Source: Paramoeba atlantica (lineage: Eukaryota > Protista > Discosea). From it: a stretch of 64,000 nt of DNA. The stretch covers positions 1 through 64,000 of the forward strand of contig CDRNVI010000011.1 of NCBI GenBank assembly GCA_977017575.1, written 5' to 3'. Positions 1 to 64,000 of this stretch are shown one piece after another. The translations under genes were made by a program, and so were the position numbers. Each line of letters begins with the position of its first letter. The stretch's first letter is position 1. Under the pieces are notes generated by a model. That model was not told where the DNA came from, searched no databases, and saw nothing but the letters and a program-made list of their open reading frames with translations.

Positions 1-343
1 ATGGGGATGTAAAGGCACCTATGCCATATCGATACTCCACAGAGTATCGACCGTTCAGCGACCAGGCACTTTCCTCCAAGTTTCCCTGCTTTCTCAGGGG
101 AGGCGACATCATTGAACAAGGGTAACCGCCTGTTTTACATACATTCATACATACAAAGGCATCTATGCGCCCTGTATTATAAAGCCGTACGTAAAAATCA
201 CAGCGTCCCGAGGACTCAATGCCGATTCGAAACGCAACTAGGCCCTTGAGGTGAGAGAGGCAAAGACGACATTGAAGAAAATCTCGTGAAACGTCGTGAA
301 AGGTCGTCGAAACCTCACCACCTGATTCCTCTTGCATTTAAAA

Positions 344-462
344 AGAGTACAACACTCAGGGTTCCCGAGCGATCGCTCACCTCAGTACTAACTGAGCCTG
401 ACGGTGCTTAACTTCACAAAGCGAACGGGATGTGGTGTTTTCACCGTAGTATGGTCGTACCC
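344..462 (-). rRNA. 5S: 5S rRNA (kinetoplastid type)
   Basis: Reverse complement GGGTACGACCATAC...GTGAAGTTAAGC...GTTAGTAC...GTGTTGTACTCT, 119 nt, followed by a T-run terminator on the minus strand. Confidence 0.97.
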
Positions 463-596
463 GGCGTAACTTGTGAAATCCCCACTATGAAAGAAATATT
501 TTCCACGACAATCTGCCTCATCCTGAGTGTCCCACAGAGGCGCTACTCACCATGTTTACGCTAGCGCAGTGGCTTCCGGGGTTTTTATCATTCGAA

Positions 597-680
597 AAGG
601 TCACACGGGCTGAGGATCGAACCTCCGTGCAAGTGTTTTGACATTCAGCACATGGCTACAGTTTGCCACGTGTTGCGAAA
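597..680 (-). promoter_or_regulatory. Degenerate tRNA-like element 1 (B box, weak A box); copies at about 3239-3322 and 6132-6215
   Basis: Minus strand GGAGGTTCGATCCTC (T-arm/B box), upstream TGGCAAACTG, downstream TTTT; no complete cloverleaf. Confidence 0.5.
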
Positions 681-682
681 AT

Positions 683-757
683 TGACGGGGCGGGAATCGA
701 ACCAGGAGTTTGGTTCGTCAGTCTCAGAAAAGCACGCCCTGCCACTAGACAAGTTTC
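683..757 (-). promoter_or_regulatory. Degenerate tRNA-like element 2 with A box and perfect B box, divergent from the SL RNA gene; copies at about 3325-3399, 3622-3696, 6218-6292, 6515-6589
   Basis: Minus strand TTGTCTAGTGGCAGG (A box/D-arm-like) and GGTTCGATTCC (B box); acceptor and anticodon stems do not pair. Confidence 0.65.
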
Positions 758-851
758 CAGGTTGCATTTTGGGCTAAGACTCGTGGAACAACAAGTTCAT
801 CAGTTTGACAAAAGCGAACAATGAGCTCTGGTGGTTGGTAAAGCCCTTGTT

Positions 852-970
852 AACTTTAACGATAAAGATACAGTTTCTGTACCTTGTTGGTATGAGAAGC
901 TTCGAACTCTAAGTTCGCTTGAAGGCCCCGGTTCCCGAGAAGGGGACTGGGGCTTATTTGCGCTACAATA
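852..970 (+). ncRNA. SL RNA: Spliced-leader (mini-exon) RNA gene; exon 852-889, GT donor at 890; 3' end approximate
   Basis: AACTTTAACGATAAAGATACAGTTTCTGTACCTTGTTG|GTATGAGAAGCTTC matches the kinetoplastid SL core GATACAGTTTCTGTAC..TTG|GTATGAGAAGCTTC; two downstream stem-loops. Confidence 0.93.
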
Positions 971-1542
971 ACTCTGTCACCAGGCAGTCTGACTCGCAAA
1001 ATCGGACTCCACCGATAAATAGGCAGGATGGCATGTTCATTAACGTCTGAAAATCTGCGGCACCGCAATTTAAATCTGCACCCATCCTAACACATCACAC
1101 AATATATCAACCAATCTTCTCGGTCATCCGCAATCCCGGTCAATGCCTCCTACAAAGATCTCAACGACACCTATAATCAGGCCAGCAATCGTGGAAAATT
1201 TGTGCAAATCCAATATATGCATGAACACCCTCACGGGTGGACCTTCTTTATCATACGCTCATTGGCGCAGAGATATTCCCCTTAATGCGACGGTCGATAT
1301 CATCGGCACATGATCCGCCCACAACGGATGTCGCACCAAGGGGCATTTGGAACGATAACACGAGGCAGAGTCACGCACAGCGGTACTCAAGGGGAAGTCT
1401 CAAGGGAAAAAAGCTCACTCAAAGAGTGAGCCGGGGAGGGGTAATGGGAAGCGCGTCCCCTGCTTCACCGAAGAAAGAGGGGCAGTTTCGCCCTTACTGC
1501 CGGCCGGCAACGGGCATGTAACAGTAAGACTCTTCCCGGTGC

Positions 1543-1696
<154 letters not shown>

Positions 1697-1772
1697 TACG
1701 GAACGTAAAAAATAGGTAGCCTCAATTGTGGTCCCGGTGAGGCCCCGGAGTTGCGAGAAGCCTCCATACCCC

Positions 1773-1850
1773 ACAACTACCACCTTCCCCCCCTATTTAG
1801 CGGGGGTCGCGCAAGCGACCCCTGATAAATGGGGGGAAGGTGGTAGTTGT
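1773..1850 (+). other. Long hairpin / inverted repeat with GCAA tetraloop
   Basis: ACAACTACCACCTTCCCCCC pairs perfectly with GGGGGGAAGGTGGTAGTTGT; inner stem GGGGGTCGC-GCAA-GCGACCCCT. Confidence 0.85.
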
Positions 1851-2170
1851 TTTGGGGGAAATGAGAGGCCGAACGCACGGAGGGGCCGGCCGGGCCATTG
1901 AGTCACGTCAAAGTGTGACGCTGAGTTCGTGGGAAGCAATTTGCGAAGCCCTAGGCGATGCTCAGTTGTATTGGGCGACACCGAGACAAACCACGGAAAT
2001 CCCAGATACGACAAGGTCTAGATATCATAAAGAGAGAAAAAACCGGAGCTGTAGACGCGAAAAAGAATGACAGAGATATAACAATGCGATATGCGACCGA
2101 TGAGTTGAGTCGATGCGTGTGCTGACTCTACCTTCCACCGTCATTCACAGAAAATTAACAAAAAATGTAT

Positions 2171-2377
2171 TATGACAGATAAGGGTGCAGTATGACAGAT
2201 AAGGGTGCGGCTTATATGACAGATAAGGGTGCAGTATGACAGATAAGGGTGCATTATGACAGATAAGGGTGCAGTATGACAGATAAGGGTGCATTATGAC
2301 AGATAAGGGTGCAGTATGACAGATAAGGGTGCATTATGACAGATAAGGGTGCGAGTTTCTATGACAGATAAGGGTGC
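2171..2377. repeat. 20-bp minisatellite TATGACAGATAAGGGTGCA(G/T), about 10 copies
   Basis: Directly abutting tandem copies without unique spacers. Confidence 0.97.
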
Positions 2378-2985
2378 GGGTGCCCCGGCTTCGAATACGC
2401 GGAACGCTTCTGACCACACCTTTGTCTGCGGGGGAAAACCTCCGAATGCGTTGTGGGTCGATCAGTAAACGGAAATCTTCCTTAGATGGGAGCTTACGTG
2501 TGTTAGGCTATCTGTTCGATACACCGCAGCAGCAAGGTGACACCTCTCGATGCCAGAGGATTCCGCTTCCTTGGTTTGCAGACGTTACATCCATCCCACC
2601 ACCTGCTCCAGTAGCGTGGCACCGCACTTCCTGACGGGGAGTATGGGGATGTAAAGGCACCTATGCCATATCGATACTCCACAGAGTATCGACCGTTCAG
2701 CGACCAGGCACTTTCCTCCAAGTTTCCCTGCTTTCTCAGGGGAGGCGACATCATTGAACAAGGGTAACCGCCTGTTTTACATACATTCATACATACAAAG
2801 GCATCTATGCGCCCTGTATTATAAAGCCGTACGTAAAAATCACAGCGTCCCGAGGACTCAATGCCGATTCGAAACGCAACTAGGCCCTTGAGGTGAGAGA
2901 GGCAAAGACGACATTGAAGAAAATCTCGTGAAACGTCGTGAAAGGTCGTCGAAACCTCACCACCTGATTCCTCTTGCATTTAAAA

Positions 2986-3104
2986 AGAGTACAACACTCA
3001 GGGTTCCCGAGCGATCGCTCACCTCAGTACTAACTGAGCCTGACGGTGCTTAACTTCACAAAGCGAACGGGATGTGGTGTTTTCACCGTAGTATGGTCGT
3101 ACCC
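2986..3104 (-). rRNA. 5S: 5S rRNA, copy 2
   Basis: Same sequence as 344-462. Confidence 0.97.
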
Positions 3105-3493
3105 GGCGTAACTTGTGAAATCCCCACTATGAAAGAAATATTTTCCACGACAATCTGCCTCATCCTGAGTGTCCCACAGAGGCGCTACTCACCATGTTTA
3201 CGCTAGCGCAGTGGCTTCCGGGGTTTTTATCATTCGAAAAGGTCACACGGGCTGAGGATCGAACCTCCGTGCAAGTGTTTTGACATTCAGCACATGGCTA
3301 CAGTTTGCCACGTGTTGCGAAAATTGACGGGGCGGGAATCGAACCAGGAGTTTGGTTCGTCAGTCTCAGAAAAGCACGCCCTGCCACTAGACAAGTTTCC
3401 AGGTTGCATTTTGGGCTAAGACTCGTGGAACAACAAGTTCATCAGTTTGACAAAAGCGAACAATGAGCTCTGGTGGTTGGTAAAGCCCTTGTT

Positions 3494-3612
3494 AACTTTA
3501 ACGATAAAGATACAGTTTCTGTACCTTGTTGGTATGAGAAGCTTCGAACTCTAAGTTCGCTTGAAGGCCCCGGTTCCCGAGAAGGGAACTGGGGCTTATT
3601 TGCGTTACAATA
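3494..3612 (+). ncRNA. SL RNA: SL RNA gene, unit 2 first copy (exon 3494-3531)
   Basis: Exon as at 852; first half of a 297-bp tandem duplication (3317-3613 / 3614-3910). Confidence 0.92.
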
Positions 3613-3790
3613 AGCGAAAATTGACGGGGCGGGAATCGAACCAGGAGTTTGGTTCGTCAGTCTCAGAAAAGCACGCCCTGCCACTAGACAAGTTTCCAGG
3701 TTGCATTTTGGGCTAAGACTCGTGGAACAACAAGTTCATCAGTTTGACAAAAGCGAACAATGAGCTCTGGTGGTTGGTAAAGCCCTTGTT

Positions 3791-3909
3791 AACTTTAACG
3801 ATAAAGATACAGTTTCTGTCCCTTGTTGGTATGAGAAGCTTCGAACTCTAAGTTCGCTTGAAGGCCCCGGTTCCCGAGAAGGGAACTGGGGCTTATTTGC
3901 GTTACAATA
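3791..3909 (+). ncRNA. SL RNA: SL RNA gene, unit 2 second copy, variant exon (CTGTCCC instead of CTGTACC)
   Basis: Exon 3791-3828 with an A>C change in the conserved core. Confidence 0.85.
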
Positions 3910-4481
3910 ACTCTGTCACCAGGCAGTCTGACTCGCAAAATCGGACTCCACCGATAAATAGGCAGGATGGCATGTTCATTAACGTCTGAAAATCTGCGGC
4001 ACCGCAATTTAAATCTGCACCCATCCTAACACATCACACAATATATCAACTAATCTTCTCGGTCATCCGCAATCCCGGTCAATGCCTCCTACAAAGATCT
4101 CAACGACACCTATAATCAGGCCAGCAATCGTGGAAAATTTGTGCAAATCCAATATATGCATGAACACCCTCACGGGTGGACCTTGTTTATCATACGCTCA
4201 TTGGCGCAGAGATATTCCCCTTAATGCGACGGTCGATATCATCGGCACATGATCCGCCCACAACGGATGTCGCACCAAGGGGCATTTGGAACGATAACAC
4301 GAGGCAGAGTCACGCACAGCGGTACTCAAGGGGAAGTCTCAAGGGAAAAAAGCTCACTCAAAGAGTGAGCCGGGGAGGGGTAATGGGAAGCGCGTCCCCT
4401 GCTTCACCGAAGAAAGAGGGGCAGTTTCGCCCTTACTGCCGGCCGGCAACGGGCATGTAACAGTAAAACTCTTCCCGGTGC

Positions 4482-4589
<108 letters not shown>

Positions 4590-4665
4590 TACGGAACGTA
4601 AAAAATAGGTAGCCTCAATTGTGGTCCCGGTGAGGCCCCGGAGTTGCGAGAAGCCTCCATACCCC

Positions 4666-4743
4666 ACAACTACCACCTTCCCCCCCTATTTAGCGGGGGT
4701 CGCGCAAGCGACCCCTGATAAATGTGGGGAAGGTGGTAGTTGT
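4666..4743 (+). other. Long hairpin, copy 2 (one G>T mismatch)
   Basis: Same as 1773-1850 with GTGGGG in the right arm. Confidence 0.85.
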
Positions 4744-5063
4744 TTTGGGGGAAATGAGAGGCCGAACGCACGGAGGGGCCGGCCGGGCCATTGAGTCACG
4801 TCAAAGTGTGACGCTGTGTTCGTGGGAAGCAATTTGCGAAGCCCTAGGTGATGCTCAGTTGTATTGGGCGACACCGAGACAAACCACGGAAATCCCAGAT
4901 ACGACAAGGTCTAGATATCATAAAGAGAGAAAAAACCGGAGCTGTAGACGCGAAAAAGAATGACAGAGATATAACAATGCGATATGCGACCGATGAGTTG
5001 AGTCGATGCGTGTGCTGACTCTACCTTCCACCGTCATTCACAGAAAATTAACAAAAAATGTAT

Positions 5064-5270
5064 TATGACAGATAAGGGTGCAGTATGACAGATAAGGGTG
5101 CGGCTTATATGACAGATAAGGGTGCAGTATGACAGATAAGGGTGCATTATGACAGATAAGGGTGCAGTATGACAGATAAGGGTGCAGTATGACAGATAAG
5201 GGTGCAGTATGACAGATAAGGGTGCATTATGACAGATAAGGGTGCGAGTTTCTATGACAGATAAGGGTGC
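5064..5270. repeat. 20-bp minisatellite, copy 2
   Basis: TATGACAGATAAGGGTGCA(G/T) tandem copies. Confidence 0.97.
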
Positions 5271-5878
5271 GGGTGCCCCGGCTTCGAATACGCGGAACGC
5301 TTCTGACCACACCTTTGTCTGCGGGGGAAAACCTCCGAATGCGTTGTGGGTCGATCAGTAAACGGAAATCTTCCTTAGATGGGAGCTTACGTGTGTTAGG
5401 CTATCTGTTCGATACACCGCAGCAGCAAGGTGACACCTCTCGATGCCAGAGGATTCCGCTTCCTTGGTTTGCAGACGTTACATCCATCCCACCACCTGCT
5501 CCAGTAGCGTGGCACCGCACTTCCTGACGGGGAGTATGGGGATGTAAAGGCACCTATGCCATATCGATACTCCACAGAGTATCGACCGTTCAGCGACCAG
5601 GCACTTTCCTCCAAGTTTCCCTGCTTTCTCAGGGGAGGCGACATCATTGAACAAGGGTAACCGCCTGTTTTACATACATTCATACATACAAAGGCATCTA
5701 TGCGCCCTGTATTATAAAGCCGTACGTAAAAATCACAGCGTCCCGAGGACTCAATGCCGATTCGAAACGCAACTAGGCCCTTGAGGTGAGAGAGGCAAAG
5801 ACGACATTGAAGAAAATCTCGTGAAACGTCGTGAAAGGTCGTCGAAACCTCACCACCTGATTCCTCTTGCATTTAAAA

Positions 5879-5997
5879 AGAGTACAACACTCAGGGTTCC
5901 CGAGCGATCGCTCACCTCAGTACTAACTGAGCCTGACGGTGCTTAACTTCACAAAGCGAACGGGATGTGGTGTTTTCACCGTAGTATGGTCGTACCC
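5879..5997 (-). rRNA. 5S: 5S rRNA, copy 3
   Basis: Same sequence as 344-462. Confidence 0.97.
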
Positions 5998-6386
5998 GGC
6001 GTAACTTGTGAAATCCCCACTATGAAAGAAATATTTTCCACGACAATCTGCCTCATCCTGAGTGTCCCACAGAGGCGCTACTCACCATGTTTACGCTAGC
6101 GCAGTGGCTTCCGGGGTTTTTATCATTCGAAAAGGTCACACGGGCTGAGGATCGAACCTCCGTGCAAGTGTTTTGACATTCAGCACATGGCTACAGTTTG
6201 CCACGTGTTGCGAAAATTGACGGGGCGGGAATCGAACCAGGAGTTTGGTTCGTCAGTCTCAGAAAAGCACGCCCTGCCACTAGACAAGTTTCCAGGTTGC
6301 ATTTTGGGCTAAGACTCGTGGAACAACAAGTTCATCAGTTTGACAAAAGCGAACAATGAGCTCTGGTGGTTGGTAAAGCCCTTGTT

Positions 6387-6505
6387 AACTTTAACGATAA
6401 AGATACAGTTTCTGTACCTTGTTGGTATGAGAAGCTTCGAACTCTAAGTTCGCTTGAAGGCCCCGGTTCCCGAGAAGGGAACTGGGGCTTATTTGCGTTA
6501 CAATA
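6387..6505 (+). ncRNA. SL RNA: SL RNA gene, unit 3 first copy (exon 6387-6424)
   Basis: Exon as at 852. Confidence 0.92.
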
Positions 6506-6683
6506 AGCGAAAATTGACGGGGCGGGAATCGAACCAGGAGTTTGGTTCGTCAGTCTCAGAAAAGCACGCCCTGCCACTAGACAAGTTTCCAGGTTGCATT
6601 TTGGGCTAAGACTCGTGGAACAACAAGTTCATCAGTTTGACAAAAGCGAACAATGAGCTCTGGTGGTTGGTAAAGCCCTTGTT

Positions 6684-6802
6684 AACTTTAACGATAAAGA
6701 TACAGTTTCTGTCCCTTGTTGGTATGAGAAGCTTCGAACTCTAAGTTCGCTTGAAGGCCCCGGTTCCCGAGAAGGGAACTGGGGCTTATTTGCGTTACAA
6801 TA
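6684..6802 (+). ncRNA. SL RNA: SL RNA gene, unit 3 second copy, variant exon
   Basis: Exon 6684-6721 with CTGTCCC. Confidence 0.85.
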
Positions 6803-7246
6803 ACTCTGTCACCAGGCAGTCTGACTCGCAAAATCGGACTCCACCGATAAATAGGCAGGATGGCATGTTCATTAACGTCTGAAAATCTGCGGCACCGCAA
6901 TTTAAATCTGCACCCATCCTAACACATCACACAATATATCAACTAATCTTCTCGGTCATCCGCAATCCCGGTCAATGCCTCCTACAAAGATCTCAACGAC
7001 ACCTATAATCAGGCCAGCAATCGTGGAAAATTTGTGCAAATCCAATATATGCATGAACACCCTCACGGGTGGACCTTGTTTATCATACGCTCATTGGCGC
7101 AGAGATATTCCCCTTAATGCGACGGTCGATATCATCGGCACATGATCCGCCCACAACGGATGTCGCACCAAGGGGCATTTGGAACGATAACACGAGGCAG
7201 AGTCACGCACAGCGGTACTCAAGGGGAAGTCTCAAGGGAAAAAAGC

Positions 7247-8387
7247 TCACTCAAAGAGTGAGCCGGGGAGGGGTAATGGGAAGTTCAATAATGGGAGTTC
7301 ATATATTGGATCTGACTCGAGGATTGTCTGTTGAAGAGAATCAGAAGAAGCCGTTATTTCCGCACAATTCTTATCATAAACAATGAAACGGTCTAAGTTA
7401 GTTTGTTTCAATTCTTCATCACTACGACCTCGCTTTTTTTGCATGAGAGGATTAGAGTAGCGGGAAGATTGTGCTTTATGCTCCTTTACTTTACATTCTA
7501 GAATTCGGACTCGTTCCGGTGTAAAAGGAGAATATTTACCTCCCCACTCTTGACGTAAATACACCTCCAGATTATGAATTATCAAACGATATGCAAAACT
7601 ATAGTACAAAAGAGAATCTGAAAATTTAGTCCAATTTCGGAATGCTAACCACCTGCCTGTGCAAGAGCGGCTGAAAATATTCTCGACACGAGCGCGAAAA
7701 TGAGATAAGGACTCATTGTACGCAAGTTTTACATCTGCTTCGCGAACGTAATCAGAAATAGGCTTGTTCGCCTGCAAAGAAGGCCATATATGCGTTTTGG
7801 CGTGTGGAGTTATGATTCTTTGACATTCGTAAAATCCTCCATCTGCCAAAGCTCTAATTCCGCGAGAAGAAACAAAGCGAAGTACACCACAATCCTGAAT
7901 GACAGAATCAGATGAAGCGCCACAATACAAGCCATCCCCAAAAAAACAAACGTACCCTGTCAACGTGCGCCCTACCATAGCTTTGAGTACGTGTTCCCCG
8001 GTACTTTGGGTTATAACACCCAGGTCTTGCATCCACATACATGTAGATGGGAACAGTGTCTATCAACACCTTTACATCCGGCGGCCAGAAACCAAAGGTT
8101 GTATTGTTCGGATGGTTTAACATCTCGTCGCTGGGGTTCAGAAGCCATTTCTCACTCAGCTTTGTGTAAAGTTCATAAAAAAAATTGGGAATTGTATCCT
8201 TACAGGATCGGATCGACCAACCCCTTTTTGACATAAACTTGGCGGCAGAAGACCATCTAGCACCGTTGTAGAACCACGTAAACGAGGCGTCTACTACATC
8301 GCGATCGAAACCGCATTGATAAATTAAATGGTGAAACGAAGCAAGTGTGAGCCCACAGTCAGTCAACTCCCCAAGGTTAGATGACAT
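7247..8387 (-). mobile_element. PIF/Harbinger/ISL2EU-type DDE transposase (DDE_Tnp_4-like), split by a +1 frameshift near 7996-7999; C-terminus runs into the SL/5S array
   Basis: Motifs LIDTVPI...YNPKY(R)/EHVLKAMVG...GASSD, LADGGF, IITPH, YNESLSHFRARVENIF, IIHNL; removing one G from a GGGG run joins the two ORFs. Confidence 0.8.
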
Positions 8388-8601
8388 TAAGACGTACTAG
8401 TCGTATTTGATAAAATTGCTAAATACCATTAAGTAGCAATGTTGCAACGTTAGTAGTTGATCTTTAATAGTTTAATATCATACATGTATATTTGTTGCGT
8501 ATGAGAAATAGAGTAATACAATTAACTTTGACTTGCACGAAATACTTTTACTTGAACTTTTACTTTACATGAGCCACTTTGGCCTGCATACTAAACACTT
8601 C

Positions 8602-9393
8602 TCATTCAATGATTTCAACGAGGTTCGGTTCTCGAGACCGCTTTACCTGAACAACAAAATTTGCCTTGATCGAAGCTACTCCGAGTTCCACAAGTTTTTC
8701 CCAGGTCTCTTCTGGATTCAGATCATCGACGTCGTAGTCAATGGAGCTCAGCTTTCCGAGGGAGCGTTTGCGGGTGCTTGCATGCGGGTTGGCAAAATGA
8801 ACCTTCTCTGTCAAGACCTTATAGAGTCTGTCGCGCTCGTCCTTACGTTGATCAATACTTGAGCGCGTGTAGGAGGCCCACATGTTCCGCAGAAGTATAC
8901 CAGTGGGGCGTACGTCTTTGGGATGTAATGCCACCTTGAAGTATTGAGTTGAAAGAAGACGTGCGGAGCGCATAAATTTTTCGTACTCGTCGTTTCGAGA
9001 GCAGGCATTTATTTGAACAAGAATTTGCACAATGTCTTTGGCGACAAGACGCCTCCCTAGGAAAGTGTGCTTAACGTACAAGCAACATACGTATTGCGCT
9101 TTGGCTGGATCCGTCCCACAGGAAACAAGTTTTTCTTTCTGTGATCGTGACATTTGCTCGAGGTCTTTCGACGAGGAGCAGCGAGGACATATTTTGGCCA
9201 GAATCGGCACGTTTGCATAATCGCAGTTGGCACATTGCTCTACTTCCACACTTGATTCAGTGTTACTCTGAATCGGTGTTTCGCAATACAAGCACCGTCG
9301 TGGAGAACATAGCGTGAACGGTGTAACCTTTTCACATTGAACGCAGAACAGAGCAGGGATAACGTCACCTCCAGCCCGAACGCTTTCAGCCAT
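8602..9393 (-). CDS. Hypothetical protein with N-terminal multiple zinc ribbons (263 aa)
   Basis: CVQC, CLYC, CANC, CPRC pairs; clean ATG-to-stop ORF. Confidence 0.65.
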   Translation of the reverse strand: MAESVRAGGDVIPALFCVQCEKVTPFTLCSPRRCLYCETPIQSNTESSVEVEQCANCDYANVPILAKICPRCSSSKDLEQMSRSQKEKLVSCGTDPAKAQYVCCLYVKHTFLGRRLVAKDIVQILVQINACSRNDEYEKFMRSARLLSTQYFKVALHPKDVRPTGILLRNMWASYTRSSIDQRKDERDRLYKVLTEKVHFANPHASTRKRSLGKLSSIDYDVDDLNPEETWEKLVELGVASIKANFVVQVKRSREPNLVEIIE

Positions 9394-9517
9394 GTCAATG
9401 TTTTGAAGAAATGAAACCTACTACCCTCATTTTTAAAATCTCAGTTTAAAACGCGCTTATAAACGAAGAAGCCATTCATACTCAGTAGAAACAATTTACA
9501 AACACCAATAAAAAAAA

Positions 9518-9803
9518 TCCAAATCATTCCGGATTGCTCCGGATGGTCACTGGCAAGCCAGACCCTTCACAGACAGATTTGGAAGTTCCGAGGCCGCTCT
9601 ACCAGTTTCCGCTTGTCCAAGGCGGCACCAACGTGCTGTTACCAACACACTGCGTCGACGAACTGTACGTCAACACGGCTTACCCAAGAGGTGTAAGCCG
9701 GGTAAGGGAGCTGGTTCCCCGAGGGGAGGGTCCGGGACGGTCCTCCGAGTACTGGGCCTAGTCGGTTATCAGCCCAGCCTCTTAGAGTGAGGCCGCCGGG
9801 AAT
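9518..9803 (-). ncRNA. Unidentified highly structured RNA (about 280 nt), probably Pol III
   Basis: Minus strand: closing helix ATTCCCGG/CCGGAAT, about 9 hairpins including GUAA, GCAA and CUUG tetraloops, then T8 (A-run 9510-9517 on +). Confidence 0.65.
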
Positions 9804-9805
9804 AT

Positions 9806-9884
9806 TGCGATGAGCGGGTTTGAACTCGCCGTCTGAGCACCATGTGCTTCAAACTTTGAATTCTTGCCACTCCGCCACCTCCGC
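9806..9884 (-). promoter_or_regulatory. Degenerate class II (Leu/Ser-like) tRNA-like leader with consensus A and B boxes
   Basis: A box TGGCGGAGTGG, variable-arm hairpin GCAC-ATG-GTGC, B box GAGTTCAAACC, imperfect acceptor stem GCGGAGG/CTCATCGC; no 7-nt anticodon loop. Confidence 0.65.
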
Positions 9885-9913
9885 TCTAGAGCGGAGGTGG
9901 CGGAGTGGCAAGA
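9862..9913. repeat. Perfect 52-bp palindrome with no spacer
   Basis: TCTTGCCACTCCGCCACCTCCGCTCT|AGAGCGGAGGTGGCGGAGTGGCAAGA. Confidence 0.95.
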
Positions 9914-10072
9914 CAAACACCAATGCAATAGCTTCATGTTACATTCTATATTTTGTTTTCTAAAGATCTACTTAGGAGGATGAAGATTCCTAAAACTAGA
10001 CTCGCCGTGCCATCCTGTGCCATTTCGTGCCATCCTGTGCCATCCACAGAGGGTAAACTTGCACAGTGTCCA

Positions 10073-10209
10073 ATGAGTCGAGAAAAACCAGTTTAAACAG
10101 CCGGAAACGCACCTATGTAAAATTCTCTACACGTTCAAAAAAAAGATGATAAAAAACAGAACAGTTTTTCAAATTTCGAGGGGGGGACTTATAGCTGATT
10201 GCTAGTGTA
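10073..10209. mobile_element. Solo right end of the MITE family seen at 39278-40026
   Basis: High identity to about 39890-40028, ending GGGGGGGACTTATAGCTGATTGCTAGTG|TA. Confidence 0.8.
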
Positions 10210-10939
10210 TTGTCGTAGTATACTATAATGAGACCTGTGATTCTTCCATTGGTATCCTTCAAATGCATTATATTGGGATCATCCGGTTGCGTTCGTTTTT
10301 TCCCCTAGGCTTAACCTGTCTACATCCCGTTTTAAATAAACGACACTCCAACACATGCGGTGTGCAATTGAAGCAGACCAAGAATGTCCCATCGGCAAAA
10401 CGGTTGGTACCTAGGCTGAATTCTCCAACCACAGATTCATAGTTCTAGAAAAAGCATCAAAGATGGGCAACTGGTAAAACCGGTGCCTGAGATCTGCCGT
10501 GATGTAGCACGCTAGACCTAGTATTTCCCTATGAATTTGTTCCTTCGTGGGTAATGCAATATCTGGAGGTCTCCGTGCAAGCACACTGACATCTTTTGCA
10601 TTCATAATCAAGCGAGAATGGGTTTTCGGTTTTCAAACTGAAAAATCGTGTTCAGTCAGTCGGAAGAGTTGGTACAAAAATATTCCCTTTTCACCTTGGT
10701 ATTCTACAAATGCTGTTTCAGCTGGTTATATCCTTGCTTGTTGCTCTTCGAATAATCTTCCACCGCTCGTGATTGAGCACATCCGTTGTGCCCACTCCGC
10801 TTCTCTTCTGTATTTGTTGCGGCCCGTTTTGAGGTACCACTTTTTCTCTAAAAATCTAATGCGAATCCTGAGAGCTGTCCATCAGAATAGAAGGACGAAA
10901 CATCGAGGGGGCGAGAGCCTTGATGATTGCGATCAATTC

Positions 10940-11395
10940 CACGGGCGAACTGCTTTCCAGATCGTTCGTTGATGGCTGAAGATGTCGCATCAAGCGCAGT
11001 TCGCGTGATGTGGGTGAAAACTGTTCGCTTAAAGTAGAAATCACGGACAAGACCATTGAAATGTTCAACGCCGCCTTTCTCCCAATTTGCGTAGGGCTTG
11101 CAAAAGAATGATTGACAGCCCAACGAAGGGGCTGTCTTCACTAGCTCGTGTTTCGCGAACTCGGTTCCATTGTCGTACGTGATGCTGAAAGCTTGGAACC
11201 GTTGCAGAGCACAAGTGACCTCCTCGACTACAATTGCCAATTTCTTGTCCCCCAACTTCCGAAGAATTACACAGCGGCTTTTTTTTCCTCCACTGAACTG
11301 AGCAAATAGCCGCTATGTTGTGCTCCTCCATTCAAGTCGCGCTCCCAATCTCCATGCCTGGTGAGAGTGTTGACGAAATCTGGACGCTCTCTTAT
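10940..11395 (-). pseudogene. IS30-family transposase relic (catalytic DDE core), frameshifted
   Basis: IRERPDFVNTLTRHGDWERDL..GYLLSSVE / KSRCVILRKLGDK..SITYDNGTEFAKHE..FFCKPYANWEKGGVEHFNGLVRDFY..INER; frameshift at the T8 run 11279-11286. Confidence 0.85.
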
Positions 11396-11656
11396 GCGCA
11401 GAAAGGGCAAAAAAGGGAAAAGATCAGTCAAAATCTATTTTCGTTTTATTTTTGGGAGTTGTAGCGTGTTACTCTTTTGCTTTTCATTATGTTCGCTACT
11501 TTCTTTCAATAATCAAAGCCCTCGACTCGAAGCTAGAGGGGTACAACCACCGCGATAATAGACAACGCAAACGTAGTTACCGAAGTAAGGCGTGTTATGC
11601 ACGGTACTACTTTTCTTGCTTTTAGTTTTAAAGTTGTTTGTCTAGTTCTTTTTTGG

Positions 11657-12796
11657 ATGAAAGCATTAATACTGGTTGGAGGGTACGGCACTCGACTACG
11701 TCCCTTGACATTAACTCTGGCTAAGCCGCTCGTACCTTTTTGCAATCTTCCAATTCTGGTTCACCAAATGATTGCATTACGTGATGCAGGAGTCACCGTG
11801 ATCATTCTTGCTTTATCCTACCAATCCGATGAAATTGAGAAGACGATTGGTGTCTGGTCTGAGCGACTGAATGTGCAAATTATTTTTTCTGTAGAAAAGT
11901 ATCCTATGGGTACGGCAGGTCCATTGGCGCTAGCAAAGTTTCATGGGTTTCTTTGTACTGACGGCAAGGAGCCCATTTTTGTTCTGAACAGTGACGTGAT
12001 ATGCAAATTTCCACTAAGAGAAATGCTAAGCTTCCACTATAACCGCAAAGCTGAGGCGACGATTCTAGTGAAGCGGGTTGAGAACTGGAATCAATACGGA
12101 GTTGTGGTCAATGAACCGGGGTCGGGTAAAGTTAAGCGGTTTGTAGAAAAGCCAACAGAGTTCGTGGGTAATGAAATCAATGCGGGCATATACTTGCTTC
12201 AAGGAGGGGTTGTAGATCGCATTCCCATTAAAAATACATCCATAGAGAGAGAAACGTTTCCTGAGATAGCACGCGAAGGAAGGTTGTATTCATTTCCATT
12301 GGCTGGGTTTTGGATGGATATTGGGAAGCCAACGGACTATTTGTGTGGTATGAAAATGTACCTGGACTACGTTCAAAATGAGACTCAAAACGTGGGGCAT
12401 ATCACGGAGCACTGTGAGCCTCTTTCCAGAGTACGCAGCTCGCAGAAGGACCCCTACACAATTATTCCGCCTTGTTTCATTGACTCGTCGGTATCTATTG
12501 GTGAGGACAGTGTGATAGGTCCCTATGTTACCATTGCGGCCGGATGTAACATTGGAAAAGGGGTTCGTATTGAGTCGTCTGCAATTTTCCGAAACGCTCA
12601 CATTGGTGATTGTTCTTACGTGTCTTCCAGCATTATTGGCTGGGAGAACAACGTAGGACGATGGTGCCGACTGGTTTCTGGGTGTGTCTTTGCTGCGGAT
12701 GTTACAGTGAAAGATGAGCTTTACCTGAATGGTTGTGTTATTCTCCCGCATAAATGTGTGGCGCAATCTGTGTCAGAACCACAAATCCTAATGTAA
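11657..12796 (+). CDS. GMPPB: Mannose-1-phosphate guanylyltransferase (GDP-mannose pyrophosphorylase)
   Basis: MKALILVGGYGTRLRPLTLT..KPLVPF, EKYPMGTAGPL, FWMDIGKP, C-terminal hexapeptide repeats. Confidence 0.96.
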   Translation: MKALILVGGYGTRLRPLTLTLAKPLVPFCNLPILVHQMIALRDAGVTVIILALSYQSDEIEKTIGVWSERLNVQIIFSVEKYPMGTAGPLALAKFHGFLCTDGKEPIFVLNSDVICKFPLREMLSFHYNRKAEATILVKRVENWNQYGVVVNEPGSGKVKRFVEKPTEFVGNEINAGIYLLQGGVVDRIPIKNTSIERETFPEIAREGRLYSFPLAGFWMDIGKPTDYLCGMKMYLDYVQNETQNVGHITEHCEPLSRVRSSQKDPYTIIPPCFIDSSVSIGEDSVIGPYVTIAAGCNIGKGVRIESSAIFRNAHIGDCSYVSSSIIGWENNVGRWCRLVSGCVFAADVTVKDELYLNGCVILPHKCVAQSVSEPQILM

Positions 12797-13162
12797 ACAC
12801 TGAGATAAATCTTAATGAACCTCCTAACAGAACCATAATTCTAACGTACAGAACTTGCCATGGCAAAGAATAGTATGCCGTGTTTTTTACTTGTATGTTA
12901 CAGTAGCACTGCAACAGTAGTGCTGAACTGTTCTACCCTGTTTGCTAATGAACATAAAAGGGTTCTACAAGGGTACATATACGTACGTAACGTGTGGAGG
13001 AGGTACAGATCCTTTTATTGCATAGACAAGTTTTCCTTTTCCTTTAAAAAAACAGCGAACGCAAACCATTCGAGTAGTTAATTTTACGTTTGTTTTCTAT
13101 ATCATTATCGCCGTAGTGCGTTGAGAATCTTGTAGAGGGGTAGTGCTCCGCGACCTGATTCA

Positions 13163-14749
13163 GTGGAGACTTCTTCCGAAAAGTTTTGCGCTCCGTGCGC
13201 TGTCGATATCGGCGGTTCATGTTGTAAGATGGTATTCTTTCAGCCACCCAACGCACCGAAACTACCTGAGTACTGCACCACCGAAAATGTCTCCACTGTT
13301 GGCTTTGAACTTGGGCGGAAACTTCATTTCTTTGTGCCGGCCGAACTGGTGAACTTCCCTACCACACGCGAAAATTTTACGGGCTATCTGCGGTTTATTA
13401 AATTTCCTGTAGAAAAAGTGCCCGCGTTTATCTCCTTTATCAAGAACTCCAATGTACAAGAAAAATTCCACGACGTCTCCCACATCCCCGGCACGGGAGG
13501 CGGGGCCTACAAATACGCCCCCCTCATCCACAACACCCTCTCCATCACACTCCAGCTCCACCCCGAAATGCACTCGATCCTCCGCGGTCTTAATTTTTTA
13601 CTCAAAACCTTTCCCGGGGAGATCTTTCACTACACCGTACCCCCCCCAACACAGCGTACATCCCATCACCCCCCTAAAGATTCCCCCCCGGCTTCCCCCT
13701 CGGCGTCCCCTGTGGATTCAAACCCCTTCTCCAAAACCTTTTCCCTTCAAAGTTTGAACGCTTCCTCTTCTTCCTCTTCTTCCTCGAGTAGAGCGTACTC
13801 TTCCTCTTCTTCTTCGAGTAGAGCGTACTCTTCTTCTTCCTCTTCTTCTTCGAGTAGAGCGTACTCTTCTTCTTCCTCTTCCCCTTCGAGTAGAGCGTAC
13901 TCTCCTTCGAGTAGAGCGTACTCCTCTTCTTCCTCTTCATCATCATCCTCCCCGTCCTCCCCCTGGCCCTACCTCCTCATCCACATCGGCTCCGGGGTCT
14001 CCATTCTCAAATGCGCCTCCGCGGCCCCCGGGGACTTCGCCCGCCTCTCCGGGTCCGCGATCGGGGGCGGCACGTTCTGGGGGCTGTGCCAGCTGCTCAC
14101 CGGGGCCCGCACCTGGGACCAGCTCGACCTGCAGAACGACGGGGACCGGCCCCCCGCGGAGCCCGCGAGGGTGGACCTGGCCGTCGGGGATATCTACGGC
14201 TGGGGGGATTCTCATGGGGATGGGAAGAAGAATCATGAGGATAAGAAGAGGAATTGTGGGGATAAGAAGAGGAACCATGAGGATAAGAATAGGAACCATG
14301 AGGATAAGAAGAGGAACCATGAGGATAAGAAGAGGAACCATGATGAATCCCCCTGGAGTCTTCCCGGGAATTTAAAACCCCATACCTTAGCCTCGAGCTT
14401 TGGTAAGATTGCTGTGGGGAGCAGGTGGAGGGGGGAGATGGGGGAGGGGGTAGCGGGCTCTTCCCCCGGTTCCTCCCCCACACGCTCGGACTACGTCCGT
14501 AGTCTGCTCACGATGGTGTGTGGGAACATTACGCAGCTGGCGTATTTACACAGTCGGTTGGAGAAAATCGATAATGTGTACTTCACCGGGGGTTTCGTGC
14601 ATAACAACGTGGTGGTGTGGCAGGGGCTGAGTCAGGGGATGGCGTACTGGGGGGAGGGGAGTGGGGTACGGGCGTGTTTCGCGCGGCATAATGGGTATTT
14701 GGGGGCACTGGGGGCGTTGCTGGGGAGGGGAGGGGGGAGGGAGGGGTGA
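13163..14749 (+). CDS. PANK: Type II (fumble-type) pantothenate kinase with low-complexity insertions
   Basis: VDIGGS, YLLIHIGSGVSILK, IGGGTFWGL, LASSFGK, FARHNGYLGALGA. Confidence 0.9.
   Translation: METSSEKFCAPCAVDIGGSCCKMVFFQPPNAPKLPEYCTTENVSTVGFELGRKLHFFVPAELVNFPTTRENFTGYLRFIKFPVEKVPAFISFIKNSNVQEKFHDVSHIPGTGGGAYKYAPLIHNTLSITLQLHPEMHSILRGLNFLLKTFPGEIFHYTVPPPTQRTSHHPPKDSPPASPSASPVDSNPFSKTFSLQSLNASSSSSSSSSRAYSSSSSSSRAYSSSSSSSSSRAYSSSSSSPSSRAYSPSSRAYSSSSSSSSSSPSSPWPYLLIHIGSGVSILKCASAAPGDFARLSGSAIGGGTFWGLCQLLTGARTWDQLDLQNDGDRPPAEPARVDLAVGDIYGWGDSHGDGKKNHEDKKRNCGDKKRNHEDKNRNHEDKKRNHEDKKRNHDESPWSLPGNLKPHTLASSFGKIAVGSRWRGEMGEGVAGSSPGSSPTRSDYVRSLLTMVCGNITQLAYLHSRLEKIDNVYFTGGFVHNNVVVWQGLSQGMAYWGEGSGVRACFARHNGYLGALGALLGRGGGREG
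13760..13945 (+). repeat. Coding tandem repeat (SSSSSSRAY)n in PanK
   Basis: Recurring TC(T/C)TCGAGTAGAGCGTACTC units. Confidence 0.9.
14225..14342 (+). repeat. 21-bp coding repeat (HEDKKRN)n in PanK
   Basis: AACCATGAGGATAAGAAGAGG units. Confidence 0.9.
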
Positions 14750-15218
14750 AAGGGTGAAGAGGGGAGGGTTTCACCATGCACTTTTGTTTGCGAGGAGATT
14801 GAATACGAGGGGGTTTGGGCTTGGTGGTAAATGGGTGGAGAGAGCTGCGACAGAGTTGGGTGACCGCCAGGTCGCTGCAGAGAGCCAGGAATACCAGTAG
14901 CAACGGACACGTCGAGTGGTTCTCAAGAGAGGCCATCGTGAAGCATGGCCTGCTCGGAAAGGTAATCATTGTAGAAGAAAAGCTGAGAGGTGGAAACACT
15001 CTCGCTCCAGGGGAGTGAGTCGGGAGGGGGTGAAACGCATCCCCTGCTTCAGTACAAACGAGGGACAGTTCCTGTAATATATTCCGTAATGTATTTCCTT
15101 ATTTTATCTCCTCCTTTTTTATCTCTTCCTTCACCCAATTTAACGCCCAGGCTTATCTTTTCTCTCTTCTTAAGCCCCTTCCCTCCCCTCCCCACCCCCT
15201 CACCTCCTCCATTTTCCC

Positions 15219-15908
15219 ATGTCCTCCCACCCGGACGCTCCCCACACCTCCTGGTCCCCCGTCTCCCCTCCCCCCTCCCTTCGTCGAGAGCGTTGCATGA
15301 TTCACGACAAGGTCCGTAACCCCGAGGTGCTTCGGTTCGATCACCAACTCGGGGGGTATCGCTGTGCCGAGGAGCACATGTGTAAAACCCCACCGGGGGA
15401 ACAGCAAAGAAAGAGACACGCGAGTACCGGGCGAGAGGGCGATGAGGAGGAGAACGATGAAAAGAATAACAAAAGTCGTCATGAAACGGAAAAGAAGGCA
15501 AAAGATTACACCATGGACGGGGTCTTCAGGTGTTCCCTGCACGGAAAAGAGCGTAGTGTGTGCAATTTGGTACAAGACCACTATGCCGGGACCTGGCGCT
15601 GCCGCCCGGAGAGTGTGTGTAAGTCTACGGGGGGGTACCGGCCGCGTACCTATGGGGGTACAGGGGGCTCGTACTCCGGCTCGTATTCGAGCTCCTATGG
15701 GGGGTATGGGTCCTCGGGTTCTCGTGGACCTCATGCGCACCCTCCGCCTCCTCCTCCTGGTCCGAGCCGGTCGTTTATGTGTGCACTGCACCGTAAGGTA
15801 CGGAGTGAGGCGAACTTGGTCTATCTCGCCTCGGAGCAGTGCTGGAGGTGTCACCCCGCGTCCCAGTGTAGGGTTTCCAGTGGGATAGGAGAAGGGAGGA
15901 TGGAGTGA
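15219..15908 (+). CDS. Hypothetical protein with 3 C-x2-H-x3-R...C-x5-C fingers
   Basis: CMIHDKVR..YRCAEEHMC, CSLHGKER..WRCRPESVC, CALHRKVR..WRCHPASQC. Confidence 0.75.
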   Translation: MSSHPDAPHTSWSPVSPPPSLRRERCMIHDKVRNPEVLRFDHQLGGYRCAEEHMCKTPPGEQQRKRHASTGREGDEEENDEKNNKSRHETEKKAKDYTMDGVFRCSLHGKERSVCNLVQDHYAGTWRCRPESVCKSTGGYRPRTYGGTGGSYSGSYSSSYGGYGSSGSRGPHAHPPPPPPGPSRSFMCALHRKVRSEANLVYLASEQCWRCHPASQCRVSSGIGEGRME

Positions 15909-16351
15909 AAGGGGGGATCGAGTAGAGAGGATAAAAAGAAAGTTATTTTAATTTTTTACGTTTAATGCGTGCATTGTCAAATTGGGTGTCCATTGCTGTG
16001 CGATAGCGGTAGTTGTCAATTTTGAAAACGTTTTTTGTTGCCACATAGAGTGTGGTTGGATGAAGAGACAGGAAAGGGTGTGTTTTAACACAAGGGTGCT
16101 TTAGAAAGGTGCAGTTCATGATCCAATAGGAGTCATGGGGCCGATTTGTTTTTTACATTCCGAGGTCAAGGGGTTTAGTCTTCCACAAAACCTTTTATAC
16201 ATGTATCCTACATGTTGAGCGTGTCATTTTCTAATCAATCCGTGTAACCGTCCTCTTCGTTTTCTTTCAACAACACCTATCCCACCCTTCATCCCTTTTC
16301 TACCCCCCAAAGCACCCCAAAAATCACATTTCCCCCCTCGTTCCCCCCTCC

Positions 16352-17833
16352 ATGTCCCTTCGTTTCACCTTTTTACGCCGTGCTCTACCCCCTCCCCGCC
16401 CCCCTCCCCACTTCCCCAAATCCCTCACCACCCTCCCCAACGGCCTCCGCGTGCTCTCCTACGACGACACCCGCGCCCTCAGCGCCGTCGGGGTCTTCCT
16501 CAAAATGGGGGTGCGCTGCGAGCGCGACTCCACCACCGGGTGCAGCGCCCTCTTCGACAAATACTTCTTCCACTCGAACCGCAAAATACCCTCCGGCGAC
16601 CTCGCGGAGGACCTCAGCTTTATGGGGAACTCGCTCGCGATCAACAACCACCGCGAGTGTGTGAGTTACGTCGTGCAGTGCCCGGGGTACTACACCCCCC
16701 AGGCGATTGAGCTCCTCTCCAGCGCCCTGGTCTTTCCCAGTTTCCAAGACCCGGAGGTTCTGGAACATGTCAAGCAGTCCGTCGCGCAGACCATCCCCGC
16801 ACGCGCCCGTGACCCCACCGGGCAGTGTTTTGAACTGTTGCATCAGGCCGCGTTTGGGGGGAAGCTGCTGGGGCGAAATGCGCTGTTTGAAATCAGCGAC
16901 TTAGAGAAAATCACCCCCAACGTTTTGGCCGACTTTGCGAAGGAGTGGGTCAGCCCGGGGGGGATGACCGTGGTCGGGTCCGGGGTCTCGGACCACAACG
17001 CGTTTGTAGCGGATGTGGAGAAGTGTTTCGTGTTTGGTGAGCCCACGGGGAAGGGGGAGAAGATCGGGGATACCTCCGCGTCTTTCTCTCCCTTAGCCGC
17101 TCAAACAGGCGAGAACGCCACGAAAACGGCCGCACCCCCCCCCTCCCCCTACCACGGGGGCATTGCCATGGCCCACAACACCCTCCCCCCGGAGTCCGTG
17201 GACAAGTTCGCCGAGAAGAGCCACACCCACCTCGGTCTCTTCTACCCCGCCCCCACCTACGCCCACCCCCGCTACTTCACCCTGGCCGTCGCCCAGTGCC
17301 TGCTCGGGGGGGGCCAGAGCTTCAGCAGCGGGGGCCCGGGGAAGGGGATGCTGACGAAGCTCTACCGCGAGGTGGTCGCCCGGGAGCCCTGGGTCGCGGG
17401 GGTGGAGTGCGTCACCGCGGCCTACACCGACGCCGGGCTCTTCGGGCTCTACGGCAGTGCCCCCCACGCGTTTAACCAACACCTGCTAAGAGTCCTCGTG
17501 GAGCAACTCGCCACCGTCGGCCAGCGCATCAGTGAGTACCACGTGGAGATGGCGAAACAGCTGCTGCTGAGTCAGATGTTCCTGGTGAACGACACGGTGC
17601 TGGGGCAGCTGGAGGAGTGCGGCCGCGGGCTGCTGCTGTTCTCCTCGGTGGTGGGGTTCGAGGAGGCGGCGGAGAGGGTTCGCGCCGTGACGCTCGGGGG
17701 GATTCGGGGCGTGTGCGGGGAGATGATTGAGGCCACCCCGACGCTGGCGGTGTTTGGGGACACCTCGGGGATGGAGAGTAGTGTGGAGAGGTTGAGGATG
17801 AGGGTGCTGGATGCGAGGACGAAGAAGAAATGA
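16352..17833 (+). CDS. MPPA: Mitochondrial processing peptidase alpha subunit (M16)
   Basis: TTLPNGLRV, glycine-rich loop GGGQSFSSGGPGKGM, YTDAGLFGLY; transit-peptide-like N-terminus. Confidence 0.9.
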   Translation: MSLRFTFLRRALPPPRPPPHFPKSLTTLPNGLRVLSYDDTRALSAVGVFLKMGVRCERDSTTGCSALFDKYFFHSNRKIPSGDLAEDLSFMGNSLAINNHRECVSYVVQCPGYYTPQAIELLSSALVFPSFQDPEVLEHVKQSVAQTIPARARDPTGQCFELLHQAAFGGKLLGRNALFEISDLEKITPNVLADFAKEWVSPGGMTVVGSGVSDHNAFVADVEKCFVFGEPTGKGEKIGDTSASFSPLAAQTGENATKTAAPPPSPYHGGIAMAHNTLPPESVDKFAEKSHTHLGLFYPAPTYAHPRYFTLAVAQCLLGGGQSFSSGGPGKGMLTKLYREVVAREPWVAGVECVTAAYTDAGLFGLYGSAPHAFNQHLLRVLVEQLATVGQRISEYHVEMAKQLLLSQMFLVNDTVLGQLEECGRGLLLFSSVVGFEEAAERVRAVTLGGIRGVCGEMIEATPTLAVFGDTSGMESSVERLRMRVLDARTKKK

Positions 17834-18088
17834 GGGGGTGGGGAGGCGGGGGTGGGTATGGAGTGGGGGGGGGGGAGGCAGGTGGGGGGGTTTCAGTTTG
17901 CGGAAAGTTGGAGCACTTTTCGCGGAATGCTCGGTGCATGCTGGTATTTTTGTTGAAAAAGAAAAAGTGTAAGATTAGCGAACGTGGTGTCGTCTCTAAA
18001 AGGAGGGCTCTTGCTTCGATATGTTTACCTACTTTAAAAAACATTTTAATTTCGTTTTTAAGATACACATTCTTACGTGATACGGTCA

Positions 18089-18418
18089 ATGAGGAGAGTT
18101 GTTCACACCCGTTCACTCGGTGCATCCACTCTGCTCAGTGCTTTTCATCCGTCTCCGGTGTTTGAATCTACAATCCGCCAGAAGGGTACGAATTTTCGAT
18201 ACCGTCTCGATCGAAGCTATGATCCCACCGATGTAGAATATAATGATGAGTGTAATTTTCTCACCTCTTTACCTGATATAGAAACAGAAATACGGCCAGC
18301 GGCCATTCCCCCTACACGATGGAGAACAACATACACGGGCAACGCTCTTGTGTTTCGTCGAAAAAATTACCGAGTGGTACCTTCCACAACCGACGAGGAA
18401 GTAAGAGACCCGTCCTAG
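18089..18418 (+). CDS. Small hypothetical protein, possibly mitochondrial
   Basis: ORF starting MRRVVHTRSL with normal composition, in the + strand cluster. Confidence 0.55.
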   Translation: MRRVVHTRSLGASTLLSAFHPSPVFESTIRQKGTNFRYRLDRSYDPTDVEYNDECNFLTSLPDIETEIRPAAIPPTRWRTTYTGNALVFRRKNYRVVPSTTDEEVRDPS

Positions 18419-18564
18419 GGATCTTGAACTCTTAATTTCGTCGCGATGTTCGTAATTTCAATCGAATTATTGAACATGATTATACTAAGCCAAGCATAAA
18501 TTGTAAACACCCGTTATTATACGACGTTCTAAAATCATTGACATCTTTTTTTTTCACTCTTCCC

Positions 18565-19782
18565 ATGGTTTTACTCAGCCGTTTCACACCTCCGTCAAGA
18601 GCGTGGCTCCCCCGTTGCACAAAACGAGTTCATTGTCCAAAACATTGCTCCCTGAGTGTAAATCCTTTGGTCCGAGACCATGCTCTCCTTACGACACAGT
18701 CTCGGACCATTTCTCCACCTCATGCCCTCCGAAACATTTACCCCATTTCATCCTTTCTTCTCTTTTCAAATGCTACTCGTAGAGCTCATTTCACCACAAC
18801 CCCCTTTCCTCTTCTCCACACCCAAAATTCTTTTTATGCCACATCCCGCACTTCTGCTCAGCCACAAGAAGATGAAAATGAAGAACAGGAATACGAAAAT
18901 GGAGAAGAAGAGGAAGAAGAACACGAAAATGCAAATTTAGCCGAATCTGACGCCGAATCTCCGATAACAAAATCAGCATCCTCATCCTCATCATCAAATA
19001 CACAAAAAAATATGCCCCACCCCACCCCCCCGATCTCCCGCCGTGTCTGCGCGCTCCACGGCAAAGAGCGCATTGCGGACAAAATGACCCACTGTGCCGT
19101 ATCCAACACATGGAAATGTAAACCCGGGAACGCCTGTCTGGTCGATACCCCCCACAAACGCCTCTCCCGCATCCCCCAGCAGCTCTGTGCGCTCCACGAC
19201 CGCATCCGACACGAACACTACTTGGAGTTTAACAACGAAAAGCAGCAATGGAACTGTAAACCGGAAAACGCCTGTTTGGTGTTCCAGCAACAAAGAAATG
19301 CGGAAAACAAAAGAGAGCACGACCCGATCGGGTTAGCCAAAGTGAAGCACACCTGTGCTGTGCACGGGAAATCACGATGGGTGAGTCACTTGAACTTCGA
19401 TGAGAATTCCAACACCTATGTGTGCCGGCAGGGGCTGACCTGTCGACTCCCCGGGGTGGGGGGAGGAGGGGGGGAGGGGAACGGGGAGGGGAAGACTCAC
19501 TCCAGTGACCTCACCAAAGGAGAAGACACCGAGCTGTGTACGACCCACAAGAAACAACGACGAAAGGACTATTTACGGTATGAGGAGGTGAGTAACACGT
19601 GGCACTGTGTTGCTCCTCAGGAATGTAAGGTCTCGAATCCACGGATTACGGTGCGACAGGTCTGTGTGGTCCATGGGAAGGAGCGCAGTGAGAATAATTT
19701 GGAAAAAAGGGAGACCGGGTGGAGGTGCCGGCCAGGGGTGGAGTGTCAGACTTCTAGAGTGGAAGAACAGGAGGGGGAGTAA
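18565..19782 (+). CDS. Hypothetical protein with 5 C-x2-H-x3-R...C-x5-C fingers, transit-peptide-like N-terminus
   Basis: CALHGKER, CALHDRIR, CAVHGKSR, CTTHKKQR, CVVHGKER, each followed by (W/Y)xC-x5-C. Confidence 0.8.
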   Translation: MVLLSRFTPPSRAWLPRCTKRVHCPKHCSLSVNPLVRDHALLTTQSRTISPPHALRNIYPISSFLLFSNATRRAHFTTTPFPLLHTQNSFYATSRTSAQPQEDENEEQEYENGEEEEEEHENANLAESDAESPITKSASSSSSSNTQKNMPHPTPPISRRVCALHGKERIADKMTHCAVSNTWKCKPGNACLVDTPHKRLSRIPQQLCALHDRIRHEHYLEFNNEKQQWNCKPENACLVFQQQRNAENKREHDPIGLAKVKHTCAVHGKSRWVSHLNFDENSNTYVCRQGLTCRLPGVGGGGGEGNGEGKTHSSDLTKGEDTELCTTHKKQRRKDYLRYEEVSNTWHCVAPQECKVSNPRITVRQVCVVHGKERSENNLEKRETGWRCRPGVECQTSRVEEQEGE

Positions 19783-20062
19783 AGGGAATAAACCGGGGTT
19801 GCACTCTTTTTGTACGCACAATGGAGTGAAGCTAATATTAAGTACAGATAGAGTGCTACAAAATCATGTAAACTAAAGCTAAAAAATGAGTAAGATCCGG
19901 GTCAACGCTTTTCGCTTTGGTATAGACTGTTTTTTTGTTTTTCATTTTACCAGTTTTACGTTCACCAATAGCAATTTTTCTTCTCAAGTAAAACTACGGC
20001 TTTAATACACGGTGTACCAATTTTCTGATCAAGTGCATATTTCTGTTTTCTTAGTTCCTTCG

Positions 20063-21082
20063 ATGGCACGCCTGGGTGACGCAGACCCTCGCTGGATTGT
20101 TGCTGACCGAACGGATGGCGCCAACGTAAATGAGTGGCACTGGGAGCAACGTGACAAGACAATGCACTGGAAGGAACACCTCGCTCAACAGTTCAAAGAT
20201 AGGGAGCTCTGTGCGTCGGATAGCTATGTGGTACAGGCTCATGAGTTAACCGCTTTTAACGGTGAGGTTACGGTCGCGAGCCGGAAAGGAAAGCCCATTT
20301 GTTTCTTTGAAATGAATTTTGAACTCAGCTGGAGTGTAAAATCGAAATCAGACGACAATGAACTCTTGAAGGGTAGATTCAAAATTGTCGATTGCGACAC
20401 ACAAAATTTTGAAGAGGAACACGAAATCCGCGTCACGAAAGCGGAATCCTCTGGTGGAGACGCAGAAGACGACATCCTTTCCTTTGTACGAAAAGAAGCC
20501 GTCCCTTGTCTGCGCGAAATGCTGAAACAGATCATTCGTAACGATCTAATGGGTGTGCAAAATCTACTAACACGGTCGTCGACGAATCGTGCAACGTGCG
20601 AAGCCGCAAAATCAACGACCAGTGAAGCTAAAGGAGGCGAACCATCGAAAGAGGAGAAGCTCCCAAATTCTACTTCACTCAAAATGCATTTAGTGTGGCA
20701 ATGTAGCCCGACAGAGGTTTATGAATGTCTCACGGAGCAGCGCAGAGTGAGTGCCTATACCCGAGCGCCTTGTCGTATTGATCCCCAGCCCGGGGGTGAG
20801 GTGTCTCTTCTGGATGGCGCGATGACCGGTAAAATCATAGAGGCAACCTCCCCGTGTAATGTGAAAATGCAACTCCGTATGAAATCCTGGGACCCGATCT
20901 CACCGGATTCAATGGTCCATATTAGGTTAAAGGAGAAGGAGGGGGAGGAAGGGAAAACTGTGATGGAATTCGAACACAGTGAATTTCCGTTCATGGAAAA
21001 AGAAAGGGTCTCACAAGGGTGGAAGAACGTTTTCTGGGAGGGCATGAAAAAGATGTTCGGGTACCACTATGAGCTTTCGTAG
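20063..21082 (+). CDS. AHA1: Activator of Hsp90 ATPase (AHA1)
   Basis: WIVADRTDGANVNEWHW, RKGKPICFFE, C-terminal START-like domain ending GWKNVFWEGMKKMFGY. Confidence 0.92.
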   Translation: MARLGDADPRWIVADRTDGANVNEWHWEQRDKTMHWKEHLAQQFKDRELCASDSYVVQAHELTAFNGEVTVASRKGKPICFFEMNFELSWSVKSKSDDNELLKGRFKIVDCDTQNFEEEHEIRVTKAESSGGDAEDDILSFVRKEAVPCLREMLKQIIRNDLMGVQNLLTRSSTNRATCEAAKSTTSEAKGGEPSKEEKLPNSTSLKMHLVWQCSPTEVYECLTEQRRVSAYTRAPCRIDPQPGGEVSLLDGAMTGKIIEATSPCNVKMQLRMKSWDPISPDSMVHIRLKEKEGEEGKTVMEFEHSEFPFMEKERVSQGWKNVFWEGMKKMFGYHYELS

Positions 21083-21459
21083 TTGTTGAAAAGAAGATTA
21101 CATGCACCTGTGCGCGCTGTCCTTATTGCATTTTCTTTTTATGATGCTGTGCGTTACTATTTTCAGCTTAAGAGTTAGTCTCGATGAACCACTGACTAAT
21201 GATGCAACAAAACGAAAAAAATGCACATTGATTATCCCAAATCATTCCTTTTTCTTTCCTTGTACGTTATGTAGAAACACAGGCGATACATCATACGAGA
21301 TCCACGTTAAAGAAAAATTTATCAGAAGACAAGGGAAAAACATTGTAAGGAGAAAAAATGATTTACTTTTCGGCTTTTCGTTGTGTGCCTCCGAATCATT
21401 TTCGTTAGAAGACAAAATCACTGAGTCTCATTCCTACCTTATTTCCTGTAATCTCCCCC

Positions 21460-22377
21460 ATGGACACACCCTCTTCCTCCCCTGCCACTCTCTTCTTTAA
21501 CAACTTCACCCCCTCCACCCCGGAATCTCTACTTCTCCGTGCCTTCCAGGAATTCGGACCCGTCAAACGGCTTCACCTTAAAAAGAACCCCGACGGCGAG
21601 TTGCTCGGGTACGGATTTTGTGAGTACACCGACGGAACCTCTGCGGCCTGCGCGCAGCAGGGACTTCAAAATCGAGTGATTAACGGCAAGCCTCTTCGTG
21701 TGGAAATCTCACATCGTTCTTCGTTAGCCTCCCGTCGATCGTCTTCTTATTCTTCTGCTTCCCTTCCCTCTCTGTGGGGTAGACCGCTCAAAGGATTTGC
21801 ATCTCCATCGAATAAAATTAATTCATATAAAATTGATCCCATTCTCCAATGTTTATCACAACTTCCACAAGAGCAAGTGCAGGAGAGCATTGCACAGCTA
21901 AGGAGTCTGGCCAGAGAACAGCCGCAATTAGCCACTTCCTTATTTCAGGAGAATCCGGCACTTGCTTATGCTGTGCTGTGTGTGATGGAAAATATGCACC
22001 CCTCGAGCGTTCCGGAAAATGGGTGGCCGGAAGAAGCGTTTGTGCAACTCTCGGTAGGAAACACAGCCGGGAGGGAGAGGGAACAGAATCGAGATAAAAG
22101 AGAGAATCTTGTACTGAGTACAACTGTTACGATGCACACCAGTGAGGGGAGAGAACGGGCAGAAAGTGAAAAAAGAACTGGACCCCCTCCTATGAAAAAG
22201 GAGAAGTTAGTTCATCCACCCGATCACACAAATAGTGCTGAACGTGCTCTCCTGAAGGGGATGACCCCAAAACAACGGGAAAAGATTCAGTCACTAACGG
22301 ACGCACAGCTACAGCAAATACCATCAGAGAAAAGAGATAAGATTATTCGGCTACGCGAGCTGTTGCGACCGGAATAA
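21460..22377 (+). CDS. CSTF2: Cleavage stimulation factor 64-like (RRM + hinge + C-terminal domain)
   Basis: RRM with GYGFCEY, hinge region (LFQENPALAYAVL), C-terminal LTDAQLQQIPSEKRDKIIRLRE. Confidence 0.8.
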   Translation: MDTPSSSPATLFFNNFTPSTPESLLLRAFQEFGPVKRLHLKKNPDGELLGYGFCEYTDGTSAACAQQGLQNRVINGKPLRVEISHRSSLASRRSSSYSSASLPSLWGRPLKGFASPSNKINSYKIDPILQCLSQLPQEQVQESIAQLRSLAREQPQLATSLFQENPALAYAVLCVMENMHPSSVPENGWPEEAFVQLSVGNTAGREREQNRDKRENLVLSTTVTMHTSEGRERAESEKRTGPPPMKKEKLVHPPDHTNSAERALLKGMTPKQREKIQSLTDAQLQQIPSEKRDKIIRLRELLRPE

Positions 22378-22743
22378 ACACATGTGGTGTTGTGAACGCT
22401 TCGTACAAACTTCTGCGAGCGCCTCCGTACAAGATCTTTTGCACATGTAGATCATTTACATATAAAAAGGATTACTTCTACAGTAGATGTATGAGTTCAA
22501 CACATTGCGGGATTAGCTTTCATTAAATCTTTTGGAATGATGTAACTTTACACTACAACTGCGTTATACATAAACCAAACCTTGCATACTAAACAACTGT
22601 TACATTTTATCTTAGACAGACTGTAGGAACTCTCTCCAATGTACAATGTGTATTTCGGTGGATCACTTTTTAGCTCACGAATTGGTTGAAGGTTGCCACA
22701 CACTCAATCCTGTACTATAATATAGGTTCTCCTTCTCTAACCG

Positions 22744-24723
22744 ATGTCCAACTTTTCCGTTACACGAAGCGCACCCAGCAGAGGCCTACAAATCGTGGAT
22801 AACCTTTTCCTAACCTCCAGAAGAACACTGGAGTCTACTCGAGCCCGCTACTCTCAAGCGGCCCATGCCTACCGCTCCGGGAGAACCAAAATACTCAGTC
22901 CCTTCACCTCCATCGCCCCACGCTATATGCCTCTGCTCTACACTACAGGCATCAGCCAGTGGTGTATTATTCACGGCTCGATGCATCATGCCCTGCATCG
23001 GGTACTGGCGAACGTGCACTGCTGCAGTCCAGATCAGCCCTGCGCGTATCACACGAATCATAACATCCGTGCGCCTCCCTCTCCTACTCACTCCTCTCGA
23101 CGGTTTATCTCCAACATAGAGGCGAAACATAAATATAGAATTAACGAAAAAAACGGACCTGTGATTGGCCCAGAAGTAAATCAAAGAGAAAAGGAGTGGA
23201 ACCGTGCAGAGCGTACAGATGTAAGTTTCGATGAGATATCCCTGCCGAATGGTAAAGAAGTACGAAAGGAGGAGAATTCTTCTTCCGACTTTCCTCAAAA
23301 TAGGCCACAAAGCATAGAAAGGAACGATGTTTGCAAAAATAGTCAGAAGGGACACTATGAGATCGACAAAGCATGTTCTCAAAACGGGGCTATTCAGAAA
23401 AGCACTACCGCACCGAAAGATTCCTCATCACAAGATGAAATGGACGTGGAATGCTTCATTCGTTTTACCCCACACGATGACAAGGCAAGTGGCACATTAA
23501 GGGAGAAATATGACATGAGGTGTCGAAAGGGATTCAACTGTACTGGGCTGGACAGGGAGACTAACCTCCTGACACCAAATCGTGTAGAGGCACCGAGTCG
23601 TATAGAGACTCAACCTCAATTGAAAAAGAACGAATGTGAAAGGGAACTGTGTTTTGTACACAAACGATTGAGACGTGTTGAATATTTGACCACTATGTGG
23701 GGAAAAACGGAAGAAACCCTTAAAAAAGGTGAGAAATTCCTCTTCAGGTGTCGGAAGGGTCAGACCTGCACCTCACGTGAACATCGAACTACCCGGGAGG
23801 CGGGCGAGACTGAGACGAATAGTGCGAAGGAAGCTAATATCCCTGCTTCATCGTCCTCTTTGACGAGTGAACGTAAATCGGAACATCCGCGTCCGAACGT
23901 CGGCCAATGTTTTATTCATAAGATAAAGCGCCCCGTGTCTTCTCTTCGTCGAGACCCAGAGTTGAACTGGAGGTACCGGTGCACGTCCGACGCTTGCTGC
24001 AGTAAATCGTGCGAAACTGAGAAAAAAAACACGAAAGAAGTGGATATCTCATTTTCTTCATCACCCTCTTTGAAGAGCGAACCTAAATCGGCACATCGCC
24101 AAGAGACAGAATCTCAATTGAAAAAGAACGAATGCGAAAGGGAACTGTGTTTTGTACACAAACGATTGAGACGTGTTGAATATTTGACTACTATGTGGGG
24201 AAAAACGGAAGAAACCCTTAAAAAGGGTGAGAAGCTCCTCTTCAGGTGTCGGAAGGGTCAGACCTGCACCTCACGTGAACATCGAACTACTCAGGAGGCG
24301 GTCGAGACTGAGACTAATACTGCGAAAGAAGCGAATAGCTCTTTATCATCATCCCCCTCGACGAGTGAACGTAAATCGGAACATCCGCGTCCGAACGTCG
24401 GCCAATGTTTTATTCATAAGATAAAGCGCCCTGTGTCTTCTCTTCGTCGAGACCCAGAGTTGAACTGGAGGTACCGGTGCACTTCCGATGCTTGCTGCAG
24501 TAAATCGTGCGAAACTGAGAGGGAAGCCACGAAAGACGCAAAAGTCCCTCTGACATCGTCCTCCTTGAATATGGAACGTAAGTCGGAACATCGGCGGCCG
24601 AACGTCGGCCAGTGTTGTATTCACATGATAAAGCGCCCCGTGGCTTGTCTTCGTCGAGATCCAAAGTTCAACTGGAGGTATCGGTGCACGTCCGATTCTT
24701 GCTGTAGTGAGTTGCCAAAATAG
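22744..24723 (+). CDS. Hypothetical protein with 5 C-x2-H-x3-R fingers and an internal ~500-bp duplication
   Basis: CFVHKRLR..FRCRKGQTC x2, CFIHKIKR..YRCTSDACC x2, CCIHMIKR..; repeat starts near 23614 and 24112. Confidence 0.8.
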   Translation: MSNFSVTRSAPSRGLQIVDNLFLTSRRTLESTRARYSQAAHAYRSGRTKILSPFTSIAPRYMPLLYTTGISQWCIIHGSMHHALHRVLANVHCCSPDQPCAYHTNHNIRAPPSPTHSSRRFISNIEAKHKYRINEKNGPVIGPEVNQREKEWNRAERTDVSFDEISLPNGKEVRKEENSSSDFPQNRPQSIERNDVCKNSQKGHYEIDKACSQNGAIQKSTTAPKDSSSQDEMDVECFIRFTPHDDKASGTLREKYDMRCRKGFNCTGLDRETNLLTPNRVEAPSRIETQPQLKKNECERELCFVHKRLRRVEYLTTMWGKTEETLKKGEKFLFRCRKGQTCTSREHRTTREAGETETNSAKEANIPASSSSLTSERKSEHPRPNVGQCFIHKIKRPVSSLRRDPELNWRYRCTSDACCSKSCETEKKNTKEVDISFSSSPSLKSEPKSAHRQETESQLKKNECERELCFVHKRLRRVEYLTTMWGKTEETLKKGEKLLFRCRKGQTCTSREHRTTQEAVETETNTAKEANSSLSSSPSTSERKSEHPRPNVGQCFIHKIKRPVSSLRRDPELNWRYRCTSDACCSKSCETEREATKDAKVPLTSSSLNMERKSEHRRPNVGQCCIHMIKRPVACLRRDPKFNWRYRCTSDSCCSELPK

Positions 24724-25042
24724 TGTACGGCATCGCAAAAGATACTGAATACACTGTATACGAAAATAGACTTCAGAAAAAAGGAAAAAAAGGTTTCCAT
24801 CTCAGTCAAAAAAACACGTCTGTATCAGACACTATAGGAAAACGAACAACGATCCCCATTTCTTTTTATCTTAGCTTCTCATCTTGCGTTTTTAGCTTAG
24901 TGACCCACACTTCCTTTTTTATCCCCAAGTTCCCTCATCTCTCCTCTCTTCTTCTCTCAATCTTCCACGCCCTCTCACACCCTTTCTCTCCATTTTATCC
25001 TCCTTTCTTTCCTGTATTCTTCGTCTCCCCTTCCCCCCTCTC

Positions 25043-25786
25043 ATGGCCTCTCCCTCCCCTCTCCTTTTCCTACACAACCCCAACGCTCTGGTGGCCTTTA
25101 TGGACGACGACGGACCTCCACCCCATCCCTCCCCTCCCCTGCGTCTCTCCTTCCCCTCCCGGTCCCCCCCTACCCTTGAACTTCTCAACGATTCGCATCC
25201 CATCGCTGAATCCAACACACAAGTAAATATTAAAACATTTGATTCAAAAACGAAACAAATAAACAATAGAAATATAGAAAATCAAAAGGAAAAGCTCGAG
25301 CCTCAAATTACCATGCGCTGGCGTCTACGCGCTGTGGAGAATGGATTGGTGAAAAACAAACTGCTTGCCATGGCGATGGAGGGTGAAGTCGGGAGTCGTT
25401 CGGGGCTACGGGATAGAGACGAAAGGGTGGTCCATTCACCACAATTACAATCTTGTTCGGTGGTTTATCTCGCCTACCCGTGGTTTCCTGAACCCATACA
25501 AAACGCCTCGATACGGCAAAGTCGGGAGGCGAAACTGACCACCGTGGAGAGTGCAGTAGAGCGACGACAGCAACAGAAAAGGGCGGATTTCGGAGAGGTC
25601 GCCACGGTTACACACAACGCACGAGTGGTGCCTACCGCGGAGGAACGAGAGGCCGCGGATGCCCGGGAGCTGGAGAAACGAAGTCGTAGGTTACGACGAA
25701 AGCCCGCCCCAGTGGGGGGGAAGGAAGAGAACGGGACCTGCGAAAAACAGGAAACGGTGTTGCAAAAAAGTGAAAATGGGGAATGA
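25043..25786 (+). CDS. Hypothetical protein (247 aa)
   Basis: Open frame on the cluster strand; no recognised domain. Confidence 0.5.
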   Translation: MASPSPLLFLHNPNALVAFMDDDGPPPHPSPPLRLSFPSRSPPTLELLNDSHPIAESNTQVNIKTFDSKTKQINNRNIENQKEKLEPQITMRWRLRAVENGLVKNKLLAMAMEGEVGSRSGLRDRDERVVHSPQLQSCSVVYLAYPWFPEPIQNASIRQSREAKLTTVESAVERRQQQKRADFGEVATVTHNARVVPTAEEREAADARELEKRSRRLRRKPAPVGGKEENGTCEKQETVLQKSENGE

Positions 25787-26124
25787 GGAGATCTGAATAA
25801 GGGGACGACGATGGGGGAAACGGTGATAGAAAAAAAGATTAAACTGCGGCATGTCGTCTACATTTGTGGAGGAAAACGGCACGAACCGCTGTAATCATCA
25901 TGTGGTGACTAGCTACCTTGCTAGCTAAGCGAATCCTACCTAGAAGGAACCTAAACGACCTCTCGTTGGGTGGGCAGACTTCTAAGTGTGTGCATTGAGT
26001 ATAAGATACGAATCTTTATGTACATTGTATTGACTATGTACATTGAATCAATCCCTACTCACCCTCTCTTGATTTTTGTATCAGGATCATTCTTCAATCC
26101 ATCTCCTAATAGATTCCGAGCTCT

Positions 26125-28452
26125 ATGCAATTGGCTCATCTACTTGATGAAGGTACCGCACCGCCTCATAAGAGGCGTAGAACGGCACGTACAAACTCTT
26201 CTAATGCGCTACGATTCACATCACCTCATGGACGCATCGGAGGGCAACGCCTTCCTGAGGAGTATGATCTCGACCGACTTCTTAAGAACGTCTCCCAAAG
26301 ACATGAGTCGTGGAGCACACACATTTCTCTTTCTCAGTGGCAAGGAGTGGTATGCGGGGGGAACGTCAACGTACTTGATATTAAGTGGCCCGGGATGGGC
26401 CTAAGTGGTACACTTCAAACAGAGTATCTTCCCATCGGTCTTCAAGAACTCGATCTGTCTGGAAATCGATTGTCAGGGAATTTCCCTCTCAACAGCCTAC
26501 CTCCGTCCATCACGCACTTGAATATCCCAAACAACTGTTTTGGTGGTTCACTATACCTTGAAGCCGCTCCTGCCAGCATGGTGTTTATAAACGTGTCCTG
26601 CAACAATTTCTCCGGTGAAATTACATTTGCAAACACGTGGATTCATTTGCATACTCTTCAGCTTAACAACAACAATCTGAATGGAACACTTGATTTTCAT
26701 GCTTTACCGTCGTCGCTTCAGAATCTTTTCATTCAAAAAAATTTCTTTTCTGGTACGCTGCCGTTTGACGCCCTTCCATCAAGTTTACGTCAATTTAGGG
26801 CAAGAAAAAATTTGTTTGAAGGTGAAGCAGATTTTCCTCATCTCCCTCTTGGTCTTCATGCTATTGATGTGTCCCATAATAAACTTTCTGGAAAGATTCA
26901 ACTTGATACACTGTCCCCTCATCTAAGGGGCATTGAAGCGGGGCACAATCATTTTTATGGTGACCTGCACGTCGCAAATCTCCCACCTGATTTACACCAT
27001 CTGATGCTCTCAGATAATGCATTGTCTGGTTCGTTGCAACTTGGTGCTAACTTCCCTCCTACAGTCAAGGCAATTGATTTATCCACCAATCGATTTACGG
27101 GTTCAATTGATTTTAATCCCCCTTTCCAAAATTTAGAAATTTTACGACTCTCGAACAATACGTTTTCTGAGATGATTGGAGTTGTGCATCCGTATTCCGG
27201 CTTCGTTGAGATTGGTCTTGATAACAACACATTCACTGGAAACTGGGATCTGACAACACTTCCCGATTCCTTGCTATATCTCTATCTAAATGATAACAAA
27301 TTTAGCGGGAACGTGGATCTTACGATGCTACCGCAGTCTTTGATTATTCTGAACTTGTCAGCAAATCGATTTTCTGGGTCCATTCATTTGTCTCATCTTC
27401 CTCATGGCATTGAAGACGTAGACCTTGGCGAAAACTGCTTTGATTCTAATATCTATCTTTCCCAACTTCCGAACACACTGAAGAGCCTTTACTTGCAAGA
27501 TAATAACTTGATTGGTGACGTCCGACTCGAGTTTAAACTTCCTAATCTTGAATATTTGGATCTAGCCAATAACTCATTTACTGGACAGCTTAAGTTTCAT
27601 TGTTTGACACCTACGCTACGCAAGCTTCGACTGAGTAGAAATAGATTCAATGGTTCCGTAGACCTATCTGCACTCCCAAACAATATTTACTACTTATCGT
27701 TAGGCTTGAATGAACTTTCAGATGCCCTTTCCCTGGAACAGCTTCCACGAAGTTTGAAGTACGTGCACTTAAACGATAATTTATTTACGGGGACGCTTGA
27801 TTTCTCGCAATTGCCGACGGAAATTATATTTCTGCAGCTTCATAACAATCGACTTGGTGGGAAGCTTTCTTTTTCTAACCTCCCGATTACTCTAACAAAC
27901 TTAAATCTCAGCGGAAACCAGTTTATAGATGAAGTACATCTTCACAGCATTCCATACGCCAGCCGTTTGACAGAACTATTAGTGCAACGCAACAACTTCA
28001 CTGGTCCTGTTACATTAGCTCATCTTCCTTCACTTTTACGAACCTTGAATCTGGCGAACAATCAGTTTTCCGGCGTTCTTGAAACTTCCAACCTTTCTTT
28101 ATCGCTAAGCAATCTTACTCTTTCTCACAATTCATTTTCTAGAAGTCTTGACTTTTCTAACCTGCCGAGAAATCTAAAGGAACTCCGTGCAAGTCACAAC
28201 CATCTCGATACCATCTCAAATTGGGACGCAATGCCCACCGACATGCAGGTCATTGAGCTGGATCACAATCGAATTTCTGACATCTCCAAAGAAATTACTT
28301 TACCCCCTAAACTAGAGAACTTAACTTTGAGCCATAACAAGCTTTCAAGCATGCCAACTTTTCTTTCGATTCCTCAGACGCTTCATGAGATAGATTTGAG
28401 TGGAAATGATATTGAGGCACAGATAGGTCAGAACAAAACAATTTTGGTTTGA
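26125..28452 (+). CDS. Leucine-rich repeat protein (about 30 repeats, plant-type N-cap WQGVVC)
   Basis: Repeated LPxxLxxLxLxxNxFxG units. Confidence 0.92.
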   Translation: MQLAHLLDEGTAPPHKRRRTARTNSSNALRFTSPHGRIGGQRLPEEYDLDRLLKNVSQRHESWSTHISLSQWQGVVCGGNVNVLDIKWPGMGLSGTLQTEYLPIGLQELDLSGNRLSGNFPLNSLPPSITHLNIPNNCFGGSLYLEAAPASMVFINVSCNNFSGEITFANTWIHLHTLQLNNNNLNGTLDFHALPSSLQNLFIQKNFFSGTLPFDALPSSLRQFRARKNLFEGEADFPHLPLGLHAIDVSHNKLSGKIQLDTLSPHLRGIEAGHNHFYGDLHVANLPPDLHHLMLSDNALSGSLQLGANFPPTVKAIDLSTNRFTGSIDFNPPFQNLEILRLSNNTFSEMIGVVHPYSGFVEIGLDNNTFTGNWDLTTLPDSLLYLYLNDNKFSGNVDLTMLPQSLIILNLSANRFSGSIHLSHLPHGIEDVDLGENCFDSNIYLSQLPNTLKSLYLQDNNLIGDVRLEFKLPNLEYLDLANNSFTGQLKFHCLTPTLRKLRLSRNRFNGSVDLSALPNNIYYLSLGLNELSDALSLEQLPRSLKYVHLNDNLFTGTLDFSQLPTEIIFLQLHNNRLGGKLSFSNLPITLTNLNLSGNQFIDEVHLHSIPYASRLTELLVQRNNFTGPVTLAHLPSLLRTLNLANNQFSGVLETSNLSLSLSNLTLSHNSFSRSLDFSNLPRNLKELRASHNHLDTISNWDAMPTDMQVIELDHNRISDISKEITLPPKLENLTLSHNKLSSMPTFLSIPQTLHEIDLSGNDIEAQIGQNKTILV

Positions 28453-29089
28453 TCTATCATGATAACGCATTATAAACCAATCTTGCACATTGATCTAGCA
28501 CATTGATACTCCACTGTGTCTCTTGGGGAACCACAACATGCTTTATGTAGATTTTGTGTATCCTGTAAGATCCAAGCGCGTGGTAGACGAGAAACGCTTC
28601 ACTCGCGGGGTATTACGGGCATGCATATTCGACAAACGTAGTGCCGATATGCAAGTATTTCAGTGTGTCTCTTTTAATGTATTTTTTTACCTATGCATAC
28701 AGACTCCCGGAAGCGTGCATTAGTAATTCGAATTATATGTAGAATCGAACTATATGTGAATTGAGTTATAATGGAAACTATAGTATTATAGGAACATACA
28801 AAACGAAAAATATCCAAAACGAAAAATTTATTATAAATTTTTATTATATTGTTCTACATATTTTTTCTTCGGATTGGTTCACGTTCGTGAACAATCAAGC
28901 GTTTTTCAACCAAGTTATTATGCACTACAAGTTTTTACAAACTTTACAATAGGAAAGCCCTTTCATCACTGACTTTTTCTTAGCATCGCTATGTCATGCA
29001 TTACTTTCTTCCCACGTTAACTAAAACAGAAATCATTCTGTAAGTGCAAATCACAAAGCCCACTGTAACCGTTCATCTGATTTGGTCTA

Positions 29090-32000
29090 ATGGCAAGCTC
29101 TCTTGTGGGATATTTACAGAGCGAGCATTTGGCGACCACACGTAGTGGACTTGACATATTGATAAATAAATCAGCTCAAGAACCTTACTTTGCCGATGAG
29201 TATATTTCGCAAGACCCGGAGTTGAATTGCGTACTAGACCTCGTTTCTTATCAAAGTGGTACTTTGGCCAAGTTGGAACCTGAACGGTTCGCTTTTTTAT
29301 CTCTTGTGTTTGAAGGTCTGGGCGCTGTTTTACTGCACGCCGAATGGAACAGAACATGGCTGATTGTACCGCACGTGGTTTCTCGTCTTCGTCTTGTTTT
29401 CAAAGACGCACTTGATCTTTCGGATTCGGGAATCAATGATTCTCAGATTTCTTTTCTTAGTGTCACGTTGCTGCTGCTTACGGTTTTAAACCGAATAAAT
29501 GGTTCCAGTTTGCTTCATCGGTTAATACTTCCTTTCGACAATAGAACATGGTGCAACACAGATCCCGTAAAAGATAAATCTCGTTGTAGGAGATTGCTTC
29601 GAAAAAGGTGTGTTCAATTTCTTTTAAGTTATCTGCAAGCTCCGCACAATGACGTCAGGCATTTTGGTTTTAGGCTCTGCCCCTCTCTACCTAAGCTGCT
29701 TTGTCAATTCGTGCACAAAGACACAAGCGAGAGCAGGGACTCAGTACTAGGTACTCTACGAGATCTTATTTTTAGCAATTCAGAGTTTAACTTGCATGAC
29801 AAATTGACTTTTCTCTCCAGCGCTTTGGGTGGACTCTCGTTTGCGGCAGAAAAACACTATGAATTTACAGGATTTTTATGGGAGCTTCTTCACTATGTAA
29901 CTTTACAAAGTCAGGTTGAATTCGGTAACGTCACACCTATCCGTGTTTTTCTACAGGGCATGGTAGAACTCCTTGCACCATGGCGCTCATTACATCACCT
30001 TCATTTACTTGAGTACATCGTCAGCTTGGATCATGCTTCTTTTCTCATAGCGATCAATAAAGTAGTGCGAAGAATTCATATTTGGAGAGAGAAAACTAAT
30101 TTTGGAGACTGGCAAGATATTCACTCAACTCATCAGGATACTATTTTCTTACTCCTTCACGCTTTGGGGCGGATATATCAGATTGGTAAAATTCCTGAAC
30201 GTTTAGCATCCTACACGGTAAAAGACCTGCTAACGGCCACTCTGGGAGCTGATCTAAAGCATGCACTGAACGCTCTACTTATTGACCGGAAGGACTCGAT
30301 TGACCCTATGAACAAAGAAAGTATCTCCCTCACTCGATTGGGCATTTTAAATCTTTTGACGGTTGTGTCAAAAAGAATCAGTAAAGTAGAAGAATACTTC
30401 TGTAACAATAACACTATTTCGAGACGGTTCTCATTGTTGCTACGCAGGCATGCACTTGCTTGGCTTCCTTCTTCCTCTTCCTTAATATCTCATCGAAGTC
30501 AATTGCTTAAAACACTGTGTTCACATGATGTTTCCACGGATGACAAAGAAAGGACACAGTTCGAGTACGAATTCCTTCTCTCCTCATGTGACCTTCTTGA
30601 AGAGTGTTACGGAGGAGCGCTATACTCATACGTTAAGGATCTCGATGTTCTGATGACCCAAACTTCAGACGTCCCAAGTTCTGTGCTTAGACGACTGGTT
30701 GGTTTGGTTATGAGTAGCCCAAATTTTGTCATTCATGCGAATACAATTACCTCATCGCATTTCATGTGCAAGGCCGCAAAGCTGCCTGAAGATGTTTTGG
30801 AGATCTTTTTGGTACACATTTTCTCTTTCCTCCGGACTCTTGAGGGCCATGCTGCAGTCGCATCACAGAGCTGTGAAATGTTAATAGCGGGTAGCGCATT
30901 TCAAGGAAGCCTGAAACTATCTATTCGAGAAGCAAAACAACTGGCACCGTTGCTTTTGAATGAAAAAGTTCCAACACTTGTCTCTGCACTGCTTAAGGAA
31001 CTCTTTACATCAGAAAATTTATTTTCTTTGGAGAACTTGAACGCCAAACGAAATTATACGTGGGAGAAAGGTGTCTTATATGCAACAGGAAGGTATGCGC
31101 TGAAGCATAAACGTGCATACACTTCTGAAGAAGCATTCACCATGTTTTTGCGCAGCATGAAATTGGGGAAGACAACACACATGCATAATGTAACTATCGA
31201 TACCGAATTGAAGACTAAGAATGATAGCGGTGCAATCAGTGGTGACCCTTTGAATCTTGAACCCGTTACCATCCCGTCTTGTTTTCAAGAAAGAGCAACA
31301 AAGACAGAAAATTCAGTACCATGGAAGCCATTGTATGACGCGTGTTGGAATTCACAAAAGGTGTTTGAGTATTTCGTGTCTGACGTACTTGATGATTTTT
31401 GGGATATTAGTGCGGTAGAAAAAAGTTCATGTCTTGGTCAAGAACTGGAAACTCTCTTCTGTGAAAAAGTTCTCGAGCTGCCTCTTGATGAAGTTGCGAC
31501 AATATTAACTCTACGACGGATGATATACGTGCTTTTTCATACTGTTAGTCAGTTATCAACGAGGTCTTCAAAGAAAGTATTGAGGAGCGTGGCCATATGC
31601 CTGGTAAAGAATTTATCCTTATCAATCCCGCAAGCCCATGCAGGAGCCAACTTGTCTCTTCCCACATTTCCGAATAGCTTTATTCAGCGAGGTCCGCATG
31701 CCCTCTTGCCCTCCGATGACATAGAAAGTATATCACTAGAGTGGGGCCTACGGTTTTCTTTCTTACTATTGGTAGAAGACTGTCTTGAACTACTTATCAA
31801 GTACGTAAAAGATGCCTTTGCATCTGAAGCGCAACAAGCTCCGTCCGATTCTCACACGACTCTTTATATCCAAAGTATTGGAGTACTATCACAGTGGCTT
31901 GGCCGCTCCTACTCGTTTTCTACGTCTCCTCTCGATCTGCTTACGTTGAAGTGTCTGGAAAAAGTTACCAGCGAACCCTTTCTGGTAAGTTCTTTATCCT

Positions 32001-33370
32001 CAAACTGTATCGAGCCCAAGCCACATTTCAGCGACATGGAGCACCAAAAGGACTGCAGCCAAGCCAGCACTATAAGCATCCTATGTGCCCTTGTTGCTTC
32101 CATACAACTCAATTCTTTCGATCACATCTCTTTCACAGATCGAATTTCCTTTCTATGGGGAAATTCTATTCTAGAGAAAACGTTACACCAGTACGATCTC
32201 GCTTTGCAGTGGTTGACACGGCCTATCTCATTTCCCTCTTTTACCTCTTCGGGCTGCAAACCAAGTGCTACGCGGTTCGGAAAAAGGGATATCAACTCTA
32301 CCGTACTAGACCTTCGTACTGTGTACCCCTGCTTGTATGCCTCTCTGCGTCACACAAAACACACAACTCACAGTCTTGCAAACTCAAGTTCACTCTTCTG
32401 GTTAGGCCTTCTTGTCCTCGGGCTGCAGTGTTTGCAAAAAGATAGTCGCATGATGTGCCACGCGACGCTGCAAAAAATTTCGCTAAGCACTCCCAGTAAA
32501 TGGATGCGGTACATACTCTCCTGGCTTGCCAGTGGTATGTTGCGTGAATGTGATCGATTTTCACCTTTTTCGACCACATTTGTCGGGTACAGCATCCCGC
32601 TGTTGTGCTCTCCTCGTAGTGTTCCCCTTGCAATACACTTGTGGCGACAGCTTCTTGCGTCTCCAAAGTTTCACGCCAATCTTTTAGGTGAACTCTCCAG
32701 CACATACGGGTTCTCGCACGAACAAGTCCATCTCATGCATATCTACCATCTCGCTCTTCGTATGGTGTGCAAAAAGGATGTCGCAAAGCACCAAGTTCTT
32801 GTGGAGCGTATTTTGGCTCATGTATTTCATTTCATTGATCGCACATTCTATTTTCTCGAAAAGGCAACACCAACGGGGGAGTCTGTAACTCCGTTTGTGC
32901 AAGTCGCCTGTCAGATTCTGCAAACCTCGGCAAGAATCCCTATTCTGAATCGTCTTATCGAGGGAAAAGGAGTAACTCTTCTGTTAGTGGCACTATTGGA
33001 GAAACTCGTTGACGCGCTTCTAAGAAAGTGGTCTTTTACACAAAATTCCCCAATCTTTGAGAAACCGGAGTGGATAGAGCGATGCTCCATTTTGTGCAAT
33101 TCAGGTTCGATGATTAGTGAATTTCTCAAGCAAATGATAAGCCTATGTGAGTCGACCTCCCGTCTGAGCGAAAGTTCTACTAGAGAGGGCTCTAAGATGC
33201 TGATGCATTCGGAGCTTTGCATTGTTCAAAGCAGTATTTCTGTACTGCTTCAAGTACTTTACGACACAAAGTGGACGATTGAATGTCAGGAATTCATATC
33301 CGGTTTAAGCAGCGCACTGAAAATGGTAACGCCCCCTAGAAGTCTCATAAAAGTCACGAAGGAAGCCTAA
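29090..33370 (+). CDS. Large alpha-solenoid protein, possibly URB1/Npa1 ribosome-biogenesis factor
   Basis: 1426-aa Leu-rich helical ORF; LRKRCVQFLLSYL and a C-terminal segment resembling URB1 from memory; not verified by search. Confidence 0.5.
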   Translation: MASSLVGYLQSEHLATTRSGLDILINKSAQEPYFADEYISQDPELNCVLDLVSYQSGTLAKLEPERFAFLSLVFEGLGAVLLHAEWNRTWLIVPHVVSRLRLVFKDALDLSDSGINDSQISFLSVTLLLLTVLNRINGSSLLHRLILPFDNRTWCNTDPVKDKSRCRRLLRKRCVQFLLSYLQAPHNDVRHFGFRLCPSLPKLLCQFVHKDTSESRDSVLGTLRDLIFSNSEFNLHDKLTFLSSALGGLSFAAEKHYEFTGFLWELLHYVTLQSQVEFGNVTPIRVFLQGMVELLAPWRSLHHLHLLEYIVSLDHASFLIAINKVVRRIHIWREKTNFGDWQDIHSTHQDTIFLLLHALGRIYQIGKIPERLASYTVKDLLTATLGADLKHALNALLIDRKDSIDPMNKESISLTRLGILNLLTVVSKRISKVEEYFCNNNTISRRFSLLLRRHALAWLPSSSSLISHRSQLLKTLCSHDVSTDDKERTQFEYEFLLSSCDLLEECYGGALYSYVKDLDVLMTQTSDVPSSVLRRLVGLVMSSPNFVIHANTITSSHFMCKAAKLPEDVLEIFLVHIFSFLRTLEGHAAVASQSCEMLIAGSAFQGSLKLSIREAKQLAPLLLNEKVPTLVSALLKELFTSENLFSLENLNAKRNYTWEKGVLYATGRYALKHKRAYTSEEAFTMFLRSMKLGKTTHMHNVTIDTELKTKNDSGAISGDPLNLEPVTIPSCFQERATKTENSVPWKPLYDACWNSQKVFEYFVSDVLDDFWDISAVEKSSCLGQELETLFCEKVLELPLDEVATILTLRRMIYVLFHTVSQLSTRSSKKVLRSVAICLVKNLSLSIPQAHAGANLSLPTFPNSFIQRGPHALLPSDDIESISLEWGLRFSFLLLVEDCLELLIKYVKDAFASEAQQAPSDSHTTLYIQSIGVLSQWLGRSYSFSTSPLDLLTLKCLEKVTSEPFLVSSLSSNCIEPKPHFSDMEHQKDCSQASTISILCALVASIQLNSFDHISFTDRISFLWGNSILEKTLHQYDLALQWLTRPISFPSFTSSGCKPSATRFGKRDINSTVLDLRTVYPCLYASLRHTKHTTHSLANSSSLFWLGLLVLGLQCLQKDSRMMCHATLQKISLSTPSKWMRYILSWLASGMLRECDRFSPFSTTFVGYSIPLLCSPRSVPLAIHLWRQLLASPKFHANLLGELSSTYGFSHEQVHLMHIYHLALRMVCKKDVAKHQVLVERILAHVFHFIDRTFYFLEKATPTGESVTPFVQVACQILQTSARIPILNRLIEGKGVTLLLVALLEKLVDALLRKWSFTQNSPIFEKPEWIERCSILCNSGSMISEFLKQMISLCESTSRLSESSTREGSKMLMHSELCIVQSSISVLLQVLYDTKWTIECQEFISGLSSALKMVTPPRSLIKVTKEA

Positions 33371-33588
33371 AATTTTCTTCTCTTAAATATTTTTTCTAAA
33401 CATTCCTTGACTCCTATAATCATTATAGGAGTTTCACTTTTTGACATTATAGTATAATGTCAATAGAAGCTCAAATTTTCTTACATTTGTTGGATTATTT
33501 ATCCATTTGATAAACTACCTGTACGCCTATTTCTTTACAACTTCGCGGTTTTCTATTGCCCTATTTTTAATTCCACCGACAAAGACAA

Positions 33589-34126
33589 ATGTTTTCTCCG
33601 TTCCAAAACATCACACGTCTCCTCAGGGTAACATGCAACACGCATACTCCACCTTCCAACCCCTTCCTCCCCCATAAGAATACCAACCCCTTCCATTCAA
33701 TGCTTTCTCGCTCACCCTCAACCCCTTTTTCACGTTTTTCCCCCATTCCCCTCTCGTTTCTACCCCCACCTTTTCACCATCACGCTTTTCGCTACTGTCA
33801 CACGTCCAACGCAAACAAAAGTTCAAAAATGCATCATGAAAATTCAATAGAAAAGAATGAGCTCCCCATAACCAAAGAATCTAACCTAGAAGCCAAAACA
33901 ACAACAACAGCAACAACAGAAGCCCAATCTTCCCCTCCCACCAGCTCCTCCCAATTCGCGGTGTGTTCCACACACGGTCGTCGTCGCTACATCTCCTGTC
34001 TCCGTGTGGACGACACCACAAAGGAACTCGTCTGCGTCCCCTACGACGACTGCACCACCCTCTCCTCCTATACCAAAACGATGGACCGAGGGAGGCGAGT
34101 CGCCAACACGAATATAACGATTAAAA

Positions 34127-34158
<32 letters not shown>

Positions 34159-34434
34159 CAATATGTGAATCCTAAAGTTAAATGTTCCCTTCACGGGATA
34201 TGGCGCAATGCACAGTACATGGTCCAGGACGGGTCGTCCCAGTCCTGGACGTGTACCGCCGGTTCCACGTGTCGGGTCACGGACCGTGTGGTGTGCGCGG
34301 TGCACCACAAGCTCCGGGCGCGTGACATGATGGAACGCAGGGGGGAGGGGGAGGGGGAGGGGTACGTGTGTAGGCGGGAGCACCTGTGTGGGAGGGTGGA
34401 GAACCGGTCACAACGGGAGTCCGGGAGGTGGTAA
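33589..34434 (+). CDS. Hypothetical protein with 3 C-x2-H-x3-R fingers, transit-peptide-like N-terminus, poly-Asn tract
   Basis: CSTHGRRR..VCVPYDDC, CSLHGIWR..WTCTAGSTC, CAVHHKLR..YVCRREHLC; (AAT)n at about 34129-34158. Confidence 0.8.
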
Positions 34435-34800
34435 AAAAGAGGGGATGAAAAAGAGGGGGAAGAGGGGGGGTAAGAGGGGAGGGAAAAAGAAGGTGTGGGA
34501 AAGGGTGTGACGTATAAAGGGAAGATGTAAAATCTGGACGAAATGTTAACCCGGTGTGATTGGAGAGCCTACAAATGTGTATGCAATACGAATCAAAATT
34601 TTTTTCTGACCGTAGTATATTATTATTTTGAAGGGATCTGATTAAAGTGCAATGCGCGATTTGTTGTGGTTTTGACTTTGCACAACAAATTCTTGATTTG
34701 ATACGTTCTTGTAAGCAAATTCCGTCAAATTACTTTGCGTGGGTAACGTACAAAGCCTTATCATAAACTAATAATTTTTATAACGTCTATCTGTTCAAGA

Positions 34801-36201
34801 ATGCAGGAAAAGTGTAATGCGGTTCCTTCTATTAATGTTCTCGGTACAGTTGAAGCCATAGAAATTCTCTTTGAGGCCACCAAGCAGTTGCAGACCTTAC
34901 ATGGTCTTGGAGCAACACACGGACGGATCACCCCAGATGCTATTTTGATTGAAAGTGTTGACGTTGTTCGGAGGGATGCTCAAGTGGACAGAATACCTAA
35001 TATAACCTCTCTTGTAGAAGGTGGGGATAACTCTTTGCATCACGAGCTTGCGTTATCACACAAAACTGAGAAGGAAAGTGGGAATTCATGCGTACGCGAT
35101 ACACATGCTGTGTATCCTGAAGACAACGAGATATTCGCGCATTCCTGTTCTCCTTTTCGGATTTCATTAGCCTTTGTACCCAGTACTTGTATTGCGCCCA
35201 AATCTGCTTTTTCGCACTCAGAGAACAAATATGAATCGGACAGCACGGAATCTCTTCAGCATTTATATATTCGTGATTTCTGGGCACTTGGTTTATCTGT
35301 GTATCACATGTGGCATTCACGGTTCCCTTTTCCTGATGTGTCTGATTATTTCAAGGGCATGACAGATCTTAGGAGTCTGCATGAACATTGTAAAGACTTG
35401 ACAATAGGATCCAACGGTGACAAATCATTTAATACAAACGACCTCACATGTCCAGAAGATTTCTGTTGTGCTCTTCTCTATCGACTTATTGATAACGGAG
35501 GCGCAAATGTTCCTTCCCACTCAGAATGGGGTGAATTTCGTAATTTTTGGACATCTTGGAAACTTCGGTGGAGAACACAGCGCACAGCCAAGCAGAAGTC
35601 ATGTGATGACGCTGCCCAACCATACCAAATTCTCCGAGAAAGATATCATCTGCTTCCACTAGAACCAAAGTCAGAAGAACCGACTGAAGATCTTATGAGC
35701 AACAGTTGGGCATTGATATTTTCTGGTCTTCGTAATGAAAACGTTGCGACGGATTTCGACGATGCAGAATTAAATGCAGAACCCAATTTCGGTGAATCAA
35801 TCGCTGGTTTTCGTTACATAAGTCGACTGCACACTCTGTATTGTCTGAGCTGCATATATCCCATGGTGTCCGTTTTTTCTAAAAATAGAAAGTACGTTAA
35901 AGTTTTAAAAAGGATCAATTCAAAGAAGAGGTACCGTCACAAAACTCTCTTATCCACCCCAATCAAGAAGTGTTCGGAGTGTTCGTACCAGATAGGCACC
36001 CGTCGCGACTTTATGGAATGCGGGAGTTGCGAAAGTGCTCTCTGCGCCCAATGCGTTTTGTGCATATGCAACGATGTGAAAAATCAAGATACGAGAACCG
36101 TGCAGGGTCGCTTTATGCGCTGGAACGGAAACGCGCAAACGTTACTAAAGCAAAAACAATCTCTGGATTTTTGCGTGCAAACAGAGGATATCAAAGAATA
36201 G
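34801..36201 (+). CDS. Kinase-like (probable pseudokinase) N-terminus plus C-terminal Cys-rich FYVE/zinc-finger-like region
   Basis: LQTLHGLGATHGRITPDAILI and RDFWALGLSVYHM resemble kinase subdomains VIb and IX; CSEC..CGSC..CAQCVLC. Confidence 0.55.
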   Translation: MQEKCNAVPSINVLGTVEAIEILFEATKQLQTLHGLGATHGRITPDAILIESVDVVRRDAQVDRIPNITSLVEGGDNSLHHELALSHKTEKESGNSCVRDTHAVYPEDNEIFAHSCSPFRISLAFVPSTCIAPKSAFSHSENKYESDSTESLQHLYIRDFWALGLSVYHMWHSRFPFPDVSDYFKGMTDLRSLHEHCKDLTIGSNGDKSFNTNDLTCPEDFCCALLYRLIDNGGANVPSHSEWGEFRNFWTSWKLRWRTQRTAKQKSCDDAAQPYQILRERYHLLPLEPKSEEPTEDLMSNSWALIFSGLRNENVATDFDDAELNAEPNFGESIAGFRYISRLHTLYCLSCIYPMVSVFSKNRKYVKVLKRINSKKRYRHKTLLSTPIKKCSECSYQIGTRRDFMECGSCESALCAQCVLCICNDVKNQDTRTVQGRFMRWNGNAQTLLKQKQSLDFCVQTEDIKE

Positions 36202-37061
36202 CATAAAGAAAGAACAGAATCAATTTCAAGGTACTTTGTCCCTTTATACTTCATGTGTCAGACCCGGACCCCCTTTTGCAGATCGGTTGATTTTCCACGC
36301 ACACAAGACGCTGCAATGCTCTCCGCTTTTAAATACTATACCCTCCCTGCTTATGAGTTCCCCCAATTCTGGTACGCTTATGAGTTCTATTTCTAAGGTG
36401 AGTGGTTGGGTGCCCACTTTTCGCGAAGCGATTATTTTTTTGGCACTTAACAAATTTTCAGAAAATTCTAATCTACTCTATGTCAGCCTGTTCTGGATCG
36501 CTCACTAAGTGGGTGAAGTTCTTAGCGCCAGTTCCTTGCCTTGGAGAGGTTGCTTCGTCCTTGCGCAATTCATCGTCTCCGATTGTCCCCAAAGAAACGC
36601 CCGATTCTCCTCAACCAATAAATAATAATCGGCGACGAAACCGCTGTCCTGGCGGACGGTGAAATCCAAGGAAATTCCCTGGCTCCTGTAGGGAGCCGGC
36701 CAAAGGTAGCTGAAACTAACGATAAGGAAACTTTGACAGTTTTCTTAGCGGGTCTTCTCGATGTGCGAAACACAAACGTCGTTCCTCTTCCACCAACTGT
36801 CGTATTTTCGTCGAAGTCCCAAAGCGCTTACAGTGCCGTTTTATCAAAAACCGCGGCGCAGGATAAAAACGGGAAAAGCCGCATGGGGCTGCAAGGTGTA
36901 GTATCATTTTAAAGGGTAATCGGGGAACTCAAAAGCAGGGGGGGTATAGTCCGTCCCTAGAACACAACTCGAACGTACATTGGTGTAGTGACAACAGAAC
37001 AGGTGGTCGAAAGATTCCTCCGCGTGCGGCGCATTTTGTTTCGAAAGGGGAGTTTTTCAGA

Positions 37062-37329
37062 CACTACCGTATACCCCCCAGTAAGGTACCCCCCAGTAAG
37101 AGAGATTTGGCCCTTTTTGGGCTGACCCCCAGTAAGAGAGATTCGGCTTGCGAGCCCAATAGGAGGCATATAGGGGGTAGGGGGTGAGTGTCTGCGTGTT
37201 GGGGGCCTCGGGGGTAACCCAAAGAAGCGTTTTAATACGTTTTCAGAAGAAAAATGGTCAAAAAAGTTGGGAGAAAAGAGGAAACTGGCCAAAAAAGCAT
37301 ACCCCCCCCCTAGTAAGAGAGATTTGGCC
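37062..37329. repeat. Cluster of 4 direct repeats CCCCC(T)AGTAAG(AGAGATTTGGCC)
   Basis: Copies at about 37074, 37089, 37126 and 37302. Confidence 0.85.
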
Positions 37330-37450
37330 ATATCGATCCAAAATCCATTCTCTTACTGAAACTGGGCGAAGTTTAAAGGGAGTCACAGTATTTTCCCCGA
37401 AATTTTAGTTACCAAAAAGTTATTCTTCGCTTTGTAAATTGTCTCTTTCC

Positions 37451-38032
37451 ATGGCAAATATTGATGAACCGTCTACCGAACGCGTAGAAGACGAGGAACA
37501 ACACGAAGAAGAGGCCTTTGAATACATTGATGCGTTGTTTCATTTCCCACAATGGCTCGCCGACGGCGGGCAGCATGTGGATCTACGCAACATGAAAGTT
37601 GTCTTTCCCGGACTCTACGGATCCGAGATTCCACTGTCGGGGTCCCACAACACCGCGAGCGAGTCTCCCTGCGTTACTCCCCCGATGCGGTGTAACCCGA
37701 TCTTGATGAAAGTAGGTGACCACTGGATGGAGGGTAGCTGGGTGGAGGATCGGGTCAACCAGCGGAACATGGCACCGGGGAAGTACTCCGCCACACAGCC
37801 CTGCATCGGGACTCCAGTGTTTATTCCATTAAGCAGCGAGTCTGTAGAAGGATCAGAGAATTCCTCTTCACGCGCTGTTGTTCCAATGGCACCCGGGGCT
37901 ACACTCCCCACAGCACTGTTTCAGCGTGTGTTTATCACCACCGATGAGGGAATAAGAAAAGGTGTGGTAAGTGCGGTGACACAGGGCACATCACCATCGA
38001 GGGAATTCCAAACGGGGGATTTAATGCTTTAG
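37451..38032 (+). CDS. Hypothetical protein, possibly TFIIIC tau55/GTF3C6-like
   Basis: Acidic N-terminus EEEAFEYI, NPILMKVGDHWMEGSW..IGTPVFI resembles the TFIIIC_sub6 pattern. Confidence 0.45.
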   Translation: MANIDEPSTERVEDEEQHEEEAFEYIDALFHFPQWLADGGQHVDLRNMKVVFPGLYGSEIPLSGSHNTASESPCVTPPMRCNPILMKVGDHWMEGSWVEDRVNQRNMAPGKYSATQPCIGTPVFIPLSSESVEGSENSSSRAVVPMAPGATLPTALFQRVFITTDEGIRKGVVSAVTQGTSPSREFQTGDLML

Positions 38033-38196
38033 AAAAATGATTCCTAAAAAGATGATGCTAAAAAGCAATGTGACTTCAATAGGATGAGGTCAATCTGAAT
38101 GGAGAGGTACAACTAAGTAAACCGTGTCGTATGATCTACATATCGTTTGCCAGTAAAGTGTTTATTAACTGTTCATCTTTTCTTATTCTCATTGCC

Positions 38197-39219
38197 ATGA
38201 AACGTACACAGACGAAAGACTCGACAAATACATCAAGCCTCTTGCCTCCTCCCCAACCCAGATCCGAGGCCGAAGCAGTAGAGTCCTACGATTTGGATTC
38301 GCTTATCAACCTTCATCGATGGGACCCCACCGGGCATGTAGTGGGCATTGATGAGGCAGGCCGAGGCCCCGCACTGGGGCCCATGGTCTACTGTGGCTTT
38401 GCAGCCTCCCTGCAACGCGCCTCCCAGGTACAGCAACTAGGCGTACAAGATAGTAAACAACTCTCCCCTGCGAAGCGGGATTTGTTCTTTGACCAACTCA
38501 CTGCTCTGCAGTGTTCAAACCCAAGGGATTTCGCTTCCGATCTCGATGTGATCTCCCCGGAGCGTATCTCGGTGGCCATGTCCAGCAGGGGTGGAGTCTA
38601 CTCACTCAACACGGTTTCCCATGACTCCGCGTTGGGCATTCTGCAACGTCTCCATGATAAAGGGCTGGTATTGTCTGCGATTTATGTCGATACTGTGGGA
38701 CCTCCGGAGAAGTACCGAGATAAAATTAAAAGGCATTTTCCTGCCTCACACGTGGTTGTGTGTTCCAAGGCGGATGCGAAATATGCCGTAGTGAGTGCAG
38801 CGAGTATTCTGGCAAAAGTTACCCGCGATCGTAAGATTGGGGAACTGGAACAAAAATATGGTGTCCCTGTCGGAAGTGGCTACCCAGCGGATCCGGTGAC
38901 ACAGAAATTTCTTAAGAGCCTCGTGCACCCCTTGGTGGGATTTCCGCTAAATGATGTGAGGGTGCGATGGAGCACATGTGAGAAAATATTTGAAAAACAT
39001 CCTGCACAAATTCCTGTTACTTTTGCCTCAGATCAAGAAGACAAAGAGAAACAATCCTCCCGAAAATACCATAAAGGGAAGGAGGTGCAGGCGAGCCAAA
39101 AGTCACCCACTTCTCAAGTGACTGACAAGAAGAATGAATCTGTGGAGCAAGACAGTGACAGTCATCCCTATTTCCATACATGTATTCGGATGATTCCACT
39201 GGTAAAACCTAGCTGTTAA
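38197..39219 (+). CDS. RNASEH2A: Ribonuclease H2 catalytic subunit A
   Basis: GIDEAGRGPALGPMVY, DSKQL, YVDTVG, KADAKYAVVSAASILAKVTRD, GSGYPADP. Confidence 0.96.
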   Translation: MKRTQTKDSTNTSSLLPPPQPRSEAEAVESYDLDSLINLHRWDPTGHVVGIDEAGRGPALGPMVYCGFAASLQRASQVQQLGVQDSKQLSPAKRDLFFDQLTALQCSNPRDFASDLDVISPERISVAMSSRGGVYSLNTVSHDSALGILQRLHDKGLVLSAIYVDTVGPPEKYRDKIKRHFPASHVVVCSKADAKYAVVSAASILAKVTRDRKIGELEQKYGVPVGSGYPADPVTQKFLKSLVHPLVGFPLNDVRVRWSTCEKIFEKHPAQIPVTFASDQEDKEKQSSRKYHKGKEVQASQKSPTSQVTDKKNESVEQDSDSHPYFHTCIRMIPLVKPSC

Positions 39220-39277
39220 GCGAAAGAACCAAGTGAACCGGTACAAATAACTTTTTGATGTTCGCAGTGCATATCTA

Positions 39278-40026
39278 CACTATCGTTCAGCTATGAGTCC
39301 CCCCCTTATTTTTGGGTCGGGGGTCCGTTTGACTTAATTCCAACGGCCAACGAGAGATCTTGATCCCTAGCCTATCTTTGCCGGTCTTCGTTTCTTGTAA
39401 GAACTTAATATACGCTTTTAGCACTCAAAATATTGGTCAAAAATGAGATTTTCCAATGTACGGTCAAATTCTCCCTCTTTTTCTCATTGACGCTACCCGT
39501 TTTATACCCATGGTGAGGAACCACAGGCCGAGTTACCTCAACTCGCAGCGTACGACGTTCGCAATGCGCATTTCGTTTGTTATTGAACGAAAATACGATG
39601 CTTCCACCACTTCCATCTCTAAAAAATATAAGTTGATGAAAAAAATGGTACGAAAATAGGTAAAATGTATGATGAGAAAAAAATGTGTTCAGAGTACTTA
39701 AAACGTATGAACAAGGTGTTGGAGAGCGGGGGTGGAATACTGGATATTAAGCTTGTCTTCGTGTAATCTCATTTTCCTGCGGTTATTGTATTTACGGGTT
39801 TTTACACGGCAAATATATCAAAAAATGGAAAAGTTTTATAAAACAATTATTTGTTCGGCTTATTTTTTTCAAAAAGTAATTCGATCCTAATGAGTCGCGA
39901 AAAACATATTTAAACGGCGGGAAACGCACCCAAGTGAAATTCTCTACACGTTCCAAAAAAAGATGATAAAAAACAGATCAGTTTTTCAAAATTCGAGGGG
40001 GGGGGACTTATAGCTGATTGCTAGTG
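39278..40026. mobile_element. 749-bp MITE / non-autonomous DNA transposon with 28-bp imperfect TIRs and TA flanks
   Basis: TA|CACTATCGTTCAGCTATGAGTCCCCCCC ... GGGGGGGACTTATAGCTGATTGCTAGTG|TA; no ORF inside. Confidence 0.85.
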
Positions 40027-40135
40027 TACATGGTATTAACCCTGCTTCAGATCGTCTTAATACTTTCTTAATATTCTTGTTCTAATACTCTCCAATTTCT
40101 TCATTTGTAAATACCTACCGAATCACTTTTTTGTA

Positions 40136-40789
40136 ATGATTCCTTCACGAGCCTTCGTGGCTGCAGATTCTTTGACGCGACGAGGCAGGATCAGTATGGC
40201 CTCCATGTCACCAGAGCTTTTGTTTGATCGCTTTCTTCAGAACATTACGTCGAATACATTCAAATGGTCCGTGACTGACCCCCTATGTGATATGATGTAC
40301 GTCCGATGTACGAAGGATGACGATGTGTATTCCATTGCATTGGGACGACAGTCGCTTCATGGGACACTGCAATGGACGTATCTTCCAGTCACCCTGCAGT
40401 ATCTCTATCTTCAAGATAACTTCCTAACGGGAACTGTTCCGCTTCAACAATTACCCCCAGGGTTGTGTGATGCATATTTGAATCACAATCATTTTAGTGG
40501 TAAACTTGAATTTGAACGTGCGCCCCAAACTCTGACGACCTTCAGCGTATCTTCTAATCTGCTTTTCGGGTGTTTAGATTTCGCTTTTCTTCCGAGAGGT
40601 ATGACTGAGCTTTGGCTTGACAAGAATGAATTTTCTGAGACACTCCATTTCGAAGATTTGCCACTTACCCTGAACATGCTAGACCTTAGTTTCAACGATG
40701 AACTCGAGGGAGCCTTTCGCAAAGCGGACCTTCCTGCTTCGCTCAACCATTTTCAATACCAGAGTACAAATGTTGTTGAATTAAAGTAA
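40136..40789 (+). CDS. Short leucine-rich repeat protein (same family as 26125)
   Basis: LPVTLQYLYLQDNFLTG, LPPGLCDAYLNHNHFSG, LPRGMTELWLDKNEFS. Confidence 0.88.
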   Translation: MIPSRAFVAADSLTRRGRISMASMSPELLFDRFLQNITSNTFKWSVTDPLCDMMYVRCTKDDDVYSIALGRQSLHGTLQWTYLPVTLQYLYLQDNFLTGTVPLQQLPPGLCDAYLNHNHFSGKLEFERAPQTLTTFSVSSNLLFGCLDFAFLPRGMTELWLDKNEFSETLHFEDLPLTLNMLDLSFNDELEGAFRKADLPASLNHFQYQSTNVVELK

Positions 40790-41716
40790 TTTCAATTAAA
40801 CATTTGTGCAATTGCATCTTATTGCAAATATTATCTTCTTGTAAGTACAAAAGGAGATATTCTACGCACGTGTATCTCGGCGCTTAAAAATACCACCGCG
40901 TTTAACGAAGAGACTAAGAAAGAAAAATTGCCAAAAGATCATGAATAATCTATTTTTTCAGGTAGAAAAGCCCGATTTGTAAGCGAACATTTCGAAATTT
41001 CAACCCGAATTTGGTCCATTTTTGATGCCTTACCAGTAGAGGCGAATCTGTCGAAAAAAACGTCGCAGAATGGTAGCCAAGATCCCAAACTCTTAAAATA
41101 CATTTTAGGAGTCGATTTTGGAAAAATATTATTTTTGCTTTTTTTTGGGTCAAAAAAAGATTTTGGTCACCCCAAAAATTTCGGAAATTTTGACCTTGTC
41201 GGACCCCTCCTGCGCGTACTAGGGGGGGTGGAAAATTATCGCCGCGGCCTACTCTACCACTTCCCTGCGCTCGATTTTGAAAAGCAAAAAATTCGAGAAA
41301 AAAATCCCGACGTATGCCCCCCCTGGACCCCCCCCCCTGGACCCCCCCCCTAGACCCCCCCTTTTTTTTTAATTTTTTTTAATTTTGGACCACGGGAGCC
41401 CCCTTTATATTTCTTTCTTCTATTATATTACTGTGTTCCTCTTTATATTTTCACTGTTTTTGTTCACTTTTTTTCAATAATCGAGGGTAGAGCGGTTATA
41501 CAACCACCGCAACTTCAGTTTAATAGTAAACTGCATAAGCGCTTCTTTTGTAACGATCTCCACGTCATTCCCACATAATCCGGCAATCACGCGCCGGCAA
41601 ATCATCAACCTGACGCCAAACGACTGCGATAGTGCTACGCGTAGCGCAAAAAAAATCCTTATTTTCCAAACGTGGGTACGGAGAATACGCTCTAGACGAA
41701 GAAATTATATCCTTCA

Positions 41717-41965
41717 ATGGCCCCATCTTATGTGAACAAGGAGGTAGCGGCGCCATCCCACACGCTAAGAGTGGTGGAGGTCAATAAATGGTGCTCTCAA
41801 GAAGAGATGGCGCCCGTCAGAGGGATGGACTTCTACCCCCTGGCCTTCACCACTTATGGGGTGTCGGGCCCAGAGGCCTTGAACTTCCTGAACAAGGTGG
41901 CCCGGACCCGCGCGTCCAACGAGAACGGATGTCTCTCCCACTTTTTGATGGCCATGGGGGTGACT
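41717..41965 (+). pseudogene. 3' fragment of a CRE/SLACS-like non-LTR retrotransposon restriction-like endonuclease domain
   Basis: VEVNKW..GMDFYPLAFTTYGVSGPEALNFLNKVAR matches the E..K..KY..F.P....G..G..A..FL..LA tail; GC-richer than flanks. Confidence 0.6.
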
Positions 41966-42115
41966 ACCCAGAGCCTCATATTTTTTCATACTTTTCAGTA
42001 GAATAAATCGGAGGTATGACCCGCATTCAATGGGGTTGTCCCCTTGCCAATACGTTTCCTCTTCCGACCATGTCTTCTCATTTCGATGAGTCCAGAGTAT
42101 ACTGTATAACTCCCC

Positions 42116-42655
42116 CTAACGACACTTTGTGGCCAAAATATGATCGCCTTTAAAGATATCGTTGATGTACTTGCATGACCCATTGGGAAATCCCGGGGCA
42201 CGTATTTCAAAGGCTGTTATGTAGGTATCCGGGTTTTCCTGTCGCCGTGTATGTAAAAAGACGTTGTACTCGGATTTTCTTCGATGAGCGTTCTCCGCAT
42301 TCTCTTCCCAATGGAACTGTTAGCTAGACGAGGAACTCTGTCCCATTATGAAGTTTAATGTAACCGTCCGGACGGAGCAGTGTACCATGCTCCCTCAGCC
42401 ATGTTGGTGTTCGTTTTCAGATCGGCCACATTCAGATCGGTGCTTTGAGATGAGAACCAGAGTCTCAATGAGGATATTAAGATCGATGGAGACCTCGCAT
42501 GGCGATCGGCATACACTTGTCACCGTGGAACTGGTTAACTTGGAGAGTCGTTTGTTTAATCAATTTACTCGGAGGAACATCGTAGCCAACTTCAACTTTT
42601 CCTGTACATCGTGCGGGGGAAACGACAAAAAAGTTGAGTATGTGGCTACAGGTGT
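42116..42655 (-). pseudogene. Degenerate C-terminus of an R2/NeSL/HERO-type RLE non-LTR retrotransposon
   Basis: Across stops and frameshifts: HILNF(C), LLRPDGYI, *LTVP(W)EENAENAHRRKSEY, AFEIRAPGF. Confidence 0.7.
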
Positions 42656-43994
42656 AGATGTGCTAATAAGAAAAGAAGTAATGGATTTGCAAGAAAAGAA
42701 AAAAAGAGAAAGTTGGGAAGAACCACCGCGTTTAACGAAACGTCTAGAAAAGTAATTACAAATCACATTAGATTACTCCCCCCTCCATTAATTTCTATAA
42801 ATAGTAATTATAACAAAAAATCAAATTTATATACATGTATATTTATATTTATAGAAATTAATGAAGTGGGGTATTCTCTTTGGTCGGTTACTTTGCTGGG
42901 TGGACGTTCGAACATCTTTTTGCGGGCCTCCCGGGTGCTGCCGACTAATATTATTGAGTTTTTAATTATTGGCGAAGCTCTGCAACTTTTAATTAAAAAA
43001 TCAATAATTTTTGTGCCAATAATTTTCGTAGAAATTTGTACATATCGACAAACAATAGAATTTGTTAGTAGAGGGGCGGAAAACCCCAAAATTAGGTCAA
43101 AAGGGTTTTTTTCCTCCCAAAAAGATTCAAGAATTTTCACGGGGAAGAAAGTTGCTTTTTACCAAAAAATTATTATCCTTAGAAAGTACAATAGGTGTCC
43201 CTAGGTATAACCCGGACGGTGGTTTGCATCTCTCTACTCTTGTCAAATGCGTTGCGAAGGGCAGGTTATTAAGTGGTCATTAAGCGATGGGATGCGGGTG
43301 TGATCTCGCATGATCTCACGACCGGGTGTTGACATAAAACCAATCTCGCTCCTCCTGCGTCAAATCCTCTCATAAAATTAGAATTCTTGTGTAAAATCTT
43401 CTCTAAGACACTCTTCTCTAAAACGTGGTTGCCAAGATCAGACCTCATGAGAAATTTAAAAATTGTCCAAACAAATAAAAAAATGTTTCTAAAAAACTTG
43501 ACAACTTTTAATTAAAAATGCAATAATTTTTGTGCCATGAATTTCAGCGATTAATTGAATCGCTTTAGCGATTAATTGAATGAATTTTAGCGAGTAATTT
43601 TTGGCTTGGGTGGTAGATACGACAAACAAAAAACCGCTGCTGTGAAACAGATGTGCACTGGTTATAATTTCAGAGTGCAAAAGGTTGATCAGCACTTTGC
43701 GGAGCGAAAGTTTCATGAGCTTCGTCCTCGTCTTGATCCAAGATAGACATAGTTCCGAAAAGAACTGTCGCAAAAGTTGACCGAACAAAAATATAAATTT
43801 TCACAAATCTATAATTTTTTCTTCTAAAACTTCGGTAAGGCATTTATAGAAATTAATGAAGGGGGGAGTAATCAAACTTACACTAAAGCTTAGCTTTGTT
43901 GTGGAGGAAACTAATGAGAAGCGGTCGCCAGAGTTTATTTCTATGAATATACAGTCAAGTATGGATAAAGGTGGAAAGCGAAAGCTTTAGTCGT

Positions 43995-46470
43995 ATGCGG
44001 CAGGCATGTACTCGAGTTCATACAAGTCCTAAGGAATATCTTGATTTCTTTCTGCACACGGGAATACGCACCTCTCACACCTCCACAACATTTCGCGCAC
44101 GTAACTTGCTCACGGCTTGGCCGTTCAGCAGGCGTCGATTCAGCACTACCCGCGTCCCACTGCTACAAAAGTCTACAAAGTCACCCGCGTATGATATTCG
44201 TCGTGTCCGCAACATTGGGGTTGTAGCGCACATCGATGCAGGGAAGACGACCGCCACGGAGCGCATGTTATACTACTCCGGCGTGCAACAGCGCATCGGT
44301 GAGGTGGACAAGGGAAGTACCACGACAGATTACCTCGAGGAGGAGGCGGAGCGAGGGATTACGATCACCGCTGCGGCGGTTACTCTCCCCTGGAAAGACC
44401 ACACAATCAATGTCATCGATACCCCGGGACACGTGGACTTTACGGTGGAGGTAGAGCGCAGCCTTCGCGTTCTCGATGGGGTTGTAGCAGTCTTTGATGG
44501 CGCCGTCGGGGTGCAGGGACAAAGCCACACGGTGTTACGACAGGCACGGAAATATGGGATACCCGTGGTTGCGTTTATTAACAAAATGGACAAGCCGAAT
44601 TCGGACTTTATTAAAGCCGTTTCGAGTATTGAGAAAAAGCTTGCGGTGTGTCCCGCGCCATTGCAGTGTCCTCTCAGCGATGGCTACGCGGGGTTTGAGG
44701 GGGTTATTGATTTCTTAGAATTACAGACCATACGGTGGAAAGATCCTCGAGGCACTGTCATGCAGAAAGAATCGATCTGGAAAGAAGGGGACGAGGTGCA
44801 GCAACGCGCCAAGGCGGGGCGATCCGCTTTGCTGAATGAGTTGCTTCAACGCGATTCCACGCTACTTGAGGAATTTCTCGCCTACATTGAGACCTCCTCA
44901 CAGTCTGAGGAAGATTGTAAACTTTCCTTCCCCGTGGAATCCATTATCAAGGCCATCCGAGCACAATGCCAAAACCTCTCCAAAGACCCCTCCCTCCCCC
45001 AATACCTCCCCCTCCTCGTCGGCGCCGCTCGCCGCGATCAAGGTATCCAACCCCTCCTCGACGCCATTGTCCACTACCTCCCCAGTCCCCTCGACAAACC
45101 CCCCTCACCGTCCTCACCTCCCACGGCAAATCCCTTACCCTCTCCCCCCTCCCCCCTACACCCCCACCCCCCTCTCGTCTCCCCCCTCCCCCCCCACCGT
45201 CGCGCTCGTCTTCAAAGTCGTCTACCGGACCCCCTCCCCCGGGACCCCCTCCCCCGGGACCCCCTCCCCCCGCACCCCCTCCCCCCTCCTCGCCCTCTTC
45301 CGGGTCTACACCGGCACCCTCCGTCCCCGCACCCCCTACCACAACACCACACGGCACGCCCCCGAGACCCTCCCCCGGGTCTTCCGCATCCACGCCGACG
45401 CGCTCACCCCCGTGGACGCCATCCCCCCCGGCGCCCTCGGGGCCGCCTACTCCACCACCGCCCACACCGGCGACACCTGGGTCTCGGCCCCGTTCGCCCA
45501 ACACGACCCGTTCACCCTCCCCGGGGTGCCGGTCCCGGCCCCCGTGGTGGGGGTCGCGGTGGAGCCCGCGGACGGGAGTGAGGTCCCGCGGCTGCTGCAC
45601 GCCCTGCGCGTGCTGTGCCGCGAGGACCCGAGCCTGCGGGTGAACGAGACCGCGGCGGGGGAGGTGGTGCTGCAGGGGATGGGGGAGCTGCACGTGGAGG
45701 TGGGGCTGGCGCGGGTGCGGCGGGGGTTCGGGGTGGGGTGTCGGGCGCTGCCCGCGAGGGTGGAGCTGCGGGAGAGCCCGGGGGAGGGGGTGGAGGTGGG
45801 GGGGGAGGTGGTGGTGGAGGCGGAGAGGGGGCAGGGGGTGGTGGAGCTGGGGGCGCGGTTGGAGCCGAGGAGGAGGGAGGGGAGGGAGGGGGAGATTGAG
45901 GCGAGGGCGTGTGAGATTGAGATTGAGATTGACCGGGAGGCGATGGTGCGGGAGAAGATGAGGCAAATGGATCGGTTTGAGGCCACGAAGGCGGTGGAGA
46001 GAGGGCTGGCGCAGCTGCAGGCGGTGCTGCCGTCGCTCACGCGTGCGGCGCGGCACGCTCTGGCCAATAGCCCGCGACTCCATGTCGAGTTGCTGGGGGC
46101 GCGGCTCACATTCACCAGGGTGATCCCTCTGACCACAGCAAGCGTGTCACCCGGTGAAATCGAGACCGCCGTGGGTCGCTTCGTCTCTACGCTCTTACGT
46201 AAACGTGAGATGATTCTTGTTGAACCCTACATGCTTCTAGAAGTGCTTTTAGCCGACATTGGCTACCTCGGGGACGTCATGAAGGATCTCACACAGATGG
46301 GTGCCGTTTCCGTTCTTGAGCAAGAGAACGGGGACACCGTGGAGGCGATTGTGGCGATGCGAAATTTGACTCAGTATTCAGCGCGACTGCGACGCCTTAC
46401 AAAGGGACATGCACAGTACTGGTACAAACTCGATCACTACCGGAAGGTAGACAGGGCGTCTCGCCGTTAA
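43995..46470 (+). CDS. GFM2: Mitochondrial elongation factor G-like (EF-G2/ribosome recycling type); +1 frameshift in the poly-C region near 45100-45195
   Basis: RNIGVVAHIDAGKTT, ERGITI, IDTPGHVDF, NKMD; downstream frame LCREDPSL..LQGMGELHVEV..ILVEPYM. Confidence 0.85.
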
Positions 46471-46925
46471 TGTGCTCTTAGACGAAGAATCGGAGCTTTA
46501 GTGCTATAATGCATATTCATCAATCCTGAACCTTTTAGCTTCTTGTATTTTAGGAAGGTGACGGTAAAGGTCTGCCAAACTCGTAAAATTTAGCTTACCC
46601 GTGACCCGCATCCCGTCTTATACATTAGCTACTGATTTCCACTTTTTAATGATATTTTAATAGTTCCTCGTTAGTAGTGTGTAGCGATATCTGGCCACTG
46701 AATTAGATTTAATCAGATTAAATCTATTAGATTAAATTAATCTAATAGAGTGCTCTTGGGTTAAATTTCGGACATTGTGTCTTCCCCTGCCGTCGACTAA
46801 TCTTTATCTTTACCTTCATGTCCACATCGGATAGCGTCCACATTTATTGCGTGACATTCGCGAGTAATACGCCGTTCTGAATCTAGCACCACGTGTAATT
46901 TACAAATCCGCAACGAAGCCTTCAA

Positions 46926-47936
46926 ATGCCAGAGGATAAAACCAGCAAGCAGCTCGACCTCCTCGTCACGGGTTTATCTCTTGGCGTGAGTATGTACCTC
47001 ACCTACAAAATCCTCCAAAAAACGGGCGTCGTGAAAACCAAAGTCACTGTCAGCATTCGCGGCAAGACACTTCAGCTCTCCCCGTCCGAGTTAGAAATTT
47101 TACACACCTGTGCGGTGGATCCGAGCGAGATTACGATCGCATGGAGTGACATTGGGGGTCTTGTCAGCGTGAAACAGACCCTCTACCGTAGTCTGGTGCT
47201 TCCATTTGAGCACCCCGAGCTGTTCCCGCCCGGTTCACTGCGTCAACCCCCGAAAGGGATTCTGTTATACGGTCCCCCGGGTACGGGGAAAACACTACTC
47301 GCACGGGCGCTCGCGAAACGAGCCAACGCGTTCTTCATGGAGGTACGCGCCGAGGGGTTGTTTAGTAAATGGGTCGGGGAGTCCGAGTTGAACTGTGCGG
47401 CGCTGTTCTCCCTGGCACGGCTGTGTCAGCCCACGATTCTGTTTGTGGATGAGATGGACGCATTGCTCTCCGATCGCATGGAGGGTCATGCTAGTGGGGG
47501 CAATGCGGTTTATGGAAACACAAAGACGATTTTTCTACGGCACTGGGATGGGTTCGTGGGTTCGGACGCACGTGTAGTTGTTATTGGGGCGACAAATCTG
47601 CCGCAGGTTCTGGACCCTGCAGTCCTGCGTCGGATGCCGATACAAGTTCCGGTGGGATTGCCCGAGTTATCCGATCGCGAAGGTATTCTCAACGTACTTC
47701 TTCGAGGGGAGAATACCACAAAGTTGAATCTACAGAGCCTAGCTGAAGAGATGTATGGGTTTAGTGGGGCGGATATGAAGGCATGCGCCGTGGAGGCATG
47801 CTCCAACATGATTGCCGAGAAGTTGGAGAGTGGACAGTTCTCCAAATTAGTGCTAGAAGAGTCCAATTTTAAGAAAGCCCTTGAGACGGTGCGAAAATCT
47901 AAAAGCCATCAAAGGCAAACATTTTCTACTTTCTAA
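46926..47936 (+). CDS. MSP1: Msp1/ATAD1 AAA ATPase with N-terminal membrane anchor
   Basis: N-terminal hydrophobic segment, [38 protein letters not shown]. Confidence 0.9.
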
Positions 47937-48109
47937 TCTTGAAACGACCATGCAGTTGTCCGTTCTTCAGTTTTACTTCGGGGTGTTTGATCCATTTTGT
48001 TAACAAGATTCTTTGTCTTAAATTTGTGGGACTTTGTTTTAAAAACGTGATCCCGTATTTATTTGTTACATGCTTAGATACGTTGTATCATATTTCCTTA
48101 TCTTCTTCG

Positions 48110-50636
48110 ATGGTACGCGTATTAATGGTTGCGGAGAAGCCGTCTCTGGCTTCTTCCATTTCAGAATTGTTGTCGCACAAACGAATGCGGTCGGTAAAGT
48201 CATCGAGGAATACCTACGAATGGGAAGGGAACTTTCCACCACTCAATCGTACTGTGCAGTTTCGCATGGTGAGCGTTGCGGGACACGTTTTTTCGATTGA
48301 TTTTCATCAAAAGTATCAGAAATGGGAAGGTCAGGATGAAACAGCACTATTCTCTGCAACCACAATAAAGAAGGAAACCTCTAGCTCCATTGTGCATCAC
48401 CTTTCGCACTCTGCCCGTGACTGTGACTATCTCGTACTTTGGTTGGACTGCGACAAAGAAGGCGAAAATATTTGTTTCGAAGTTATCTCCATTGTAGAGA
48501 AGTACATCCGAAATTCCTCCAGGATATACCGTGCTCGGTTTTCTGCCATAACATCCTACGCTTTGCACTCAGCTCTCTCCTCCCTGTCACGACCCAATCA
48601 AAATATGTCCAACAGCGTAGAGGCACGACAGGAAATAGATCTAAAAATCGGCTGCGCCTTTACAAGGTTTCAGACAAAGTTCTTTCAAGGTAAGTACGGG
48701 AATTTGGACGCCTCCGTGATTAGCTACGGCCCCTGTCAAACCCCTACACTGGGATTTTGCGTACAACGACACGACCACATTACCCATTTCAAAGAGGAAA
48801 GGTACTGGAAGCTGCAGCTCGCTGTGACCCTCCATAATGATACGACATCCTTCAGTTGGAATCGTGGACGTGTCTACGACGAGCCTCTGGCCCAGTTACT
48901 CTTAAAAATGTGTTCCGGGACTCGTTGCAAGGTTAAATCCATCGATCGCAGCCGAGAACGTAAATCCTGTCCCCCCGCTCTCAACACGGTAGAGCTTCTC
49001 CGGGTGTGTTCTCGGGAGCTCGGCCTCAGTCCCGCCACTACGATGGCACTCGCGGAGTCACTCTACATGGAGGGCTATCTCAGCTATCCTCGAACCGAGT
49101 CCACACGCTATCCCCCCTCGTTTAACCTTTCAGAGGTACTCGAGCAGCAATCCGGATCCCCTCTCTGGGGCTCGTTTGCGAACAATCTCCTTTCTGCGGA
49201 CAAGGTCGTGGCACGAGGCGGTGGGGTAGATAAAGGGGATCATCCCCCGATTACCCCAATGCGGGTAGCCTCCCCGGAAACCCTCCAGGGGGATCGCTGG
49301 CGTATTTATGAGTACGTCACCCGACACTTTATTGCCAGTCTCTCCCCCCATGCGACGTATGAGGTCACGCGCGCACAGCTGAAGTACGGCCCGGAGGTTT
49401 TTGTAAAAACATGGAGGTCAATCGGGGATTCAGGATGGACTGCCGTGCTGGGGGAAAATGCGGGAAATACAAGGGTAAGCCCCTGCGCGCTGGATAAGGA
49501 ACAGGAACTTCATGTAGAGAAATGTGTGGTGGTCCAGGGAACCACGTCCCCTCCGTCGTACCTTACTGAGTCGGATTTGGTGACGCTCATGGAAAAAAAT
49601 GGGATAGGCACCGATGCCTCGATTCCGTCGCATATTCAAAATTTATGTGATCGAAATTATTGTAAAATTGGTCCTCGTCGTACAATGGAACCTACCCCGT
49701 TAGGGGTGACACTGATTCATGGCTACCAGTGTATTGATCCAGAGTTGGCGCTCCCGAAAGTGCGGTCTCATGTCGAAGTACAGGTAGAGCGCATCGCGAA
49801 TGGTACCGCGGCGAAGGAGGAGATTATCGCACATGTCCTCTCAAACTTTTTGGAAAAGTTTGTCTTTTTCCAGGCTAACGTAGAGCGAATGGATGCTTTG
49901 ATGCAGAGCAAGTTCGACCCCGTGTCCACGACGGGCAAATACATCACTCGCTGTGGCTTATGTCAAACCTACATGCGCTATATTCACTTTCGCCCTCAAA
50001 GGCTGTTCTGTGGTAAATGTAACGTAACCTACGCTCTACCACAGAATGGGAGCATTAAAGAGTTTGGTGGGGCGAAATGTCCGCTGGACGAGTTCGGGCT
50101 TTTGCTCTTTAGTGTAAAAGAGGGCAAAAGTTACCCCTTATGTCCCTACTGCTACAATAACCCCCCGTTCACCGAAAAGGGCTCCACCGCATCGAATATG
50201 GGATGTAATCAGTGTCGTCATCCGACGTGTGCGTACTCGGCCACGACGCTCGGTGTGGCTCCATGTGACACCTGTGAGCGTGGCACGATGATCCTGGATC
50301 CCTCCTCGGCACCGAAATGGAAATTCTGTTGCAATCTCTGCACCTCGTTGTGGAAAATTGAGCCTGTGGTCTATCGCGTGGATCTACACAAACCGGGACA
50401 CACACACGTGTACCGAGTGCGGAGCGAATCATGTACAGTTTACCTTTCACAAAGGTACAGAGGAACACAACCTCCATGGTGGGGCTCTTACCGGTTGTCT
50501 TATGTGTGAGGATCGGCTGTGGTCACTGGTGAAAACAGCTCGAGGGAAAGCCTGTGAATTCCGACGTCGGCTCAAGTCACGTCATCATGCAAAAGGGAAG
50601 GGTAGAAACAGCGGTCGACATGCACTTTCGTGGTGA
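48110..50636 (+). CDS. TOP3B: DNA topoisomerase III beta; +1/-2 frameshift in a (CA)n run at about 50398-50407
   Basis: VLMVAEKPSLA, WLDCDKEGENI, ISYGPCQTPTLG, YLSYPRTES, GIGTDAS, C-terminal Zn fingers; the true tail HTCTECG..GCLMCED lies in the next frame. Confidence 0.93.
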
Positions 50637-51042
50637 TATGGAACCTTCTATGAATTCGGTTTCGGTTTGATGCTCACGATTAGATGACAGTCGCATGATA
50701 CTCCGGGTTCATCTAGTCAAAGAAACAGGAAGTCAAAGAAACATCTTTCAAAGAAACATTTTGCCTCACGTTTTCAAGCACATGATTGTGTGTTCAATAT
50801 GACGTTTTCAATCGTACTTTTTTCTTTCGAATCGTGGTTGATTTACGGTACGAATTTTTACGTTTGTTTAATACTAATTTAATCACGAATTATGACTGGT
50901 ACGTACATGTATCTTTCAAAGATAACCTTTGTGCGTAACACCTACAAATATAAACGTTTATATTCCATATTTTTTATGCGCCAAGTCAAGTATTGACTTG
51001 GTAAAATTTCTGCAGTCGATGGGAACCGCCTAATATAAAAAA

Positions 51043-51495
51043 ATGCAAGACTATAACGAAGAAGGTTTACAATACATGAAGACGAACCCAAGTGATCCTT
51101 TCGGCATCACTTCTGCGGTTTCCGAACTAAATTTAAAGTACATTAGAACGGTTATGGGGGACGTAAATCGTGTTTTACAAACCTCTACTCATGTCACGTT
51201 ATACAAATATATTGCTGAATTCAAACGTTGGGAAAACACTGGAATACAGGGATGTATGTTTTTAACGACTACAGACTCATCTGCCTTGTCACTGATCTTA
51301 TTAAACCGAACAAATTTGCACAAAATTTCTATTTTCAAGCTCGATTTGAAGGAGAGCTCACAATCTCCCCTTCTACCTTGGTCAACAACATCGGAGGGAA
51401 GGATATTAATGAAAGGATCGGATGCTATCTATAGTCTATGGTTCTTGCGACAAAACGAGTTTGCTAGTTTTAAAGCCTGTCTACAAGACTTTTAG
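51043..51495 (+). CDS. DCP1: DCP1-like EVH1/PH-fold decapping cofactor
   Basis: LNLKYIR..VLQTSTHVTLYKY..WENTGIQGCMFL..LILLNR..IYSLWF matches the DCP1 domain pattern. Confidence 0.75.
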   Translation: MQDYNEEGLQYMKTNPSDPFGITSAVSELNLKYIRTVMGDVNRVLQTSTHVTLYKYIAEFKRWENTGIQGCMFLTTTDSSALSLILLNRTNLHKISIFKLDLKESSQSPLLPWSTTSEGRILMKGSDAIYSLWFLRQNEFASFKACLQDF

Positions 51496-51841
51496 AGATT
51501 CATTTCAAAAAACATAATTTTAAACCATTGCCTACAGCAGGTAAAATTCTTACAGTATTTTACTGCAGTGTCGCCGGTGAGGTCCGGCGAGCAATACAGA
51601 GCATTGTCTTCATCTGAGGTGAAGTGTGAAGTGATCTTCATCTTTTGAATTTCCAAAGTACATTTGTCCTTGCTTTACACATATTGAAATCCATGTAGAC
51701 GCTATAATGTAAACATTTCCGTACAATTCATGCAGGAGGGCGTATGAAAATATGAAATATTAAGAAAAGGGAGTTTGAAAGCAAACATGGATTGTGTACG
51801 TTTTTGAGATACTGTTGTGTCCGTTAGATACCTATTATTTT

Positions 51842-52591
51842 ATGCCATTTGCCATTGGTTTAACGTATGTGTTCATAGCTTTGGCTCTGCAAGGCGCAGA
51901 TCCATCTGCCGGCCCATCAAAAGTTCGTGGCGCTAATCTCCCACTAGAATATGATTTTGCGCGACTCACCCAAGATATCGTTAATCCACATCCCACCTGG
52001 GAAATTGGCATTCCAGGTTGTAAGTGGAAGGGCGTAATATGTCGCAAAGAGACTTTGTTGGGAATCTCTTGGTCGTCATATAAACTCTCGGGACGATTGC
52101 ATTTCCGTTATTTGCCACAGATTTTGCCACGTTTTATGGTAGATTACAACCAACTCAGTGGTGAGATGGATATCGACACTTCACCCACCTCTCTCGTGCT
52201 TCTGAATTTAGATTCAAATAATTTCTCCGGATCTGTACATTTGGATTGTCTTCCTCCAGCAATGCAACGAGTGTACCTTTTGAGGAATTTATTTAGCGGT
52301 GAAATTGATTTTTCGTTTTTACCGCAAACGTTAACTCACCTCGATTTGAGTCGAAACCACTTGAGAGGGGCGCCAAATTTTGAGTTGCTTTCTTCCTGTT
52401 CAAGACTGCAATCTCTTGATTTGTCTTTCAATTGTTTTTCTGGTCTTATCAAATTGGACTCACTTCCATCACGTCTAGAATCTCTACATTTGGATCATAA
52501 CCAGTGTCTCTATGGTGATATCGATACCTCACTTCTACCCGAAAATTTATTTCTTACGACGGGTGGGACAAATGTTACAAAGCGAAAGTAG
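51842..52591 (+). CDS. Leucine-rich repeat protein with signal-peptide-like N-terminus
   Basis: MPFAIGLTYVFIALAL.., WKGVIC cap, LPxxLxxLxLxxNxFSG repeats. Confidence 0.88.
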   Translation: MPFAIGLTYVFIALALQGADPSAGPSKVRGANLPLEYDFARLTQDIVNPHPTWEIGIPGCKWKGVICRKETLLGISWSSYKLSGRLHFRYLPQILPRFMVDYNQLSGEMDIDTSPTSLVLLNLDSNNFSGSVHLDCLPPAMQRVYLLRNLFSGEIDFSFLPQTLTHLDLSRNHLRGAPNFELLSSCSRLQSLDLSFNCFSGLIKLDSLPSRLESLHLDHNQCLYGDIDTSLLPENLFLTTGGTNVTKRK

Positions 52592-52959
52592 TACGAACGC
52601 TTTGATGTTTTTTACTGTCGTGTTGCTCGCATTCGTAATATGCCTCAAAGTACTTTACATTGGTATATCAATCTTATGCCATCTGAAAGACGAATGAAAA
52701 TGGTTTACCTTTTTTGTTTGCTGTACTACGTGATATACTACTGGTAGGTATCATACTCCGGAGCATGTAGTTTAACTAGTTTTAACAAACTTTCATATAA
52801 ATGTCGTTAGGAAATACAAATTACAATGTCATTCTTAAGCGATCTCCGCATCCATGTCGCAAGCGTTGAATTCTTTTGGAATTTTTGTTCGTATCTTTTT
52901 TTCACCTACTGTAAACGGTTTGAGCTTTTACTGTAAACGTTAATTTTGAACTTTCTAAA

Positions 52960-53658
52960 ATGGGAAAATTAAATCCGTTAGCGACCTCTTTCCATCCGAA
53001 CCCACATCAAAGGGATGATCGACTTACCGAACAAAAAGCAGTTCTATCTAGCTATCGTACACCTCCAAATGTGTGGAAATTTTATTATACCGTTTCCACA
53101 AAAAGGTGTGACAAAGATTATTCATCCTTATTAATACACGAAACCTGTAGCGTGAGCTTTCCTCCCTTACCATGCACAATACCCTCTCTGATCCTACAAC
53201 CAAACTCTTCTCTGGCTTTCTTGCAGAGCCCAAATCTCAAAAAGAGCAGTGAAACTGGGGAAAGTGGGTTGTGGAAGATTCATGTGAGGGGTAACGTGCA
53301 AGACGTTACCCTAACATTCTGCAAACTGTGCCGCTACCTTGCGTGTGTGCAGAAGTTTACAAAATATATTCTAGGAGTTAGTCTAGAGAGGGTGTTACAT
53401 GATAATATCATTCGTTTATGGCTACACAATTGTTCGCGTGATGATGAACCTCAGCTGTTACAACGGACCTCAGGTTCGGATGTGAAATCCTGTAACAGCA
53501 GTGGGTCGTCAAACCTATTGTTTGAAATATTACGTGATGTCGCCAACAGTGTGAGCCTTACGGGACATGCCGAATACTTTACCGAATCATGTAGGGATGA
53601 CGATAATGAGATTCCCGTTATAGAGGAGCAATTGTTACAGTGTGTACAAATACAGTAA
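52960..53658 (+). CDS. Divergent eIF4E-fold protein
   Basis: VWKFYY, SGLWKI, ILGVSL..IIRLWL; canonical cap-binding WED motif not seen. Confidence 0.5.
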   Translation: MGKLNPLATSFHPNPHQRDDRLTEQKAVLSSYRTPPNVWKFYYTVSTKRCDKDYSSLLIHETCSVSFPPLPCTIPSLILQPNSSLAFLQSPNLKKSSETGESGLWKIHVRGNVQDVTLTFCKLCRYLACVQKFTKYILGVSLERVLHDNIIRLWLHNCSRDDEPQLLQRTSGSDVKSCNSSGSSNLLFEILRDVANSVSLTGHAEYFTESCRDDDNEIPVIEEQLLQCVQIQ

Positions 53659-53845
53659 TTTCCTACGAAAGAAATCATATTATTTATTCTCTTGCCTTTT
53701 TCATCCTTTTCAATCTCGATGGTTTTCGTGTTCTTGTTATTTTTTTGTGTACGGTTAGCACACTAGATTTAATTGAACGATTTTTTCATTTCACATCTTA
53801 AACATTCTTTTTTTCGTTTTACGTGTATAACCTTTTTTATTCGTA

Positions 53846-54349
53846 ATGGTGGTGAACTACTCACGTAAACCTGCGGATGAGGAGCTCTCGGTAAAGGCCA
53901 AGGCATCGGATCTCCGTGTGCACTACAAAAACACCCGAAACGCCGCCCACGTCCTACGAGGCCTCTCTCTTCGCAAGGCCAGCCGTTACCTCAAAGACGT
54001 GCTGTCCCGAAAGCGCTGTGTGCCTTTCTTCCGACACAGCAAACACACCGGTCGTACCGCGCAAGCCAAGGAGTGGAAGACGACCAAGGGACGATGGCCG
54101 ATTAAATCCGTCAATGCACTCCTGGAACTTTTACGCAATCTTCGTGCTAACGCGAACCACAAGGGCCTTACCTCGGGTGACTTAGTGATCTCACATATTG
54201 CAGTACACCGTGCGATGAAGCAGCGACGTCGGACGTACCGTGCCCATGGACGCATTGGCCCCTACATGTGTAGCCCGTGTCATATCGAGATGTTCGCCGA
54301 GAAGCCACGGGAAGTAGTGAAGAAGCCCACATCGAAGCCGATTCATTAA
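53846..54349 (+). CDS. RPL17: 60S ribosomal protein L17 (uL22)
   Basis: DLRVHYKNT, GRWPIKS, RRRTYRAHGRIGPYMCSPCHIE. Confidence 0.97.
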   Translation: MVVNYSRKPADEELSVKAKASDLRVHYKNTRNAAHVLRGLSLRKASRYLKDVLSRKRCVPFFRHSKHTGRTAQAKEWKTTKGRWPIKSVNALLELLRNLRANANHKGLTSGDLVISHIAVHRAMKQRRRTYRAHGRIGPYMCSPCHIEMFAEKPREVVKKPTSKPIH

Positions 54350-54597
54350 ATGGGGAATGTGGTGGGTGAAGTCCTAAAGTTGTATAGGAGACGTACAAGA
54401 TTGAAATTTGAGAAAGAGCAAGTTTAGTTACTGAGAAGTTTATGACAGTTAGTTTGCATGGAAAAGAATAGAACAAAGTTAAAGGTTTTCAGTATTTGTA
54501 AAAAAAATATGATAGCAATTACATGTTGTGTCTGAACATTTGGAATCGATAAGTTAGAGATTTTTATCAATTTTTTCTAATTTCTAATTGAAACAGT

Positions 54598-57381
54598 ATG
54601 ACTGGTGATTGCGCAAGAGCTCCAGTAGCGCGACTTTGTTTCAAAGCTCTTCCTACCAGGCGTGGCACTTTTAATATGAGAAGCTACGTAGCGGGACTAC
54701 GCTTGAGATTATCGTTGTTGAGAAACAAGTTGTTATCGAACACGGATGCAAGAGGACTTATTGGAAATAGTCTTTCATCAGATCTTCGGGTGCTTTTCAA
54801 TGAAGTACGGAAATCCTCTGCTCTTGGTTCTACAAATTTACGAAGTTGCGACATACTTCCCATGGAGTCATCTTTATGTGCTGTCGAACATTCACCTACT
54901 AGCACAGCACTAAAAAGATCTCACATTTCTTCTGACTGTCCTTCCGGATCACAATGGAAGGTATTCGGTTCTATTTCGCAAAGCCACTTGGGGAAATCGG
55001 CTGGAAATATTCATATACGGAAAACTTCTGGTCCCAAACTTCCAGGAAATTCCGGGAAATCTGATCAGGACAAAAACAGCAACAGATCCCCAGAACCAGA
55101 GGCAGAGGAAGACAACGATGATATTTACCGAGTGGTGCGAAATCTGCTACTTCGTTTCGCCGTTCTGTCCTTAATTTTCTACTACTTTAGCCTCCCAAAG
55201 GGATACGCTGTATCCTTAGAGGAGGTACTGCGAAACCAGCACGACAGCACTCCACTACGTTTCGATCGCTGTACCGTGTATAACACCTATGTTCAGTGGT
55301 ACGAGCCAGGAGCGTTCGTGTCTTTCTACTACACCACTATCCCCGACGTGAGTTACTTTGACACATTCATGCTGCCATTGGCTCAGAAATCTCACGGGGA
55401 GAGCATCACAGCAAAATATAAGTACACCTCCTGGTCGGAGTGGGGGGTAACTGCACTGGGTGTACTGGTGTGGGTCGTCCCGCTGCTGTATGTCCCCTTG
55501 CTGCTGAGCTCCTATATGCGCCCGATGATGCCTCCCATGGGAATGTCGCCCGGGGGCTCCGGAAGCCGGTCCGGGAATAAGATGATGGACATTAAAAATT
55601 CGATTCAGTTTCAGCCCGCTACGAGTCAAATGAGTTTCCGCGACGTGGTGGGGATGTATGAGGCTAAAAGAGAAGTGTCCGAATTCGTTGAGTTTCTAGG
55701 TAACCCTTCTCGGTTTCTTGCGCTTGGCGCGAAGATTCCAAACGGAGCGCTGTTACTCGGTCCTCCTGGTGTGGGCAAGACGTTGCTGGCCAAAGCGATG
55801 GCGGGTGAAGCCAAGGCTAAATTCATTGCCTGCTGCGGCAGTGATTTCGTGGAGCTCTACGCTGGCATGGGTGCACTCCGTGTACGAAAACTTTATGAGC
55901 AAGCTCAGCGCTTTGCTCCGTGTATTGTGTACATCGACGAAGTGGACGCGATCGGAATGAAGCGAACCGGGGATTTACGTGGGGGAGGACAGGAAAGAGA
56001 GCACACCCTAAACCAACTCCTTGCCTGCTTGGACGGGTTCAACTCCAAGGCTAACGTCATCACGATCGCCTCCACCAATGCGCCCGTAAGTGTTCTAGAC
56101 CCCGCGCTGGTACGTCCCGGTCGTCTTGATCGCATGGTAAACATTGACAAACCATTAATTAAGGAGCGCGAAGAGCTTTTTACATACTATTTGGAAAAGG
56201 TGAATCTAGTCCCGAGTTTGTCGTACCAGGATCCTCTTAATCCAGATTTAATTTTTCGAGAAGAGGAACGCAAGAAAGAGGAATTACTCACAAGGGAGCG
56301 GGCTGAAAAATCTCTTGTGGATGCAAACTCGGGATCAGCCAAAAAAGGCGATGACAAGCCGAAATTACGCGAGCACAAGTTTGAACCGACTCGTCTAGAG
56401 GATGCACTGTCAGAGAATTCCGAAAAGGTAACGGAGCCCATCCCAGTAACTGTCCCCGTGCTGAAAAGGGATCCCCTCTCTCCTCATCCTGATCTCGTCT
56501 CTGCCAACATATCATTGCGTCCGATCATCAAAAATAACATGTCTGTGGTGGAAAACTTTGCCAAGCGTATGGCACAGATTTGCCCTGGATTCACCGGGGC
56601 GGATATTCGCAACGTTTGTAACGAGGCCGCGATTCTGGCTGCGCGTCATTCGATGTGCTTTATCGATCTGATTTGCCTGGAAAAGGCCGCGGACCGGGTC
56701 CTGGCGGGAATTGAGAAGCGCGCCCAGGTTTTGTCCGCGTTTGAACGTCGTGTGGTGGCCCATCACGAAGCCGGTCACGCCGTAGTCGGGTGGTTTCTGG
56801 AGCGTGCCGATCCCCTGATGAAGGTTTCCATTGTTCCGCGAGGTGGGAAGGCGCTGGGCTACGCGCAGTATCTCCCCACGGAACACAGCCTGCAGACGGA
56901 AAAAGAGATGTTTGACGACCTTTGCGTGTGTTTGGGCGGCCGTGTGGCAGAGCTTGTGTTTTTTAACCATCTCTCGACCGGTGCTCAGGATGATCTCACA
57001 AAGGTGTATCGTCTCGCCTATGCCCTGGTTGGACTCTACGGACGGGTTCCGGGGCTGTCCTCTACCAGTCTTCGCCCTCCCGGTCAGGACGATATGATAT
57101 CGGCCAAGAGATACTCCGATGAGACGGCACAAAAACTGGATGCAGAGGCCAAAGAATTGGTGGACCGAGCGTTCCAGAAGACCATGAAGATCGTCCGCGA
57201 GCACGAAAAGCAAACAGAGGAGATTGCGCAACACCTTTTGACGTACGAACTTCTCACTCGCGATGATATTATTCGTGTGCTTGGGGCACGGCCTTTTCGA
57301 CAAGAAGGCTTTGAAGAGGTGAATACGACCCCAAGTGAGATTCCTCAAAACCACCCTCTACGTCCGCAATCTACAACATAG
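54598..57381 (+). CDS. Mitochondrial m-AAA FtsH-type metalloprotease (AFG3L2/paraplegin-like)
   Basis: Two TM segments, GPPGVGKT, YIDEVDAIG, LVRPGRLDR, HHEAGH (HExxH), STGAQDDL. Confidence 0.93.
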   Translation: MTGDCARAPVARLCFKALPTRRGTFNMRSYVAGLRLRLSLLRNKLLSNTDARGLIGNSLSSDLRVLFNEVRKSSALGSTNLRSCDILPMESSLCAVEHSPTSTALKRSHISSDCPSGSQWKVFGSISQSHLGKSAGNIHIRKTSGPKLPGNSGKSDQDKNSNRSPEPEAEEDNDDIYRVVRNLLLRFAVLSLIFYYFSLPKGYAVSLEEVLRNQHDSTPLRFDRCTVYNTYVQWYEPGAFVSFYYTTIPDVSYFDTFMLPLAQKSHGESITAKYKYTSWSEWGVTALGVLVWVVPLLYVPLLLSSYMRPMMPPMGMSPGGSGSRSGNKMMDIKNSIQFQPATSQMSFRDVVGMYEAKREVSEFVEFLGNPSRFLALGAKIPNGALLLGPPGVGKTLLAKAMAGEAKAKFIACCGSDFVELYAGMGALRVRKLYEQAQRFAPCIVYIDEVDAIGMKRTGDLRGGGQEREHTLNQLLACLDGFNSKANVITIASTNAPVSVLDPALVRPGRLDRMVNIDKPLIKEREELFTYYLEKVNLVPSLSYQDPLNPDLIFREEERKKEELLTRERAEKSLVDANSGSAKKGDDKPKLREHKFEPTRLEDALSENSEKVTEPIPVTVPVLKRDPLSPHPDLVSANISLRPIIKNNMSVVENFAKRMAQICPGFTGADIRNVCNEAAILAARHSMCFIDLICLEKAADRVLAGIEKRAQVLSAFERRVVAHHEAGHAVVGWFLERADPLMKVSIVPRGGKALGYAQYLPTEHSLQTEKEMFDDLCVCLGGRVAELVFFNHLSTGAQDDLTKVYRLAYALVGLYGRVPGLSSTSLRPPGQDDMISAKRYSDETAQKLDAEAKELVDRAFQKTMKIVREHEKQTEEIAQHLLTYELLTRDDIIRVLGARPFRQEGFEEVNTTPSEIPQNHPLRPQSTT

Positions 57382-57589
57382 AGAAAAAGTTGTAAGTTTT
57401 TTTCATGACACCATTAAACGAAAATCATAGCCGCTTCATATGTTTTTACAATTTTAGGAAACCATCATAGTTTAAACCAACATTTTGCTTTCTGCGTTCT
57501 TCTAAAAAAACACGTGCAACAAAACACAACACTAGGTCCTTTCCTTCCTACGTCCCTTCCCTTTTCTCCCCTCCCCAACACATTCCTCC

Positions 57590-59074
57590 ATGTCCGCTCC
57601 CACGCCCACCCCTGCCACCATCACCCAACCCACCCGACTCCTCGGTGACCACGAGATGGGTCTCGAACATCTCTCCCAGAACGACTTTGAGGTCTCCCGC
57701 CTCCCTGTCCGCACCCCTCGCTATCCCAACCCCCTCGCACTCGCCAAGAAGTCCTGGATGCGACACGGGCTGTTTCTCCCGGAGGATTCGAAAATTCTAG
57801 CCAACCCGCTGGTGGGGCCCAACGTCTCTGTGGCTCACCGTTGGCAAATGCGCCTGGCCGGGCCTCGAGCGGATCTCCATTTCAACCCGGAGAAGACGGT
57901 GATTGGGGTCGTCACCTGTGGGGGGCTGTGTCCTGGGCTAAATGACGTGATCCGAGGCATCGTGAACAGCGCCGTCGAGGGTTACAACATTCGTAAGATT
58001 TATGGCTTCCGGTTTGGGTACTGGGGACTTAGCCGGGCGGGGCGATCCACCGCAATGGAACTCACCCATGACGCGGTGCAGCGGATCCAAAGTGAGGGCG
58101 GGTCGTTTCTTGGTACCAGCCGCGGACCGCAGAGTCCACAGGAGATGGTGGACACGTTGGCGTTCTACGGGGTGAATATTTTGTTTACCGTTGGAGGGGA
58201 TGGCACCCAGCGCGGGGCCTCGCGGATTGCCGCGGAGGCGAAGCGTAGGGGACTTGATCTCTCTGTCGTGGGGATTCCGAAAACGATTGATAACGATATT
58301 AGTTTCTGCCACCGCACGTTTGGGTTTGAGACGGCTGTGGAGCAGGCGGTGAACGTGATCCGTTGTGCGTACAGTGAGGCCAGCAGTCACCTTTACGGTG
58401 TCGGGCTGGTAAAAGTGATGGGACGTCACAGCGGTTTTATTGCTGCCCAGGCTGTGCTGGCGAGTGCTGCGGCGCATATCTGTCTGATTCCAGAGTCTCC
58501 CATCTCCGAAGAAACGTTCTTTAAGCTCCTGGAGGAGCGCTTCCGCAAGTCCCCGCACTGTGTGGTTGTCGTCGCTGAAGGGTTCGGACAACACTGGCAG
58601 CATGACACCCCGTCGCGAGGAAAGGATGCTAGTGGAAATGTAAAGCTGATTGACATTGGGGAGGTGCTGCAGCGAAAGATTAACGCGTACATGAAGGCAC
58701 GCGCGGAGAAGTACACCATCGCGACCGTAAAGTACATCGACCCCTCGTACATTATACGTGCCTGTCCCCCGACCAGTAGTGACTCCGCCTTCTGCTCCCA
58801 ACTTGCCATGCTCGCCGTGCATGAAGGTATGTATGGGATCACCGACGCGCTGATTCTTTCTTGGTATGATCATTTTATTACCATGCCTATTAAACTTGCG
58901 ACGTCGATACGGAAAGTGGTTGACTTGCGAGGAGGACTATGGCGAGCGGTGCGGGAGATGACGGTGGATCTCGACCCAAAGAACGGCGCCGCGAAGAAGA
59001 AAACTATACAGCAGGAGTTGCAAAGGCTGGACCGCGAGCGTGCGCGATTACGGAAATCGTTGTCTAAACTTTAA
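57590..59074 (+). CDS. PFK: Kinetoplastid-type ATP-dependent 6-phosphofructokinase, glycosomal (PTS1 -SKL)
   Basis: VTCGGLCPGLND, GGDGTQRG, PKTIDND, VMGRHSG, YIDPSY; ends LSKL. Confidence 0.96.
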   Translation: MSAPTPTPATITQPTRLLGDHEMGLEHLSQNDFEVSRLPVRTPRYPNPLALAKKSWMRHGLFLPEDSKILANPLVGPNVSVAHRWQMRLAGPRADLHFNPEKTVIGVVTCGGLCPGLNDVIRGIVNSAVEGYNIRKIYGFRFGYWGLSRAGRSTAMELTHDAVQRIQSEGGSFLGTSRGPQSPQEMVDTLAFYGVNILFTVGGDGTQRGASRIAAEAKRRGLDLSVVGIPKTIDNDISFCHRTFGFETAVEQAVNVIRCAYSEASSHLYGVGLVKVMGRHSGFIAAQAVLASAAAHICLIPESPISEETFFKLLEERFRKSPHCVVVVAEGFGQHWQHDTPSRGKDASGNVKLIDIGEVLQRKINAYMKARAEKYTIATVKYIDPSYIIRACPPTSSDSAFCSQLAMLAVHEGMYGITDALILSWYDHFITMPIKLATSIRKVVDLRGGLWRAVREMTVDLDPKNGAAKKKTIQQELQRLDRERARLRKSLSKL

Positions 59075-59473
59075 AGGAGTGCTTGGTGGTAGGAATAAGA
59101 TCCTCGTTGATGATCTTGGCTGTGTAATATTTTGGTAGTTGGAATGAGCTATAAGTAGACACAAAACGTGACCTCATGCAAATTAAAAACAGTACAGGAA
59201 GGTTTTTGCCTGGTCGAAGGACACTACGCGGGCTATGTGGGCGTTTGGGCAGAACAAGTCTCGTGGGCTTTTCTTATCTGTCTTTCCACTTTTTAGTGTG
59301 GCAAAACCTCACCTCTAACCTTTTTTGCAAGAATATTTTGCAGACTGTTGAAAACAGTGTTTTACTTTCTCATTTTAACGGTTTGTTCTGGTAAATTCGC
59401 ATAAAAATCAACATGAATAAAATTACTATGTTTTCTACGGCTTCATTTTGACCATTAACTGTTTTCCTATTCG

Positions 59474-61666
59474 ATGAAGTGTGTACCCTCAATTTGCCCA
59501 TGCTTCCGGCTACTACCAATAATGCCTCCTACACGAGTGCTCCATACTGCCTTGGTTCCAGCAAATCTCCTTTTCCTTCGCCCGTGTCGCTACACATCGC
59601 ACTCAACCTCCATCCTCCGCAACCGACCCTCAAGCGACGCGTACGTCACCTGCGGCATCCACGGTCGCAGCCGCCCGATCCACGCCATGCAACCCATGTT
59701 AGAAGACATCATCAGCGACCAGCACGACACTATTTGGTGTCCTCGCGGGTACGACATCCCTGGCGTACTCAACGCCCAGGAAGTGGAGGAGAAACTCGCC
59801 CTCTCCTCCCGATCTCTCTGCTCAAACTCCTCTTCCACCGCAAACGTGATCCACTACCGTTGCAAGACCTCCTCTCCTTGTATTCGAACCCAACCCAACG
59901 CATACGCCACAACCCCAACCAAAGCCCAACCCCTCCTCACCTCCCAAGACGCCCATCCCGATATGTGTACCCCCTCACCTCACACAACAGCGAATCCTGG
60001 ACCCCACACCCCTCCACCCACCCCACCTTCAACCCCCACAACCCTACCCCCCTCGTTCCTATCCACGCCCCTCTCCTCCCCCACCTCCCCCTCCCCTCTC
60101 CCCTACAAATGCTCCGTACACAACTGGGGACGTAGCGACGGTCCCTCCTTCCTGGTCTGTTTGAGTGGTACTACTCCTACCCCTACTCCATCCACTACTA
60201 CTACTACCACTGCTCCATCCACCACCACGACTACTCCATCCACCACTACTACTACTCCATCCACTACTACCACTACTCGGAATCCATCCACGACTACTAC
60301 TACTACTACTACTCGCAATCCATCCACGACTACTACCACTACGCCATCCACGACTACTACTCGTAATCCATCCACTACTACGACTACTCCATCCACTGCT
60401 GCTACTCCGTCCACTACTACCACTACTCGTAATCCATCCACTACTACTACTACTCGCAATCCATCCACGACTACTACCACTACGCCATCCACGACTACTA
60501 CCACTACTTCATCCACTCCTCCATCCACTCCTACACCCCCTTCCTCTTCTTCCTCTACTACCACCACTACTCCATGCACCACTACGACTAGCAATCCATC
60601 CACTCCCCCTACTACTGCCTCCACCACTACCCCTGCTCCCTCCCCTACCCCTCCCCCTTCCCCGTTCTACGCGTGTACCCTGGCCCGCCCCTGCCGCGGG
60701 CTCACCCAGCACAAGCTCCAGGCCCGCACCCCGTACTCCTACAACGCCATGGTCCACTGCAGCACGCACCGGGAACGGCGGCGGCTGTGTGACATGGTGT
60801 GGGGGCGGCTGAGGGGGGGGAGGGGGGACGCGACGGGGGAGGGGGGGGAGGGGAGGGGGAAGGGGCTGTGGGTGTGTGGGCCGTGGAAGCCGTGTAGGGG
60901 GGGGAGAGGGGTAGAGGGGGGTACGGAGGTACAGGGGGGTAAGGAGGTGCAGGGGGGTGAAGAGGAAGGAGAAGGGGATGGGGTGAGATCCGAACGGTTG
61001 GGGGGGAGCGGACGACGTGAGGGGGAGGGCGTGGGAGTGGTGAGGGGGGGTGGGGGGAAATCGGGAGTGGTGCGGGTGAGGTGTGCGCGCCACCATGTGG
61101 TACGGTACCGACCGTATGTGGAGAGGGTGGAGGCGGCGGAGCCGGGGGCGGAGGGGGTGTTTGTGTGTAAAGGGGAGTTTCGGTGTTCCGAGGAGAGTGT
61201 GGCGCTGGATCCGTTTGGGTATGCGCTGGAGAGGGAGATTGCAAGGGTGAAGGAGGAGAAGGGGTTGCGGTTTGTGTGTAGTGAGCACGTGAGGGCGGAA
61301 ACGGGAAGGGGGGAAGGGGAAAAACCGAGAAGACCGTTGCTGGGTGCGGGGAAGGTGGTGTTCCAACTGAAGCCACGACCAGGGTCGTGGTACTGCTCGG
61401 CGTCTCAGTGTGGGGAGCTGAACATGAGTGCATGCTACTGGTGTTTTTATTGCAACACGGCACGCTCGTCACAGAGTCGTGTAATTCCCTGGGATCCTTC
61501 GAAAAAAGATTTTCCTGGGAAAATTGGGGACTGGGTATGTCTGGCGTGCCGGAAAATGAATTTCCAATTTGAGCGCCACCAAGATGAGAGCGGCGAGCTG
61601 CGTAAAATTACCAAATGTGCGTTTTGCCGCACCTTAAAGAGTGATGAGTCGCCTGTAATACAGTAA
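59474..61666 (+). CDS. Protein with 4-5 C-x2-H fingers, Thr-rich repeat and two C-terminal RanBP2-type zinc fingers
   Basis: CGIHGRSR, CSVHNWGR, CSTHRERR, CARHHVVR; WYCSASQCGELN..WCFYC and WVCLACRKMN..KCAFC. Confidence 0.8.
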   Translation: MKCVPSICPCFRLLPIMPPTRVLHTALVPANLLFLRPCRYTSHSTSILRNRPSSDAYVTCGIHGRSRPIHAMQPMLEDIISDQHDTIWCPRGYDIPGVLNAQEVEEKLALSSRSLCSNSSSTANVIHYRCKTSSPCIRTQPNAYATTPTKAQPLLTSQDAHPDMCTPSPHTTANPGPHTPPPTPPSTPTTLPPSFLSTPLSSPTSPSPLPYKCSVHNWGRSDGPSFLVCLSGTTPTPTPSTTTTTTAPSTTTTTPSTTTTTPSTTTTTRNPSTTTTTTTTRNPSTTTTTTPSTTTTRNPSTTTTTPSTAATPSTTTTTRNPSTTTTTRNPSTTTTTTPSTTTTTTSSTPPSTPTPPSSSSSTTTTTPCTTTTSNPSTPPTTASTTTPAPSPTPPPSPFYACTLARPCRGLTQHKLQARTPYSYNAMVHCSTHRERRRLCDMVWGRLRGGRGDATGEGGEGRGKGLWVCGPWKPCRGGRGVEGGTEVQGGKEVQGGEEEGEGDGVRSERLGGSGRREGEGVGVVRGGGGKSGVVRVRCARHHVVRYRPYVERVEAAEPGAEGVFVCKGEFRCSEESVALDPFGYALEREIARVKEEKGLRFVCSEHVRAETGRGEGEKPRRPLLGAGKVVFQLKPRPGSWYCSASQCGELNMSACYWCFYCNTARSSQSRVIPWDPSKKDFPGKIGDWVCLACRKMNFQFERHQDESGELRKITKCAFCRTLKSDESPVIQ
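60165..60645 (+). repeat. Coding low-complexity repeat ((RN)PSTTTTT)n
   Basis: Recurring CCATCCAC(T/G)ACTAC units. Confidence 0.9.
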
Positions 61667-61925
61667 TGCGCCGTGTTTTACTTGCTTTGAAAAGGGGATT
61701 TTCTCTCACACAAGGATGTGGCACGTACATCAGATGTACGAGATCAGATGTAGAAATTAGATGTCATCTAGTTTCGAGTACATGTAGTTCATGTGAACTG
61801 TGACGAGTATTTTTTTCTTTGTGCAATTGTTAATGGTTTGTTACATTGGAAACTACTCTTTATGTAAGTAATGCTCTTTATTGTCCTATTGGTTTTCATT
61901 TTGATAGGTGTATTGCTCTAGAAAT

Positions 61926-64000
61926 ATGGTGCACAGTATAGCGCCTGGAAAAGACTCGCTTGTGAGAACAGCCATAAAAGGAATAGTGGCAGCCGTCGGA
62001 GTCGTAGTTTCCTCTTTTGTGTACCGTCATCTGTGCTGGAAAAAAGGAATAGAATCTCCTGCAAAGAATATGCCAGAGTTCACAGAAATATATATTTGGT
62101 ATGCCTCGCATGGCGGAACTGCACGTCGCGTTGCCGTACAACTTGCTGAGAAAATGAAGGAGAACTTTAGAAGTTATTTTGTGTCTAAGCTATCTGAGGA
62201 CTATACCCCGCCGGAGTGCAAAGTCCTATCGATTGAAAACTTTGATGTGGAATCTATGACCGGCTCCTCTGTGCTAATCGCTCCAAATACGAAGTCACAA
62301 AACGGGTGCACTAATTCAGCATGTACGTGCCAGGAAAGCTCATCGAATGCGAGAACGGATCCTAATGCAACACCCAGATGTTCTGAACACGATTCCACAT
62401 ATGAAGTTCACTCGCTGCGGTCGAAATCCCGTGTTACGTTTAACATATTTGTTGTCTCGACTTACGAAAATGGAGAAGCCCCTCCGACGGGGAAACTATT
62501 TTATGAAGTGCTTACAGATGCCACGCGTGACTTTAGATTGCCGGCCAATGCATGGAATTCTACGTATTTCGCTGTATTCGGGTGTGGATCAAGAGTTTAC
62601 GGAAACAATTACAACGCGTTTGCCAAGAAAGCATTTTCTATGCTTCCGAAGAAGGGTGCTCTACCACTACTCAGTGCTCCATTTCTTTCTGATGAAACAT
62701 CTACCGATGAAGATGCACTGCAGTTTTTACGTGGGATTATGAATGCACTTGGAATTTCACAGCCTGTGGTTGGGAAATCTGACAGCTCACTACTAGACGT
62801 AAATTCTCCTGTTGATGCAGAAACCGAAGACTCGGATGACAATGAAGAATACGAGGAACGAAAATCCTCTGAGTTGGACATTGAGGACATGGTGGGTGAG
62901 AAGGAAACGTCGGAAATGATCAATCCAAGAATTCGAGCAGGATTAACCAAGCAAGGGTACTCACTCTTTGGTACGCACAGTGGTGTAAAACTCTGTCGAT
63001 GGACCAAATCAATGCTTCGCGGACGTGGGGGATGTTACAAGCACACGTTCTACGGAATCTCCTCCCTCTCGTGTATGGAGATGACTCCCTCGCTGGCATG
63101 TGCGAACAAATGTGTCTTTTGCTGGCGTCATCACACCAACCCGACCGCCCGAGAATGGAAATGGAAACACGACAAACCGAGCTTCCTGTTGGACAGTGCT
63201 CTACAGAATCATCGCCGTATGATTAAAATACTTAAAGGGGCACCAGGGGTAACGCCAGAGCGAATGCAACAAGCGATGAAAATTCGGCACTGCGCGTTGT
63301 CTCTCGTCGGGGAGCCCATTATTTACCCCGAGATTAACACGCTGGTGCAAATGATGCATGAAAATGGAATTAGCACTTTTATGGTAACGAATGCACAATT
63401 TCCTGACTGTATTGAACGCCTTACCCCAGTGACGCAACTGTATGTGTCGGTTGATGCCGGTAACAAAACCTCACTCAAGAAGATTGACCGCCCTATTTTC
63501 GAGGACTTTTGGGAGAGGTTTCTTAGCAGTCTTAAAATTTTAGCCGACAAAAAGCAGCGCACGGTATACCGATTGACTCTAGTCAAACAGTACAACACCC
63601 AGGAGCTTGGTGACTACGCCTCACTGGTGGCGGTCGGACGTCCAGATTTTATCGAGGTCAAGGGAGTGACTTATTGTGGGGACTCCGGAGCGGGTGGAGT
63701 ATCCATGGCAAACGTGCCTTATCACGAGGAGGTGATAGAATTCTGCAAGCTGCTGCAAGAGAAAATTGGGCAGAATTATCTTATTGCATGTGAGCATGAA
63801 CATTCCTGTTGTGTTTTGCTGGCCAAGCGGGAGTACTTGATAGAAGGCGTATGGCACACTTGGATTGATTATGACAAGTTTTATAATCTTGCGTTGGGGT
63901 CCGAACCGTTCACTTCTATGGACTACGCTGCCCCAACTCCGACTTGGGCCGTCTATGGGGCCTCTGAAAAAGGTTTTGATCCACTTGAAGTAAGACATCG
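61926..64000 (+). CDS. TYW1: tRNA wybutosine synthesis protein TYW1 (flavodoxin + radical SAM), 3'-truncated by the window edge
   Basis: Translated by hand from ATG 61926 into the radical SAM domain: TM anchor, YASHGGTA, FAVFGCGS, HSGVKLCRWTKSMLRGRGGCYKHTFYGI, TPSLACANKCVFCWRH; no terminal stop seen before the window end. Confidence 0.93.
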   Translation, partial: MVHSIAPGKDSLVRTAIKGIVAAVGVVVSSFVYRHLCWKKGIESPAKNMPEFTEIYIWYASHGGTARRVAVQLAEKMKENFRSYFVSKLSEDYTPPECKVLSIENFDVESMTGSSVLIAPNTKSQNGCTNSACTCQESSSNARTDPNATPRCSEHDSTYEVHSLRSKSRVTFNIFVVSTYENGEAPPTGKLFYEVLTDATRDFRLPANAWNSTYFAVFGCGSRVYGNNYNAFAKKAFSMLPKKGALPLLSAPFLSDETSTDEDALQFLRGIMNALGISQPVVGKSDSSLLDVNSPVDAETEDSDDNEEYEERKSSELDIEDMVGEKETSEMINPRIRAGLTKQGYSLFGTHSGVKLCRWTKSMLRGRGGCYKHTFYGISSLSCMEMTPSLACANKCVFCWRHHTNPTAREWKWKHDKPSFLLDSALQNHRRMIKILKGAPGVTPERMQQAMKIRHCALSLVGEPIIYPEINTLVQMMHENGISTFMVTNAQFPDCIERLTPVTQLYVSVDAGNKTSLKKIDRPIFEDFWERFLSSLKILADKKQRTVYRLTLVKQYNTQELGDYASLVAVGRPDFIEVKGVTYCGDSGAGGVSMANVPYHEEVIEFCKLLQEKIGQNYLIACEHEHSCCVLLAKREYLIEGVWHTWIDYDKFYNLALGSEPFTSMDYAAPTPTWAVYGASEKGFDPLEVRH

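Follow-up and report, generated by a model that had tools for sequence, protein, structure and literature searches.

The minus-strand block described here very probably consists of two independent mobile elements of a kinetoplastid genome, nested one in the other: a SINE that lies within a two-gene DNA transposon of the Harbinger type, now decayed (Table 1). A preliminary description of the window, that is, of the whole 64,000-nt stretch analysed, had marked out five minus-strand features (a palindrome, a tRNA-like leader, a folded RNA, a zinc-ribbon ORF and a DDE transposase gene), and each of them is present where it was placed. Their adjacency and common orientation within 2.6 kb are real. 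So is their setting, with a 5S/spliced-leader array on one side, an rve-like relic on the other, and all long ORFs from 11.6 kb on running along the opposite, plus strand. However, the proposal that these five parts make up a single composite transposon associated with an RNA is refuted. The leader, the RNA and half of the palindrome belong to one SINE, which occurs independently of the pair formed by the zinc-ribbon ORF and the DDE gene. The SINE is enclosed by a 12-bp duplication of its own, and clear terminal inverted repeats (TIRs) with matching 3-bp duplications are seen in a young Harbinger subfamily. A new class of RNA-carrying transposon, as had been proposed, is not present at this locus; the composite element being absent here, that lead can be closed.

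Table 1. Features of the two nested elements, listed in the reading direction of the minus strand
Feature	Position	Strand	Evidence
ATT triplet adjoining the Harbinger 5' terminus on its outer side, probably a 3-bp target duplication	10072-10074	-	same terminus immediately preceded by ATT or AAT in copies whose flanks differ
Harbinger 5' terminus (GGACACTGTGCAAG)	10058-10071	-	homology to L047, L048, L049 and L038 starts here; upstream flanks differ
Subterminal 10-bp repeats, ATGGCAC-type	10006-10045	-	Tandem Repeats Finder: period 10, 3.9 copies
Upstream copy of 12-bp target-site duplication ATTGGTGTTTGT	9913-9924	-	single in four paralogues, where both flanks join
SINE insertion	9510-9912	-	palindrome arm, tRNA-like leader, structured RNA and T8 form a single retroposed insertion
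Left palindrome arm, repeating the initial 25 nt of the SINE in inverted order	9888-9912	-	absent from empty sites
SINE head: AGA leader and 79-nt tRNA-like part	9806-9887 (tRNA-like 9806-9884)	-	start common to 32 aligned copies
SINE body ("structured RNA"), GC-rich	9521-9805	-	belongs to ~372-nt repeat unit
SINE tail: GGA and T8 (T8 at 9510-9517)	9510-9520	-	compared with the ends of other copies
Downstream copy of 12-bp target-site duplication ATTGGTGTTTGT	9498-9509	-	flanks 9510-9912 together with the upstream copy
Harbinger ORF1, 263 aa, intact	8602-9393	-	four CxxC pairs; homologues pair with transposase
Transposase, N-terminal part	7908-8387	-	38% identity to the L051 transposase (intact, 393 aa), residues 45-166
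Transposase, C-terminal part, other frame	7247-8038	-	48% identity to the L051 transposase, residues 169-378
Putative Harbinger 3' terminus (...CAGATCC, then AAT), uncertain	7305-7314	-	imperfect inverted match to the 5' terminus, by eye

The SINE family

The stretch from 9510 to 9884 is repetitive, and over 50 of the copies listed show 94-98% identity to the one in the window. A 31-nt pattern for the SINE head matches 260 genomic sites on many contigs and a control pattern matches 0, although the assembly apparently holds near-identical duplicate loci (e.g., one on contig C24 that duplicates the window locus), so that 260 may overcount the copies per haploid genome. An exact 31-mer scan of metagenome contigs for the SINE RNA gave no match. 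The 33 copies that we aligned have both ends in common and a mean divergence of 1.5% from their consensus, which measures 372 nt and is followed by a tail, either a T run or (GGATTT)n. Within the 45-nt flanks examined, 20 of these copies carry target duplications of 8-13 bp. Copies truncated at the 5' end retain the tail, and one of them has a target duplication of its own. The variable length of the duplications and the 5' truncations argue for retroposition and against cut-and-paste transposition. The 372-nt unit is a young SINE, of Pol III type as judged from its sequence.

Transcription by Pol III is suggested by two promoter motifs on the minus strand. An A box at 9867-9877 (element positions 8-18) agrees at 11 of 11 positions with the consensus TRGCNNAGTGG, and a B box at 9816-9826 (element positions 59-69) agrees at 9 of 11 positions with GGTTCGANNCC. 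The A box is intact in 30 and the B box in 31 of the 33 aligned copies. By eye, the T arm and a partial acceptor stem are all that remains of the tRNA resemblance of the head; ARAGORN called no tRNA there in its run on the window, and Rfam called none at E ≤ 10. The SINE RNA itself has no Rfam match, either at the gathering cut-off or at E ≤ 10. A short motif resembling an Alu domain had raised the suspicion of a 7SL/SRP RNA, an identity that we rejected because no SRP model matched and because the true 7SL genes of this genome lie on other contigs, where they score 84-88 bits.

tRNA-derived SINEs are composed of a Pol III head, a body and a tail, and the plant Au SINE and p-SINE1 have T-rich 3' ends. 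The present family resembles them in being short and non-coding, in having A and B boxes at tRNA positions, and in its hundreds of dispersed young copies with 8-13 bp duplications and 5' truncations. It differs in its kinetoplastid host, in a head too decayed for ARAGORN or Rfam, and in a tail of T(n) or (GGATTT)n in place of poly(A). The 3' ends of the other copies are runs of T5-T18 or variants of (GGATTT)n, and one is a poly(A) run; a T-rich tail is unusual for a SINE. A hairpin, CCGG-AGCAAT-CCGG, together with the GGATTT repeats makes up the final ~90 nt of the SINE. Among the loci examined we found no partner LINE that has the 3' end of the SINE, and the LINE adjoining one SINE copy has a dissimilar 3' end. 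Tail-only matches that were considered as 3' ends of a partner LINE are actually 5'-truncated SINEs with unrelated DNA upstream.

The Harbinger family and its zinc-ribbon protein

The suggestion that the zinc-ribbon ORF encodes a multi-zinc-ribbon accessory protein of the transposase was borne out: it is ORF1 of a PIF/Harbinger-type element. At ~30 loci in the genome, a frame resembling ORF1 is followed on the same strand, at a distance of 0.5-2.8 kb, by one resembling the DDE gene. A young subfamily of 2.72 kb comprises 8 copies that are 97.7-99.7% identical and hold intact ORFs of 298 aa (ORF1) and 393 aa (transposase), as in L051. Its termini are short TIRs (GGACCC...GGGTCC), its two ends carry GGCCAC repeats analogous to the subterminal repeats in the window, and all eight copies are flanked by matching 3-bp triplets of the type ANT or AGA. 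The family looks recently mobile in this genome. The SINE is absent from all eight young copies. At C21:577654 and C32:195319, as judged from coordinates alone, a SINE head lies ~130 bp downstream of an ORF1-like frame and is co-oriented with it.

The copy in the window is old and dead. It extends on the minus strand from 10071 to ~7308, with ORF1 open and the DDE gene broken by one frameshift, which falls between 7993 and 8001. The first catalytic D is found in the motif IDTVP of the N-terminal part, and the C-terminal part retains the motifs ALADGGFY and RARVENIF. Against the Pfam family DDE_Tnp_4 (cut-off 24.8 bits), the window transposase scores 26.9 bits (E = 4.3e-6) and that of the intact copy 36.6 bits; searches with the transposase gave no match among PDB sequences and, by word search, only matches to itself. 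The 5' terminus is similar to the GGACCC end seen in the young subfamily. The window holds no clean inverted counterpart of the 5' terminus, and at 7281/7280 the homology to other copies switches from one partner to another. The flanking triplets, ATT and AAT, form an imperfect duplication, and the 3' end is insecure.

What kind of protein is ORF1? It is a double zinc ribbon combined with a helical domain. Eight conserved cysteines are arranged as four CxxC pairs, and weak matches to DZR and DZR_2 are seen in 5 and 9, respectively, of the 27 family members. No Pfam family matches the whole protein, and no Pfam Myb family was found among the 27 members. The preliminary description had set this second ORF apart from the usual Myb type, and indeed no Myb/SANT domain was detected in ORF1. 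A profile search against PDB sequences gave a weak RING-finger match alone (E = 0.01). An AlphaFold2 model (mean pLDDT 74.7) had no Foldseek match at E ≤ 0.001, and the best Z was 5.7; ORF1 may contain a very divergent three-helix domain. A search of a protein atlas gave no match and a word search returned only copies that apparently come from the same organism, while a full HMMER search produced 25 matches among 1.84 billion sequences, the six inspected being ENA/Logan fragments.

The family shares with PIF, Pong and Harbinger3_DR a DDE_Tnp_4 transposase, a separate upstream ORF1, short TIRs, a 3-bp duplication and subterminal repeats. It departs from them in three respects. ORF1 is a double zinc ribbon with a helical domain, with no Myb, SANT or trihelix domain detected; the duplicated triplets read ANT or AGA, set within C|NNN|G, instead of TWA; and in the young subfamily the second catalytic residue is E (ALAEGGFY). 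If it acts like its counterparts in other PIF/Harbinger elements, ORF1 would attach to the subterminal repeats and bring in the transposase, and the element would then move by cut-and-paste with a 3-bp target duplication. The ATGGCAC-type repeats in the window are candidate binding sites for such an element protein.

Insertion of the SINE and origin of the palindrome

The site occupied by the SINE is empty and uninterrupted in four paralogous Harbinger copies. A LINE-type reverse transcriptase would have copied the SINE into the 5' untranslated region of the Harbinger copy, leaving the 12-bp target duplication. Since the palindrome lies inside this duplication, it arose together with the SINE insertion. 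It is perfect, with 25 + 25 nt about a centre between 9888 and 9887, or, described alternatively, with overlapping arms of 27 nt at 9862-9913. At the 5' end of the insertion, the reverse transcript may have folded back and copied 25 nt of itself.

Other copies also carry rearrangements, and these are confined to the 5' end. One copy (L009) has a full 120-nt 5S rRNA sequence fused to its 5' end, with a single 9-bp duplication around the whole chimera, and in several the first 17-25 nt are partly repeated in tandem. Template switching by LINE reverse transcriptases yields chimeric retrocopies, such as the mammalian fusions of U6 or 5S to L1 or Alu, and 5' inversions of L1 arise by twin priming. 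The 5S chimera is of the former kind, with a full-length 5S copy joined to the SINE and one duplication around both, and the restriction to the 5' end is a likeness to both processes. The window copy differs from a twin-primed L1 in that the first 25 nt are duplicated in inverted order as a perfect palindrome, whereas in L1 an internal segment is inverted.

We put forward a joint reading, which is tentative and in our view somewhat short of probable. The enzyme that copies the SINE would start on a Pol III-type, U-rich 3' end, not on poly(A), and would often switch template at the 5' ends of RNAs. In the Harbinger elements, a double-zinc-ribbon protein would have taken over the end-binding role of a Myb-like ORF1. 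If the part on template switching is true, it would account for the 5S-SINE chimera, for the tandem repeats at 5' ends and for the inverted duplication of 25 nt.

Could the co-orientation of all parts within 2.6 kb nevertheless reflect one Harbinger-type transposon, with its own Pol III RNA as a functional partner? The loci at C21:577654 and C32:195319 also pair a co-oriented SINE head with an ORF1-like frame, but the position of the SINE differs there. The claim that the transposon carries its own Pol III RNA is further contradicted by the separate 12-bp duplication around the RNA part and the four empty sites, by the lack of a SINE in every intact young copy, and by the excess of SINE head sites (260) over paired transposon loci (~30). 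The variable duplications and 5' truncations, moreover, point to retroposition. We consider such a transposon so improbable as to deserve almost no weight. The likeness to RNA-linked transposons (the omega RNA of TnpB in IS200/IS605, the bridge RNA of IS110, and CRISPR-associated elements) is one of superficial layout, a structured RNA beside a transposase gene. In those systems the RNA is obligatory and always linked, whereas here it is an independent retroposon found at this position in 1 of ~30 loci. The SINE RNA is neither a cofactor nor a cargo of the Harbinger element.

The SINE itself could be viewed differently, the ~372-nt unit being a working Pol III RNA gene of the cell, whose retropseudogenes would make up most of the copies in place of a selfish family. 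Its fold (9505-9875) is more stable than that of shuffled sequence (z = -3.76), the unit has both A and B boxes as well as a terminator, and the copies are uniform and young. Yet Rfam has no match, the true 7SL genes lie elsewhere, no syntenic single-copy master gene was identified, and each box survives in 30-31 of 33 copies, which is what many transcription-competent copies would lead one to expect; we judge a cellular gene to be very unlikely. It is also unlikely, if less so, that the palindrome marks where a second SINE, since deleted almost entirely, met the first head to head, or that it is a functional transposon hairpin. Inverted SINE pairs do exist elsewhere (e.g., C3:779440-780492), but in the window the inverted 25 nt lie within a single 12-bp duplication, with neither a spacer nor a second duplication. 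Among the matches listed, the full palindrome occurs in no other copy except the duplicate of the window locus on C24.

Kinetoplastid context

The mobile elements listed for kinetoplastids in the papers searched are four clades of retrotransposons, namely INGI, CRE, VIPER and TATE and, besides these, only a degenerate Merlin, and trypanosomatids are stated to be without DNA transposons (PMC12278014, PMC8101967). In the kinetoplastid literature that we searched, neither this SINE nor this Harbinger family was found described. The genome offers kinetoplastid genomics an apparently recently mobile Harbinger family with a non-Myb helper protein, together with a young SINE of Pol III type. The 5S chimera, the tandem 5' repeats and the inverted 5' duplication are preserved in the SINE copies as a putative record of template switching at RNA 5' ends. 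If template switching is the right explanation, the family would document how a reverse transcriptase behaves in nature, in a group for which we found no SINE described. In annotation, both families can also serve as practical markers, since SINE bodies could otherwise be misread as new structured RNA genes.

Two mobile elements in the window

The palindrome, tRNA-like leader, structured RNA, zinc-ribbon ORF and DDE transposase of the preliminary description were all found in place and co-oriented on the minus strand. The palindrome arm, leader, RNA and T run are one SINE insertion, and the zinc-ribbon ORF (ORF1) and DDE gene are one Harbinger-type element (see table). Both are known kinds of element, in an under-studied lineage. 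A 2021 paper reported a DNA transposon, Merlin, from kinetoplastids for the first time, only retrotransposons having been known earlier (PMC8101967), and a 2025 survey named INGI, CRE, VIPER and TATE as the sole confirmed clades in trypanosomatids, where DNA transposons were not found (PMC12278014). Our literature search found no description of a Pol III-type SINE or of PIF/Harbinger in kinetoplastids.

The source of the window is a kinetoplastid. Between its three 5S rRNA genes (99 bits each) lie 297-bp tandem units, each holding a spliced-leader exon that ends in the kinetoplastid manner (...CAGTTTCTGTAC...TTG/GTATGAGAAGC), and all long ORFs from 11.6 kb onward in the window ORF scan are on the plus strand, which is the arrangement of a polycistronic unit. 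Own-genome searches covered the assembly of 45.7 Mb in 248 contigs, in which the window corresponds to C11:1-64000. A 3.3-kb stretch of another contig (C24:263590-266890) is 100% identical to window 7000-10300, SINE and palindrome included. Since many further loci occur in near-identical pairs, the assembly may contain both haplotypes or recent segmental duplications.

Features of the cassette and its surroundings in the window
Feature	Position	Strand	Remark
Integrase-core-like frame	10848-11255	-	135 aa
5' terminus of Harbinger copy	10071	-	preceded by ATT
SINE copy with left palindrome arm	9510-9912	-	
ORF1	8602-9393	-	
DDE transposase, N- and C-terminal parts	7908-8387 and 7247-8038	-	one frameshift, between 7993 and 8001
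Possible 3' terminus of Harbinger copy (uncertain)	7308	-	AAT follows
Second Harbinger-like 5' terminus	7037-7051 and 6804-7046	-	ATT, then GGATTTGCACAAAT

Retroposition of the SINE

When window 7000-10300 was searched against its own genome, high repetition was confined to 9510-9884, with more than 50 copies at 94-98% identity among the matches listed. In an alignment of 33 copies with their flanks, the boundaries are sharp and common to all at both ends: most begin at the 5' end with AGA or AGG and continue with GCGGAGGTGGCGGAGTGG, and at the 3' end ...CCGGAATGATTTGGA leads into T5-T18 or (GGATTT)n variants. These copies diverge by 0.3-4.3% (mean 1.5%) from a consensus of 372 nt. Target duplications of 8-13 bp were found within 45-nt flanks in 20 of the 33, and headless copies retain the tail, one of them with its own target duplication. 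The duplications and the tail-keeping truncated copies are marks of target-primed reverse transcription. One copy (C32:4618-4984), with a 12-bp target duplication, has poly(A) at its 3' end where others have T or (GGATTT)n, which suggests a second, poly(A)-dependent retroposition route.

Compared with tRNA consensus sequences, the SINE has an A box at positions 8-18 (11/11) and a B box at positions 59-69 (9/11); of the 33 copies, 30 have an intact A box and 31 an intact B box. These matches are evidence, at the level of sequence, that the head holds a Pol III promoter. Neither ARAGORN nor Rfam calls a tRNA in the head, so the basis for the term tRNA-like is the promoter boxes together with what remains of a T arm. 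The body matches no Rfam family; SRP RNA was considered and rejected, as three genuine 7SL genes (84-88 bits) sit on other contigs.

The insertion in the window can be compared with four paralogues of the surrounding sequence that lack it (two on C30 and one each on C32 and C185). In all four, a single 12-bp sequence, ATTGGTGTTTGT, joins the counterparts of window 9913-9993 and 9440-9509; in the window the same 12 bp stand on either side of the insertion. Because this duplication encloses 9510-9912, the left palindrome arm, an exact inverted copy of the insertion's first 25 nt, belongs to the inserted block, and the palindrome therefore arose in this single insertion. We accordingly reject it as a transposon end or regulatory hairpin. 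The simplest explanation is that the nascent DNA would have folded back and copied itself for 25 nt.

Other copies also have irregular 5' ends. At six loci (L024, L026, L028, L029, L004 and L005) the SINE's first 17-25 nt are partially repeated in tandem, two to four times, directly upstream of full copies. A chimeric retrocopy occupies positions 1501-2060 of locus L009 (C48:253323-256703): the 5S 5' end is partially repeated, a complete 120-nt 5S rRNA comes next and is fused to the SINE 5' end, and one 9-bp target duplication (AAGGCGACC) encloses the entire chimera. Such copies indicate that the reverse transcriptase copying the SINE is error-prone at RNA 5' ends; the chimera and tandem repeats are the pattern expected of template switching. 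Three further SINE copies (L019, L020 and L022) also adjoin a 5S sequence precisely at its 3' end.

The Harbinger family and its accessory protein

Own-genome protein searches with ORF1 and the DDE transposase gave 72 and 83 matches, respectively. When coordinates were compared by hand, an ORF1-like frame was followed by a transposase-like frame on the same strand, 0.5-2.8 kb away, at about 30 loci, near-identical duplicates included. A young subfamily comprises eight 2.72-kb copies, 97.7-99.7% identical, with intact ORFs of 298 and 393 aa and termini GGACCC...GGGTCC. All eight have a matching triplet at both ends (AGT, AAT or AGA), preceded by C and followed by G, which is the 3-bp target duplication. 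A 3-bp duplication is defining for PIF/Harbinger, but the usual triplet is TWA. The transposase scores above the Pfam DDE_Tnp_4 cut-off. Its second catalytic position is E in the young, apparently mobile subfamily (ALAEGGFY; L051:3979-5157) and D in the older window copy (ALADGGFY; 7250-8038). A further insert of ~455 bp, bounded by inverted termini of its own (CCCCCCACAGCGAA...), is present in two young copies (L057 on C37, 3990-4449; L058 on C3, 3765-4224) and is probably a miniature DNA transposon from a different family.

The Harbinger copy in the window is a relative that is older and dead: ORF1 is open and the transposase is frameshifted. One C30 paralogue is a deletion derivative without ORF1. 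The adjoining frame with a weak rve (integrase-core) match (E = 0.0016) is another transposon relic. The second Harbinger-like terminus, with GGATGG-type subterminal motifs, is directed toward the spliced-leader array, and appears to be what is left of a related element after truncation; a 15-nt inverted repeat connects 7037-7051 with 7300-7314.

The earlier reading of the accessory protein as multi-zinc-ribbon holds. ORF1 has eight conserved Cys as four CxxC pairs and, after them, a helical region in which an LRNxW motif is conserved. Pfam gives no match for intact ORF1, and for the window ORF1 just one to a zinc ribbon that is weak and below threshold (zf-ChsH2, E = 0.00097); among 27 relatives, the double-zinc-ribbon families DZR and DZR_2 match weakly in 5 and 9. 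Among 1.84 billion representatives, a full HMMER search returned just 25 relatives. The AlphaFold2 model built on these has a mean pLDDT of 74.7 (block means 75-98 over residues 1-170) and no convincing fold match by Foldseek or VIA-align (top Z = 5.7). No Myb/SANT domain was detected by Pfam, by a profile search against PDB sequences or by fold comparison of the model. By analogy with other PIF/Harbinger elements, ORF1 would bind the element ends and recruit the transposase. On C21 (match coordinates 765015-781250), at least five 1995-bp units, each with an open ORF1-like frame of 197 aa, form a tandem array with no transposase nearby among the matches listed; here a helper gene may have been amplified or domesticated.

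One unit or two

The preliminary description proposed a composite RNA-associated transposon carrying its own Pol III ncRNA. This is refuted by the SINE's own 12-bp duplication, the four empty sites and its absence from all eight young Harbinger copies. The leader and RNA are instead an independent SINE, whose 31-nt head pattern occurs at 260 genome sites (≤3 mismatches; reversed control, none), roughly ninefold more than the paired Harbinger loci. SINE copies cluster in regions rich in transposons, for example C30:610-620 kb, and there they also adjoin Harbinger fragments; this is ordinary nesting. At C21:577654 and C32:195319, coordinates alone show an ORF1-like frame with a co-oriented SINE head ~130 bp downstream. 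The head's place is alike at the two loci and unlike that in the window; either the loci are duplicated or a Harbinger copy bearing the SINE has moved.

Follow-up and report, generated by a model that had tools for sequence, protein, structure and literature searches.

In a kinetoplastid-type genome, the minus strand of positions 9510–9887 very probably carries a full-length copy, inserted recently, of a SINE that is young, present in many copies and built of an A/B-box head, a hairpin body and a U-rich tail. The window, as the term is used here, is the whole stretch of DNA that was analysed (64 kb). According to the model we propose, the element starts with a decayed, tRNA-related head of approximately 80 nt, whose A and B boxes would form an internal RNA polymerase III (Pol III) promoter. 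The head would be followed by a GC-rich body of approximately 290 nt made of stable hairpins, and by a U-rich tail (a T-run or GGAUUU repeats) that would also end Pol III transcription. Reverse transcription would be primed at the 3' end of the RNA by a LINE enzyme, and the conserved 3' domain and the tail would be recognised by the reverse transcriptase of this partner LINE. The assignment as a SINE with the head as its putative internal Pol III promoter follows from the insertion with a target-site duplication (TSD), the empty sites, and the many copies that are 96–98% alike, truncated ones included.

The features that define the insertion are as follows.

9510–9887, minus strand: full-length SINE copy with head, body and tail, matching profile positions 2–382 (E 9e-145).
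9498–9509, no strand: TSD on the 3' side of the element, an exact 12-nt direct repeat.
9913–9924, no strand: TSD on the 5' side of the element, an exact 12-nt direct repeat reading ATTGGTGTTTGT on the minus strand.
9888–9913, minus strand: 26-nt inverted duplicate of the first 26 nt of the element, the outer arm of a palindrome that is private to this copy.

One of the two 12-nt direct repeats abuts the 26+26-nt palindrome, and the other abuts a run of eight T residues (T8). The host DNA on both sides (7508–9509 and 9913–10074) is a copy of a multi-copy element. This host element encodes a 263-aa double zinc ribbon protein (9393–8602), for which Pfam and the protein atlas gave generic zinc ribbons only, and a transposase of the DDE_Tnp_4 (Harbinger/PIF) type in two overlapping frames (8387–7908 and 8038–7247). 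The insertion site of the SINE is a copy of a Harbinger-type DNA transposon. Paralogs of the host element on contig L017 of the ENA assembly ERZ24900291 are 86–97% identical to it, the neighbouring 263-aa ORF having a 95%-identical paralog there, and one of them is interrupted by another copy of the SINE (L017:9464–9834). Two paralogous sites on the same contig (L017:905–1000 and L017:7975–8065) are empty: one flank runs straight into the other, ATTGGTGTTTGT occurs once, and the insert is missing. The TSD and the empty paralogous sites together show that 9510–9912 (403 bp) was inserted with a 12-bp duplication. We also noted four 10-bp tandem units of a GTGCCATCCT-like sequence at 10006–10043, which belong to the host element and lie upstream of where the SINE was inserted.

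The palindrome arms (9862–9887 and 9888–9913) are 100% complementary with zero spacer, and no other such palindrome occurs in the 64 kb. Its centre (9887/9888) lies 3 nt before the head, and at its outer end it has one base in common with the TSD. The outer arm is missing from the other 11 full-length copies. Most simply, it may have arisen by twin priming or by copy-back at the RNA's 5' end during insertion. Both cDNA ends would get to the RNA's 5' end and then be joined, by a twin-priming mechanism as in LINE-1. With such an origin, the transcript start would be at approximately 9887, and the mirrored A box at 9898–9908 (about 93–100 nt from the body) would be a by-product and not a divergent -100 promoter box like those of the 5S and SL genes in the window.

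A profile search of the window and contigs L017–L021 (~133 kb) found 12 full-length and six 5'-truncated copies. Five of the full-length copies lie on L017, and the 64-kb window contains no copy besides that at 9510–9887. The truncated copies begin at profile positions 157, 228, 231, 308, 345 and 349, and all of them reach the 3' end. In addition, an antisense ORF of the element, called as a "protein", forms 18 clusters on 16 different ENA contigs, as told apart by their lengths. All other copies come from one assembly, ERZ24900291, apparently of the same organism, so that the copy number in the source genome is an extrapolation. The TSD is 12 bp at 9510–9912 and 10–14 bp in other copies; clear TSDs of 10–14 bp flank nine copies, two of them truncated, and none of the 12 full-length copies proved to be TSD-free. 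Copies diverge from the consensus by 1.6–3.7%, the copy at 9510–9887 by 2.1% (12-copy consensus), as would fit a young and probably active family. The tails range from T8 to T16, with (GGATTT)n-like repeats in some copies and (CAAA)n in one.

Several copies have subfamily-diagnostic changes in common, including one compensatory pair. Most between-copy changes in the body are singletons, as expected under neutral decay. In several of the shared changes, wobble preserves the pairing; examples are U-G to C-G (head), U-A to U-G (body) and C-G to U-G (body). Pair counts were computed by script over the aligned copies. The least variable part is the last ~75 nt before the tail.

9524–9596, minus strand: 3' domain with the CUUG (9550–9561) and GCAA (9528–9543) hairpins.

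Differing alignment cells amount to 0.7% in this 3' domain (after removal of a 5-nt deletion specific to the 9510–9887 copy); for the 5' body the figure is 2.4%, and for the head 4.5% (Fisher p=8e-4 and 1e-7). Low variability is expected here if the reverse transcriptase of the partner LINE must recognise the domain. The deletion (GACGU) follows GGUAGAG; relative to the consensus, the 9510–9887 copy also has GUAA for GCAA (still GNRA) and GGGG for AGGG. No LINE sharing the 3' domain of the SINE was found in the window or in contigs L017–L021.

One full-length copy (L018:9637–10013) is fused at its 5' end to a near-complete copy of 5S rRNA (L018:9520–9636). This fusion looks like a template-switch chimera. 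The 5' truncation, the TSDs and the chimeras with cellular RNAs are signs of target-primed reverse transcription that starts at the RNA's 3' end. Individual copies show further peculiarities. At L017:8737–8800, the GGAGGTGGCGGAGTGG (A-box) segment at the 5' end of a SINE copy is directly duplicated in tandem three to four times. A full copy at L019:1953–2372 is followed by a second SINE tail of 36 nt, apparently within one 12-nt TSD (AATATAGCTCTA). Another copy, at L021:6650–6680, has no normal tail and ends with A5(CAAA)n, followed by a 10-nt TSD. Other short elements (L017:11270–11365 and L018:20020–20100, both plus strand) end in a small hairpin, approximately 5 nt, and then (GGATT)n or GGATTTGGATTTT. 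Their tails are of the type found on the SINE, which suggests a LINE type in common and might help to trace the partner LINE. Elsewhere in the window, 40876–41515 is 72–85% similar to L017:2912–3757, which points to another dispersed non-coding repeat.

A preliminary description of 9518–9803 had proposed a structured RNA on the minus strand, and its helices, tetraloops, A/B boxes and T8 run were all found on that strand.

9518–9805, minus strand: GC-rich multi-hairpin body, the RNA of the preliminary description, seen from its fold and hairpins and without an Rfam match at E<=10.
9803–9796 with 9532–9526, minus strand: helix ATTCCCGG/CCGGAAT, the proposed closing helix, from complementarity.
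9777–9793, minus strand: hairpin GCCTC/GAGGC (RNA: GCCUC/GAGGC), 9793–9789 pairing with 9781–9777, from pair probabilities.
9752–9777, minus strand: hairpin CTGGGC/GCCCAG (RNA: CUGGGC/GCCCAG), 9777–9772 pairing with 9757–9752, pair probability at least 0.89.
9725–9746, minus strand: hairpin GGAGG/CCTCC (RNA: GGAGG/CCUCC) with an inner CC/GG helix, 9746–9742 pairing with 9729–9725, from pair probabilities.
9677–9699, minus strand: hairpin GGCTTAC/GTAAGCC (RNA: GGCUUAC/GUAAGCC), 9699–9693 pairing with 9683–9677, probability 1.00.
9652–9676, minus strand: 9-bp hairpin GTGTTGACG/CGTCGACGC (RNA: GUGUUGACG/CGUCGACGC), 9676–9668 pairing with 9660–9652, from pair probabilities.
9652–9629, minus strand: 10-bp GNRA hairpin CAGTGTGTTG-GTAA-CAGCACGTTG, from the fold and the tetraloop count.
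9561–9550, minus strand: hairpin CTGG-CTTG-CCAG with a CUUG loop, in the 3' domain.
Within 9543–9528, minus strand: hairpin CCGGA-GCAA-TCCGG with a GCAA loop, in the 3' domain.
9517–9510, minus strand: T8 run, from the sequence.

The minimum free energy of the fold is -120.4 kcal/mol, with a z-score against dinucleotide shuffles of -3.2 for the minus strand and -2.7 for the plus strand. The local hairpins have pair probabilities of 0.8–1.0, and the GC content of the stretch is 0.59, compared with 0.41–0.44 in the flanks. Three hairpins capped by GUAA, CUUG and GCAA are present on the minus strand, where dinucleotide shuffles give 0.35 (P=0.007), and none on the plus strand. At the level of sequence, the structure is beyond chance, and the minus strand is the RNA sense. 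The 9-bp hairpin at 9652–9676 is invariant in all 12 copies. One pair of the GGCUUAC/GUAAGCC hairpin is U-A in six of the 12, U-G in four and C-A in two. Other elements of the proposed fold fared less well. The arms of the closing helix are complementary, but the helix competes with the GCAA hairpin. The two long-range pairs that had been considered possible, ACCAG (9715–9711) with CTGGT (9605–9601) and CCCTTAC (9708–9702) with GTGAAGGG (9570–9563), are complementary as described, with nothing beyond complementarity to back them. Overall, the folds and the boxes support a strand-specific, highly structured RNA unit with an A/B-box head adjoining it upstream and a T-run at its end.

The head and the tail comprise the following features.

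9806–9884, minus strand: tRNA-related head with a putative internal Pol III promoter, from the A/B boxes and a fold z-score of -3.35.
9867–9877, minus strand: A box TGGCGGAGTGG, an exact match to TRGCNNAGTGG in a motif search.
9816–9826, minus strand: B box AGTTCAAACCC, with one mismatch to GGTTCRANNCC in a motif search.
9881–9884, minus strand: 5' strand (GCGG) of the head-closing helix, pairing with 9814–9817.
9814–9817, minus strand: 3' strand (CCGC) of the head-closing helix, pairing with 9881–9884.
9510–9525, minus strand: tail, GAUUUGGA and U8, differing between copies in form and length (T8–T16 or (GGATTT)n).

The A box starts at position 8 of the head, the B box follows 51 nt later, and both are retained in most copies. 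Exact A-box matches number seven in the window, where 0.67 are expected, and three of the seven sit 100 nt from 5S genes. Two more of the exact matches (60150–60560) are due to chance: they are antisense to a low-complexity repeat-coding region and do not belong to Pol III genes. The B-box motif by itself is not significant; its weight comes from its spacing to the A box and from its conservation in 10 of the 12 copies. At pair 9883/9815 of the head-closing helix, six copies have C-G, three have U-A and two have U-G (one of the latter reflects a flank misalignment); this represents one compensatory event within a subfamily. The position of the boxes, the length of approximately 79 nt and the closing helix are tRNA-like traits of the head. 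ARAGORN called no tRNA in the head, the tRNA models of Rfam did not match it, and its MFE fold has no cloverleaf. Since the head is not recognisable as a tRNA, the term "tRNA-derived" remains a resemblance. From the order of the parts, we infer transcription by Pol III from the head to the T-run, which would serve as the terminator; the ends of the RNA and the current activity are predicted on the same sequence-based grounds.

The SL/5S array in the same window has A boxes of its own. Divergent A-box positions repeat with each SL/5S unit (462, 562–572, 742–752 and 852); counted from the first base of the box, the distance is exactly 100 nt to the start of 5S and about 100 nt to that of the SL RNA. 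The array ends in a perfect 297-bp tandem duplication (6210–6803).

The preliminary description had failed to place the RNA among SRP, RNase P or MRP RNAs, and the Rfam searches likewise leave it outside the known families. Searched at the gathering score, the whole window gave only the three 5S genes. At E<=10, queries of 601, 306 and 95 nt gave no match to SRP, RNase P, MRP, tRNA, snRNA or ribozyme models, and the side matches were miRNA models on the palindrome. A divergent RNase MRP, RNase P or SRP RNA has next to no probability. Two strings, GGGGAACCAG and ACUGGUA, loosely resemble CR-I and CR-V, and work by Rosenblad from 2021 reportedly describes MRP RNA in kinetoplastids. Trypanosomatids have a protein-only RNase P. 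For RNase MRP we considered a match to RF00030, a P4 formed from CR-I and CR-V, P5, a P8 loop of the form GARAR and a CR-IV of the form AGNNAN. For nuclear RNase P we considered a match to RF00009 and CR-I to CR-V, P4 having a bulged U. The hallmarks of MRP RNA are a 3-bp P5 beside CR-I, a GARAR pentaloop on P8 and a 6-nt CR-IV (PMC13184271). Against these readings, no Rfam model matched the 306 nt even at E<=10, RF00009 being among those without a match. No hairpin carries a GARAR P8 loop, and there is no 6-nt CR-IV and no P5; AGNNAN was not found before the eP19-like hairpin. The candidate P4 (ACCAG/CUGGU) has just 5 bp and lacks the bulged U. The family consensus moreover reads AGGGAACCAG (AGGG) and not GGGGAACCAG, and the sequence is mobile and multi-copy.

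Other candidates were tried and rejected. An SRP helix 8 or Alu domain is contradicted by the complete pairing of the GUAA hairpin, and no model matches. The AGCA of this hairpin begins at the second nucleotide after the loop; SRP helix 8 has a GNAR tetraloop and a symmetric loop, and its AGCA is three pairs away from the tetraloop. Inspection by eye for a telomerase template, a U1-like CUUACC, the Sm-like GAUUUGGA and C/D or H/ACA boxes gave nothing coherent. Pairing to the SL RNA and to 5S (RNAduplex) was no better than in shuffles. Two pattern scans of metagenomes gave 0 and 13 matches, the 13 being due to chance; a scan of genome contigs gave one chance match in a high-GC bacterial gene, and scans of viral contigs gave 0 matches. 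Nothing was marked as resembling human sequence.

The stretch had previously been likened to a gene of the yeast RPR1 type, which would imply a unique cellular RNA transcribed from a leader promoter. As a resident single-copy ncRNA gene, it could receive a divergent A box approximately 100 nt upstream from the palindrome: the mirrored A box (9898–9908) lies 93–100 nt from the body start, and the 5S and SL genes of the window have a divergent A box at -100. This is very improbable. The 12-bp TSD, the empty sites and the many copies contradict it; these copies are dispersed and partly truncated, and no other copy has the outer palindrome arm. A kinetoplastid gene of the snRNA/7SL type, with divergent A/B boxes at approximately -100, was rejected too; the A box on the opposite strand at 9898–9908 exists only as the private palindrome arm and has no B box. 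We find it scarcely conceivable that the unit is a cassette borne by a DNA transposon, or a MITE with a Pol III RNA gene, tied to the zinc-ribbon ORF and the DDE transposase. It does have the same orientation as the ORF 9393–8602 and the DDE_Tnp_4 ORFs, but the TSD encloses the 403-bp unit alone, paralogous ORF-transposase copies lack the unit, and there are no terminal inverted repeats. The 5' truncation and the variable T or GGATTT tails point instead to retroposition.

The copies could be retro-pseudogenes of an abundant cellular Pol III RNA that is made as a precursor with a tRNA-like leader, with the master gene elsewhere, as 7SL is for Alu. The body folds unusually well, has GNRA and CUUG loops and falls into no known family, and the 5S chimera indicates that a cellular Pol III RNA was copied by reverse transcriptase here. 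We nevertheless consider this origin quite unlikely: many copies have subfamily-diagnostic changes in common, some copies are truncated, the tail is of a type that other retroposons have, conservation is highest at the 3' end, in keeping with selection for retrotransposition, and there is no TSD-free copy among the 12. The related possibility that the SINE body descends from, or doubles as, a cellular Pol III RNA, with a functional master gene giving a precursor with a tRNA-like leader in the way that Alu derives from 7SL, is unlikely. A young SINE family remains the reading that we prefer.

As a SINE, the element can be compared with several known systems. SINEs derived from tRNA are built of head, body and tail and have an internal Pol III promoter of type 2. 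In those of the stringent type, the partner LINE recognises a 3' stem-loop together with short repeats in the tail, as in the pair UnaSINE1/UnaL2. The element described here resembles tRNA-derived SINEs in having an A/B-box head, a non-coding body and a conserved 3' domain of hairpins with short repeats after it, as well as TSDs, 5'-truncated copies, subfamilies and chimeras with cellular RNAs. It differs from them in a head too decayed to assign to any tRNA, in a tail that is U-rich or (GGAUUU)n with its own putative Pol III terminator and not A-rich, in an unusually GC-rich, hairpin-dense body, and in its host, a kinetoplastid-type protist. Pol III SINEs with a tRNA-type head seem to be undescribed in kinetoplastids: a limited search of the literature found no description of one, and to our knowledge none is known.

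With RIME, NARTc and SIDER of the ingi clade, the element has in common a kinetoplastid host, a LINE-dependent mobility (predicted here) and a TSD of ~12 bp. In the ingi-clade LINEs of kinetoplastids, the TSD is conserved at 12 bp (PMC3820030). These retroposons are deletion derivatives of LINEs with a 5' Pr77 (an HDV-like ribozyme and Pol II promoter) and poly(A), whereas the SINE at 9510–9887 carries an A/B-box head of the Pol III type and lacks both Pr77 and poly(A). In a comparison by eye, the Pr77 hallmark of L1Tc was absent and only the 7-mer AGTACTC was in common; Rfam gave no match to an HDV-like ribozyme. The likeness to yeast RPR1 is that a structured RNA ending at a T-run has A and B boxes upstream of it, the co-transcription of the two being predicted here. 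RPR1, however, exists in one copy and encodes an RNase P RNA from which the leader is removed, and the unit here is mobile and multi-copy. Like Alu/B1, which derive from 7SL, the element would yield a structured Pol III SINE RNA, and CCCAGUACUCGGAGG resembles the Alu/7SL string CCCAGCUACUCGGGAGG. This likeness is confined to a 15-nt string, and no SRP or Alu model matches.

These results remove a false lead, in that 9518–9803 is not a missing RNase P, MRP or SRP-like RNA of kinetoplastids. The neighbouring "cassette" is explained by a SINE that landed in a DNA transposon, and the family should be masked when the genome is screened for new structured RNAs. A SINE is an ordinary, known kind of element. 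The non-autonomous retroposons described from this lineage (RIME, NARTc and SIDER) are LINE-deletion derivatives driven by Pr77. The putative twin-priming palindrome and the 5S chimera may serve as natural markers of the RNA's 5' end and of template switching. Together, the copies define a young, probably active SINE family of the Pol III type, whose body is rich in hairpins, whose 3' domain is conserved and whose tail is U-rich or GGAUUU, and this family provides a handle for finding the partner LINE.
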